The notes beneath the pieces are model-generated. The model did not search any database. It was not told where the DNA came from and saw only the letters and a list, made by a program, of their open reading frames with translations. Below are positions 1 through 64,000 of a stretch of DNA of 64,000 nt, piece by piece. Positions within the stretch are counted from its first letter, which is position 1. Each line of letters starts with the position of its first letter. A program made the translations under genes and the position numbers. Origin of the DNA: Tricharina praecox (taxonomy: Eukaryota); assembly GCF_024521635.1 (NCBI RefSeq), contig NW_026250425.1, positions 124,001-188,000 of the forward strand. Reading direction: 5' to 3'.

Positions 1-1
1 G

Positions 2-3000
2 CTGCCCCTGAACCTGAAGCTGCAACGGCCCGAGTATGTGATGCTGCCCGACAGCAACCCAGGATCTCCTTACGAAGTTCTAGGTGTCTCGTGGTGGCTA
101 CCCGTTCTGCCAGAGAGCCCGATCGACTCGCCTACACAACTGCTGATTCACGGTGAGGAAGTGGACGATATCGAAGCGTTTCCCCCCCAGTTGAGGCTGC
201 AGCAGCCGGAGTATGTTATGCACCCAGATAGCGCTCCCAATTCGCCGACGCAGTTGCCAGCTTTGCCGTACATTGCTCCGAAGAGTCTGCCGATCGGAAT
301 TCAAGACGAGCAGAAGGAAGATGATGTTGCGGGATTGATTGCTCGAGAGGATGCGGAGGAGCTGCCACTTCACCTCAGGCTGCAGCGGCCCGAGTATGTC
401 ATGCTCCCAGATAGCAGGCCCGGTTCGCCCTACGAAGTTGAAGAGATCCAGCGGTCTCTGTCAGCTCTGGGTTTGCGTACCCAACTGCCGAAGTTACAGG
501 ACAGTATTCTGGAGACTCGGCCGTTCGCCACACAAGATGAGAACAAGGAGGACGACGTCGCGAGAATAGTTGGGCTAGAGGACGCAGAGGAACTTCCTCT
601 TCATCGCAGACTGAAGCGGCCGGAGTATGTCATGCTACCAGACAGCAGACCCGGTTCGCCAACGCAATTATCGCTGCCAACGGATTCTATTGCAATGACT
701 CTCCCGTTCGCCACTCGAGATGAGAAGAAGGAGGACGACGTCGCCAGAATGGTTGGACTAGAAGATGCTGAGGAGCTTCCTCTTCATCTCAGGCTGCAAC
801 GGCCGGAATACGTGATGCTCCCGGATAGAGCCCCTAGATCTCCTTACGAGCTCTCGGTGATGCCTTGGGATCTTCCATCGCTACCGGAGAGCACTCCTGG
901 TTCGCCAGCGCAGTTACCACTTGCAGTGTCTCTCCCGTTCCCAACTCAAGATGAGAACACGGAGGACGATGTCGCGCGAATGGTTGGGCTAGAAGATGCT
1001 GAAGAGCTTCCTCTTCATCTCAGGTTGCAGCGGCCGGAGTATGTCATGCTCCCAGAAAGCAGGCCCGGTTCGCCCTACGAAGTTGAAGAGATCCAGCGGT
1101 CTCTGCCAGCTCTGGGTTTGCGTACCCAACTGCCGAAGTTACACGACAGCACTCTGGAGACTCGGCTATTCGCCACCCAAGATGAGAACAAGGAGGACAA
1201 TGTTGCTGGATTGGTCAGACTGGAGGATGCAGAAGAGCTTCCGCTTCATCTCAGGTTGCAACGGCCGGAATACGTGATGCTCCCGGATAGCAGACCCGGT
1301 TCGCCCTACGAACTCTCGGAAATGCCTTGGGATCTTCCATCGCTACCGGAGAGCGCGCCTGGTTCGCCAGCGCAGTCACCATTTGCAGTGTCTCTCCCGT
1401 TCGCCACCCAAGATGAGAAGGAGGAGGACGACGTCGCGAGAATAGTTGGGCTAGAGGACGCAGAGGAACTTCCTCTTCATCGCAGACTGCAGCGGCCGGA
1501 GTATGTCATGCTACCAGACAGCAGACCCGATTCGCCAACGCAATTATCGCGGCCAACGGATTCTATTGCAGTGTCTCTCTCGTCCGCCACTCAAGATGAG
1601 AAGAAGGAGGACGACGTCGCGAGAATGGTTGGGTTGGAGGACGCAGAGGAGCTCCCGCTTCATCTCAGGTTGCAACGGCCGGAATACGTGATGCTCCCGG
1701 ATAGCAGACCCGGTTCGCCCTACGAACTCTCGGAAATGCCTTGGGATCTTCCATCGCTACCGGAGAGCGCGCCTGGTTCGCCAGCGCAGTCACCATTTGC
1801 AGTGTCTCTCCCGTTCGCCACCCAAGATGAGAAGGAGGAGGACGACGTCGCGAGAATGGTTGGGTTGGAGGACGCAGAGGAGCTTCCTCCTCACCTCAGG
1901 CTGCAACGGCCGGAATACGTGATGCTCCCGGATAGCAACCCTGGATCGCCCTACGAAATGCCAGAACTTCCTTGGTATCTACCTGCTCTACCAAAGAGCG
2001 CGCCTGGTTCACCCACACAGATGCTGCAAGACAGCGATTCGAAGAACCTGCCTTTCGCGGAGCAGCAGCAGGAGAATATCGGCTTTTCGCGATTAGGCTC
2101 GCCCCGGTCAACGAACATGGATGACGAAGAGGAATACTCGTGGTGGGCGGCATCACCGGAATGGGTGGACAGTGATGAGAGACAATACCCTCTCTATCTG
2201 AAGTTGCAACAGCCAGAGTATGTCGTACTACCGGATAGCAATCCTGGTTCGCCTTATGAGCCCGCCAGCGTGCCTTGGTACCTACCGCCGCTGCCGGAAA
2301 GTCCAGCCAATTCGCCGACGCAGCTGCCGCAGTTGCAGAAAGGTGTTCCGGAGAAGCTTCACCTCGAAGTACAGCAGCCTCGGGATGTGACCCTTCCGCT
2401 CAGCAATCCCGCTTCGCCCTATGAGCATACTCCCCCCGGATTCCCTCTTGGCTCTCCCATACAGCTATCGCAAAAGTCGCCAAGCAGCATTGCCGGAACC
2501 CCGATCACTGCTGTTAAGAAGGATAGAGAAGAAGATGATGGCGAAACCGGTGGCGTATCTCTCGCATATGGTAGTCTCTGGAAGAAAGCGGTCCGTCATG
2601 AGAAAGAGAAGAAAACGGTGCTGAAGGTTCTCAGCAACCTTTCTCTACGAGATATTTTGCGTCCCGTGGATGTTCCCCTCCCTGCAAGCAGGCCTGGATC
2701 GCCCTACGAGTTTGCTGCACTTCCGTGGTACCTGCCACCTCTTCCCGAGAGCCCTCTCGGTTCGCCGAACCAGTCACCGCAGTCACACATGTCTATTCCG
2801 GGGGACCTATCTCTCGAGACTCAACTGACACAGTATGAGGGTTCGTCGACAGCATCATCACCTCAACAGGCACACTATGATTATAACGGGACTACGTGGT
2901 CGGCCAGTTCTTCGGAGGCCCAGAGCGATGGTGAGGAAGAGCTTCCTCTCTACCTCCGTCTTCAGCAGCCCGATTATGTGATGCTCCCAGATAGCAACCC

Positions 3001-6000
3001 TGGGTCTCCCTACGAGCTTCCAGCTCTACCGTGGTATCTACCACCGCTTCCGGAGAGCCCTCCCGATTCGCCAACCTTGCTGTCTGAAGATGCCCTGTCC
3101 GAGAGTGATCAGAGTTCTCCCTATGTTCTTCCCGCAGTTCCATCGGACTTGTCAGCGCTCCCATCATCGAGGCTAGATTCGCATACGCTAGAGAGCTCGC
3201 CGGTTTTCCCTACCGAACAAGCAAGAAATACGGATGTGCCAAGGATGGCGTCCCCAGTGTCAGATGACGGCGTAGGCGGTGTGCCTTTGGTATATGGCGG
3301 TCTTTGGAAGAAGGCTTTCGAAAAAGAGAAGAAGCAGCAGACGTTGCGTCGCGTTGCCAGTGCTCTGAGGGAACCTCTTCGCAAAAATTTGCGTGCCGAG
3401 GATGTCCCCCTTCCTGCAAGCAGACCTGGGTCTCCCTATGAGCTTCCGGCTTTGCCGTGGTATCTACCGCCTCTTCCCATGAGCCCGGGTGGCTCTCCCG
3501 TCTTGCTTGCCGATGATTGGTCTCGCTCACCTAGCGAACCTAGATCTCCTTACTTCCTTCCTGAGGATGCGCCCGAAATGGTGGAACTTCCAGAAAGCTG
3601 GCCCGCCAGCCCGTACAGTCTTCCGGAGGTACCAGAAAATCTTCCAACACTGCCCAGTAGTCCGTGGTACTCGCCAACCCTGGAGCCAAGCCCCCTCGAT
3701 GTGGATATTCCTGAGAGCAGGCCATCGTCGCCGTACGACCTCCCGATGCCGGCTTACCTGCCAATGCTTCCGCAGAGTCGCGCGAGCTCGCCAACTTTGC
3801 TTCCACAGAACTTGTCGCTGCCATCCACCAGAGATGGCTCGCCATACATGCTCCCGGTTGTTCCCAACGATCTGCCTGACCTTCCAGAGAGCCCATGGTA
3901 TTCCCCAACTCTGGGACCGAGCCCCCTCGATGCCGATTTGCCTGAGAGTCGCAGCACCTCACCGTACCTACTTCCCGCGGTGCCGTCAAACCTACCGCAA
4001 CTCCCACCAAGCCCGTGGAATTCTCCCACGTTGGGACCGGGTCCCCAAGATCTAGAGCTTCCGCAAAGTGAATGCAGTTCTCCATACCAGCTTCCTGCAG
4101 TGCCGGTCAACCTACCAGTGCTTCCTGCGAGCCCATGGGACTCACCGACGCTGCTACCGGCCCCACAGGATCTCGACTTACCGTCCAGTGGGCCTGGTTC
4201 GCCCTATATGCTTCCAGTGATCCCCAACGATCTTCCCCAGTTGCCACCTAGTGCATTCGGGTCCCCCACCTTGCTTCCGCAAGACGTTGAATTACCCGAG
4301 ACTGCACCAGGCTCGCCCTACTCGTTGCCGGACGTTCCGGATAACCTTCCCGATCTTCCGCCCAGCCCATGGTACTCACCTACTCTAGGTCCTGCGCCTC
4401 AGGACATGAGCCTTCCGTGTAGCAGATCTATGTCCCCTTATTTTCTGCCTGCGATCCCCGATGATCTCCCCCAGCTTCCTGAGAGCGAATGGAATTCGCC
4501 CACGCTCGGGCCGAGTCCGACACAGGTTCGACTTCCTGGCAGTGGACCCGGCTCGCCATACATCCTGCCGCTCGTGGGTGATGATCTCCCGCCGCTCCCA
4601 GACAGCCCTTGGAACTCCCCGACGTTCGGCCCAAGGCCGACAGAGACCGACCTTCCCATTAGCAGGCCGGATTCTCCCTACCAGCTCCCACCGGTCCCTT
4701 TGGAATTACCAGCATTACCGAAATCACCATGGAATTCTCCGACGTTAGGTCCTAGGCCTCAAGAAGTCTCACTCCCCGTCTCGCGACCAAGTTCGCCATA
4801 CACGCTCCCGGCTATCCCTGCGGATCTCCCGCAGCTTCCAGGAAGTCCTTGGGACTCACCCACGCTTGGCCCTGCTCCCCAGCAGGTATTTCTTCCGTCG
4901 AGTTCATCGAACTCACCTTACCAGCTCCCAACGCTTGATGGTCTTCCGCTGCTGCCGCCCAGCCCATGGTATTCGCCGACGCTTGGCCCTCGCCCGCAAG
5001 AGGTGGATCTGCCGTTCAGTAAGCCTGGATCACCGTACCAACTGTCTTTGCCTGTCGACTTGCCGGAGCTACCGCTTTCACCATGGAATTCCCCAGTTTT
5101 GGGGCCGAGGCCCACCGAAGTATCAATACCACTCAGCGTTCCCGGATCGCCGTACAGTTTGGCGATTGAAACGGACTTGCCGCAGCTCCCTGGATCACCA
5201 TGGGACTCGCCAACTCTTGGTCCCCGCCCTCAAGAACTGGGTCTTCCGCTTAGCAAACCTGGATCTCCGTATGCACTGCCAGAGACTGCCTACCTACCCC
5301 AGCTTCCCAGTTCGCCATGGAATTCACCAACTCTTGGACCGCGCCCAATGGAAGTGGATCTCCCCGTCAGCAAGCCAGGCTCGCCATATCAGCTTCCAGA
5401 ATGTGTTCACCTTCCGCAACTGCCGCCGAGCCCGTGGAACTCACCGACACTTGGTCCCCGACCGCAAGAAGTCACCGTTCCACTCAGTCAGCCAGGATCA
5501 CCATACCAGCTTCCGGAGGTTCCAACGGGATTTGCACTGCCCACCTCGCCGTGGAATTCGCCTACCCTTGGACCGAGACCAACGGAGATGACGCTTCCAA
5601 TCAGCCGCCCGGGTTCGCCATGGGAGCTTCGCGTTATCACGACCGGGTTGCCTCAACTGCCTAGCAGTCCTTGGTACTCACCCACCGAGCTTCCACGTCC
5701 TCAAGACGCGGGGCTGCCGAGCAGTAAGCCCGGATCTCCATATTCCCTAGCCGAAGTCGCAGATGATCTTCTGTCGCTTCCATCCAGTCCATGGGACTCC
5801 CCAACATTGGGTCCCCGGCCTCAAGAGACTATGATTCCCGTCAGCCGTCCTGGGTCGCCGTATATGCTCCCAGAGGTGCCCGCCGATATTCCGCAGCTCC
5901 CGCTCAGCCCATGGCACTCGCCGACCCTACTTCCGCGACCACAGGAGAAGGAGCTCCCCATCAGTGCGCCAGGATCGCCGTATGCGTTGTCGGAGATGAT

Positions 6001-9000
6001 GCCTCGCAATGTGCCTGCGCTTCCTATTAGTCCGTGGAATTCGCCGACTTTGGGACCCAGACCTACCGAGACGAAGTTGCCGGTGAGCAAGCCTGGGTCG
6101 CCGTACATGATGCCGGAGATCGATGACCTTCCTACATTGCCACCAAGCTCATGGAATTCACCAACTTTGGGGCCGAGGCCAACGGACAAGGCATTGCCAA
6201 TTAGCAAGCCGGGATCGCCATATCTTCTTCCTGACATCGAGGCACAACAGCTGCCCGTGCTTCCCGTGAGCCCATGGAACTCCCCCACGCTGAGCCCCAG
6301 GCCTCAAGAGGCGGAAATGCCAGAGAGTATGCCTGGTTCGCCGTACATGCTGTCAGATTTGCTGCCCACGGAGATCCCTACGCTGCCGCTCAGCCCTTGG
6401 CACTCACCGACACTAGGACCCAGTCCTCAGGACGTCGAGCTGCCGATCAGCAACCCTGGTTCTCCATTCTACTTGAGCTCGCTTCTGCCAGCACGGATAC
6501 CATCGCTTCCGGCAAGTCCTTGGAACTCCCCAACGCTGGGCCCCCGGCCTCAAGAAGTTGACCTCCCGGAAAGCGAGCCTGGATCTCCGTACCTTCTGTC
6601 GTCTCTGCAGCCGCGATCATTGCCAACCCTACCAGGTAGTCCTTGGGACTCCCCTACACTTGGCCCGGCACCGCAGGACCTCGAGCTCCCCACCAGCCAT
6701 CCCGGATCTCCATACTTCCTTCCGGATGCCGCCGAGCAGCGTCTGCCCGTGTTGCCCTCAAGCCCATGGTTCTCTCCGACACTGCTTCCCCGGCCCCAAG
6801 AGGCAGAGCTGCCATTCAGCCATCCGGGATCGCCCTACCTGCTGTCGGATATCATGCCCACCTGGGTACCGGGGCTTCCGAGCAGTCCCTGGAATTCGCC
6901 GACACTTGGCCCGGCACCGACTGAAAAGGAGCTTCCATCATCCGCTCCCGGCTCCCCTTACGAGTTCACACTTGATGTTACAGCACTGCCGAAATTGCCG
7001 GAGTCGCCGCGTTTGGAGCCAGTTCAAGAGAAGGTTGTCGAAGTGCCACGTTCGGAGCCAGTTCAAGAGAAAGTTGTCGAAACGCCGCTCACGGAGCTTG
7101 CTGTTCCGTCGCCACCCCCGCCATCAGAGGCGTCATCAGTACCGAGGAGAACGTTGTGGAGGAAGAAATCAGGAATCGTGAAGACTCAACCAGAGGTTGC
7201 GGAAGAGAATGAGGATGAATTAGAACAGCTTAAGCTTGTCCCGTCACGGACGATGAGTATCAAGGAAGAAGAAGTGGCGCCGCCATCCCCAACCGCGTCA
7301 ATTGACGACAAGAAGTATGGCATTCCCAATCCCTCCATCGATGAGATGAGTGCTAACCAATCCGTAGGCCGCCTGGCCCCAAGAGAAGAGGCTCGTTCTG
7401 GAATCGAGTGTGGAAGGCCACCGGCACAGTCGCGTCGGCTTCCCCTAGCGAAGGCGAAACCGCCAAAAGCAGGCCTGGAACTCCCACTGGCAAAAGCAGC
7501 CGGCCCGGAACTCCCACCGGTGCCGTGAGCGCATTATCAGCCTTCACGTCACAACTTGCATCAAGCAGGAACGAGAGTAATCCTTTTGATACCCTCGCCC
7601 GTGAGGGCGAAGAGGGTCGGGCTAGAGATTTGCCCCAACACGAGGACTCTGGGAGCGAGTATGCCGAATACAAGAAGAAGACGTTGGAGGAGGAGGAGAG
7701 GAGGGGTAGTTCTAGTCGTGTGGTAGCCATAGAAGATAAGGCGGACGAAGGTGGGAGGAGATCTGTGCGTAGTTTTTTTATGGGGCGATCGAACTAATGG
7801 AGGGGCAACGTATTTTAGAACTAAACATAGAGGATATTCAAGGATCGAATAGAAGGCATTTCGATGTATGTTCTGGGGTTAATGCCGCTGGCTGGATGGC
7901 TGTTAACAATGATTAGGCCCTAGAAAATAACGGAATATGGACGCTCGTGGACTCTGCCACGGGCTCCCCAACGGAAGAATTTGACCAAGAGACTGCCAGT
8001 CTGTCATTGGATCAGGAGTCGGAGCCAGTCTCCATGTACACCATACGGCCAATCACAGTTTCCGAGGAAGCGAAATCAGTATCATCCCAGGAAACCCTAC
8101 CAGCCAATAAGACAACACCTACTGAAATCGCCGAGGAACAAATCAACCGTACGCAAACACAGATTCCCGAAACATCCACTGCTGCACACTCTCTCTCCGC
8201 AGCCACTGCTGTCCCTACACCTGCTATCGCCCGTACAACAACACCTGTTTCAATCACTACACTTCCGGAACAATTCTCACCACTACTCTCTTCCGACGAC
8301 GTATCTTCCCTGGGCATCTCCCTTACCGAGGACGATCTTTCACAGACGGCGACTTTCGCCAACGAAAAACCTCCATACACATCTGAACCTGTTACATTAT
8401 TGTCTTCTATTCCCTCCAGAGCAGCCACCTTAAAATCCCCGTCTCCTTCAGCTGAATCACCAAAGCTTGGTACTAGTGAGCCCCTCCTATTGGCTCCAGC
8501 CACATCAGCTAATGCAGAGGTCTCAGATCACCAATCTCCCCGGCTCTTAGGAACCTCACCGACATTCCCTTCGGAACTAGGATCATCCGCCCCAGGCCCG
8601 CTTACGTCTGAGCCTTCTATCCAGGAAGCTCCCAATCCACGCGAGGATCTCGGTAAGTTCCATCCACAGGAGAGACAAGATAGTTCCACCACCAGCAACA
8701 CTGGCAGCGGCTTCACATCCTCCTATTCCTCCTCTGGCGAAGAAGGCTCCGTCCGGGTATCGATCGAGGCTGACTCTGGTTACGAAGTCTCCGTCCGGCG
8801 CGTCTCTTCTGGTGAAAACCGTCGCAAGGGCTCAATAGGAGTTAGGATTTCCCAATTGGTTGGTAGATTCGAGCTTCAGCCACAGTCGTCCACCGAGTCG
8901 CTCCGCTCTTTTTCCAGCTCCCGCTCTATTTCTCCCTTCGTCGAGCCGGAAGCCAAAGAGGCCGCACCCAAGGAGGCATACAAGAGCCTTTTCGGCGGCC

Positions 9001-11444
9001 CTTCGTTCGAGGACGGTGCGGCATTCAACCCATTCGCAGCCAAAGAGTCCACGGAGAAATCCGAATCGAGACTCGCGCGACGCCACAGTAACTTCGAGCT
9101 CAAGCCATCTACCATCACCCACTCCCCCATCGTCTCTCCAACTCACGTTTCATTCCCGCTCCCTACTATCGTCGAAGCTTCAGCCGACGAGCGACCACTT
9201 GCCAACCCCGTGATCAAGGCATTACGGCGCACAGCCACCGAGAACTCATTCTTCCGGCTACCGGCACAACCCACGCGAACTGAGACATCCAAGCAACCCG
9301 AAGCTTCAACAGCCGGTAGCCGTTTCATCACAGCTGAGGACATCCTCCGTCTGCAAAGCGACGTACCGCGCCGCGCTAAATCCGCAATCCGAGCTACGCG
9401 CCCGCCAGATCTGCAAGAGGACGACAAGATGCAGGTACTCAAGCGCGGTGAGCGCGCTGGCAAGGCGCCATCACTGCGTCGCGTCGGCTCCCAGATCGAA
9501 AGCCCGCGCACTTCTTCCGAGCACATCATCTTCGGCGAGCGCTTCACCACTCCCGTGCGGCCGGGAAGCGCGCACGACAAGACGCGAGATGGCATTCTCG
9601 AAGCATGGGGCGAACAGCACCCACAGCCAAGCTCGCCTACGCGGCCGCCAAGCATCCGCCGGCGGCAAAGTCTCAAGCTGATGGACCTCGAACAGAAGGT
9701 CGAGTTGCTCGGCGTCGAAAACGGCACACTGGTGCACGAAAAGGCCAACCTGGAGAAATCGCTGGCCAAGACGCGCACCGATCAACAGGAAGCGACAGCC
9801 GCGCTGGCTGAGAAGCTCCAGTCTGCCGACCAGGTCCTTGCCGACAAGAATGCCGAGATCGACGAGCTCAACAAGAAGCTGGCCTGGTATCAGGAGGAAA
9901 TGCTCCGTCTTCAAGGCCACAACGCCTCACTTACCCAGCTGCAAGCCGCGTACAAACTCAGCCATGCTAGCATCTCGTCTCGCTACGACAAGAAGTCGCA
10001 GAAGATGTTGGAGCTTACCAACGAGCACACAGAGCTGCTGGCAAAATACAAGTTATTGGAGGACAAAAGCCAGCAAAGCCAGGCCGTCACCGACGAGATC
10101 CTGGCAAAGGATGCTGAACTCCAGTTGCTCCGTAGCGAGCTGCAAAAGGCCCGTGATGAGGTGCGCTCACTCGAGCGCAAGGTCATGGCTCGGCAGAGCA
10201 ACCGCTACCTCGACATCAAAGATCCGTCGCACTTTGCCGACAGCGCCAACATCCTCTTCCAGGAGGCTCAGAAGTGGAGCGAGGCTTTCTCGCACTTTTC
10301 ACTCGGACGCCGCTGCATCCATGTGCACCGCGTCACCGACGAGGATATCAAAGATCGCTTCGAGAATGTGATGCTCGACGACCGAGGCGTACGACGCATG
10401 CTCAAGGATGAGTCCCGGCGTGGCATTGCCATCACGGCCATCATGATGCGCCTCATCTGGGAATTTGTTTTTACGCGCTACCTGTTCGGCCTTGAGACCG
10501 AGGAGCGCCAAAAGCTGCTGTCCTTGGAACGGACTCTCGCCGAAGTCGGTATGTATTTCCCGTTCTCGTGCCCCCCTCAATGACCATTCTTACTGACAAA
10601 CGCAGGCGCACCCTCGGCCGTGCATCAATGGCGCGCAACCACACTCACGCTGCTCTCGCAACGCCAGTCATTCCGCTCGCTGCTCACATCCGCCACCGAA
10701 GCGACCGTCAACGACATCATGAAACACCTCAACTTCCTGCTGCCGCCACCTCCGCAGCACGCCCCCACGGCGATCAGCACGCTCCGCACCCTGCTCAACC
10801 TCGCGGTCAAGCTCGCGCTCGAGATGCGCACGCAGCGGGCCGAATACGTCATGCTGCGCCCTCCCTTCCCGGAATACGACGACCAGGGCGAAGTCTCCAA
10901 CACCATCTACTTCAACGCGGCGCGGATGAAGGCCGTCAACAGCGACGCCTCGCCAACCGACCTCGAAGCTGAGCACGCCACCATCAAATTGGTCCTCTTC
11001 CCGCTGATAATCCGCCGCGGCAACGAGTTCGGCGAGGACTACGAGCACGAGCACATAGTCTACCAGATGCAAGTAGTCGTCACCCGCGCGCAGCTGCGCT
11101 CAGAGAGCAGATGCTCCTCCATGCGGTCAGTTGCAAGCTCCGTCGGCAGCTCGATCCATGGCCACAGCTGGCGCGATGATCAGGCCTCAAAGCAGGCGGT
11201 CAACAGGCTCACGCCAATTACCGACCACTCCCCGCGCACGACGCCGGATCGCAACCGCCGCGAAAGAGATGAGAGTCCCGGACTCCTGCCAAGGATTCCC
11301 GAGCAGACGATTAGACTTGTCGACGATAGCGATGGCGAGATGGATGTTGACGACGAGAGGTTCCGCGACTTTGATATGCCGCCGAGGTATGAGGGTAGTC
11401 TGGGGAAGAAGAGAAGGATCAGTGGGAGTGGTGATCGCGTGTAG
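2..11444 (+). CDS. Giant Pro/Ser-rich repeat protein with Leashin (LAH)-type C-terminal coiled-coil and septal-pore domain; 5' end lies upstream of the window
   Basis: Frame is open from nt 2 (LPLNLKLQRPEYVML...). Intron 7315-7367 (GTATGG..GCTAAC..TAG) joins ORF 38..7528 to the 7408 frame (KPPGPKRRGSFWNRVWKATG). Junction 7751-7916 needs two introns; 7866-7916 is clear, the first donor is uncertain. Intron 10549-10605 (GTATGT..CTGAC..CAG) gives LAEVGAPSAVHQWRATTLTLL. C-terminal motifs IWEFVFTRYLFG..ERQKLLSLERTL, MRTQRAEYVML..PEYD and YFNAARM resemble the conserved C-terminus of Pezizomycotina leashin/involucrin-repeat proteins (recalled, not searched). Confidence 0.75.
295..2030 (+). repeat. 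Coding tandem array I: 8 units with core TQDExxEDDVARxVGLEDAEELPLHLRLQRPEYVMLPDSRPGSP plus interchangeable tails
   Basis: Visible in both protein and DNA; nt 1241-1443 is identical to 1655-1857. Confidence 0.95.
3600..6990 (+). repeat. Coding tandem array II: about 28 units of about 40 aa, consensus LPxLPxSPW(N/D/Y/H)SPTLGPRPQExxLPxSxPGSPYxL
   Basis: 26 W-containing units plus 2 variant units counted in the translation; DNA copies are much more diverged than the peptide. Confidence 0.95.
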
Positions 11445-11853
11445 ACCTTAGTTATTGTGGGTGCTTTGGAGTTTTGGTAGGCCTTCTAATGTCTTTCTGT
11501 TCTCTTTTTACGAATCTTCTGTCATTGTTATGGACCTTTAATACCCCTATGCTTTTAAATGTTTTTGCTTTATGTACTTGCGATGCTTTCTTTGTTTTCA
11601 TATTTTCATGTTTTCTTTGCTTGCTTGAACGGATTACGAAAGGAAAAGACCGAAAAAAGGTGGAAAATCAACAAACCAACCAAAAAAAAAGAAGGGAGGT
11701 AGAACGGGCGTACCCAGGCTTTCTTGTACTGTTACACCTAAGGATTGGATGGAAATGGGGTTTATGTTGTGTTATGTACGTGTAGTCATTGTTTGTTTTT
11801 GTTGCGTTTTAGTTACGTTTTAGTTGAGTTGTATGAATGAATTTATAGTTCGC

Positions 11854-11912
11854 GAATGACTTTCAGAGAGTGAATGACTTTCAGAGAGTGAATGGCTTTC
11901 AGAGAGTGAATG
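11854..11912 (+). repeat. 18-bp tandem repeat x3 (GAATGACTTTCAGAGAGT)
   Basis: Direct reading; one mismatch in the third copy. Confidence 0.9.
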
Positions 11913-13077
11913 GAGACCTGGAAACAAACACGATGTCACACGCCGCCATATGATGCCGCTGGCGGCGCCAGTGCTCAGTGCGTAGCCCGGGAGTTCGTAG
12001 GTCATTTTGGGTATGGGAAGCGTGTTGCAGATGCTGAAGGTGCCAAAGGATGTTGTGAAGATGTTGCTATTCATGCTGAATACTCCTCGGTTTGAGAACG
12101 GAAGCTTTAGTTATACCTGCAGTAGCAAAAATTAGGGTGCGATTACTGCCAAAGGTCTCCAGTAGGTAGTACCACTGCACGGATATAAATCAAGCAGTCT
12201 CGGGAGAATACAGATTCGATTTGGGATTTGTTTCTTCCTGCAGTCTCAATTCTACGGTATCGAAAAAAATTTACGCGGTGTTGTAAATATATGCTTACCA
12301 AAACAGCCGGAGAAACCACCACAGTTCTTCCAAACGCAACATATTACGCGGTGTCCAGAATACCAGAGACCTACCAGAGACCTACCTTATCCGCACAACG
12401 TAGATAGTGCAGAGAAAACGTTGTCATGCCAATCAAGTAGAGTAGTTCCCAGACTGTAGTAAACCCAAGCCGACAAGAGTCCTACGGAAGAAACGATGTG
12501 CTGAGCAGAATACTACAGTCACCGAATCCGGTATGCATACCGTGGAAACCCTCTAGGGTAGTTTCAAAAATACATACTGTGAGTAAGACGTGTTGTACGC
12601 ATGCAAACATTTACGACATTCTTGTAGTAAAGGAACTTCTGTAGGCCTTCCTATCCTCCATTTGCCCCTCACGTCCACCTCCTCCCCATCCACGGTCCAC
12701 CTTCACCATCACTCGTGATCCCACGCTCCTGATTCCCGATTCCTAATTAAACGCCGTTTAAGGCCGTCGATTAGTTGATGGGCGGCGGGGACTTTACTCA
12801 TCCCTACTTCACAGCGAGTAGAGGTAGGGTTATTTTGTGATGTGTTGGGCTACCACTGGTAGCTTAGCAGTTGGTATACTACAGATAATACAATACATCC
12901 ACGTAAGACAGGGTCGGGACAGCCTACAGGTCCATCCGAAATTTTTTATTTGTGTTTTTTCATTGATGAGATGATGCCCGTAGATGAGGCGACGAGTGAC
13001 ATACATGCATGTGTCTATTCGCACGAAACTAGGTAACTACATCTTCACGTGCGCAAGCATCTACCTGCCCATGTAGT

Positions 13078-16000
13078 CTACTTCTTCCTCGTACTCTTCT
13101 TCGCGGCACCCCTAGCCGGATTTCCCTTCGCCTTTGCATTCCCGCCGCCAGCACCTTTGCCCGCCTCACCAAACACCTTAACCTTGCCCACGCCCACACA
13201 CGCAATCGCCTCGGTCTCTTTCCATCCGGTGACCAGATCCTTCTCCTTGCCGCGCATGCGGCCCTTATCTCCAATCCAGCCATGCAGCACCTCTCTAACC
13301 GCCTTCCCCTTCTTCTGGGCGCCCGGCTGGAGCTTGACGCGGTACTTGTAGCGGCCCATAGCGCCCCAGGGCGCGCACACGGGGATAGCGTCGAGCAGGA
13401 CATCGTCGTCGTACGGGTCGGGAACGAGTGAGTCGAGCGGGGTTTCCACGTCGCCCTCTTCATCGTCTTCCGCGTCGTCGGCGCCTTGTTGGTGGCGGCG
13501 GGCTTCTTCGGCAAGACCGACGGCCTGCGCGCGTTGGTGTTGTTCGCGTAGGCGGGTCTTCCGCTGCTCTGGGGTCTCCTTGGGTGCTTCTTCCTCGGCG
13601 GTGGGGGCCGCAGAGGTTTTGGAGGCTACGCCGAGGAGCGAAAGCGCTAGCTCGCGGTCCTCTTCGTCTTGGAGGGAGTATTTCACCGCGGCGCGCTTGG
13701 CTTTGGCCTTTTTACCGCGGGGGAGCGGCTTGGTCGAGGAAGTGGGCCCCTGAGAAGGTGTTGAAGACCGGCTAGGCTCTTGGGAAGACGCAGGGGCGGG
13801 ATTGGGGACGAGCTTTCCCTTCTTGAGGTCCCGACGCTGCTTGGCTGAGAGATGTGGCGTTAAGGCGGGTGATGGTGATGGTGCTCCTTCCCTCTCAGCT
13901 TGTGATGGTGCGGACGCCGCACTCTTCGCTTTCACTGGTGCCTTGCGTGGGGTGAGGAAGTCCTCAAGTGTCATGTCCTCTAGCTTTACCGGTACGTTCT
14001 CCTCCTCCGGCTGACTCTGTTCCTCATCGTCGTCACCCTTTGCCGGTTCCTGATCTTCGTCCCCGTGGACTTCCTCATCATCGACATCGCTTCCATAGTT
14101 CGGTTTAACATCCGGGAACCACTCATCCTCAGGCTCATCCTCAACATCGGAATCCCGTTTGACATCTGGAAACTCCCCATCGTCATCGCTGACAATGTCA
14201 TTCTTGACATCGTCCTCATCATCATCACTGGCATTCTTTTCCTCCCGTTGCTCCTGTTGTTCCGGTTTAGCCTCGCTCGGCTCCCCAATACGGTGCCGCA
14301 CGTGCCTCTTCTTGCTCTCCTCGTCGACTCTCCACAGGACTCCATAGCCTAGTATGAGGTGTGCCGGCGGTAGGAAGTTCTTGCTGCCCTTGGCATGAAA
14401 GATGCCAACAGGTAGGTACTCTCCCGACGGAGCCGTCTTCGCAATCTGATCGAAGCCAACCCACCAAGCGGACATAACCGCCTTCGAATCCCATGCCTGA
14501 CTCATGGATACCGACAGCGTTCCTGCCTGCTGGAGAGTAGACGGGGGAATCGGCGCGTTGGGCGTGGCAGGATTATTCTTGACAAAGATAGTCGCAGCAC
14601 CCTGGATATCCGCGTGAACGTAAACATCGCCACGCTTGAAGTACCGCTTGTAGATGATGTCATTCTGCTGTGCGTCTCTGCCGCCGAGGACGAGGTATCC
14701 ATCGCTCGAGATGAAGAAGAGAAATTTCTCGAACCACAGTGGAATGCGGACTGGACGGAGAAGCTGCTTTTCATTCTTGAGGCCCTTTTTGAGGTCTGCG
14801 GTGATCTTGCGTTCGGTGGATTTGAGCGCTTTGGCGGAGGACTGGAGGGTCTTGGTTTCTTTCTCGGCCGCGGTGCGTTTTTGGTCGTAATAGGATCGGG
14901 CGTTGGCGTAGGCGGTGAGGGCGAGGTCGACGTCGATTGAGAGTGTCTGCGACTTCTGGGAATCATCATCCTCGTCCACCTCCTCCTCCTCGTCGGTCTC
15001 GTCCTCATCGTCGCTGAATCCCACAAACTTCCCCTCCTTTGGCTCATCTTGGCCACTCGACTCGCGTAGCTTCAGTGTTATCCGATTATCATACAGCTTC
15101 AGCGGGAGCTGTATCAGTTCGGCCACCGCATTCCCCCTCTTCTGCTCGCCCTCAACCAACCGCGCAATCTGCACCCAATCCATGCCCTGATTCACCAGCC
15201 CATTCACCGCGGCGATCGCCTCCTCAACACGCATGGAATTCGCCTCGAGAGCTTCTGCCTTGCGCACATTGAGATCCTGCACATCCCGTAGTCCCTCCAC
15301 ACGCTTTTTATGATCTGTTCTCGCCGCCTCTAGCCGCTTGACCGCTGCCGCCTCCCGCTCCCTCAGCCGGCTCTCGAGCTTCTGCGCCTCGATCGAGGAG
15401 AAAAACGTATCCACCGTCTTGTTGAACCCCTCATATTCCAGCGTCGTGAGCCCGGGAACACCAACAAACTGCCGCGGGAGGAAGGGATGAAAATCGTCAA
15501 AGACCAGCCCCTTCGCCACGCCCTCCAGCTGCACCTCCTGCGAACCTGCCGACTCGACCGCCTCCGCGCTTCCAAACGTAACCGTTTTCTTCTCTTCCTC
15601 ATCCTCTTCCGCCTCCTTCTTCGGCTCATCCTTGACATCCTGCGGCTGTTTAGCGATGATATACCCCCTCCTCGTTCCCTCTCCCGTCGTGAGCTCTTTG
15701 ACAATTCCCTCCGCCTCTCTAAACGCCTCCACCACCTTCGCCAACAAGTCCCCGCTCGCCAGCACCTCAGCCGCCTTCACCGCCGGGTCCACCCCCGCCC
15801 CAAGCAGCGCGTGCTCAATCAGCACCGGCGAGAACTCCGACAGCCGCGCACCGAGCACGCGCTTCAGCGCACTGTCGACCTTCTTCTTCTTGCGCTGGAA
15901 CTTCTTCCCTTTCACCTGCGCCGCCGTCGGCTTCTCCTCCCCCTCCTCCTGCCGCTGCACCTCCGCTGCCCTTACCGCCTCCGTAAGCACCTCGACCACG

Positions 16001-16545
16001 TGCTCCCTCGTAACCGTACCCCCACCCACCTTCCCACCAGCCTCATAAACCGCGCCAATCCTACACTCCTGCACCCCCTCCCCGGGCGGGACGACCCTCA
16101 GCACCGCCAAAATCCTCGCCTCCTTATCCGTAAGGACCACATTCCCGCCGGCAAAGAACTCGAGGTACAGGCAGTACAGCCCGTCACTAAACTCCAGCCT
16201 CAGCACTCTATCAACGCCGAGCTGGGCCACACCCGTGACCCGTCGTGTGCGCAGGAACTTCCGCAGCCTCTGCGTGAACGCGCTAGGAGTCGGCGACGTC
16301 TCGCGCGTGAACTGCGTCAGGTGCGCGCGGAAGCCGGAGTCGATCACCAGAAGGTGCTTGGAGGCGCCGCGAGAGAACTTCAAAAGGAAGATACGTGTGG
16401 TGAGATCGTACAGATTGCTCAGTCGGTGGTTTAGAAGGGCGTGCGAGAGCTCGTGCGTTATTATCTGAAGGTGTCAGCGGGGAATTTGAAGTTCGTAGGG
16501 GAACGGCAGTACCTGCAGATCGAGGGAGGAGAATCGCTGCTTCAT
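13078..16545 (-). CDS. RQC2: Ribosome quality-control complex subunit Rqc2/Tae2 (NEMF family)
   Basis: Exon 1 16545-16513 (MKQRFSSLDLQ), intron 16512-16465, then IITHEL..RLSNLYDL..RIFLLKFS. Contains NFACT motifs LEFFAGGNVVLTD, WFEKFLFFISSDGYLVLGGRDAQQN and IPVCAPWGAMGRYKYRVKLQPG. Confidence 0.97.
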
Positions 16546-17377
16546 TGTGTGTGTCGCTGGGGCTGTATGGCTGTATCCGAGCTCCGTGTAAGGTGTTTGG
16601 TGCGCCTTCAATATGGGTGGGGAGTTCAACCCACCTACAGATCCCCCGCGGCGATATGACGCAATAATATCTTGGCATTCTATACCTAGTACATACCACG
16701 ACATTGATACTTATCATACATCGAACTCAAGATTGACGACATCGCTCGACAAACGGCCTCTAGAATACAGTAGAGAGCATAACCGGAGTGCGTATTTATA
16801 CCAAAGACAAAAAGTTACATCACTCGAACAATCACAAGTCACCAAAACCAAAACCGTCAAGGTGAACGAGCACCAACTAGTAGCCGACAACTCTGTGTAA
16901 TTGTGTGTATACCTCCCCCTCCCCCTCCCCCTCCCCCTCCCCCTTCCCCCACCACCTGCCCAACCAGAAAGAAAAACAACGAAGGACACCCAACCTCGCC
17001 CGAAGATGCAACAGATACGGATAGACAGACAAAGCAGGACAAAAAAAAACACCAAATCGCATGGACAAGACAAGACAACCAACACGCATATAGATCAAAA
17101 AGAAAATTGACATTGCACTCCCGGAACGACCAAACGAAAACAAAACAAAATCCCCAACAGTAAGTAACACGCACGCTTAACAAGACAAGATCCGGAAAGA
17201 AAAAGAAAAGAAAAGAAAAAGAGAGAAGGTGGGAGGGAAGCGGTAATGAAATAGCAAAGATAAAGGGATAGAGCTAGGAGGAAAAGAAACCTCATCTTCT
17301 ATACAGCCCACCGGCCACGGTAGCGCGTGGCAATCGATCGATCAATCTATCCATACATCTAGAAAGTGCATGCACCT

Positions 17378-18931
17378 CTACCGCTCCTCACGCCCAACCA
17401 GCGTACTATCGTCATCGCCCGAAATCAACCTGCCATGGACACTTCCACGGCCAGTGCTGTTGCTCTCTTCATCCGCATACCCAGGGGTGCTAGGACCCCT
17501 ACTCCCCGGAAGCAAGAGCATGCTGCTGTTCCTGCTCTTCTGGCTTCCCACAGTCGGCGTCTTTCTGCTTCTTCCGGATTTGAAGTATCCACTCTCCGGG
17601 GAACCGCGGTGGAGGGTAGCGGCGTTGCTCTCGCTGGTGCCATCGTAGTCGGGATTGTATTCCTCAACGTAGGTTCCAGAGTGTTTTTTGTTGTTGGTGT
17701 TGCGAGGAGACGGGCGGTTCGGGTAGAGGAGCCGCTTTGAGCCGTCTTCAGGATCGGAGTCAGAGCCGTCCTCAATGTAGTTGAATGAGCGGCGTGGGTG
17801 GTGAAGATCGGGCTCGTCGTCGATGGGTGCACCGTCGCGGATCACGTCTTGTGATGAATCCTTGGCTTTGATGAAGCTGTCGATGACGTAATACTGGAAT
17901 GCGTTCATCACAAGGGGGAAGAACTGTTCGAATCAGCATCGCTATTTCGAGAAGGGGGGGCAAGGGGGGCACCAACAAACATGACGAAGAAAACTTGCAC
18001 TTTCTTGTTCCCTTCCGTCCAAGAAAGCAGGAAATCGCCGACCATACCCAACCATGGGAACAACGCGAACAGTATGCCGACGATAAACTTCATAATCATC
18101 AAGCCGGCAAAGTAGACGCTTGACTGCTTCATCCAATACTTCCATTTCGGTGGTTCGCCGTAGTAGCCGGAAACCATACCCGTTCGCAAACCCGGGATAG
18201 AAAACTTCACAACGAGCTTGTGCAGCATCCGCAACGCGTAGATCAGGATGATAACTCCCACCGTTGTCTACACACACCCCCGCCGTCAGCAGCTTCCCTC
18301 TCGCGCGCGCCCGTGACGTGGAGAAGGTGTCCGTACATCGATGCCCAGGTTGAGCAGATAGAACGAGCAAGGATTCGAGTGGTGCGGCTCATCGTCTCCA
18401 GGACCGCCAGGCCCCCCAGGACCGCCAGGACCGCCGTCGTCGCCGCCTGACCCATCGTAAGGACCATCGTGCCGCCGCAGCCTCCGCATACCCGCAATGA
18501 CGACACCAGTAGGCGTGGGTTCGGTCGAGAACGTCCCGGACGATAACATCGAGAGCACCAGATTCGCGATGTGCACCAAACCGCTACCGAGCACTTGTTT
18601 CGAGACATCCATGAACCTATAGCACACTCTCCGTTAGCCCCCTGGCTCCCCCGCTCCCGCCCCGCTCGCCGCACGCGTACCATATCAATAGAGGTCGTTG
18701 AGGATGTTCCCGCGACCGTTTCCATAGCAGAACTAGTAACGCGAGAGCTCCCAGTGCACCCTGGACGAACAACGCTGTGGACAAATGGTATCAGCCTCAG
18801 CCTCTGCCGCCCCCGCCCCGCCGTCGGAGAAGCTTACCGAATGGACCCAAAAGCTCACAACTTCCTGCCTCATTGTCGGAAGGTGGTGGTGGGACTGTGA
18901 TGGCAGCGTTGAACGAGCTGGAGGAATTCAT
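17378..18931 (-). CDS. STIMATE/TMEM110 (yeast YPL162C-like) vacuolar membrane protein, multi-exon
   Basis: Spliced fragments CELLGPF, WKRSREHPQRPLLIW, FMDVSKQVLGSGLVHIANL, NPCSFYLLNLGID, SGYYGEPPKWKYWMKQ and MNAFQYYVIDSFIK are typical of the family; ATG at 18931. Confidence 0.85.
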
Positions 18932-21900
18932 GGCGACCGATGAGGTGTGTCGAAACGGCCTCGATGTATCGGCGCGCTGTGAGGTAGGACGGCGCGCGTG
19001 ATAACACTTGATGTACTGCCGGTAATCTTTTTTTTCTATTCGAGTATAGGCAGGATAAGTGTTCGGGAGAGGCAGGTGTCCACTCAAGAAGAGCAGAGGC
19101 CGATGGGGGAGAGGGGGGGGGGGGGGGTGGGGATAGCTTCAGTGGCGACGGCGGCGTCGGTGGTGGTAGGCGGCGACAGTGATGATGTCGAGGGTTGGAA
19201 GAATAGAGTAGTAGGTTGGGCCAAGGAGTCACTTGCTTTCGCTCTTTCCTAGGCACGCACTGCGCAAGGTTGGCGGGTTCAGCTGGCTTGCCTTGCTCGC
19301 ATTGCGCAGTGCCCACCCACCACTGTATTTTCCTGTACAGACCACCAGTTGCCTGCCTGCCAACCGCCAGCGAGCGCTTTCCCACTACCGGTACCGGTAC
19401 TGCCACAACAAACCACAAACCGCAACCCACCGGTAATCTCACTCTATCATCAGCGTCTGAGCCCTGTATTTATTTCGGGCCATCCGCCGGGGTCTATACG
19501 CAGCGAATCCATGGAGATGTGCCTTTGCATGTAACCTCCTAACCGCAATCCGTTCAAGGCGGCGTCCAAGCGTGAAACTTAACTCAACTTTAATGGCAAT
19601 CCTGTTCCTGTCGGGGAGAGCTCTGCGATTCGAGCCAATCACGAGAAGCCGTGGTATCCGGGGGCTCGTGATGGATCATGGAACGACCCCGAGCAGAGTG
19701 CAAAGGAGTCCCGGGAACACAGTCACTCATCTCCTCCTCATCCCCATCTCCGTCTCGCCTGGGTCTCCATGCACCTCAGACTTCTACTGGGGGATCTTGG
19801 AAGTCGATGAGGACTATCGGGAGCCGCTGTTTAATACTACTATATAGCATCGCATAACTACATCCCAACCGTGGCAGGGGAAAGTCTCGCGTACGGGCGG
19901 TTGGGTGCATGTGAGACCGACTGACTGCCTACAAAGTACCTTGGTAATCAACGTCAATCGATTCGACTCATTAGATTGTTGACTTGATCATTCATTCATT
20001 CACTCACGGCGAAACACGTTCCAGAGCGAGGATATGTACCAGGTATCACACCCCAAAAAGGCCCGAGAGAACCGGACCTCTACTATTACATATGTCTACT
20101 CCTCTTCCTCCCGCCAACTCATATGTGTACGCCATATCCGCCGTGGTCCGACCCCGTCCCCCTACCACCGGACTAGGAAGAGACTCCGAGTCCACCGGAC
20201 CGCGACAGGCTCGCGCGGAGTGCATATTGCACAAGAGACCCTACATACCAAATTGAAGCCCGCTCGTCAACGGGACCGGCTTCCAACCCCCCTCACATCA
20301 AAGCAATCATGCCCCTTCGTGCCCTGAATGCGCCGCTCACTCACTGACGAACTACATAACTACAGCTTTCGGAAAGCTCGGACGGAGGAGCTGCTTCTTT
20401 TTCGAGCACTCGGATCTCGCTCTCATTGCCCGCATCATGCGCGATCTTGTTGGTTCAGCACAGCTAGTCGTCCAGCAGCACGACCCAGAATACTCGTACT
20501 AATAGTCCATTGACGACGGCGAGTTTACGGGAGCGGGTGAGGCGGCAACCCGCAATGTCAGATGACCGTCTGACCGTCTGACCCCAAGGGCCAACCGTGG
20601 TGCACTTACATACATAACTGGGGAAAGCCGGCCACCGGCGGGACGGCGGAAAGCACGGAAGTGTGGAGTGACCGGAGTCCATCGGGCTAGTTATGTAGCA
20701 GCAACAGAATGTTGGGGGAAAACAGTTCTTGTCCGTATCTACATAAGTAAATATGTCTCCCTTCATTCCGTACCAATACAGAAGATGATGGATGGCCTTT
20801 CCTGTTCTTCTCCGGCATTTACGACTCTTTGGTCACGATTAGTGCTCTGAGAGGCTTTTGGTACTTCCCCCTCGCGAAGCCCGGTACAAAGCACAACGCA
20901 AGTACTCATACATGATACCACCAGATACCCACCCATCTGAGCAATTTCGACGAAATTATGTATGCAGGCGCCATACATAGTTCTGCACTTCACCCACTCT
21001 CCAAGTTTCTGTGCTTCCATCCCATCCTTCACGATCGGTCAGGAGGAGCATTTAGCGAAGCCTCCCCCAGTTTTCGCACGCAAGGAAACCTTGGAAATAA
21101 TATGTATTGTACACCTGATGCTGCCGCAGAAATGAATGAATACATTGGTAAGCGCTAGATCGTTGTCGTCGTCGGGAGCCATGTGGTGGATGTCAGAAGA
21201 CTGAGGAATAGTGGGTAGTGCATCTATCGGCCTCGAGGGAATTCGGGGAGTTCGTCAACACAAGTGAACTGTGAAGCTTTCCCTCAGCGTCTGCTGGAAA
21301 GAGACCTAACCTACCAGACGCGGAAGCGAGAGTGAGACTCGTACATAGACATCATTGACGTGAAGATGTTGCACAGTTGCAGAGAAACGGATAGAAGCGT
21401 GGAAACAAAGGAAACGAGCAACCTGGTAAGTGTGGAGTAGACCGGTGCGGGTAGATCACGAGGTTTTTGCGATCTTCGGGTTTAACCAACCATGGACGGA
21501 TCATCGCAGATGCGGAAGCCTATATATCACGAGACCGCAAATACTCAACTCCACAACTCTTCACCTCGCAATCCCTTTTTCTTCTCCTCTGTGCCATCGA
21601 GAAGCTGTGCTCCACTTTCAAACGGAATAGTCGCCACCGACTGCTGCCTTGATTCGGTCGTGAGGCAGACAAACGTGTTGGGCGCAAAAAGAACAAATTC
21701 CCCCACGGCTCCGTCCCGCCAAAAAAAACCCCCGCGATGCATATCACATAGATTTCTGCAGGTATTCAGTATCGTCCCAGCGAAACGAATACCAGAGATC
21801 CAAATCCCCCGGCGCAGTGCAGTGCGTGCCGCGCACACGTCGTGGCAGAGCTCTAAAGCACCATCCACCACCACACACACACACAAGCATGCAGAATCTC

Positions 21901-22454
21901 GGTCCCAGTAACCACCTCACCGGCACTCTCTAGATCCCTCTTCGGATGGTACATAGAGCACAGTGATCACTCTTATCTCCATCACTACCGCTCACTCTCG
22001 ACGATCCACTGTCGATCAGTCATACGATTCGTGCATAGTATCCCAGCCTCGCCAAGCCCTCCCCGATCGTTGCACACGTTCCGCACGCAAGGTTCACTCT
22101 CGTAGCAGCAGCAATCACCACCAACCAGCCAGAACAGCCCCACCTTTTCAGCCTCGGACGGACTGAACTAACTAGCAGGCAAGACGCACCAAGTCGACAA
22201 ACTAACGACAACACCACCACCACCTCATACTCCACCACCTTCACCACTATCGCCTTTCAGCACTCCCTTCTTCCTCCGACAGCTCCCACCTCTAGAAGCC
22301 TCCGTTACCACTACCCCTCCACCTCCACCTCCGCCTCACCCCGCCTTCCCCTCACATAACGTAACACTCCGCATCCCGCCCCGACCTCGTCACCGCTATC
22401 TCCGGTCTGTCGCTCACCTCTACACCAGCATCTCCGCGTACACCCAAGCTCTTC

Positions 22455-22520
22455 GCCGCCACCACCACTACCACCACCTCCACAACCACCTCCACAACCA
22501 CCTCCACAACCACCTCCAAC
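22455..22520 (+). repeat. 12-bp tandem repeat (CCACCTCCACAA, about x4) in the NEDD8 5' UTR
   Basis: Direct reading. Confidence 0.8.
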
Positions 22521-22523
22521 AAG

Positions 22524-22967
22524 ATGCTGATCAAGTACCTCCATCCCGTTTCCACGCACCAGAAAATTCCCCACTGACACCCCGGTCCCCGCAGAGTCAG
22601 AACCCTCACCGGCAAGGAGATCGAGCTCGACATTGAGCCGCACTACCTGGTTCGTCCGCTGTTCTCCGTCCCCGCCCACCGCGCCCCTCTTCCCATTCTA
22701 ACACCCACCCACCCAACAGGTCTCGAAGATCAAGGAGCGTGTTGAGGAGAAGGAGGGAATCCCACCGGTGCAGCAGCGATTGATTTTCGGCGGAAAGCAG
22801 ATGTAACTCCTCCTTACCCTTACCCATCCCCCCTTCGCGCGCGGTCCCGGTGACGACATGCTAACCCGTCTGTAATGTAAAGGGCCGACGAGAAGCAGGC
22901 GAGCGACTACCAGCTCGAGGGCGGTGCTACGCTGCATCTGGTGCTGGCATTGCGCGGCGGTAGATAA
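22524..22967 (+). CDS. NEDD8: Ubiquitin-like protein NEDD8/Rub1 (4 exons, 77 aa)
   Basis: Exons 22524-22534, 22595-22649, 22720-22802 and 22883-22967 translate to [77 protein letters not shown]. Ala72 (LALRGG) is diagnostic of NEDD8 rather than ubiquitin. Confidence 0.97.
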
Positions 22968-23095
22968 TGGATCGGATTGGATACCTACTGGATGGGACAG
23001 GGAGAGACCAGCAGTGCACCGAATACATACACATTACACTACTATTTTACGATGCTCAATGAAGAATGCGAGGGGTCATTTGGTATTTGCCTTTG

Positions 23096-23124
23096 CTACT
23101 ACTACTACTACTACTACTACTACT
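23096..23124 (+). repeat. (CTA)n microsatellite in the NEDD8 3' region
   Basis: About 9 perfect CTA units. Confidence 0.9.
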
Positions 23125-26100
23125 GTGTTTGGCAGTGTTGTGTCGTGTTGAGAACTGAGGATGTCATGCGATGACGACAATGCCTAACTTTGACTTTCGC
23201 TTTCGTCCTGCCGTGCCGTCGCTACCGGCCGGAGTTTGAGCTTGAGTGTCAGCGGTGATTCACGTGACTCCCGGAGGATGCACCACGACTACATACTACC
23301 ACTGCTCGAATCTGTCCATGCCTGCCATGCCGCCGGCATCACCGACCATCAAGTTCTTTGTAGTTACTCTGAAGTCTCGGTAGAAAGGCGGGATGTTGCC
23401 GGAAACGTCCCAGACCAAAGCCAACTCCCGGAGTCTGCAATCCAACGATCCACCGTTCTAACTATTCACCGTTCTCGTCAGGTGCAGCACTTAAGCCCGG
23501 GCTCCAATCCTCGGCCCGTGACGACATCGCACAGCACTCTCGGGGGAGAGAATCGCGGTAAGATGAAAAACAAGTGAGGGTGAGACCGGCTGAAGGCAGG
23601 GAAAGACCTGGTGAGATATGTCCGGAAAAGAAGCTTCGTGAGGGGAGCAGAGATTCAAAGAGGAATCGTAGCATTTACGGATTGAAAAAGATCACGGACG
23701 CCGAGTCCACCCCACTGTGCGGCAGACATGCATGGCCCAAGATCGTGCCCTCCATCGAGCTGCTCATCTCATCTGCACTACCAGTTCCTCTCTCTGTGCC
23801 TCCGTCCATCTGGGTGACAAGGCTGCTAGCCCGTGCCATGTGCCATGTGATGCCGCTGCAGCCTGCAGGACCCGAAGAGTCTTTTACTATTCTACATAGC
23901 CCACACCCGTCCCCCACACCCCGCAAGTGACGGGAAGCTGCACTGTGCCGTCATGCCATTGCCCATCACTTACCGAAGTAAAGAATTACCGGTACCCACC
24001 ACCGGGTAGATATGTGTAAAGTCGAGTACATTCACCCAACCCGAACCAATGGGCAATGGGAAATGGCCAATGACCAGCGCCAACCGCACCCGCACCCGCA
24101 ACAGCGTGCCAATCAGATCCGAGCTAGATGCTGCACCTGCACCGAAGCTTCCACAGCTGCTAGCACTCCCGAGTCCCGCCGCGGGGTGCTACACTTACGT
24201 ACGTACGGCAATGACCACGGCTACGGTAGCCCGGTGGTAGCACCAGTGCACCACTCGATCCAATCCGACCTCGCTTTCGTTGGCTGGAGCCTAGAGCCTA
24301 GAGTCCGGTGCAGACTGGTCACTGCAGAGATCATTGCCGAGGATCGCCCCGGTACTTTGGAGCGCGGGAACACCCGACTGTGCTGCGATTACCTAACCCC
24401 CGCGGCGGCAGAGGTGCGTTTGCGTGGCATTACTAATAGTACTCCGGGTACATTCCGTTCTCGTCTTTCCGTTCTTGACTTTGCGTCTTTGCGTCTTTGC
24501 GTCTTTGCGTCGTCGGGTGACTTGCGTCCACTGTCCGTCTGTCCGTCTGCCCGCCGGTCTTCCCGCCGGTCTGTCTGTTGTCTGTCGTCTGGCTGGTTGG
24601 CTGCAGTCTGCCTACCGTTGCGACTTATCGGGAGTACTGGTAGGCCGAGATGACTACTCTAGGTATCCGTCGATCGCCGCGGAGGCCCTATACCGGGGAT
24701 CTGGGGATGGGATCACTGTTGTGTTCATGGTGGTGGGGCAGTGTAGCCTGCCTTATGGCTACCACCGCACACGGCATCCATGACATCTACAAGATCGAGA
24801 TCGAGCTTGAATTGGAGATGCTCAGAACTGCTCAGCGCTGCCCAGCATTGTCCCGGCCGTGCATCTGGGTGCATCCGGAGGGAGGATGAGCGCAGTGAGG
24901 GCGGGCGATCATGTGGCACGGGACTGGCAGACTCGAGGGAGACTCGAGGGAGGAAGGGAAGGTCGGGGTAGATCATCCAGCGGGTTGGCGATGGACGGAT
25001 AATCACTGATACCACCGGTATGTAGGTGTCAAACTTTGGTCGCCCGGAGATCTCAGTTAAGGTTTGGCGGTGGAAGAGTCTCGACGGCGGCCAGGCGAAC
25101 TCTGATGAGCGGGCCCGGCGAAGTCTGATGAGCGGCCAACTCTGTTCGGCGGCCAACTTTAGGTGGCCTCCCAGTCATAAATAGAGGTCTTCGCCGTGGA
25201 CGATAGGTTCTTTTTCTGCATCGAATAGAATATCATCATCTGTTCACGCATATACTTCAACAGTAGGTAACTATTCGTATGTAACTATGCGTATGGAGGT
25301 ATTTATGGTACACCGAGTGATAACCCGTGAGGAACCCAGACATCTGTGCTTGCGGCCACCTGATTCCGGCACGTTCTGTCGGTCGGTGGTCGGACTCTGT
25401 CTCTCCTGCTGCCACTGCCACTGCCGGTAAGCGGCAGCAGGTAGGTATCCAAGACTCGAGACGGACGGGATGTCGTCTTTGTGTTTCAACTTTCCAGTCA
25501 GTGTTCTAACTTCTGGGCACTTTTGCGGTTGATTACCTACTAGGTATACCGTGGGTTCGAATCGAGCTTGAGCTTGAGCGCAGGCCCGTTCATTAGCAGT
25601 GGAGGAGCCGTTGAGACTGATAAAGTCGTCGTTGAGTGCCTATGCAGAAATTGGTGGACATCTCCGACACGAGTCGTGAGAATGGACCCGACAGCTATCT
25701 AATCGATCGCATCTGAGCCCAACCAGGTACTGGTCCTCTGGAGGTCACTACTCCTCCACGGCCGTTCCCCAGCTCCCAGCTCTCCACCAAAACACGACTG
25801 TATCTACCCTACCTACTCTACTCCAGATGTGTACATCAAAGCATGTACATACAGTCCTCTCAATCATCTGCACCCCACCAACCCTCCCAAGACTTGCCAC
25901 ATATTCTCGCCACCGGCCAGCACACTTCCAGACCTCAAGTTTTTTCTTTCCCAAAAAGAAAACTTCCCGGTTGTGCCTGCATCAGGATACTCGCTCGCGT
26001 CCGCTTCGTCAGTTCCGCTTCGTTCGCATTGTTCGTCCACATGGCGCGGCGCGGCGAGTAGTCTGGGTGGGGTGGTGCCGGCTGCACATGGCGTTAACGA

Positions 26101-27019
26101 TTAGTCCCCTGCTGTGCTGCATCATGCACGCAACGCCTTGAAAGAATTTGTCCGGTGCGGATGCGGGCGAGGGTGCGTTTCGTGGGGAAAACTGGATGGA
26201 TTGGACTCTGGACTCTGGATGGCAGTGGAATGGAGTTGGAGTTGAATATGAAAAAGTCGAAGGGGTACGTAAGAAGGGGGACGTAGGAGGAGTACGTATG
26301 ATACATAGAAGGCGGAAGGAGAAAGAAGAGGAAGAAGGAGAAGAAGAGAGGATCGCAGAGGGGTTTTTACGTAAGAATAAAGTACTGGTACTCTGTGGTA
26401 TCATGTGCTCGCTGCGGATGGGAGCGAACCCGCGAGCGTTTGTTTGTCTGTCAGGGCATGGAGGCGGGCAGTATGAGCGCACACCTTTGTACTTACATAA
26501 GTTGGTTGCAAGGCCGCATGAAAGTTCACGTTTTGAGTTTCGTGCTTTGTGCTTCACGCTCCCCTTCGGAGTTGGAACATCCGTAGAGTTGCTCGAACCT
26601 GCTGCGGAGAAAGCTCTCCGCAAACCAGTCTACCGGTGCTGGGTACCTGTGTACCTTGATCCAGGCACCAGGAGTCATGTATGTAGCACTGGCGGGAAGG
26701 GAGCGCAGCGGCAACCACCCTCCCTCTCTTTTGCAGAATCTGGGGTACTTGTCGCTCTAGGGTACACTACCGGTAGAAACTCTACATGGCGTAATGCGGG
26801 GAGGGTCAGGACGACCCAAGCGTTGAGTGCGGCGCGCGGTGGGCCGCTTGGTGGGCCTCTTCTTACTAGAGTAAGTCGAAAGCTGAGACAGCCGTGCTGA
26901 GCTGAGCTCGGCAAGCCGAAGAGAAGAGAAGGTCAACGTTGGAACGATGGGGCGTATGGTGACATCGACCTGCCGTTAGAGGATGTTGAATCGAAGAGAG
27001 GAAGAGAAGAAGAGGGTGT

Positions 27020-27200
27020 TATTTTTTACGTTTCTGTTTTTATTTTTTCCTGTTTTTCCGTTCTATTTTTTTTATTTTTCATGTTTTCCGTTTTATTTTT
27101 CTGTTTTTCTGTTCTATTTTTTCTATTTTTCATGTTTTCCGTTTTGTTTTTCTGTTTTTCTGTTCTGTTTCTTTATTTTTCGTGTTTTACGTTTTATTTT
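27020..27200 (+). repeat. T-rich degenerate tandem repeat, about 51-bp unit x3-3.5
   Basis: CTGTTTTTCCGTTCTATTTTTTTTATTTTTCATGTTTTCCGTTTTATTTTT-like units start at about 27050, 27101 and 27152. Confidence 0.8.
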
Positions 27201-29200
27201 CCCCGTGCTCAATCGATCAAACTGGAGACTCGAGAGTTTGGAGCAGTGGAAGGAGAGATCTGAGAAGGCGGCTAGCATCGGATGCGGCTCCAGCATGCAG
27301 ACAGAGACAGATCGACCGACAGACAGACAAACAGACAGACAAAAGACCCGACAGCTTCCTTCCTTCGTTCTCGAAGTTTGCGTGCGTGCGTGCATGCTGT
27401 CCTGCCCTGTCCTGTCAGGAACAAAACAGAACAGATGGCCCACACCCACATCCTGACGATTCGAGAAGCTCGGTCGCTACTTACCGACCTCCTTACTACG
27501 GAGAACAGTTTTCCTGATATGTTGCAGTTGCAGTCAGTTTGCACTCCGGCGCTTCGTAAACTCAGAAGCGATTTCCTTGTCCGTGTCCGTGCCCACTGCC
27601 AGGCTCGGTCAGGTGAGAGACTACAATAATAACAAAAAACGATGGCGAACGAATGACGAACGAATGGCGAGCAATTTCGTGTGGGATCTGGGTGGCTAAG
27701 CAGGTAGGTGGAGTAGAGTAGCGAAGCGGGCGGGGCGGGGCGGGGCAGGGCAGTCCAGGGCCGGCAGGGCAGGGCAGAAAGTCACGAGCCGTAAGCTTAG
27801 AGCTGCCGAATGCGTGAGTGCAGGCTGGCAGCGGATCATCATCTACGCAACGAAGGAGCATATGCAAGTAAAAGTGTGTATGTAGAATCTTAGATGCCCT
27901 TGCCGTTGTTCTACTGCAGAGGTCTGGGGAACTGTTACTATACGCGGGCGGCAAGATGCCTTCCAGTTTACTCTATGCTCTACCGAGAACCGACCGCCGG
28001 TTCCTCGTCGTCGTCGTCTTCTTCCCCGCAATGCGCCGTTTCGACGGACCCGATATTGCCATGGCAGGGCATGGCATAGCATGGCATGGGGGAAGATCTG
28101 CCCTGCTCAGTGCTGAGGCATTTTTTCTTTTTTCTTCTCATCAATTTTTTTTCCTTTCCTTTTTTCCTTTTTTCAACTTGTTACTCTATGTCAATCAACC
28201 GTGAACGTGAAAAGGTAAATTAAGTGTGCGTTCAGTAGGAAGAAGGGAAAAAACCCTCGATATATCGATGATGACGATGAGCATGGTCGATGGCCGATGA
28301 CGGATGCACAACGGCAACGGTTGATGCTCCAGAGTAGAGTAGAGTAGATGTGCCGGCCAGAGATCTCAGGAGCAGGCAGGCAGGCAAAGTTTAATCGAAG
28401 GGCGAGCGAGCATACGGAGCTTCATGCACCGGGAGGACATCACGCGCTAGTTACTACTGGCTGGCCTTGCCCTTTGACGACTATGATGTTGTTGTGATTA
28501 TTGTTGCTGACTCGACTGTTGAGAGAGGCCCCAATGTACGGTGGGACCCTACATAGAGTGTTCAATTCGATCCCGGCTGGCATCGTGAGATCTGGAGCGA
28601 TGATGCTCGCGAGCTCGCTCGCTTTTGGCCAAGGACATGGTCCGTATACTGGTGATACATACCTTGTGCCGGCCAATCGTACACACCACATGGGTGGGTG
28701 AATGGGTGGATGGTGAGTAATGAACGTGCCTACTGGCAGTGGCGGCGCGATGTAGGAACAGCAGCACGGCGGCGGAGAGGGACGACGAGACGAGACCAAT
28801 GTGGTGGTGATGATGGTGGACGTGTGCATCGTGCGCATCCTTGTGGGGCACGCAAGCACACGGCAGAGCCAAGTGAGCAGCGGCAACGGGGTGGGAGATC
28901 TGGTCTTCGAATCAATCTAGCAATTACCTCATCGCAAGGGGGAGAAAAAATCCAGTACGGGTATCATCACTTCTTGTTCAGGCGCAAGAAAAAAAGAAAA
29001 AAGAAATTCCCACTCATAAAAAAACCTCAAGCAACCCTCCGGTGTGGAGGGTACACACATCTGTCTGCCTCCCACCTCGAGCTTTGCATCCTCTCACTTA
29101 CCTTACCTTCCATCCGAGACCAACACGGACGTGCTTCGACACCGACTGACAACAACCGGACAACACCTCCCGAACCCCAAATCCTATCACAACAAACCTC

Positions 29201-29320
29201 TCTTGCTCGCTCTACTCTTGCTCGCTCTACTCTTGCTCGCTCTACTCTTGCTCGCTCTACTCTTGCTCGCTCTACTCTTGCTCGCTCTACTCTTGCTCGC
29301 TCTACTCTTGCTCACTCTTG
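29201..29320 (+). repeat. 15-bp minisatellite TCTTGCTCGCTCTAC x7 perfect plus partial copy, in the GDH2 promoter
   Basis: Seven exact copies 29201-29305. Confidence 0.97.
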
Positions 29321-29365
29321 TTTGCCCCTCCACCGCTCCTCCCCACCTCCCCTCCCCTCCCCACG

Positions 29366-29373
29366 TATATAAA
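29366..29373 (+). promoter_or_regulatory. TATA box (TATATAAA) upstream of GDH2
   Basis: Followed by a CT-rich tract and a probable 5'-UTR intron (GTAAGT 29547 .. GCTGAC .. AAG 29930). Confidence 0.6.
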
Positions 29374-29963
29374 TTCCCCTCCCCCCACCCGCATCGTTCT
29401 CCTCCCCTCCTCGCCCGCTCTTGTCATCGTACCTCCTCCCTACGAAGACAACCTTCATCCTCCGCCTTCCATCCCTCCCATCAATCACTCCTGGGTTGGT
29501 TGCATCAATACCCTAGCTCCATCAAGCTCACATCTCTTTGTCAACAGTAAGTCTTCCAGTTGCCCTTCTCTTGGTTTCAGATTGCCCTGGGCTCTCGCAT
29601 CGATCTACCCAACACTACTTGAGATCGTGCAACCCGTTCTCTATTGTCCGGAACGATGCGAAGACTTGTGGGGCCCTGTCTCTATGCGTCTACAGAGCTG
29701 GTCGAGGTTGCCGCAGAGGTTAGAGCGACTGACAGCTCATCCCTGCTGGTTGTCAGCACCTGGGAGAGCTCTCTGCTAGCTCCACCCTCTACCCTAGAGC
29801 TCAGGTGTCCTGAGACTTTCACCTTATATACCCTCTTCCACTTCCCTTCGTCCCATCAACTACCTTTTCCATCTCCAACGCCTCATCCGAACTCAATTGG
29901 GCTGACTGAAATCCCTTGCAACGAAAAAAGATTCTTTCTACAATTCCACCCTTTACCGAAACC

Positions 29964-32900
29964 ATGACGCCGTCCATCAATGGCAAGATCGATGAAACCG
30001 TCGTCGTCCCCGATGGTACTAGCCAGAAAATCCGTCGGGAGGATGCTACAGGTTACATCGCACCGGCGTTCGAGGGCAAGGAAGAACAGATGACAATGGG
30101 TTAATAAACGTCTATCTCCTCCTAATGGGAGTACTGGCTGACCGGGGTTGATCGATCGCAGTAATGGATCTGTTGGAGGAGAAGGGTTTCGTCCCTGAAG
30201 AGTTCATCGATTCAGAAACCTCGTGGTTTTATAACTCGTTGGGAATTGATGGTATGTGTGCTCGCTAGGATGATCTGCATTGACTGGCGCTGACTGGCGC
30301 AGACATGTACTTCAAGCACGAAACAGCAGAGGCCATTACCAACCACGTCCTCTCGTTGTACGCTGGAAAGATTGAGGCGTTTGCTCGCGCAGACAATCGC
30401 CTGACGATCCGTCTGGATAGAGAGCATGAGGGTATGTCGAATTCCGTTGTCTTGCTTGTACCACCCCTCCCCCGACCGGACGCTGACAGCTCATCCAGAC
30501 CACGCGGTCTACATCGATACTTCTACCCCCGGTGTCTCGGTGCTCCAGGGCCCGCAGTACGAACAGCGGATCGATGAGAAATACCTCAACGTATCGAATC
30601 CGGAGAAGGCGTACCGTGTCGAGACGTTCAGGTCATCGTCCCCGCTGGTGAGCGGTTCCGACACAGACGAGCGCCTGCGTTGTTACTTCGTCTATCAGTG
30701 CGACTTCGTGAACCCTACGCCCGACAAGGAAGAGACGGACCTGGCGGTTGTGTCGGACAAGATCTTCCTCCAGAAGGTCACGCCCAATACCAAGAAAATT
30801 TACCAGGACATCGTGACGGCCGTGATCGAGCGACGGACCGGACCGGTGATCAAGGTATTCGAGATCGAGAACACCCCCGAGAAGCGGCTTGTCATAGGAT
30901 ACAAGCAAGGTAGCACTATGGGCCTGTTCTCGGCATTGAGTGATCTCTACCATTACTACGGATGCACGTCGGCCCGCAAGTACGTCGAGCAGTTCTCGAA
31001 CGGGGTCACCGTCATGTCCATGTACCTTCGACCTCTCCCCGGCTCGCAGGCTCGCCACGCAAGACACCCGCCCATCGAAGACTCGATCCAGCAGATCATG
31101 AAGGAGGTCAGCTTGCTGTACTGCATCCCGCAGAATAAATTCCAACACCACTTCATCCGTGGTCAGTTGAGTCTTCAGGAGACCATGTACGCTCACTGCG
31201 TCTCCCTCTTTGTTAGCCACTTTCTCAATAGGCTCGGCTCCGAGTACGCTGAGCTATCGAAGCTGCTGGACAACAACAACAGCTCGCACGCCGAGATACT
31301 GTCCACCATGAAGCGTCGTCTCCGTCAGGAGACCTTCACGGCCGATTACATTTACGACGTGATAAACGACCACCCGGATCTCATCTGCTCCTTGTACCTA
31401 TCATTCGCCAATACGCACTATGTGCAGGTGAAGGGCGAGAATGATAATTTCCTGCCTACGCTGAGCTACCAGCGCATCCGGATGGGTCGGATCCTGAACA
31501 ATGAAGAACTGAAGGAGAAGATTGATTCTGCTGTCGCCAACGAAAATCAGCAAAAAATCATGTATCAGTTTATAACGTTTAACTCACACGTGTTGAAGAC
31601 TAACTTCTACACGCCCACCAAGATGGCTCTCAGTTTCCGCATGAGTCCTGGATTCTTGCCCGTCGGCGAGTACCCCCAGCCTCTCTTTGGAATGTTCATG
31701 GTTGTCGGATCCGAGTTCCGCGGTTTCCATCTGCGCTTCAGGGACATCGCCCGTGGAGGAATCCGTCTCGTCCACAGCAGGAACAAGGAGCACTGGTCCA
31801 TCAACGCGCGCTCTGTCTTCGACGAGAACTACAACCTTGCGAACACTCAGCAGCGCAAGAACAAGGACATCCCCGAGGGCGGCAGCAAGGGTGTCATCCT
31901 TCTCGATCCCGAGCACCAGGACAAGCCCAAAGTCGCTTTCCAGAAGTACATCGACTCGATCCTCGATCTTTTACTTCCTCCTCGCAGCCCCGGTATCAAG
32001 GATCCCATCGTCGATCTTCATGCCCAGCCCGAGATCCTTTTCATGGGTCCCGACGAGGGTACGGCTGGACTGGTTGACTGGGCGACGGAGCACGCAAAGG
32101 CTCGTGGCGCTCCCTGGTGGAAGTCGTTCTTCACTGGCAAGAGCACCAAGTTGGGAGGCATTCCCCACGATGAGTACGGAATGACCACTCTGAGTGTCCG
32201 AGAATACGTCAATGGCATCTATAGGAAGTTGAACATTGACCCCTCGAAGGTCCGCAAGCTTCAGACTGGTGGTCCAGATGGCGATTTGGGATCCAACGAG
32301 ATCTTGTTGAGTAACGAGATGTACATTGCTATCGGTATGTTTTTCTCTCCCTCCGCTCGGTTTGATATTGTTTACTGATGATTTGTTTTTGCAGTTGACG
32401 GATCCGGTGTCATCGTTGACACGCAAGGTCTCGACAGGGAGGAGCTTGTGCGTCTGGCGAAGGCCAGAAAAACCATCTCGAGCTTTGACGATACCAAGCT
32501 GTCCGCCGAGGGTTACCGTGTTCTCGTCGAGGACAACAACATCAAGCTTCCCAACGGCGAGATGGTCACCAATGGTACGATCTTCCGGAACACCTTCCAC
32601 CTCCGTACCGATATCAAGTACGACATCATGGTTCCCTGCGGAGGACGGCCCGAGGCCATTGATCTTAACAAGGTTGGATGTCTGGTTAAGAACGGCGAGA
32701 CCACGATTCCGTACATCGTCGAGGGTGCCAACCTGTTCATTACCCAGGAGGCCAAGCTGTACCTCGAGAAGGCTGGCTGCATTCTGTACAAGGATGCCAG
32801 CGCCAACAAGGGAGGTGTGACCAGTTCATCCCTCGAGGTCCTCGCTTCCTTGGCCTTTGACGAGCAGGGCTTCGCCGAGCACATGTGCGTTAGCGACGCC

Positions 32901-33370
32901 GGTCTCCCCGAGTTCTACAAGGAGTACGTCAAGTCGGTCCAGGCAACCATTCAGAACAATGCGCGTTTAGAGTTCGAGGCGATCTGGCGCGAACACGAGC
33001 AGACTGCGAAGCCCCGCTCGCTGATTTCAGACGAGCTCTCCGTAGCCATCACCAAGCTCGATGAGGAGCTCCAGAAGACTGATCTGTGGAATAACGTGCC
33101 GCTGCGGACCAGCATCCTTGAGGATGCGCTGCCCCACCTGCTGGTCAAGCAAATTGGCTTGGATACCATCCTCGAGAGGGTGCCGGCCAACTACCTGAAG
33201 GCAATCTTCGGAAGCTATCTGGCTTCCAGGTTTGTTTATGAGTACGGCTCGAGTCCTAGCCAGTTCTCCTTCTTTGATTTGTATGTTCCCCTTCTCCGAT
33301 CCCATCATGAGTACACGTGCTAACGAGTGACTACAGCATGTCGAAGAAGCTCAAGACCATTGAGCAGTAG
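29964..33370 (+). CDS. GDH2: NAD-specific glutamate dehydrogenase (large fungal type)
   Basis: GYIAPAFEGKEEQM, WFYNSLGID, FRGFHLRFRDIARGGIRLV, KDIPEGGSKG, TGGPDGDLGSNEI, VEGANLF and DASANKGGVTSSS. Introns include 30100-30161 and 33281-33336; last exon FMSKKLKTIEQ*. Confidence 0.98.
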
Positions 33371-33698
33371 AGCGGTGCCGGCGTACATGATGATTTCCTG
33401 TTGTTCTAAATTTGGGTCTTGCTGGGTATGGATGCGAGGGGGTTTCCGGAGTTTTTTTTCTTTCCATTTTCTATTTCTTTTCCGATGAGTGATGGTGAAG
33501 CGAGGTCTAACTAGGACTAAAAGAGAGATATCATGGGACCTCTGTCATAGATTTCGGTTGTATAATACTTTTAGTTTGCGAAAGAATGGATGGATATGTT
33601 CAAACGTTCTGTAGTGAGCGTGAAGGCATTCGGTGAGAGGCTGTGAGATGGAAAGATGCCACAAGAAAGTCCAATATCAAACACGAGTACCTTCTCAT

Positions 33699-34344
33699 CT
33701 ACTTCCAATCCTCCTTGACCAGATCCGCCGCCCTCTCGGCAAGCGCATACATCCCCGCCTGCAGATGCGCACTCAGAATCAGCGGAGCGTGGACGTCTCG
33801 GTCTTTAGGAAGTACAACAGCATCCCCGCCGGCGCCCCACCCTGGTTCCGCAGCGCTGCCCACACATCGTAGTCCGCCGGCGCCCCCCGCTGGACAAGCT
33901 GGAATATCATCCCGTTGATCGCGCTCCCCCCGCCAACTACCTTACCCTGCCTAGCGGGATCGTGATGTTGCCGTTGCCGTTGACCAGCTGCTCCTGCTCC
34001 TGCGCCACTGACGGTACCTGCCAGTCGTACGCCGTGCCCATACTGTAGTCTTGCCGACATCGCCGGGGACGAGGAACTCCCGCCCGCCGGCGCCTGGGGA
34101 AGGGGAAGGTGGGAAGACTTACAATCCCCCCGCCTCGACGACGAGGACTTGACGACGAGCACACTCCACTCGCCGCTGGGTCCTCGCTGGGGTCTCGCTG
34201 GGTCCTCGCCGCTGGGTCTCGCTGGGTCCTCGCTGATGAGCCGGTTGGCGACGAGGAGGCTCGAAACGCCGCCGTCGATGACAACGATGATACAGTCGTA
34301 GGATTTCCGCAGGATTTACGCAGGCTGGCGGGAGTGCGGATCAT
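33699..34344 (-). pseudogene. GMC oxidoreductase (AA3-type) pseudogene, frameshifted and internally deleted
   Basis: Fragments in different frames: LRKSYDCIIVVIDGGVSSLLVANRLISEDP, GTAYDWQ..VAQ, GKVVGGGSAINGMIF..RGAPADYDVWAAL, LLYFLKTET, then directly the family C-terminus PLILSAHLQAGMYALAERAADLVKEDWK*. Confidence 0.85.
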
Positions 34345-35890
34345 GATGGATGTTGTGAGGGTGATGGCAGGATACGCGTCGTGGTGGACGATTTCCCCGA
34401 GGAGTCGGGGGACGTTCTTATATAGCCGTTATGTATGTAGGAATACCCTGTTCACAGTCCTACGGCATTGTCATATCACATATCAGGTATCATAGGTACT
34501 TAAATACCTACCTGGCAGGCACAACTGTAGGATTATAAGCATCTCGGTTCCAGATATGAAGAATGAATTGGCATTTCGTTCCCTGCAATGGCCTACATAC
34601 AGCGTGGGGGTTAACCCAAAATCCCAACCTTGTAGGAATGTAGGGTGTGTAGGAAGGCGGAGTGATGGTTAGTGACTGGTGATCTTTGGGTATCACTCCA
34701 TGCAGGATTTAAGTCCCGTTGCCTTCCGCCCTACAGAATCACCATCCATGTAGGTAAGAAGAGGTAGGTACTACCCGTGGAGATGGCAGGAAAGGTCGGA
34801 TTTGGACTTCGTGGTCGCCATAGGTAGTCTACCGTAGTTAGGCCGTATGCGACAATAAATTTTACTCTCTGTCTCTGCAACTACAATCGTCAATCCTTAT
34901 TATCGTGGTCTATAGGTCGCAATCTTCATTGCGTATTGACCCTTGGCTTACCTCACCTTACTACAGCCAGCAAGTTGCAACCCCCATTCACACCCACTCT
35001 CACTCCCATTCACTCACTCACTCCCATTCACTCACGCAAAAATTCATCCAGTTTCAGTTCATCCAGCTCAATTCTTCCAGTTCCATTCTCTCGCACAATT
35101 TCCTACTCGACACAAAATAAACGATGCATAATTTCAAAAAACAAGTAAAAAAGTAAAAAAAGTAAAAAACTCCATCATCGCCCAACAAGCAAGCAAACAG
35201 ACAGACACACTCACAAAACAGAACAAACAGCCAATACGAACAGCAGCAGTAGCAGTGGCACATGCACGAAACAACAAGCCAATACGAACAGCAGCAGGAG
35301 CATAATCAGAAGCACAAGCAAAGCAGGAAAGCAGGAAGGCAAAAAAAAACAAGCCCGGCACGCTCCGCGAAGACAGACAGACAGACAGACACCTCCAGCA
35401 GAAAGGTAGCAAAGCAAGCAATAACCAAGGGCCTGGATTTGGATTGGATCTTAATAAGAAAAGGAAGAAAAAAAGGAAAATCCAACAGGGTGGTGTTTAA
35501 GCGGACGGGAATGGCCTCGAGGCTGACGAACGTGACTTTAGGTAGTAGAGTAAAAGTAAAAAGTAGTAATAATAGATGGATGATGGTGGGATGACAAGCG
35601 AAATGGAATGCGAAGAAGGGAAAAAAAAGATAAACAAAACAGGAGGAAAATACTTAAGTAGGCAAGCACGCATGCATGAAACACCAGCAATCAGATCGGT
35701 CAAGCAGTCAGTCAAGCAAGCGGCATCAAATAAAAAAAAACCCCCCCCCCACCCATCCCACCCACTCCGCGCGGTAACTCCACACTCCCATAGATAGAAC
35801 GAACGCAGTAAGACGAAGAAATCAAATCAACGAGAAAGGAAGAGAAAAAAAACGAAGAAAAACCAATGTGTAGATGCCCCCAATCTCATC

Positions 35891-38800
35891 TCAACAGACC
35901 TCGCCACCCCTCTGCCCCCTGACTCTGAGACCCAGACTGAGCTGCCTCAGATTCTCAAACGTAGTCTTACCGTCTCCAACGACGACTTCCTTCTTGACGC
36001 GCCGACTGCTAGATGTAGTAGTCGCCGGCTGCTCAGGACTCTCCTCCTCCGCCTTCCGCTTGATGCTCCTATTGGTGTTCGTGTACGTAACCTTAGCGCG
36101 CTGATGCAGCGCCGCGATGTACTCCCGTTGAATGTCGTTCTGTGCCATGGATGGCGATGTACTCGGCGAGGTTGGCGACGACTCGCCGGGAATGGTCCTG
36201 GGCTGCTGCGCCTTGCGCGTCTTGGGCGGCGTGTCCTCGATCTCGATGGGAGGCGCCGTGATACTGGGATCCAGAGCCGGCTCAACACTACCTTGGCCGG
36301 ACGTGAACTGCTGTTCCTCCGCCAGTATCGATAGATCGAGATCGAGACGGGCGACGTCGTTACTGGGGGAAAGAACGTTGGAGGATCGTTTACTCCTCGA
36401 AGAGGGCCGAGCTGGCGAAGCATGCTTGAGCGGCCGCTTCACACGCACTGACTTAGCAATAGGGGAGAGCTCTTTGACAGGCTCCTCCTCCTTATGCTCT
36501 TCGTCGTCCTCCTCCTCCTCCTTAACGGGTTCTTCGGCGGGTTCCTTGACTTGCTCCTTGACTGTCTCCTTGACTGTCACCTTGACCGACTCCTTGACAG
36601 GCTTCTTGGCTGGCTCCTTGACAGCCTCCTTGACAACCTCATTGACAGCCTCCTTGACAGCCTCCTTGACCGGCTCCTCGACAGTCTCCATAGCTGTCTC
36701 CACGACAGTCTCCTCGACCGGCTCCTTCGTCGTACCAGGCACCGGAATCGGCGTTTTAGACTGCCTTGGAGGAGCAGGCTGAATCGGCACCAGCAACGGC
36801 GGAGCGCGCAGAACCGCACTGTCGGCGCTTTCTTGCTCCACTGGCACTGGCGTAACCGATTTGGTGACGGCGCCCTCCCTCTGGCGCGCCACGGTCGCCT
36901 TCCGCTTCGACTCCTTCGCCTGGCGGCGGTTCTCAATGCCATGCTTTTTGAGCACCTTCTTGTATTCCGCCGCTGCCTGCTTATCCTGGACGAGCTTCCA
37001 CGTGTCCTGGTGGAGACATTTTTTCTATGGCGTGTTAGTACAGGAAACACAAGGGATGCATGGGGGATTGTACCTTGAGAGCTTTGCAGTCTTCACACGA
37101 AGGTTTGCGTCCTTTGTAGCCCGCTGGCGGCCCCATGGAGCCGAGAGCAGTCGCTTTGGAATTGCACGAAGACTTCGCAGGCGTCTGACTTCGTCTACCA
37201 GCTAGCGACGCCTCCGGTGGCACCGACAGCCTTATCGAAGACGACGCAGCGGCAAACTTCGGCGCCGGAAAAAGCGGTGATGCTGCTCTCTCCACAGCTG
37301 GAGAAGCCTTGACGGGCGCAGGCTTGCTCGGCGTGTCATCCATCGGCTCGTCGTCATCATCGAACTCGTCCATATCAACTCTAGACTCGGGATCCAGAGT
37401 CGTGGCTCTGTCGTCATCGCACCAGCCGCGTGCGCGAATCTCGTCCTTATGCTTGCAGCCGGTCTTCTTGAGTCGGCAACTCTCGCAGCCGATACGAGGC
37501 GGGCCGAGGTTCGACAACTTCTTGACATACAAGCTTCCGTCCGTGAGTTTGAGGTACTCGACCTGATGATTCTTCGAATTGGCGGACGACGGCGCAGGCG
37601 TAGTATTTCGGTTACGTCGAGTTGTTTTGGGCTTCTTCAAGGAAGAAGGTCCAGGGGTTGGTGTAGCCGACCTCTTCCCTGGCACCATCGATGAAGATCG
37701 CCGAGTTCCATTCAAACCGGCAACGACTGGAAGAAGACGCTCTGGGAAGTAGTTGAAATCCTCGAGATTATCTTCAGGACTGACAGACGGCTTTGAACGC
37801 TCCCTCAACCCTCCACGTCTCGGAGTCTCGCCGTCGATGCCAGCACCCTCCCCGTCGCCCTCAGCCTCCTCGACTTTCATGTCAGTCGTGCCGCCCATTG
37901 GTGTAGGCATCCATTCCACTTGCGCCCAATCGGGAACCTTCTCGCCACCCGGAACGATATCGGCACAAGCCCGCTTCCAGATACACCAACGTGCAAAGTG
38001 TTTGAGGTACAGGAGGGGGTTCCGATTGACCGGCCACGGAACCGCTTTCTTGACGTTATCCACAACCGTTTTGGAGAGCCTTGTAGCTCCAGGTCGCTGC
38101 GACGTGGTGATAACGCCCAGGGTAATCATAACGTTCCTGTGAAGGAAGTCCAGCAAACTGGGAAGTCCTTTGAGCTCTTCGACCGAGTAAGGAATCTGAG
38201 ACAATCGAAGTTTATGCTTTCGTCCGATAATAGCTGTAAGGATATCCTTCTCGATGTTCCTCGGCATCCGGTCCTTCTCAATATAGTTGAACATGACAGC
38301 CCACATGAGAGTTGCATAGCGTGGATATCGCATCTGCTTCGGCACTCCCGTGACCGCCTCAATATTGTAGACTCTCATCTGGTTGATGTAAAAGCCCCGA
38401 GTGAGGAAGTTTCCACCGATTACCAAGCTGTCAACCGGAGTATACACTGCATGGATCCAGCCCGACGGTATGAAAAAAGTATCGCCTTTATTCAACGTGA
38501 TGAGGCGGCATGGGATATCCGGAAGCAGGTCCGGAAGGAAAGTATAGTTCATGCTTTCCGACGAAGACCATTTTTCGTACGTCTTCAAGGCCTTCTCGGT
38601 TGGTGGCAAGACCAGAAACACCTTTTGTCCCTCATAGATGTGATAGAAGACTGACGAACCGCCAAAGTCGACATGGAAATCGGTGAAGGAGTCTTTGACG
38701 GACATCAGGACGTATTTGCCGACTGTCGGTTTCGCGAACCCGGGAGCGCAATCCCAAACTCGGTCCGCCAAGTCCGTCTCTCTCACAGCCCTGGGACGGG

Positions 38801-41530
38801 AGATCATTTCTCCAAGCTGACTTGTCGACACTTCGCAACTGATGCAGTTGTAGATGGTGTCCTTTTCTGGGCTCTCGAAGTAGTCCGCCAAACGACCCAT
38901 CGTCCATGGCTCCTTCGGGGGCTCTTGAGTGACCACATCCATCATCGGAACGGTCGTGTTGACGCCGACCATTTCGGCTACGCGACGGACGGTCAGTCCG
39001 GATGGAATCCTCATGTCCAACGCGTCTGCGTCTTCCCTCCGTGCCCATTGGATAGGTTCGTCGAAATCCAGCGATTGACGAGACTTGCTAGCAGGTGAGC
39101 CCAATCTCGTTTTCGTGCCGTTGGCGGGAGCGGGAGGTGGTGGAGGCACAGAAGTGCCAGGAGAGACCGGCGTTAGACTCGCAGACGGAGCAGCCTTGGG
39201 GTCATTGTGCCACGGCGTCGGGTTCCACTTTGCCGGGACGATAAACGGCTCCTTCCATGAGGCAGCGTCGTTGCTGTCTATCACCGCGGCGGTGACTAGC
39301 TCGGGCCTGAGGCGCTTGAGATTGTCTTCGGCGAAGGGGTGGCCTTTATCAAGGATCTTGCGAATGTATGGATGTATCCTAGCATCATCCGGATTCTTGA
39401 CTGGTGCTGAAGAACCATGGTGCAGAGCTTCATAGTCGATTGCCGTGCGTGCTCTGCCAGAGGATCGTTTCACTAACGATAGAAAAGAACCATTACTACG
39501 ATTCCGTCTGGCGAGTGATGTGGGGGGAGGAAATCAGAGTTACTAACAAGTAGATTTGCCATGCGTTGGTTCGCACGAGACGCAATAGAACTTATCAATC
39601 TTGTCTACGGCCGCTTGATCAAGCTTGACGCAACGCGCGTGATGCCAACCCTTACAGCCATCGCAGCCAATCCATGCACCGTTACGTCCATCGTCTTCCG
39701 AATAATGGACTTTGCAGGTTTGGCAATCCTCTTCGTTGTCGGAACGCTGCGCACCAGACGCAGCACCGACGTGCTCCGGGACGGACTTTTCTTTCGGTTT
39801 CCGGCTATTTTTCTTTGGCTCGGACGATTTAAGTAGGCGACTCGAAGAGCGACGATTTCGCAAGATTTCCTCATCCTAGAGTCCAAATCGTTTAGTATCG
39901 CCCTGCGTAGACCTTTCCTCAACAACTTACCGGAACAGGAGTTGCAGTTGGGACAGATGCTTCAACACCGGCTGTAGCCGTGTGTTTTGCAGAGTCACCA
40001 ACATCCTGATCGATAACCATTGGATCAACAACATCGAGGGATTCGTCCGAGGCAGATGGTAGTGGCTGAGGCAAGTCCGGCTTGCTTTCCGGCGGCACCT
40101 TGCTTGAAAGGAGGGTACCGTAATTGCTGTCCGGCTCCGTAGCTAAAAGCAGAGCGAGTCAAAATTTGGGAATGAAAACCCCTCTTCGAAGAAAACTCAC
40201 AGGTCGCATCCACAGCAGGTGGGTCGGTTGCCATTTTCTCATCCACCTCCATCAATTCCCCAGCTTCTGTATTGACTGTTGCCACGTCCTCGACGACCGC
40301 GGCTACCTCTGCGGGACTCTCATCCTCAGCGATTTCTGGGGTAAAATTGGCGGCCGAATCATTGACTCGAGGCGCCTCATCTACATCTTCCATAACCACG
40401 TCGGAAGGACTGCCAATGACATGATCGTCCTGGCTTGGAGTCGGAAGAGACGTAGTTTTGGACTTGCCAACATCGACGTCCAGAAAACCTTCCGCGGGAG
40501 TCTCATAATACTGGGCGAATGCCTTGGACATGTCCCCTGGACGCATCACTGCAATGCTGAACCCATCCTCGTCATCTTCCCCATCGTTCGATGAGTCCAT
40601 ATACATGTCCACCGGGGAGGCATTAATCCACGGGTATCGCGATCGCAGTTCTTCGGGCGTCGGCCCTGGCTGTGGTAGCTGGATTTCTGCTGGCGGAGCT
40701 GGCTCAGACATCATGATCACTGAAGGCAGCAGCCTTGCAGATAGCGGTTCCATAACAGGTAGCGGTTCCATCACAGCCCGGGGCAGATCCGGCAGTGGAA
40801 GCCTGGACTTCATCGGGAGTAGTCGCACGGCGGCCGGTGAAGGAGGAGACAAAGGCGCATCCGCGATAGCAGAATTCCTACGTTCCCGTCCGCCTGAGAC
40901 GGAGCGTCTCTCCTGACCGATAGGACCAAAGTTGTGCTCGTGTGCAGGCTTCGCGTGCGGGATGATCCGCTCCATCGATATCTTGCTTGTCGGCATAGTC
41001 GGGGGTAGCGCGGAATCCGGCCGCTGCCAGGAGGGGGAAGGGGAGACCATTACTGCCGTGGCTACCGGGGGCGATGGTGATGCCATCGTTGGGAACAGCA
41101 GTGGCGGGGGGTTGTATGTGGGGCCCGATGGGAGACGACCAGCGCCGTGCATGAGCGCGATGTCGGCGAGAGCATCGAGGGGATTCGGTGCCGCTTTCGG
41201 TAGCAGCTTGTAGTTTGGCGGAGCGAAACTATAGCCGTGGTGGTTATAGGGATTCGGAGCAGGTGAAGGGGCTCTTGGTGAAGGGTGGTGGAAGGCAGGC
41301 TCGGGATCGCGCGAGCTCCGCGAAACAGGCGGATACTGCGGGCTGTAGGAGGAGTAGGTGGTCGGCGGCGGGGGATAGTTGGGGTTCGAGAACGAAGAGG
41401 ATCTCGCGGCGAAAGCGGGAGTAGCGGCAGGCGGTGAGAGGGGCTCGACGGCGGTGCGCGCAAAATCGGGCGATGGAGTGCGAAAGCCCCATCTGGAGCC
41501 GTATGGCAAGCCGTCTCTCGAGGCGGCCAT
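35891..41530 (-). CDS. JHD1: PHD + JmjC histone H3K36 demethylase (KDM2/JHDM1 family), multi-exon
   Basis: PHD finger (WIGCDGCKGWHHARCV..IDKFYCVSCEPTHGKST) at 39543-39730. JmjC has intact Fe/2-OG motifs TDFHVDFGGSSVFYH, KVF and PSGWIHAVYTP..GGNFL. Introns at about 40143-40200, 39876-39929, 39474-39547 and 37025-37073. Start codon is tentative. Confidence 0.92.
36515..36730 (-). repeat. Coding 12-bp repeat (xVKE tetrapeptides) in the JHD1 C-terminal region
   Basis: EPVKEAVKEAVNEVVKEAVKEPAKKPVKESVKVTVKETVKEQVKEPAEEPVKE. Confidence 0.85.
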
Positions 41531-43912
41531 CGACGTAGGGGTCAAAGACGGCTCGTGAAATGTCGAGATTGACCGGTTCCGTCGATGGCGGAGGATCTGT
41601 AGGAACGGCGCGCAGGAGAAGTTGTCGGAGTGAGGTGAGTCGCGGTAGTGAAGCGAGGGGGTCGATGAGCGATCGGGAGTGCTCTGTTATGGTGAGGTAT
41701 TGGTATTGTAAGGGCGGTAGGTACACCACACTCTCCCACTGCCTCAGTCTCTCTCTCCCGACTCTTTGCTTTCGCACTCTCTTCTTTCTTTCCTTCTTTC
41801 CTTCTCTCTTTCTCAGTGAGTGTATTCGGGTCGCTCTTTCGCGCACCCACTTCCCTCGGGCTTCTTCTTCTTCTTCTTCTTGTTCGTCTTCGTCTTTGTC
41901 GTCTTCTTCTTCTCCTTTCACAGAGCAGTTATTTTCCGTCTTCCCTTCTGAGAAAGTGGTTTCGCAGATAAGCGTAAGCGAAATGGGTGGAAAGGGCGAG
42001 CGAGTTTCGGAGTGAACGGTGCTGAACGAGAGATTCTCTCGCGTGCGAATATGAGAGCTTTGGTTCGGCACGAGAGGAGATATTCTCGGAGGGATGTTGA
42101 AGTCTGTAGGAGTTTGGAGGGGAGGGTTTGGTGGTAGTAGGTGGGTGGTGGTGGTTGTGGAGGTGGTGGTGGAGGTGGTGGTGGGTGGTTGTGGTTGCTT
42201 GGGTGGGACTCTTTGGGGGCGCGAGAGGGAGCGAGTAGCAGCACAGCACAGCAAGGGAGTGAGAGGTGTGTGAGTGAGTGGGCAATGCCACCGGTTGTAT
42301 GATATGGGCGCGAAAGAAGATCACGACAGAACAGAACTGAAAAAGAATGGGGCAAATTATCCACCAAAGGAAACAGCAGTCAGACAGAGCAAAAGGGCAG
42401 GCGGGCACAGTCGAATAGCCACGGTGGGCGCGGAGCGGAATGGGCCAGCGCCTCGAGCGTAGGGTGGTGGATCAATAGAGTTAAGGTGGGAGCTGGAGGT
42501 TAAGCTGAAGGTCAAGGTAGATAGTGGGGATCAACAAACAGCAAAAGGACCGGCGTCCAGTGGCCAGGCCAATGGGCTGGCGAACCCGCGCAAAGAGGAC
42601 CGTATTTACTGCGACTTCACAATCGATCTGAACTATATGGGGATTTGGGTGGAAACGTAAGGCTGGATACTTGTCAGTAATTACAAGCAATCGATCGATC
42701 ATCAATCGAGCAGTCAGTCATACGGCAGAACACTCTTCGTCCTGGAGATATCTCATTCGCTTTCAGTACACACCGTCCAGCATCGGATTCGTCAAGCTAA
42801 TAGTAGAGCATAGAGTGCTCGCGGCTCACCTACATACAGGAGAGAGGGGGGAGGTGGTGGTGGGAGCGAGCGAGGGGCTAGCTGCCGCAGTAGCGAACGA
42901 ACGGGAACGAGCGAGCGAATCCCACCGGAGACAAGAATCCTCTCGCTTCAGCTTCACCCGTTGCCCCGCTGCCTCTCGTCTACTGCCATTCCCGCCGACT
43001 CGCGCCTCGTCTTTGCCACGTCCCGAACGAGATACCGGGGGGATCTATTGTGCCTTGAACACGTCCGGAGAGCCTGCCCCGCGCCACCGAACACCCCGCC
43101 CGCCCTTCGTCGATATCGCCAGGTCTGCAGGGAACGCCACCTCATCTGTTCCCCGTCTGCACTCGGTACGGAATGTCGATTCTACGGGTACAAATATCGA
43201 GCCTCGACTGCCATACACACCCCCGGAGTCCGTCCGGCGCTCCCCCATGATCGCGCTCACGGCCAGTCTTGCGCAGTCGGCACTCGTACCGACGATGGGC
43301 TGCCTGAGATGAATGTCTATTGTCAGCTACTCGGGGTACATCCGACGTATCCTGCTCCACCCAATCCAATCCACCCGACTCGACTCGGCCACGCGGTGCC
43401 AACACCATCCCTCCTTCGTTTCCGTGCCGCTCTGGAATACACTCGTCCCCTAGACTGCGCTGTGGATTAGGCCCCGCGAGCGAGGATCGTTTGGCTGAAG
43501 CGGAAAGGCCTCTGCGGTAGAGGTTGGCGTACACCTCATATCAAGCACTCGGTGTCTTCCGGATCGTTGAGAAGAGGCCGAGTGTCTATGGACTGTCAAC
43601 AATCGCAGACGGAGGGTACGGAGGGACCAGCTTACCTACCTTGTCAGTGCGTGTAGGTATGTCTAATCATCTCAGAGCCTCTAAACCGTAACCCTCTGCG
43701 GTTGTGAGCAGAGACTTGCGCCGAAGGATTGAAGTCGAATTTGTATGCTGACCGCCCACCAGACACATCTACAGACTTCCGATCGTTCCTTCCCAGCCAA
43801 CCGATGATCACCAGCTACCTACCTCAACACATTACAACGCACCGCTGGACGTCTTGTTCCGACGTCCCTTGTTTCATGCCAGTCCGGAACAAAGACCGTC
43901 GATAGTACAACT

Positions 43913-44581
43913 ATGGAGACGAATACAGCACTCATTGAGGACTCCTCGAGCGAGAGAAGCTACGTTTGCGCCAACAAGTCTTATCTCCCGCCTCCTTCTC
44001 TACCTCAATCCGCATCATCACCACCACCACTACCCTCCTCACCGGCAATCCACCATGTCCACCATGTGCACCCTCCGTGCCCGCAAACTCCACCGCTACC
44101 TCCCGCCACCGCCCGCCGCGTCCTCATCATCCCCGGAATAGTCCTGCCACCGCTGCCTCGGCGTTTTCCGCTTCTCCCTGGCGCTGAACCGGTGCGAGTA
44201 GGCGCGGCACCGGTTCTGTTGACGCGTGAATCGGAGTACCGTATGATTATTACGGGTGGGATAATGGAAAGTGTCTGGTCTGGCAACGTGGTGTGGGAGA
44301 GGCTGAGGGAAAGGGAAGGGATCTATGATGTGGAGTGGAGTGGCTTGCTTGGAGAGGGCGGGATGGCGGTGGGCGGGAAGGAGTTGCGGGTTTTGAGACG
44401 TTGGCGCCAGATGAGAAGTGTGCCGGAAGTGGCGGGTGGAATGGGGCGTATATGGTGGATTCACTACTCACTGCTATCGGAGTTGGATCTTGCTGGGTGG
44501 GCTTTGCCCGAGCGTGGAAGAGCTGCAGCTGAACCGCCAGATGCAAGTGGAGAGAGCTTAAAGACGTGGATTGAGAGCTAA
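43913..44581 (+). CDS. Hypothetical protein (222 aa, Pro-rich N-terminus)
   Basis: ATG-initiated ORF with a protein-like C-terminal half, in the gap between JHD1 and SAM37; no family recognised. Confidence 0.4.
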   Translation: METNTALIEDSSSERSYVCANKSYLPPPSLPQSASSPPPLPSSPAIHHVHHVHPPCPQTPPLPPATARRVLIIPGIVLPPLPRRFPLLPGAEPVRVGAAPVLLTRESEYRMIITGGIMESVWSGNVVWERLREREGIYDVEWSGLLGEGGMAVGGKELRVLRRWRQMRSVPEVAGGMGRIWWIHYSLLSELDLAGWALPERGRAAAEPPDASGESLKTWIES

Positions 44582-44856
44582 TAGCATTGTTTTGAGATTG
44601 TACACACTGTAGTAGCATCATCTCATCTCGTCAAGCTCAATCTATTCAGCGCCATAGCCACCTCCCCGAGTGATACCCATGACCCGGGAGTGTCCAATCC
44701 AGCCAGGTAGCTCATCCCTAGTCAACTCCCCGCACCTCCGCGATGCGGCTCCAATTTTGAATCCTTCGCCCCACCACCACCGCACCACCGACCGTCCCAC
44801 CGCCGCACCAGCACCAGCACCAGCACACATCAACCCACGCACGCAGCACGCACGCA

Positions 44857-46097
44857 ATGCTCACACTTCACGTCTGGGGCCCCGGCTTCGGCCTGCCCAG
44901 CATCGACCCGCACTGCCTGAGCGCAATCGCCTACCTCCAACTCGCGGTCCCACGGGGGGAATGGCAGATCATCCCATCGAGCAATCCGCACCTATCGCCT
45001 AGCAGTGCGCCCCCTCCCTTCCCTTTCCCCTCCTCCTCCTCCCTTTCTCCCCCGCCCACTGACCCCAACCTACAGAAACTCTCCCCGCCCTGCAACACAG
45101 CACCGTCTGGTCCACAGGCCTTCCGCAGATCCTCGACTACATAACGCAACTATACCCCTCTCTCGCGCCGGACTCCCTCTTTTGCGCGCGGGAGCGCGCG
45201 CAGATCACCGCGTTCACGGCGTACGTGCAATCGCGCGGCGGCGAGGTGGTGGACCTGTCGCTGTACGCCGACGAGAAGAATTTTACCGCCGTTACGAGGC
45301 CGGGGTTTGCAAGCTTGCTAGGATGGCCCGAGTGTTACTACTATCCCACCGTTGAGAGGAGGAGGGCCAGGGGCAGGACGGCGCATTTGGGTGTTGGGCT
45401 GGGAGGGGCGGGGGATGGGGAGGGGGCGGGGGGAATGGAAGTGCTGGGCGAGACGCCGGGGGAGCGGGCGGTGCGGGCTGCGCGTGCTGGGGGTGGGGCG
45501 GGGGGCGTGGAGGGGGAGGTCGGGCGGACGAAGCGCGAAGTGCAGCTTTCGCGGGTATGCGCGGACTTCCTCTCGCCGCTGGCACGGATGGTCGCAGACA
45601 GTCCGGGGCCGTTCTGGTTCGGCGCTGCGCCGAGTAGTCTCGACTGCTGGGTGCTGGGGTATCTCGCACTGCTCTTGATCCCAGATATGCCGCAGGACTG
45701 GGCAAAGAGCGCGGTGCAGCGCGAGCCCAGGCTCGCTGCCTATGTGCATGATATGCGCGCGAGGCTGCTGGAGGGTGTGGTACTGGGGAGGGCCGAGAGG
45801 GGGGATTTGCCGTGGCTCGGGGGAGTGCTGGTTGATGAAGTTAGGGGCTGGGTCGGTGGCCTGTGGACTCGAGGCGACGAGGAGTGGAGGGATGATGATC
45901 CTATGCTGGAGGAGAGGAAGCGGCGCGCGGTACTGGCCAGGAGGAGGGAGTGGTGGAAGAGTCTGGGGTTCGTGCTGGGTGGCGTGGCGGGCATGATGGG
46001 GTATGTCGTTTGGAGCGGGATTGTGGCTATTGGCGGGAGTGGGGCGGAGGAGGGAGAGGAGGTGGTGGTGGAGGTGGAGCAAGAGGACGGGGAATAG
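44857..46097 (+). CDS. SAM37: Mitochondrial SAM complex subunit Sam37/metaxin-like
   Basis: MLTLHVWGPGFGLPSIDPHCLSAIAYL..SSNPHLSP, intron 45005-45075, GST-like C-domain FWFGAAPSSLDCWVLGYLAL and a C-terminal TM helix. Confidence 0.9.
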
Positions 46098-46916
46098 ATC
46101 TAGAGCCAGACGACGGGCGATGGGGATCGTTGCTGTGCTGTGGTGTATGAATGTATGTACTTGTATCGATGGGCTGTACGAATATGGAATAACATGTACT
46201 GGTATCTATGGGCATTCAATTGCGACTCTGCTACCTACTACCTACTCTGAGGAGTAGTGCTTGGCCGAGGGAGTGAGATGCAATTGTTGGTGAGTTGCTG
46301 AGAGTGGCCGAGTCACCCGTGGTGCATTTGATTCGAATACTTCCGCCCAGACCTCCGCACTTTCTCAGCCTCGAACTCGTCATCCCTTCTAGCGCCTTTC
46401 TGGAAGCCGCAATCCCCATCCGCAGAGTCGATGGAGGCTGGGGATGCCGGGCGTGCCTGCCGAAGCCCGTCGCCTCCCATCGGCGTCTTCTTCTCTGTTT
46501 CGTTTGTGATTTTTTCTCGCTGCCGGAAGACAGCTCTCCGGTTGTAGCGAGTGGGGGTTGTTCCAACCATGCTGATTCGGGAAATGCTCCCGTCTGCAGC
46601 TGGTCCGTGCCCCTCGGCAGAGCCTCAAAGCTGTGTGCTTGGAAACGTTGGTTGCTGTTTATTTGTGGACCCCTTCCCTGATTCAGTCGAAAACCTCGAA
46701 TACAGGTTAGCGTGCTGCCCCTCCTCCTCCTCTCCTCCGTCCCTCTGAGACCTGTTTCTCTTCTCGCTCTCTCCCTTCCTCCTCCATCCCTCTGCTTCCT
46801 TCTTCGCCGCCTTCTCTTGTACTCGTCAACCTCTTCCCCCATCTGAATCCATCTCGTTACAAGTACGAGCTCCATAACACTTCAATTCTGTACACCAACA
46901 AACATAAAAAAACAAC

Positions 46917-47821
46917 ATGAACATGATTCGCTCCTCTCGTCTTGTGGTGAGGTATGTATCCGCCTCTCCTTAGTCTCCTTAGTCTCCTTAGTCCCCTATG
47001 TCATCCTCTTCAGTGCCCCGTAAATAATCGTCAGCTAACATTAACTTATTCCAGCTACAACGTTCTGAGCGTCAAGCGTCCGTACGTCGCGGCGTCGTTG
47101 ACTTCAGCTGTAATTCCCGCCTCCTACAACAGGTATTCGACCTGCAGTTCTAATCGCATTCCATAGGCTCTTTTTGGAGTCGGCGACATCGTCTCGCAGC
47201 AGGCTGTGTCGCGCAAGGGCCTCAAGAACCACGACTTCGCCAGCACTATGCGCATGACTCTTTACGGCGCCTGTTTGTAACCATTTCTCTCTCCGCCGCC
47301 TTCCAATCTGACTCGCTCCCGTAGGCGTCTTCGGTCCGGTCGCTACCGCCTGGTACAAGCTCTTGGAGCGCCACGTCGTCATCAAGGGACAGAAGTTCGC
47401 GACCGCGGCTGCTAGAGCTGCCGCTGACCAGACGCTCTTTGCGCCCGTTGGAATCGCTGCCTTCTTCACTTGCATGACCGTCATGGAGGGCGGCGACATC
47501 AAAAAGAAGCTCGCCGAAAAATGGGAGCAGACTCTTTACACCAACTGGAAGCTTTGGCCCTTCGTGCAGTTGGGCAACTTCACTCTGGTGCCTTTGCATC
47601 TTAGGCTCATGGTTGTGAACGTCGTCTCCATCGGTGAGTGAACTTCAGAATTGTCAGTATGAGTATGAAGAGGGTATTTACTGACAGAAATAGGTTGGAA
47701 CGCTTACTTGGGCCACGCCAACTCCAAGACGGACGACACTCCCGGCTCCAAGGAGGTTTCTCGCATCGAGGAACTCACCGACGAGGCGGCCACCAAGATC
47801 AGCAAGACCGTCAAGGCTTGA
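46917..47821 (+). CDS. SYM1: Mpv17/PMP22-family mitochondrial inner-membrane protein (Sym1), 5 exons
   Basis: Spliced [86 protein letters not shown]. Confidence 0.88.
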
Positions 47822-48669
47822 ATGAAAACGACGGCTCTCACCCGGATAGGACAAAACCACTCTTTGAGTGTTGGGTGTCGGAGCTGCGAACTCGATCTGG
47901 AATCAGATGAAAGTTTCATTTTCGCTTGTCTGTTTGCTTCACGATAAAATGATGGGAGGACTTGTTTCTGGTACACCGTTTACTTCTGCATGGATTTTAC
48001 ACTTGGTCGGCTACAAAGGCGTTGATGGTCATGGGACTAGATGAGGCTGATATTTGTTGTACTTAGTTTCTGTCTGCTTTCTTTGTTCTGAGTTTGCTTC
48101 AATCTTCCGGGGCTCGTTTCTTTACTCCATACCTAATACCCTAGATAGAGCATTGTGTTTGTGTCTTGACGATGCCAATGGTGGCGACATGAGGATTGGG
48201 GATTGTCTGTGTTTTCGTGTCTTACTATCTGTTTGTGTGTGTTTCTGTGTTTTTTTTGTGTGTGTCCCACTTACTTCTCTCGCGGTTGGCTGTATTCGCC
48301 GCGGCTCGTGCGAAGCAGAAACATCTGCACGTTTCAAGATCATTAATCATGTGTGCTCACTCGTGACAGGCGTTAATGTGATTGGCTGCATAAATCGATT
48401 TGGAGTTCGAGGGTTTAAGTATTTTTAATTTTGTTTATTTTTGCCCTCCCCCGCATCAATCGACCCTGCCCACCCAAAGCCAACCACCAAAGCCGCAACA
48501 CACTTTTCTCTCTACAAACCACATTAGAGCCACCACCACCACCCTCTACCACCACCTCCGCCGCCACTACCTCCGACACCCTCACATCCACCATTAACCC
48601 TCAACCCACGACGCACCACCCACGACCCCGCTTCCCCGCCACAACACATCACACCACAGTTCACGCAAC

Positions 48670-49583
48670 ATGGCTACTCCCGCCGCCGCTGCCGAAACCG
48701 AGGCGTTCGAAATCAGAGATGAGCAGCGTCCTCTCACGGAGATCCCGATTTCGCCGCCGAACGGAGAGGCCGACGAGGCTGCCGACGGATTGAAGCCCAC
48801 TGAGCAGCTGACCGTCTTCCACTCCGCCGACAACTTCAACGTTAAGCACCCGTTGATGAACAAGTGGACCCTGTGGTTCACTAAGCCGCCGTCTGGAAAG
48901 GTATGTTGCAGACTATGTTGCAGACGGGGGAGGATGGATTGGTGAAGGCGTGAATGTGTGCTGACTGTTCGGTGCAATAGGGTGGTAACGACTGGAGCGA
49001 GCTGCTGAAGGAGGTCGTTACTTTCGACTCTGTTGAGGAGTTCTGGGGCATCTACGTGAGTTCACTCTACTCTTTCACCCCTCTACAACGGCAGTGATGG
49101 ATGGCGGGGTGAATGGTGCGGCTGACAGCGCGTTCGCACATGCAGAACAACATCCAAAAAACATCCGAGCTCGCGCTGAAGTCCGACTACCACCTGTTCA
49201 AGCAGGGCGTCCGACCGGAGTGGGAAGACGAGCAGAACATGAACGGAGGCAAGTGGGCGTACCAGTTCAAAGACAAGCGCGCGGTGGCCATCGACGACCT
49301 CTGGCTCCACGTGATGCTCGCCGCGATCGGTGAGACCCTCGAGGCCGACGATGTCAAGGAGGTCATGGGCGTCGTCGTCAATGTCCGCAGGGGCTTCTTC
49401 CGCATCGGCGTCTGGACTAGGACTACGGGCGTCAAGGGCGGAAACAAGGACTCGCTCAAGGAGATCGGAAAGAGGTTCAAGGAGGTGCTCAAGTTGGCCG
49501 AGGCTGAGAAGGTCGAATTCTCGGGACACACCGATGCGGCGCAATCAGGATCCACGAGGGCCAAGCCGAAGTTTACGGTTTAG
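48670..49583 (+). CDS. CDC33: Translation initiation factor eIF4E (class I)
   Basis: HPLMNKWTLWFTKPP, NDW, FDSVEEFWGIYNNI, DYHLFKQGVRPEWED, NGGKW, DDLW and RIGVW; introns 48901-48980 and 49056-49145. Confidence 0.97.
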
Positions 49584-50759
49584 GGAGGGAATGTAGGGGA
49601 CGCCGGTGCTGCGGGTTGGGATACTCGAAGGGTATCTTAGCCTTCTCCGGGAGTCTGTATCTGCAATTGCTGTTCCTTATTTTCTTCTAGTCTTGTTTCC
49701 TAACTTTGTGTGGCCGCTCTTGCTTCCCTTTACCCTGATCCTGCCGTGTTTCTTCCCGTTCCAGTTCCTGGTGTTCTGATCTCGTGCTTGTATTTCTTGT
49801 TCTTGTTGTTCTTTTTCCTTTTTTTTCCTTTTTTCATTTCCATTTCCATTCGACGATGACGATAGACCGAAGCCGGGGGGCGGGGGAAAGGAAAGGAAAG
49901 GCTTCTGTTCACGCGCTCACCTGATGATGATGAAATGGGGGGAGGTATGCTACTGGGGGCGTCTCTTCTACTATGTGTATCTAGGAGGCATTGTGGGTTC
50001 TGGTTTTGCGGGTTTTACGTACGCATGATGGGTATTCATTCTTTGCTCCATTGCCATTGCTAGTGCACTTTGCTTGGCTTTGCTTTGCTCAAGGAATGGT
50101 GGGATTTCACATAATTACCTGTGACGGTGCATATGATACTGCTTGTGGTGATTTTATGTGATGCCGTGATGGGATAGTCAATCGGAGGAGGAGGAGGAGG
50201 AGGAGGTAAAGATCACGAAGAATTGTCCATACCTCTCTCTATAACTGGTACACTGCCATCGCTCCGCCCGCCATCGGCCATCATTCCAGTCGCCGTTTAG
50301 ATCACCGTCTCCGTCTCCGCCTCCGTCTCCGTCCCAGTCCCAGTCCCAGTCCCGCATGTCCGCTGCCCGCTGCCCACGCCCGCGCCCGCGCCGGTGCCCG
50401 TGCCCGTGATCACTCCGCCAAGGCGCTACACGGACCACGCTCCGCAAGGATTGTTGCCAGATGATGATGAGCTCTTTCTCGCTTCCTGCATGATACGTAG
50501 AGTCTGAAAGTCCCAAAGTAAAATGCTCGCTCGCGCTGCTCGGTAGATAGAGAGGGAATCCCAACCTCCTCTGTATTTTTTTTCTCTCTCCAGAACGATA
50601 AACGATAAACGAGCAGCACACCCTTACTTTACCTGAAGGCGCACATATCATAACAAACGGCACACTTTACACGATACGAGACGAGACGGATAGAAGAGAC
50701 GACACGAGACGGACAGGATTGAAAACGAAAGAAAGAAAGGCAAGAGCGATTGAGACATC

Positions 50760-53295
50760 ATGAAGTGAGTGAGAGCGGCAGAGCGGCAGAGAAGGGTGTG
50801 TCCGTGTGTGCGTGTCTGTGTGTGTTACTGACGGTGGTGAACATCGCAGGTTCGGCCAGCAACTCCGCACGTCCCTGATCAAGGACTACCAATACCACTA
50901 CATAGCGTACGACGACCTAAAGTCGGAGCTGAAGACACGGCTGTCAGCGCACAGCCAATGGACCGAGGACGACGAGAAGGCGTTCGTGCGGGTTTTGGAG
51001 GCCGAGCTCGACAAGGTGTTCACGTTCCAGAAGGTCAAGAGCGGGGAGATCGTGCGGCGCATCAAGGTGTCGCAGAAGGAGGTCGAGGATGTCATCAAGC
51101 TGCTGGATTCGCGACGCACTGGGGAACAGGCGCCCACTGAGGAGGACTTTGAAATGCTCGAGGAGGACCTGAGCGATATCATCGCCGATGTCCACGATCT
51201 GGCAAAGTTCACGCAGCTCAACTACACGGGCTTTCAGAAGATCATCAAGAAGCACGATGTGAGTACACCACACCCTTCTTTTTATCTGCCCGTTCGGGGA
51301 TGAAGAGGCTAATTGGGTTAGAAACAAACCGGCTGGACCCTGCGCCCAATCTTCTCCGCGCGCCTGAATGCGAAGCCGTTCTTCCGTGATAACTACGACG
51401 AGTTCATCGTCAAGCTCTCGAGATTGTACGACCTTGTCCGTACGCGTGGGCACCCGACGCAGGGAGACTCCTCGGCCGGTGGCTCGCAGCAGAACTTCGT
51501 CAGGCAAACGACAAAGTATTGGGTGCATCCGGATAACATCACGGAGCTCAAGTTGATTATTCTCAAGGTGGGTAATTTGTGAAGGGGGGAGGATGAGGGA
51601 GGCATGACGGCTGACGGAATTGTTTAGCATCTTCCCGTCCTGGTGTTCAATGCCAACAAGGAATTTGAGAAAGACGATGCCGCCATCTCGTCCATCTACT
51701 ACGACAACAAAGATTTCGAGCTGTATCTTGGCCGTCTCCGCAAGGACGAAGGCGCCGAGGCTGTGCGATTGCGTTGGTACGGAGGAATGGAGACGGAACA
51801 GATCTTCGTCGAGCGCAAGACGCATCGCGAGGACTGGACTGGTGAGAAGTCCGTCAAGGCGCGATTCTCATTGAAGGAGAAGAACATCAATGCCTTTCTC
51901 CGCGGCGAGTATACCGTTCAACAAGCCTTCGAGAAGATGCGCAAGGAGGGAAAGAAGAGCGTGCAAGAGATCGAGTCCCTTGAGGCGCTTGCGAGGGAGG
52001 TGCAGTACACTGTGCTTGCCCACAGGCTGCAGCCTGTGGTGAGGAGTTTCTACAACCGCACGGCGTTCCAGCTGCCGGGCGACGCCCGCGTGCGTATCTC
52101 GCTCGATACAGAACTTTCGCTCATCCGTGAGGATAACTGGGACGGCAAGCAGCGCTCAGGAAAGGGCTGGCGCAGGACTGATATCGGAATCGATTTCCCG
52201 TTCAGTCAGTTGCCAGCGGCAGATATCGAGCGTTTCCCATACGCCATACTCGAGGTGAAGCTGCAGACACAGGCGGGACAGGAACCACCGGAGTGGGTCA
52301 AGGAACTCACCTCTTCCCATCTCGTCGAGGCCGTCCCCAAGTTCTCAAAGTTCATCCACGGATGCTGCACGCTGCATCCCGACAAGATCGATCTTCTCCC
52401 CTACTGGGCACCGCAGATGCACATCGACATCCGCAAGCCCATCACGCATCGCTTCGGCATCGAGCGGCCGAACCAGAGCGCATCCGTCTCCACATCCGAC
52501 GACCCATCGGATACCGAAGATGAAGACGACGCCCCCTCGGCCACCCAAACCCCCGCCAACGGTGCCGAGCCGCGCCTCATCGACATCACCGAATCCAACG
52601 GCAACGGCCACACCACCACCGCGGTCACGCACCAAGGCGGCAACGGCGTAATGGACGAAGAAGAGCGTCTCGCAGTGGACAACCAAGAGACCGAAGACTA
52701 CCCGATCTACGACTCGGAAGCCTCTGACGACGAAGACGACACACCGCTGCGCCGGCGGCGCCAGCCGGGCCTTACCAAGCGTGTGCAACGCGCCGGAACC
52801 TTAGCCCTCCACTACCTCAGCTACCTCATCCCGCGTCCGCGGTCCACCCAAGTCGAGATCCCGACGCTCCTCTCGGGCACCGTCTACGCGCGCAAATTCC
52901 GGGCACCTCCGGGCAAGCGCATTTTCGTCCCCGTGCGCGTGGAGCCAAAGGTGTACTTCGCGGCGGAGCGCACGTTCCTCTCGTGGTTCGAGTTCGCAAT
53001 CATCATGTCGGCGGTAGCCACGACGCTACTGAACTTCGCAGCGGACACCACCGGCGCCCTGCTCTACGCCTCCCTCGGCTTCACCATCACCGCAGTCGCA
53101 AGTCTCGTCTACGCCGCCGGATTGTATCTCTGGCGCGTAAGAATGATGCGTGCTAGGCGCGCCGTGGGCTACCATGAGAAATATGGACCTACCATACTCT
53201 GCGTGCTCATGGTGGTCGCCATCGCGGTCAACTTTGTCGGCGCTATGAAGGGGAAGGTCGGCGCGCCTGGGAAGGTGGGGAAGTTGGAGTTGTAG
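50760..53295 (+). CDS. VTC4: Vacuolar transporter chaperone 4, polyphosphate polymerase (SPX + VTC + TM)
   Basis: First coding exon ATGAA (50760-50764) and intron 50765-50849 give [15 protein letters not shown]. Also [48 protein letters not shown] and [18 protein letters not shown]. Confidence 0.97.
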
Positions 53296-53405
53296 ATATG
53301 GATATGGATGGGGATGAGACAACTAACTGCTTAACTGCTTAAGTATGCGTATGCGTTTGCGGTGAATGCTTGGTTTTGTTTTGTTTTGCGTGTGGTTGTT
53401 TTTTT

Positions 53406-53820
53406 TACTTGCGTGCGTGCGTGAGTGTGTTTTTTTTTGTCGAGTATTGAGGCTATGATGGAGATGGGAATTGAATTGATGGGGTGTTTCTCGTAATGAT
53501 TTCTCGGTGCCGACAATGGTGATACATGCTGGTCATTGGTCACTGGTTATGAAGTTGCGGATTTTGAGGTAATTGCCTACATAATGCTTTTGCATTGAGT
53601 GCGTATTTACTTGCGTGAGTGCGTGAGTGCGGTTTTTGTCGAGTATTGATGCTATGAAGGAGATGCGAATTGATGGGCTATTTTCGTAATCATGATTTCT
53701 CGGTGCCGATAAAGGTGATTCATCCATGCGGCTGATGAAGTAGTGGATCTTGAGTAATTGCCTATATAATGCTTTTACGCTGAGTGCCGGTTTGCTTGTG
53801 CGTACTCCAGTATTGATGCT
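53406..53820. repeat. Degenerate tandem duplication of about 190-200 bp (2 copies plus partial third) between convergent VTC4 and APC2
   Basis: Shared blocks TTTACTTGCGTG, TTTTTGTCGAGTATTGA-GCTATGA, ATGATTTCTCGGTGCCGA and GTAATTGCCTA-ATAATGCTTTT occur in 53406-53602 and 53607-53787. Confidence 0.85.
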
Positions 53821-54162
53821 GGTGCGTGGATGGATTGATGCGTGGATGCATATCCTATGCATATCAATCCTATGCAGTCTCGGCGATGTCTCGGCGATGT
53901 CTCGGCGTTCGAAAAAAGCGCAAGAGCACTCGGCGTCGGAGAAAAAAAAACATTTACAAATCGCACTCAAATTTAGTCCATGGTGCATTATAAAGACAAA
54001 CAAGTAAAGCAAGCTAAGAAACGTAGAGCAACACAACAGGTAGGTGTCTCTAAAACCAAACAAACAGCTAAAACCGAACGCCTAATCATGTCCCAATCCT
54101 AATCCCAATCCCATTACACCGCCTAAACAACTTTTTATCCTCCCAATGTGTGCTCAATCAGT

Positions 54163-57100
54163 CTACACAACCTTCCATCCACCTGGAGCATGCTCGATCC
54201 TGCCCCTCTCCTTCATCTCGACAAGAAACTCGCCGAGCTCCTCATTCAACCACCTAAAGCCGCCTGGCACCAGCATTCCCAGCATCATTCCGATTCGATC
54301 TCCATTCATAGCACCGCCATTGGTAAGCATGCCAATAACAAACTGTTCGACGACCTGGCGTTCCCTGGCCTTCTCCTCGTCGATGATGTCCAGATTCTCG
54401 GTAGCATAGTACGCCTGTTTCGCGGGTGAGGTCGCTTCATCCCCCTTCCTGAGGCTCTCAAGCACGGTGTACCATCCCGGCGGGTCTTCACGCAGCACAA
54501 CTTTGTCGGTCCAGAAGGCTAAGGCCGGTCGAAGGAGGGACGCGGGCATGTTGAGTTCCTGCTCGAGCTGCTCAAAGGCCATGGTCCGGGGCTCATCGTC
54601 AAGACTATCGTTGTCATTGAATGCGTGAATGACTGCGGCTTGGGCGGGGGTCGCGTCGGGAACGACGATGACGCGGTCTTCGAGCTCTATCTCGAGAGCG
54701 GCCGTGCCTTGGGACAGAAGCCATTCGAGCTTGCGCTTCTTTTTGAGGCGTTCAAAACCCTCTTGGTAGGCCTTCATGGCTTGTGTGATTACCGGCGGAA
54801 GGCGGAATTCGTCTTGTTTCAATTCGGGCCAGAATAGGTGCGAAAGGACTTTAGCGTGGAAAGGAGGAAGTTGGCCGAATGCCAGTGGTGCGGTGCTGCG
54901 GGCCATTTCACGGATTACGGAGTCCTGTCGTTTCGAGTCGCGCATATCCTTCAGCATTACGTCGCAGTTCTGCGTGGGTGGTTCTCCGAAGCGCAGTTTC
55001 AGCAGCTCAATAGTCCGGATTTCCTTATGAAAGTCGTAGACCGGCTCTGCGAGAAGTCGTGCGGACAGGATGTTCTGAACTTCCTTGAGCCAGACTTCCT
55101 TACTCTCATAGAGGGTAATTAGAGAGCCCACGACGTCAAGTCCCTTGTTGCGCCTGAACTCAGGACCAGCATCGATGGGATCCGGAACCCAGTTCATGTC
55201 GTCGTAGTCCATCTCTTCAAGGCCTCCAGACGTAGCATTGAGTGCGGGTATACCCTTCCCCAGCTCCGTGGCAAGTTCCGATAGTCCCTCTTCGATATCT
55301 GGTCCTACTAGTGATTCGGACATTATACCACGCACTATGACGCGTACCGTATCCTCACGCTCGCGCAAGTATCGGCGGATCCACTTGGATACCCGGTCAA
55401 GGAGAACACCGCGGGGATCCAACACGGTGAACGCACGGATCAAACGAACATACGCTCCGAGAACATCTGAAGTTGCTGCTGCGGGGTGAAGTATGCGGGC
55501 ACTGAGTGCTGCTGAAAACGTCGCGGTGAGATGCGCTCGCGTCTGAGGAGTGGAAATGTATGTCTGTGGGCTGTTAGTCCAGATCGCTTGAGCGCCACGC
55601 CACTGTGCGCTTACCTTCAGGTCTTCAACACCACCGAGACTCTGGGGCCAATCCACGATGATATCAAAGAGCTCATTCACTCGGAGCCTTCCAAGTCTTC
55701 CTATGGCGATCTTCTTCCATGTCTCAAGGTCCTCCCTACGTCTCTTCTGTTCCTCCTCCATGGTCCGAACAAAGTCCAGATCCATCCCTCCTCTCCTGCG
55801 CTTGTCTATACTCTCTCTAGTTACTCTCAAGCTCTCTCTAGGAGAAAGCTTGTCGAGCCTGACATCCCCAGCACCGTCGAGATCGTTCACTGTAGTGCAG
55901 AATAGTATATCGACGATCAATCGCGCGAGGGTATTCTCAACCCAATCTTCGAGTTCCCGGCCAGCAATGCTAGGGCTTCCCCAGCGCTGTGCAAACGTTT
56001 GGCAGATGTACATTGTGATGAGGGTGTTTATGACTTCAGCAAACACCCTCTCACCCCTCCTTCCTCCACCACCAACGCCAATTCTCTCCATAAGTTCCCA
56101 CAGCTTGAGAACCTTCCGTCGAGCCTCTGCCTGCGTCCCCTTGGGCTCCTTCTTGTAATGGTCAAAATCCGGGAGTCCGTCGAGCTCCGCAGGAATGATG
56201 GGAGTACCCTCGTCTGTAGCAATAATAGAATCGCCATCAAGGTCCGTCTCCGTAAGAAAACTCTGTGGCATTCGGTCGTAGATTGCGTCGTCTGCCTCAG
56301 TGGTATTTCCACTGATGATGGTGCTGGCCTCCTCCTCCTCGGCCTCCTCCTCCTCACTCATCGAGATACCAACTGAAACTCCGCAAAGTTCCAGGAAGAC
56401 GGTGTAGACTAGTTCGCTCCATGCCGGGTCTGGAAGCGAATAGGACATTATAGAATTGAGCGATCTGAGAAACAACCTAATCCGGGGATCATTTCTGTTC
56501 ACCTCCTGGGTCACATCCTTCTTCTTCATCCCCCTTCTTGGCGTTTTTCTCGGAGAAGGCTCGACGATCTGTACCTGTACCAGGAAGGTTCTGAACTGGT
56601 AGAGGTAAATCGACTGTGCGCCGGTCAAAGTGTTGAGGATCTTCTCTAGTAGTGCTGCCGGGTCCTCGGGCTTCTATTTTTCACAAACCAACAAATTAGC
56701 ACAACCCCTTCCACACACACACACACACACACACACCAAACAAGGGCAACTTACGCTAGGTATATCACACTCCTTCTTCACCCAACGCATAAAGTGTCTT
56801 CGGACCTCACACGTATACCACTCGGTAAGATTCTCCCTTCCTTGAAGATTACCATCCTCATTATTGAGCATGAGGTACCTGATGGCCTCAATCGCTTCTT
56901 TTGGTGGTGTACCACGGATCTTCATCCATTCCCTCACTGTATCTGGTAGCGGAGCATCTGGAAACTTCAAGAATGAAGTCGTGGTCTCCCATGCGCGTTG
57001 TTCGCGTGCGTGCAGTACCGCCGGACTTGGCAGAAGCGAAACGGCGTCGATGGAAGGAGACGATAGCGGGAACGGGTGGTGGCGGGTGTTGTAACCATGT

Positions 57101-57249
57101 GACGGAGTTGGTGGGGCAGGTGTTGGTGGGGCGGCAACCGGCGCCGAGGGGTTGGTTGTACCTGGTTTGCTAGGTAGAAAAACTGATTCGAACAAACGTC
57201 GGCGTGTCTCGGCAAACGTTAGCACGTTTGTTGGGGAGGCGACCGACAT
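54163..57249 (-). CDS. APC2: Anaphase-promoting complex subunit 2 (cullin-like)
   Basis: LGRLRVNELFDIIVDWP, RILHPAAATSDVL, LDPRGVLLDRV, YLREREDTVR, NWVPDPIDAGP, IELLKLRFGE and CDVMLKDMRDS; introns 56674-56754 (contains (GT)n) and 55564-55614. Confidence 0.95.
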
Positions 57250-59027
57250 CGCAGCTAGTGTGATTGTGGTGGTTGTGACCAGTGATGGTGAGTGAGGTGT
57301 GTGAGATGTGAGGGAAGACGCGAGGATGGTGGGGTATTGTCGAAAGTCATTCCGCGCGCACAAACATTTGGCACGCTAACGTTTCACGTGATAATTTTCA
57401 AGTTGGCTGACATCACTCGCACGACATAATTCCTTGTGAGAGTACAAACCCTAGGGTAAAATGCGTCACGCCGTATAGAGCGGGGAGGTTTTGCGGGGAG
57501 GGTCGACTTGCGGGGAGGGCTGGGAGACCGTGAAGACCGTGGAGACCGGGGAGAACGAGGAGAACGAGGAGTGTGGGGAGAAGCGGGCTCGGTTTCCTCA
57601 GGCGCAGAGGGGAGGATATATATGGGGCAAGCAGCAGTATCTAGAACCACAGCAATCTTAAGCAGCAGTTCGCGCTCGTATAGATGTTTAGGTCAGCCAC
57701 ATGAGCTCCTGAAAGCCATACATTGTCAACGCCGGTGGATTAACTATGTCCTTTTGTAGCCGTATCCTCGACCATCCGGTGGTTTGTTTGTTTATCCTTG
57801 ATTGCATGCCACCTAGGTAGCTGTTTGGAGGTAGGAAAGTACGAGTAGGAAGCGCTGGTGATATGGACACGGGGCCTGGCCGCGACACAGAAGCGGAGGA
57901 CTTCGACCATAGCCGATCGCGGACGGGGGGCTTCAATCTCTGGAAACGCCACCTCAACTTGAGGCTTCCCATTAATGTGGAACAGCTCAGAGGACCATGT
58001 CTCTAAGGCAGATACGGCGAAGTTTTGTGATCCCGGCTGAAAGGTTGGCGCTGTACTCAATATTGGGGGTGATCGAACTTCGTACTAGAAATCAAACATC
58101 ACGACTCTCTCAGCGGTCAGACGGCTAATCGCTGGGACCATCTGTCCAGGAGGATTGTCAGAATCCTAACAAACATGGTTCCAATCAGGCTTCGGTTACT
58201 ACCTATCTCACGGTGACCGAGGTCATTCACCCACAATCACTCGCGTTGGTGAGTACTGGCCTAAATCGACCAGAGTGTAGCTTTCTGACATCAATGAATG
58301 AACAAAAAAAAGTGTAGCTTTCTGTCGATGATTAAACCAAATTTTTTTAGCTTTTTGTCCTGATTGGCACATGAATGTAACAACCCATGAAGGATAGTCG
58401 CCGATGAATTCAATCCTGACATGCGACAGTTAGTCTTTTATGTAATATACTATATAACCACAATGCCGCGGCCGTTTTGAACCGATGATAAGCGGTTCTA
58501 GAACTCACTCTCTGGCCGTTAACTATGATCTTGTCTCATTTTTGTGCTGCGATATAGAGCGAATTGATTATTGAACGACCTTGATATTTGGCTTTGTGAG
58601 CTTCTCTTTCGCTTGTTGCGGTTGCTTCTGGCTGAGCCACTGCCTGGAATCTACTCTAGCCAGTTATGGCCACTCGCGGTAGCACACGCGTCGTTTCTTC
58701 CGGATGTGCTAGGACGTGGGAAAAAGGAGTGCGCAGCGGACAGTGGACAGTGGTCGCTGGTCGCTGGTCACTGGTCAGCTCTATTCAGCTCGTCTCTCTC
58801 TACTCTCTTTCGCTCTCTATACCACCCGCCATCACCACTACCACGGTCACGGACAAATTCCTCTCGCATTTGTCAATCCACGCGTTAACTACAGCTAGCT
58901 GCCTGTGCTCACGCTCACCGGTACTATCAAGCGCACCACCGCCTTCCCGACCCGGTCAAAGAATCCCAGATCCTACTGGTTGCGTGCCTACACATGATCG
59001 CACACCGACGATAGACGCGAATCCACA

Positions 59028-60686
59028 ATGCGCATCGTCTCCACCGTCCTCTCTGCCGCTCTTCTGTTCCTGTCCGCTGTCGCCACAGACGATGGCTCCA
59101 CCAAATCGGAAACATTCGACGAGACCAAGTATAGGCTCCAGCCACAGCTGCTGATTACGCCGATAACGCATCCCAATCTTTTTAGTGTACGCGGCCCCCG
59201 TGCAGATAGCTTCCTGGAGGAGCGAGGTAATGGCTTGCTCACACGGTGCGTGGTGTAGTTTACGGGCCGATGGCTGCGCTCCCCAACGGGTCATCCGCAC
59301 TGGCCTGCGTACCACTCGACGCTATGGCCCGGCAACTCGGTGACGATCCTGGTGTTCGGTGAGAAGGCAGAGGTGAAACTGCTGCCGAAGCCACAGGGCC
59401 CGGTGGAGCATTACTCGTTTGTAGTATCGGTGGACGGGGGAGCGGGCGTGCGCTACAATATCGATAACTTTGATACGAGCAAAATCACTAAGGAGGGCCA
59501 CCGCATTCCGATCGAGTTCGAGGCTGCGAAGGAGACACGCGGTGAGGGGGAGAGGAAGATTTTGAAGCCACATACAATACGCCTTACCAGTATCCCCGGC
59601 ACGCCCATCAGCTTCGAGGGTCTGCTGGTGGAGAATACGCAAGTGGTGCAGGGGCACGAGTGGATCGAGAAGCAGTCGCTACGACCGACCATTGAGTTTA
59701 TCGGTGAGGGGATCGACGCCGAGCGCCACGGGGGTTTCTACAGGGCGGATAAATACACTCCACCGGCGGGCGCGGCTCTCGAATCGCCTGTGGACGCTAT
59801 CTTCTCTACTCTGCACTACAAGCTCGGAGAGCGGTTAAGCGTGCGACATTCGCACTTTTCTGCTGGAACATGTCTCATAGGATACTGCGACAGCCGGCAC
59901 CTTCCGGGACTGACAGAACAGTACTTCTACACTTCCCCGCTGGACTTCACTGGCCACTCCCAAGACATCAAGGATAAGTTCGACCCGCGACACATCGACA
60001 ACCTGGTGACGCCCTGGCGCTTCCCCAGCACATCAGTTTCCACGAACCCCGTCAATTACGTCGTGGTTGACGTAGGAATCCAAGATATCCTCATGAGGAG
60101 CCAAAACGCGGACCTCTACACGCGCACATTGACCATCTTCCTCGCGCGTCTCCGTCAACAGGCGCATCCAAACGCAAAGATCCTGGTGATTGCCCACCGT
60201 GGCGCCCCACATCCCGATAACACCATCTTCGAACCGGACTTCACCACCACTTCTCTACGACTGGGCCTCTACACCTCCACACAACGCGCAGTCGCCAAGC
60301 TCGAGGATCCGGGCGTCATCTTCACGCCCGTCTATCTCGGTGGTGGCAAGGACCCGCAGGCAGCATACCTCCGTGCTATGTGTCCGCATCTCCTGGCGCC
60401 CGTTGGCGTCCTCGCGAAGACGAAAGCTGTGTTCAGAAAGGCGCAGCACATGAATAAGATGCAAAGAGTGTGTGTGGAAGTGGTGGGTGGAGGCTCAGGA
60501 ATGGGCGGTGATACGGTATTCATGATCATCATCATGGGGATGTGTGCGGCCGGCCTTTACGTTGCGAGGAGTACCGTCATCGGTGCGATTGCGGCGGTGG
60601 TCGGGAGGAAAAGGCTCGGGATGGGAGAGGAGGAGGGTCGGCTGTTGGGTGATGAGCCGGGGTCAAAAAGCAGCATGAGTAAGTAG
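59028..60686 (+). CDS. Signal-peptide, single-TM protein with a CE2/SGNH-esterase-like ectodomain (catalytic motif degenerate)
   Basis: Signal peptide MRIVSTVLSAALLFLSAVAT and phase-0 intron 59187-59258. FTGRW..WPG N-domain, IEFIGEGI (block I), VVVDVGIQD (block III), FLARLRQQAHPNAKILVI and TM VFMIIIMGMCAAGLYV. Confidence 0.7.
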
Positions 60687-61170
60687 AGAGTCGAGTAGAT
60701 GTTATTTTGTCTGGAGTTTTTTTTCTTGCCATTCGTTCCATAGCGGAGAGGTACCCTATTACATGTATCTATGTGAGATGGATCTGAAAGTTCAGTGCCA
60801 TTACTCTTGATGTGATATTCTCCCGAAGGTTGAAATGAGAAGCCGGCCGGGTAGGCTTCCAGGAAACAAGATCGGGACTTCCACTGATGATTCACACTGC
60901 CGGAAAGTAACAGCAGCCAATTGTGTAGGACTTCCTACAACACGGGATTCACAGCACGTTATATCGCGATGATCGCGATAACCAATCTGCATGATTCGAT
61001 AAGGACTTCTAAGCCCGTCATAGACAGTGACTCGCTCGCCTGAACGAGCAAACAACCCACCAAATTCCACTCTTCTTTTCCTGTCTTACCTGCGCATCAA
61101 CGAAGCTTTGTGACAACACTGCTTCCACGCTCGCTAAACTCCTACCTAACGACCAACCCAACGACGAAAG

Positions 61171-63355
61171 ATGGAGAGTACTGACCAGATGAGCAGGAAG
61201 GAAAGGTTGAGGGCGCTGGACAGCCCCTCCGCTGGACACCTAAGAAGAGCTTCTAGTGAGCCTGCCATGACCGCCAGCATCGCAGAGGGAATCAAGGACC
61301 TCCACGTTTCGGTGGAGGAAGACGGCGAGGAACAGGAAGTTGTTGGTGCGAAAGGTCAGTTCTAAAATATGCGAATTGAACGCCCAGGAGCTTGATGTTA
61401 CTGGTATTGACCCCGAATTAGGTGATGAGACACCGGCCGCGGCTTCGGCGGTGAGTACTTCCGACCACGGTGGTGATGATGTGGTGAAGGAAGATGTCAA
61501 GTTGGAGGCCCCGGTTACTCCTATCCTGAAGCCCACCGAGCCCACGACTCCCGTGCCAGAGTTGGGGACCGTCACGCCCACAAAAGGTAACAGGGTTATT
61601 ATCGAGGCTCCCAAGACGCCGGTGCGTGCCACGCCGGTGGGAATCTTGAACAAGCCTCTTCGATCACCTGTCACTCCGACTCCGGTTCGAAAAACTCCTG
61701 GAGATTTCAACTTCGCCAACGAACATACGACACCTACCCACACATCTCTCGAAGACTTCCTCTCCAGCCAGAAAGTGCTCGAGATGCTGCCACCACCCGG
61801 AAACGACAGTCCGTTCAACTCTCCCATCAAGGCCGCTCCGGACATGAGCACTCGGGAAATGATCACGCTTCCGGTTGACATGGTCATGAATCTCTGCGCC
61901 CTTGCCGGCGTGTTTGACCCCACGTCTGGCAATCTAGCTGCTTCGGTCGCTGCTGCGAAAGCTGCTGGCGCCGGACCGCCAAAGCCTGGTGCTCACGCTC
62001 AGACACCTGTGTCTCACGCTGCTCCCGCTCGGGGTGCAGCAAACACCAATAAATCTGCTGCTACTCCGACTGATAACTGGGGTCCTCATGGTTGTTCTCC
62101 CCCTTCCTCCCCCCTCCATCGCAATCCGCATCTAACCAACCGTTTCCCAGGCCCTCCCCGCGAGCGTAGGCTGCAGATCAACAACGACCCCCCCACGCCC
62201 GTATTCCAGCCGGGAGGGAACAAGCCACCTCTCGTGACGCACACGCTGATAATCCACCCTCTTCCTTTGGACCTTCGCATCCGCGACCTGATCCACTCGC
62301 TGACGGCACCCGGCGGTTTGCGGCAAGTGCACTTCGCGCCGCTCCGCCCGCCGCCCGAGCGCCGCTCCTCCAACCCCGAGGTCCAGGCTGCCGTGATCAC
62401 CTTCTGCGACGCCGAGGGCGCCAAGGAGTTCAAGAAGTACGCTGACCAGCATGGCTTCTTCCTCTCCCTGCGCGCGCCGCACGGAAACCGCCTGCTCGAC
62501 AGCGACGAGTTCTCCGGCGAGACACCGTGCGGAATCCTCCAGAGTACGCCTGATAATAAGGGGGTTAAGCGGGTCTACCTGGTCAAGAAGCATCTTCCGC
62601 TGGTGACGGTGCGGTTCTGGGGCCGCGACGTGGAGGGCAAGAAGCTCACCGAGGGCGCCGGGATCTACAGGGAGGTCGAGGCTCAGCTGCTCAAGTGGTT
62701 CCTGCTGGATGATACTTGGTTCTGCGATATCGAGAACGAGATCCTGAAGGGCGCCTCGAGACAGCTCAAAGTTCTGTGCTCGCTCGACGTCGTCCTGAGG
62801 GAGCTGGAGCACCTGCGTTTCTCGCCCTACGAGGGAACCGGTGGTGGCACCGTGAGTACCCCTTCCCCCCTCCTCCCCTCACTCCACATCCTAACCCGCC
62901 CCACCACCCAGTCCTTCGAATTCGTCAACCACGCCAACACGGGACCTGGCCGCAACACGAAGTCATCGAAGCCCGGCACTCTCGGCAACAGCAACACCAA
63001 CACCTCGGTAACTCTGCGGTTCTTTTCGATCCGCGAGTGCGTGATGGCGAAGCGCTACTTCGACCTCCGCCGCGGCTTCGAGGGCAAGGCGTTTTTCGTC
63101 CGTGATTATGCCGACCGCGAGATCAAGCATTTGCAGTGGGATCAGTATGCTAGGGTCGGCGAGAACGGCAGGGATAAGCGTAAGCGGTTAAGGAGTGACT
63201 TTGGTCTGGGTGAGGCGGATGGCGGGGAGGAAGCCGCTGGTGGGGATGCGGGTGGTGACGCTGCGGGTGGAAATGCGGGTGACACTGCTGGTGAGGCTGC
63301 TTGGGACGCTGCTGGTGACACGGCTGGCGAAGCTGCTGCTGATGACGGCTGGTGA
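61171..63355 (+). CDS. Hypothetical protein with Pro/Thr-rich N-terminus and two divergent RRM-like domains
   Basis: Probable introns 61306-61387 and 62852-62911. TLIIHPLPLDLRIRDLI..GGLRQVHF..AAVITFCD and GASRQLKV..VTLRFFSIRECVMAK..FFVRD resemble fungal Nrd1/Mrn1-type RRMs. Confidence 0.6.
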
Positions 63356-64000
63356 TGCTTAGGCGTTACATACCTCTCCCCCGTTTGATCTTCTAGTTCT
63401 TTCTGGATAACGCGAATTAACGACTCTCCTCTTCCGCACTGGTTTTTTTTCTTCTTCTTTTGTTTTGTTTGAGCACCTTCGCATCCGGCTGGAGTAGGTA
63501 TGTGGCATCGTGCTCAATGTAAGGTAGGTAGTACGTAGTATTCGGTCTCGTCCATGGCTGTGAGAATCGTGAAGAACCGAAAAGTAAACGTTGGAGTTGT
63601 CATCCATGGCGGTAAACGCGCTGAACTATTAGGTTTAGGACATCTATGTATTACCAGCGTGTGTTTTGGCCATGGGGGGTCCGTACGACTACACATCTTC
63701 CCTGTGGGGGCTATAGTAGTTCGTCATGGCCAGCCGGGCATGCCAGGGGGCCGGACAACAACGGACGTCACAGAATATCTTTGTTCGTGAGCTGTCGTTG
63801 GTAGGTATCTCATCGGCATTGCGTACTCTCTACATACATCTCTGCTCCACTGGTAACTACAAGATATATAGGTAACATTCCCTACTCTCACCTGCTCACG
63901 CAGGCCCAGCCTCGCCCTTAACGACGACATGCCACATCGACACGGCAGCCACATCCTTCCCCTGATATACAGCCAGGAGCTTTTCCGTCAACTCAGGCGT

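Follow-up and report, generated by a model that had tools for sequence, protein, structure and literature searches.

Organisation of the locus

The window analysed here is a stretch of 64,000 nucleotides from Tricharina praecox (contig NW_026250425.1, positions 124,001 to 188,000), at the left end of which lies, on the forward strand, the 3' portion of a large repeat-rich gene. Its large exon (2..7314) comprises 77-aa repeats, an irregular region, a tandem array of 28 units (3587..6931) and a short post-array segment; the array sits in one open frame (2-7528, + strand) with its 5' end open at the window edge, and the exon end at 7314 is fixed by a GT..AG joint in the RNA contigs of two runs (X1 and X2). 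Downstream follow (i) an intron of 53 nt (7315..7367, GT..AG), supported by a joint in the RNA contigs of X1 and X2, (ii) an intron of 68 nt (7751..7818, GT..AG), spliced in both runs, (iii) a micro-exon of 47 nt (7819..7865) with RNA joints on both sides, for which one frame is open in all three species, the only indel being one of 3 nt, and (iv) an intron of 51 nt (7866..7916), based on an RNA joint, whose donor (GTATGT) and acceptor (TTAG) are unchanged in the orthologous loci L001 and L002. The 68-nt intron holds an in-frame TAA (7795-7797) ending a conserved read-on, i.e., ...SVRSFFMGRSN*; L001 and L002 show this stretch almost unchanged, and X1 contains, besides the spliced form, a contig of 101 nt (7721-7821) that is unspliced. 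Retention of this intron would yield a short isoform devoid of the C-terminal anchor.

The next exon block (7917..10548), delineated by the ORF and RNA joints, encodes a Ser/Thr/Pro-rich disordered part, a coiled-coil-like stretch (~9657-10180) and a hydrophobic segment, RGIAITAIMMRLIWEFVFT (~10420-10490), corresponding to the hydrophobicity maximum. It contains an in-frame intron of 57 nt (8469-8525) known from RNA, and a second joint near 8652-8786 is uncertain. A further, putative intron of 57 nt (10549..10605, GTATGT...CAG), where no RNA contig was found, would remove an in-frame stop, and homologs span this position unbroken (...LxEVGPxxAVxQWRATTL). Based on the ORF and homologs, the last exon (10606..11444) encodes a C-terminal tail reaching the stop ~278 aa after the hydrophobic segment. 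RNA contigs at least 99% identical in the two runs connect, by GT..AG joints, the end of the array exon with 7917-8652; the array is thus transcribed and spliced to exons running on to the C-terminal anchor.

Of the exon 7917-10580, residues 590-888 are similar to 12 large proteins from Pezizomycotina (E between 4.7e-36 and 7.7e-20), including one named “putative involucrin repeat protein.” The homologs have in common the hydrophobic segment ...IWE[FY][VI]FTRYLFG, located 222-255 aa from the C-terminal end in 11/11 proteins measured. This layout corresponds to that of Aspergillus fumigatus Lah, for which a coiled coil, a transmembrane segment and a tail of 219 aa are given (PMC5345055), and judged by this C-terminal architecture the gene matches the Leashin/Lah type. 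In filamentous ascomycetes, members of this family leash Woronin bodies, which seal wounds, to the septal pore between cells.

The tandem array and its modules

Split at the LPxSxPxSPY anchor, the array consists of 28 full units of 37-41 aa each (3587-6931, + strand), closed by a partial 29th unit, LPSSAPGSPYEFTLDVTALPKLPESP (6932..7009); directly 3' of the array, Tandem Repeats Finder delineates a 39-nt repeat of the EPVQEKVVE type in ~2.3 copies (6991..7097, + strand). The first-pass annotation had proposed about 28 repeats over 3600..6990, each carrying two SxxxSP motifs with conserved W/Y and spacing, which is borne out by the 28 units with a paired LPxSxxxSP skeleton, by Tyr10 and Trp28 each being present in 26/28 aligned units, and by a start differing by at most 13 bases from the mapped one. 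The unit consensus, LPxSxPGSPYxLPxxPxxLPxLPxSPWxSPTLGPRPQExx, is itself composed of two related modules of ~20 aa, namely a Y-module (LPxSxPGSPY...) followed by a W-module (LPxSPWxSPT...). Between 3600 and 6990 there are 57 SxxxSP (vs 88 in the whole ORF), 23 SPWxSPT, 20 SxPxSPY and 86 SP motifs. Relative to 1000 residue shuffles of the array, SxxxSP occurs 58 times instead of 5.4 ± 2.2 (maximum 13), and [LIMV]Px[ST]xxxSP 57 times instead of 0.4 (maximum 3).

The preceding region (44..3586, + strand), as mapped by Tandem Repeats Finder and a motif list, contains 77-aa (231-nt) repeats, with period 231 at 690-2010, together with irregular copies. It contributes 22 more LPxSxxxSP modules separated by acidic spacers (e.g., LPDSRPGSPYE...LPESAPGSPAQ), bringing the visible ORF to 79 copies, i.e., 57 in the array and 22 upstream. 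All 79 appear to descend from one ancestral module of ~20 aa with the skeleton LPxSxxxSP, because the codon class of each serine persists: the first is encoded by AGY in 70/79 copies and the second by TCN in 78/79, both holding for 22/22 upstream copies.

AlphaFold2 applied to three units gave a mean pLDDT of 49.9 and a pTM of 0.13, with no secondary structure, and the array is accordingly predicted to be intrinsically disordered and proline-rich (Pro 25%, Leu 14%, Glu 4.9%, few Lys). With 9.3% D+E, vs 14-24% in 13 homologs, it is unusually acidic-poor for a Leashin linker, and its SxxxSP density reaches 5.0 per 100 aa, vs 0-0.27 in the same 13 homologs. The repeat is rare, with 10 matches among 1.84 billion representative proteins.

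Age of the repeats and selection

Nucleotide identity between units averages 0.57 (range 0.45-0.70). Mean pS is 0.774 and 229 of the 378 unit pairs are at or past saturation, in agreement with the earlier remark that synonymous sites are heavily diverged; since these sites are saturated, the copies are old and the repeats ancient. Mean pN is 0.315, i.e., 0.11 in motif columns vs 0.53 in the remaining ones, and pN/pS amounts to 0.41 overall and 0.14 in motif columns rather than lying near 1. Comparison was also made with orthologs from three independent metagenome loci, orthology being followed unit by unit. Array dN/dS is 0.111 for L001 and 0.136 for L002, dropping at motif columns to 0.028 and 0.043, respectively; other parts of the gene show 0.15-0.37, with 0.15 for the part comprising the coiled coil and membrane anchor. 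Purifying selection, as the first-pass annotation had supposed, maintains the repeat, and it is as strong on the array as on the C-terminal anchor. Relative to P0014, compared at the protein level, 8/314 motif cells are changed vs 61/281 variable cells (Fisher p 6e-14). The number of units varies, with 28 here, 17 in L001 and ~13 in L002, and some units of L002 have lost Ser or Pro.

Over the 28 units, P2, S8, P9, L23, P24, S26, S30, P31 and P35 are invariant, S4 is Ser in 26 units and Thr in 2, and T32 is kept in 27/28. The four Ser columns are thereby among the best kept; all 20 changes found in their 64 codons vs L001 are synonymous (0 nonsynonymous), and the 40 codons compared with L002 contain 2 nonsynonymous and 10 synonymous ones. 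Across 37 units from eight distant proteins, these columns hold S/T in 34/34, 35/35, 34/35 and 33/33 aligned cells, vs 19/33 for the Trp and 26/35 for the Pro after the third Ser. Whatever the context of the module, no feature persists as consistently as the Ser pairs, two in each unit; in 139 aligned units, Ser is almost never replaced by Thr and never by Asp or Glu. In the 28-unit alignment, Leu1, Pro2, Tyr10, Leu12, Leu23-Pro24, Leu33 and Pro35 are as strictly kept as Ser. This Leu/Pro/Tyr conservation exceeds a kinase consensus; a kinase site alone does not account for it, and docking or structural readings fit equally well.

A candidate phosphorylation-controlled spring

The array may be the central “spring,” specific to this lineage, of a tether of the Leashin/Lah type and is a strong candidate for control by phosphorylation, an interpretation for which we see an even balance of chances. 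In a first step, a DYRK-type (YakA) or MAPK-type proline-directed kinase would phosphorylate the C-terminal Ser of each pair, in an S-P, often P-x-S-P or R/K-P-x-S-P, context; primed by this phospho-Ser, the Ser located four positions before it would then become a target of a GSK3-type kinase. With up to ~114 phosphates, the net charge of the array would shift from ~-61 to ~-290, turning a collapsible or sticky Leu/Trp/Tyr/Pro-rich chain into an extended polyanion like the linkers of other Leashins, which are constitutively acidic. The phosphorylation state would then determine how long, stiff or sticky the leash is and, with it, where the Woronin body lies with respect to the pore. We infer both this switch and its mechanical consequences for the tether.

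Regarding kinase specificity, the SxxxS(P) spacing proposed earlier agrees with the SX3-4S(P) given for GSK3 priming, for which eIF2B, NFAT and tau are named as primed by DYRK (PMC5954166). DYRK is described as preferring Pro at P+1 and Arg at P-3, with the consensus peptide RARPGT*PALRE and, for DYRK1A, the core RPG(S/T)P (PMC3677093). The suggested RPxSP/DYRK correspondence thus holds for this core, with nine RPGSP and 19 [RK]PxSP in the window, but exact RPxSP is confined to 13/79 copies (5/57 in the array and 8/22 upstream). In A. fumigatus, the DYRK kinase YakA is reported at the septal pore, and the YakA-dependent phosphopeptide changes of Lah rank among the largest for septal proteins, although the published effect concerns the LahC part and the peer-review file speaks of correlation only (PMC11166925). 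ATP depletion is reported to let Woronin bodies enter pores, for which the authors suggest kinases and a conformational change in Lah (PMC5656841).

Several points count against phosphorylation control. By 1.2 s after a wound, Woronin bodies have reached the septum (PMC5656841, legend to a figure), which in our judgement is too fast for the dephosphorylation of ~100 sites. YakA is needed for plugging in A. fumigatus, the opposite sign to reading the ATP effect as phosphorylation keeping the pore open. If Ser served purely as a charge or phosphosite, its replacement by Thr, Asp or Glu should be better tolerated, and the number of units (28/17/~13) is not conserved.

Alternative explanations

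The 20-aa module could instead be a multivalent docking or “sticker” motif, bound by a partner or by itself, with Ser kept for binding geometry; it would help components to co-assemble, either along the leash or at the septal pore, and phosphorylation would be secondary at most. This is a possibility that we hold only tentatively. Consistent with it, Leu, Pro, Tyr and Trp are conserved at fixed spacing well past a kinase consensus, and Ser is not exchanged for Thr, Asp or Glu. The module also occurs in proteins otherwise without similarity to the Leashin/Lah-type gene, e.g., P0016, with a different N-terminus of 230 aa and seven units, and P0017, where four units accompany a coiled coil and a CAMK-like kinase domain; tblastn with six non-repeat parts of such carriers gave no match in the window, L001 or L002. 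On the other side, P0015-P0022 are gene models, possibly fragments or chimeras. The module matched no Pfam domain or known ligand motif and has no known partner, and the best candidates for binding residues, i.e., the Trp and the adjacent Pro, are less kept than Ser in the distant copies.

Alternatively, the array might be a purely mechanical elastomer of polyproline-II stretches and Ser-Pro turns, in which the kept residues are structural and no regulation by modification takes place, which we regard as unlikely. Its Pro- and Leu-rich composition with no predicted fold is in line with this, and S-P-x-x turns are a known structural motif. Leashin linkers have been compared with titin PEVK by Ng et al. 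(2009; PMC2690989), and optical trapping showed elastic tethering (PMC5656841). Entropic springs, however, usually tolerate sequence drift, and Leashin linkers elsewhere are termed “poorly conserved” (PMC2690989), yet dN/dS at motif columns is 0.03-0.04 here; furthermore, S4 is not proline-directed and stands exactly four residues before S-P without obvious structural reason. The number of units varies (28/17/13), and therefore precise length is not the thing kept. That the array is functionless, being either neutral sequence of low complexity or an artefact of assembly or annotation, is barely conceivable, for although central Leashin regions are described as poorly conserved (PMC2690989), this reading is refuted by codon-class persistence over the 79 copies, by a dN/dS of 0.11-0.14 with unit-by-unit orthology in the metagenome loci, and by the near-identical RNA contigs of both runs.

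Comparison with known systems

With the RNA polymerase II CTD (YSPTSPS), invoked by the first-pass annotation, the array has in common tandem Ser-Pro repeats and a conserved aromatic residue. The likeness proves superficial: YSPT is found in 5/28 units, the period is 7 in the CTD vs 40 (20) here, the Ser-Ser spacing is 3 vs 4, and the array, part of a cytoplasmic tether, lacks a heptad register. The KSP tails of neurofilament-H/M, disordered repeats bearing dozens of Ser-Pro sites, provide a case where multisite phosphorylation alters charge and extension. In the SP motifs of NFAT, DYRK primes for GSK3 (PMC5954166). Compared to both, the motif differs (K-S-P vs LPxSxxxSP), the repeats are of independent origin and the cell biology is another. 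Titin PEVK bears specific phosphorylation sites, with few regulatory sites vs four per 40 residues here. It has no sequence relation to the array, being Glu/Lys-rich vs 4.9% Glu and few Lys. The analogy, drawn in PMC2690989, lies in a proline-rich, disordered, repeat-built entropic spring within a giant tether, and titles and abstracts on titin report that its stiffness is tuned by phosphorylation.

Closer to the present gene, A. fumigatus Lah belongs to the same protein family by C-terminal architecture, and the Y-module contains the DYRK-type core [R/K]PGSP pertinent to YakA, but Lah is without the 40-aa repeat. The repeat is likewise absent from two Penicillium-clade homologs (P0002 and P0003; 0-0.03 SxxxSP per 100 aa). 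Leashin of Neurospora crassa (LAH-1/LAH-2) is also a giant tether from Pezizomycotina whose middle part is repetitive, non-globular and rich in Pro, Leu and Ser, and the conserved C-terminal region is in common with LAH-2 (PMC2690989, PMC5345055). Its repeats, printed as R1 LPVDEDLDLLPALPES and R2/R3 PEEVELPASP (PMC2690989), are 10-16 aa long and highly acidic (calculated protein charge -1088), with at most one S-P each, whereas the unit here is 40 aa long, with 9.3% D+E, two SxxxSP pairs and conserved Tyr and Trp. Compared by these printed strings, the consensus LPxLPxS and E-[VL]-x-LPxSP of N. crassa nonetheless resemble ...DLPxLPxSPW and ...PQEVxLPxS of the present array.

Architecture of the Repeat Array

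In the middle of a candidate Leashin/Lah-type gene, encoding a putative Woronin body tether, the + strand has an open frame (frame 2) that stretches from window base 1 to 7528. Splitting its translation at the anchor LPxSxPxSPY yields 28 complete units of 37-41 residues, spanning positions 3587-6931 and followed by a partial 29th. The unit consensus, i.e., LPxSxPGSPYxLPxxPxxLPxLPxSPWxSPTLGPRPQExx, is composed of two related modules of ~20 residues, both beginning with LPxSxxxSP, where the next residue is a Tyr in the first (Y-module) and a Thr in the second (W-module). Nine columns are invariant in 28/28 units, namely P2, S8, P9, L23, P24, S26, S30, P31, and P35; column S4 holds Ser in all but two units, which have Thr (Ser in 26/28), and Y10, W28, and T32 are kept in 26, 26, and 27 of the 28 units, respectively. 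Arg or Lys is found at columns 5 and 36. The first-pass annotation had described about 28 repeats with two SxxxSP motifs each, and the recount over 3600-6990 agrees, with 57 SxxxSP, 23 SPWxSPT, and 20 SxPxSPY. Chance provides no explanation for this density, since 1000 residue shuffles of the array gave 5.4 ± 2.2 SxxxSP (maximum 13) vs. 58 observed, and 0.4 full module patterns vs. 57 observed. Upstream of the array, 22 more module copies are found in 77-residue repeats (period 231 nt; region 44-3586) and as irregular copies, with acidic spacers between them. Of note, a 39-nt tandem repeat (~2.3 copies, EPVQEKVVE...) adjoins the array end at 6991-7097, and a tandem repeat of 18 nt (3.3 copies at 97% matches) occurs at 11854-11912 in the 3' flank of the gene.

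Age and Common Origin of the Repeats

The heavy synonymous divergence between units reported at first reading is borne out, with a mean nucleotide identity of 57% among the 28 units, a mean inter-unit pS of 0.774, and 229 of 378 pairs at or past the Jukes-Cantor limit. Synonymous sites being saturated, the repeats must be old and not homogenised. Purifying selection among the units had also been supposed, and the mean inter-unit pN is indeed 0.315 against this pS, i.e., 0.110 at the 21 motif columns vs. 0.531 at the other 20. The switch between AGY and TCN serine codons is impossible by a single change without an intermediate encoding another amino acid. In 70 of the 79 module copies that the visible ORF contains, AGY encodes the first Ser, and in 78 of them TCN encodes the second; all copies thus derive from a single ancestral module, and each Ser stayed a Ser throughout.

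Constraint on the Array

A search with the unit profile retrieved an ortholog fragment (P0014), and a metagenome scan three orthologous loci, namely L001 and the pair L002/L003, the latter two different at 3 bases. Array units pair one to one between orthologs, idiosyncrasies included. By codon comparison, dN/dS over the whole array is 0.111 (dS 0.62) vs. L001 and 0.136 (dS 0.52) vs. L002, i.e., 0.028 and 0.043 at the motif columns and 0.185 and 0.231 at the variable columns; this comparison is alignment-based and includes the one unit pair of unequal length omitted from the protein-level ortholog count. At the four Ser columns, 0 nonsynonymous and 20 synonymous changes separate the window from L001 (64 codons), and 2 and 10, respectively, from L002 (40 codons). 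Elsewhere in the gene, dN/dS is 0.20-0.23 before the array, 0.16-0.34 after it, 0.36-0.37 in the next exon's disordered part, and 0.15 across the coiled coil and hydrophobic segment. With 0.111 and 0.136 vs. 0.15-0.37 elsewhere, the array is thus under no less constraint than the anchor region, and of all sites measured in the gene, the motif columns of the array are constrained most. Array dS vs. the orthologs (0.52-0.62) lies above that of the C-terminal exon (7917-10548; 0.32-0.44), possibly through mutation bias in the repeats, codon usage or occasional exchange between units.

The residues that persist were followed in a unit-profile alignment of 139 units, to which the window contributes 44, L001 30, L002 28, and eight more distant proteins 37. 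For the distant units, the aligned cells with S or T number 34/34, 35/35, 34/35, and 33/33 at the four Ser columns; conservation is 30/35 for Tyr10, 26/32 for Thr31, 26/35 for the Pro that follows the third Ser, and 19/33 for Trp. The Ser columns are therefore among the best kept, and the persistent core is the SxxxSP pair more than the aromatic residues. Over the 139 aligned units, Ser gives way to Thr only a handful of times and to Asp or Glu never. Within the window genome, the LP dipeptides retain their Leu and Pro about as well as the units retain Ser.

Copy Number and Spread of the Module

The array numbers 28 units in the window, 17 in L001 and ~13 in L002. A recent expansion of units 16-26 in the window genome was rejected: among the listed pairs, the least diverged with these units are at pS ~0.56-0.58, a noisy estimate given only 40 codons per unit, which exceeds the array pS of 0.42 vs. 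L001 and so makes the units older than the L001 split and loss in the relatives more likely. In the L001 array, a deletion seems to have brought units 15 and 26 together. Key residues are lost from the two units that flank the deletion in L002 (S to L, S to P, LP to AP).

Beyond the window, the profile search proposed at the outset found the repeat to be rare, with 10 matches at E ≤ 0.001 among 1.84 billion representative proteins. It is absent from all 13 family homologs compared; a homology search with the array restricted to proteins of 4390-5000 aa gave no match, this length range being too narrow to be informative. One of the matching proteins, P0017 (571 aa), has a CAMK-like Ser/Thr kinase domain, of which the C-terminal two-thirds are present (Pfam Pkinase, 2.3e-30; with Rad53 and CaMK1 as the closest solved chains), then a coiled coil and four 40-aa units, and another, P0016, carries 7 units and a different N-terminus. 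With units beside a kinase domain, the module is not exclusive to the Leashin-type gene, unless the P0017 gene model is chimeric.

Placement of the Gene in the Leashin/Lah Family

Pfam gave no match in any exon of the gene. The last 299 residues (590-888) of the 7917-10580 frame matched 12 Pezizomycotina proteins of 2456-4348 aa with E between 4.7e-36 and 7.7e-20; those bearing a name belong to Penicillium, Ophiocordyceps, Erysiphe (“putative involucrin repeat protein”), and Parastagonospora and are only 30-41% identical. None of the 12 is explicitly named Lah or Leashin; the name “involucrin repeat protein” is linked to Lah. In each of these homologs, a long stretch of coiled-coil type is accompanied by a hydrophobic segment (...IWE[FY][VI]FTRYLFG) and a tail; the segment starts 222-255 residues before the C-terminal end in 11/11 homologs measured and 310 residues before it here, i.e., with a longer tail. 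Lah of A. fumigatus is described with a coiled coil, a transmembrane region (two valines) ~220-240 residues from the end and a 219-residue tail, an architecture reportedly conserved in N. crassa LAH-2 and other aspergilli (PMC5345055). By this succession of coiled coil, hydrophobic segment, and tail, the gene is placed, with the caveats just given, as a putative member of the Leashin/Lah family, the N-terminal Woronin-body-binding part lying outside the window. The gene leaves the window at its 5' end, and the upstream flanks of L001 and L002, taken over 5 kb, hold more repeats without reaching the N-terminus. The visible protein amounts to ~3,600 aa in the window, and L001 has at least ~1,500 aa more of open frame upstream; Leashins are reported at 5,936-10,821 aa with a repetitive middle part (Ng et al., 2009). 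The upstream repeat families (L001 1-4611, L002 3-3592) are of the GGY[IV]SQPATP[IA]EQWTSGGYLANAG type and the YSSQPAVAEW[EDN]ARQ type, together with a Lys/Glu-rich block. In the ESM Atlas, the C-terminal part matched only ascomycete clusters. The neighbouring ORFs (13078-63355) are ordinary fungal housekeeping genes, i.e., NFACT/Tae2-like, NAD-glutamate dehydrogenase, a JmjC protein, Tom37/Sam37-like, a VTC polyphosphate subunit, and APC2; the scan, of 16 ORFs, revealed neither a kinase nor a phosphatase.

Contigs from two public sequencing runs, at least 99% identical to the window, carry GT..AG joints and as such correspond to spliced RNA; neither run is recorded as RNA, the spliced nature being read from these joints. 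On the + strand, intron joints lie at 7315-7367, 7751-7818 (68 nt, containing a stop at 7795), 7866-7916, 8469-8525 and, less certainly, near 8652-8786; the last intron (+ strand, 10549-10605) is drawn from homolog sequences and splice signals only, because no contig covers 8841-11500. One 5.6-kb RNA contig links the array exon's end, by way of a 47-nt micro-exon, to 8652; it runs ~4 kb past the left end of the compared stretch and probably spans the entire array. The stop at 7795 was considered as the gene end, which would have left separate LAH-1/LAH-2-like genes, and rejected since the RNA joints splice it out. The 68-nt intron reads on in frame as ...GGRRSVRSFFMGRSN and then a stop, with near-invariant nucleotides in all three species (orthologous positions at about 10560-10630 in L001 and 10200-10270 in L002). 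This read-on is far more conserved than synonymous sites elsewhere, and one run (X1) has an unspliced contig across the intron as well. A short isoform retaining the intron is thereby possible, keeping the array without the C-terminal pore anchor; such a putative anchor-less product recalls the LAH-1/LAH-2 split of N. crassa.

Composition and Disorder of the Array

Relative to the 13 homologs, the array is rich in Pro (25% vs. 4-12%), Leu (14% vs. 4-8%), and aromatic residues (6.5% vs. 1.4-4.6%), poor in D+E (9.3% vs. 14-24%), and dense in SxxxSP (5.0 vs. 0-0.27 per 100 aa). Ser makes up 14% of it, and its net charge is -0.053 per residue, in total -61; the upstream 77-aa repeats are more acidic, with 16.6% D+E. 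While Leashin linkers are highly acidic and rich in P, E, L, and S, the array matches the enrichment in P, L, and S and not the acidity; the calculated charge given for N. crassa Leashin is -1088 (PMC2690989). AlphaFold2, run on three units with a shallow 26-row alignment of overlapping three-unit windows whose rows are paralogous, predicted no secondary structure (mean pLDDT 49.9, pTM 0.13), which fits a disordered proline-rich chain. A folded repeat domain was dropped, as no Pfam family reaches threshold and AlphaFold2 gives no fold.

A Putative Phospho-Switch and Its Rivals

Twice in each of the 28 units, a Ser stands four residues before a Ser-Pro (58 SxxxSP), i.e., at the priming spacing of GSK3, which prefers SX3-4S(P) with the C-terminal Ser pre-phosphorylated (PMC5954166); the GSK3 spacing recognised in the first-pass annotation agrees with this source. 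The DYRK kinases are described as priming kinases for eIF2B, NFAT, and tau (PMC5954166) and favour Pro at P+1 and Arg at P-3, the DYRK1A consensus peptide being RARPGT*PALRE, with a specificity reportedly flexible (PMC3677093). The Y-module reads S-[R/K/x]-P-G-S-P-Y, and the window contains 9 RPGSP, 19 [RK]PxSP, and 75 PxSP. RPxSP is found in 5 of the 57 array copies and 8 of the 22 upstream ones, [RK]PxSP in 11 and 8, respectively, and P0015 and P0016, both proteins matching the unit profile, have 4 and 3 RPGSP, respectively. The DYRK consensus RPxSP first pointed out is thus present, though in a minority of copies (13/79).

In A. fumigatus, the DYRK kinase YakA is found at the septal pore, and Lah is one of the septal proteins whose phosphopeptides show the largest YakA-dependent changes, a link that a reviewer called a correlation (PMC11166925). 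In Zymoseptoria, where the tether is described as elastic and ATP as required to keep pores open, ATP depletion sends Woronin bodies into the pores of unwounded cells, for which the authors invoke unknown kinases and a change in the conformation of Lah (PMC5656841).

There is about an even chance that phosphorylation is the selected function of the array serines. Hierarchical phosphorylation of the Ser pairs could add up to ~228 negative charges to the chain of net -61, converting a hydrophobic collapsible chain into an extended polyanion like the constitutively acidic linkers of other Leashins. In a further version, which we consider quite improbable, the array would be an ATP-gauged contractile phospho-spring: the lineage would have swapped the constitutively acidic Leashin linker for a Leu/Trp/Tyr/Pro-rich chain, extended only while ~100 primed Ser pairs are kept phosphorylated by pore-resident DYRK/MAPK and GSK3; upon a fall in ATP or a kinase switch (stress, cytoplasm loss), phosphatases would prevail, and the chain would collapse on its hydrophobic stickers, reeling the Woronin body into the pore.

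Several elements speak against a phospho reading. Besides the scarcity of the exact DYRK consensus, Ser is not exchangeable with Thr, Asp or Glu, and array length is not conserved. Woronin bodies are at the septum 1.2 s after wounding (figure legend, PMC5656841), which we judge too quick for bulk dephosphorylation, and in A. fumigatus plugging is promoted by YakA, which runs counter to the ATP result in its simplest reading. The conservation of Leu, Pro, and Tyr also goes beyond kinase needs. A docking or sticker array, possible though doubtful, would account for conservation extending over more than a kinase consensus and for a module shared by proteins with unrelated remainders (P0016, P0017); these carriers are, however, nameless gene models, and the conservation of Trp, the strongest candidate for a sticker, falls below that of Ser. 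A purely structural elastomer, which composition and the elasticity literature fit, is unlikely, since it leaves unexplained both a dN/dS of 0.03-0.04 at the motif columns and a non-proline-directed Ser held at exactly -4. A neutral low-complexity array is excluded by the Ser codon classes, ortholog dN/dS, and spliced RNA contigs.

Meaning and Novelty

The array bears on how Woronin bodies are kept off the septal pore and then moved in. The Leashin middle has so far been treated as a poorly conserved spacer; here, its constraint is at least that of any gene part measured. Returning to phosphorylation of the array serines, the kept feature is a serine pair at kinase-priming spacing repeated 57 times, which would provide a natural, amplified candidate substrate for multisite phosphorylation setting tether mechanics, and the compact 40-aa module might be transplanted into model fungi. 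Were the ATP-gauged spring true, it would offer a molecular mechanism for ATP-dependent pore opening and for the “contractile tether” idea; should the serines not be phosphorylated, the array would still be a rare, strongly selected, lineage-restricted linear-motif repeat needing a partner or a structural explanation. In the accessible text of the literature found on leashin together with Woronin or phosphorylation, the YakA study (preprint and journal version) alone ties phosphorylation to Leashin, and that text gives no description of a Ser-pair repeat or of selection on the Leashin linker. The protein family is known and multisite Ser-Pro arrays are known; what is new is this module under strong constraint.

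Comparison with Known Systems

Two likenesses suggested at first reading fall away. The RNA polymerase II CTD heptad was rejected, as the period is 37-41 aa and not 7, the Ser pairs are 4 apart and not three as for Ser2/Ser5, and YSPT occurs in only 5/28 units. WW-domain docking through PPxY or LPxY ligands does not hold either, the prolines being misplaced relative to Tyr. The middle region of A. oryzae Leashin is reportedly the subject of Han et al. (2014). Functionally, the array resembles titin PEVK, neurofilament KSP tails, and the SP motifs of NFAT. Closest in kind are the N. crassa Leashin repeats (LPVDEDLDLLPALPES; PEEVELPASP), which, by their printed consensus strings, have LPxLPxS and E-V-x-LPxSP in common with the array unit; these shared strings suggest a common ancestral LPxS(P) element, which here would have undergone duplication, shed its acidic residues, and acquired a second Ser.
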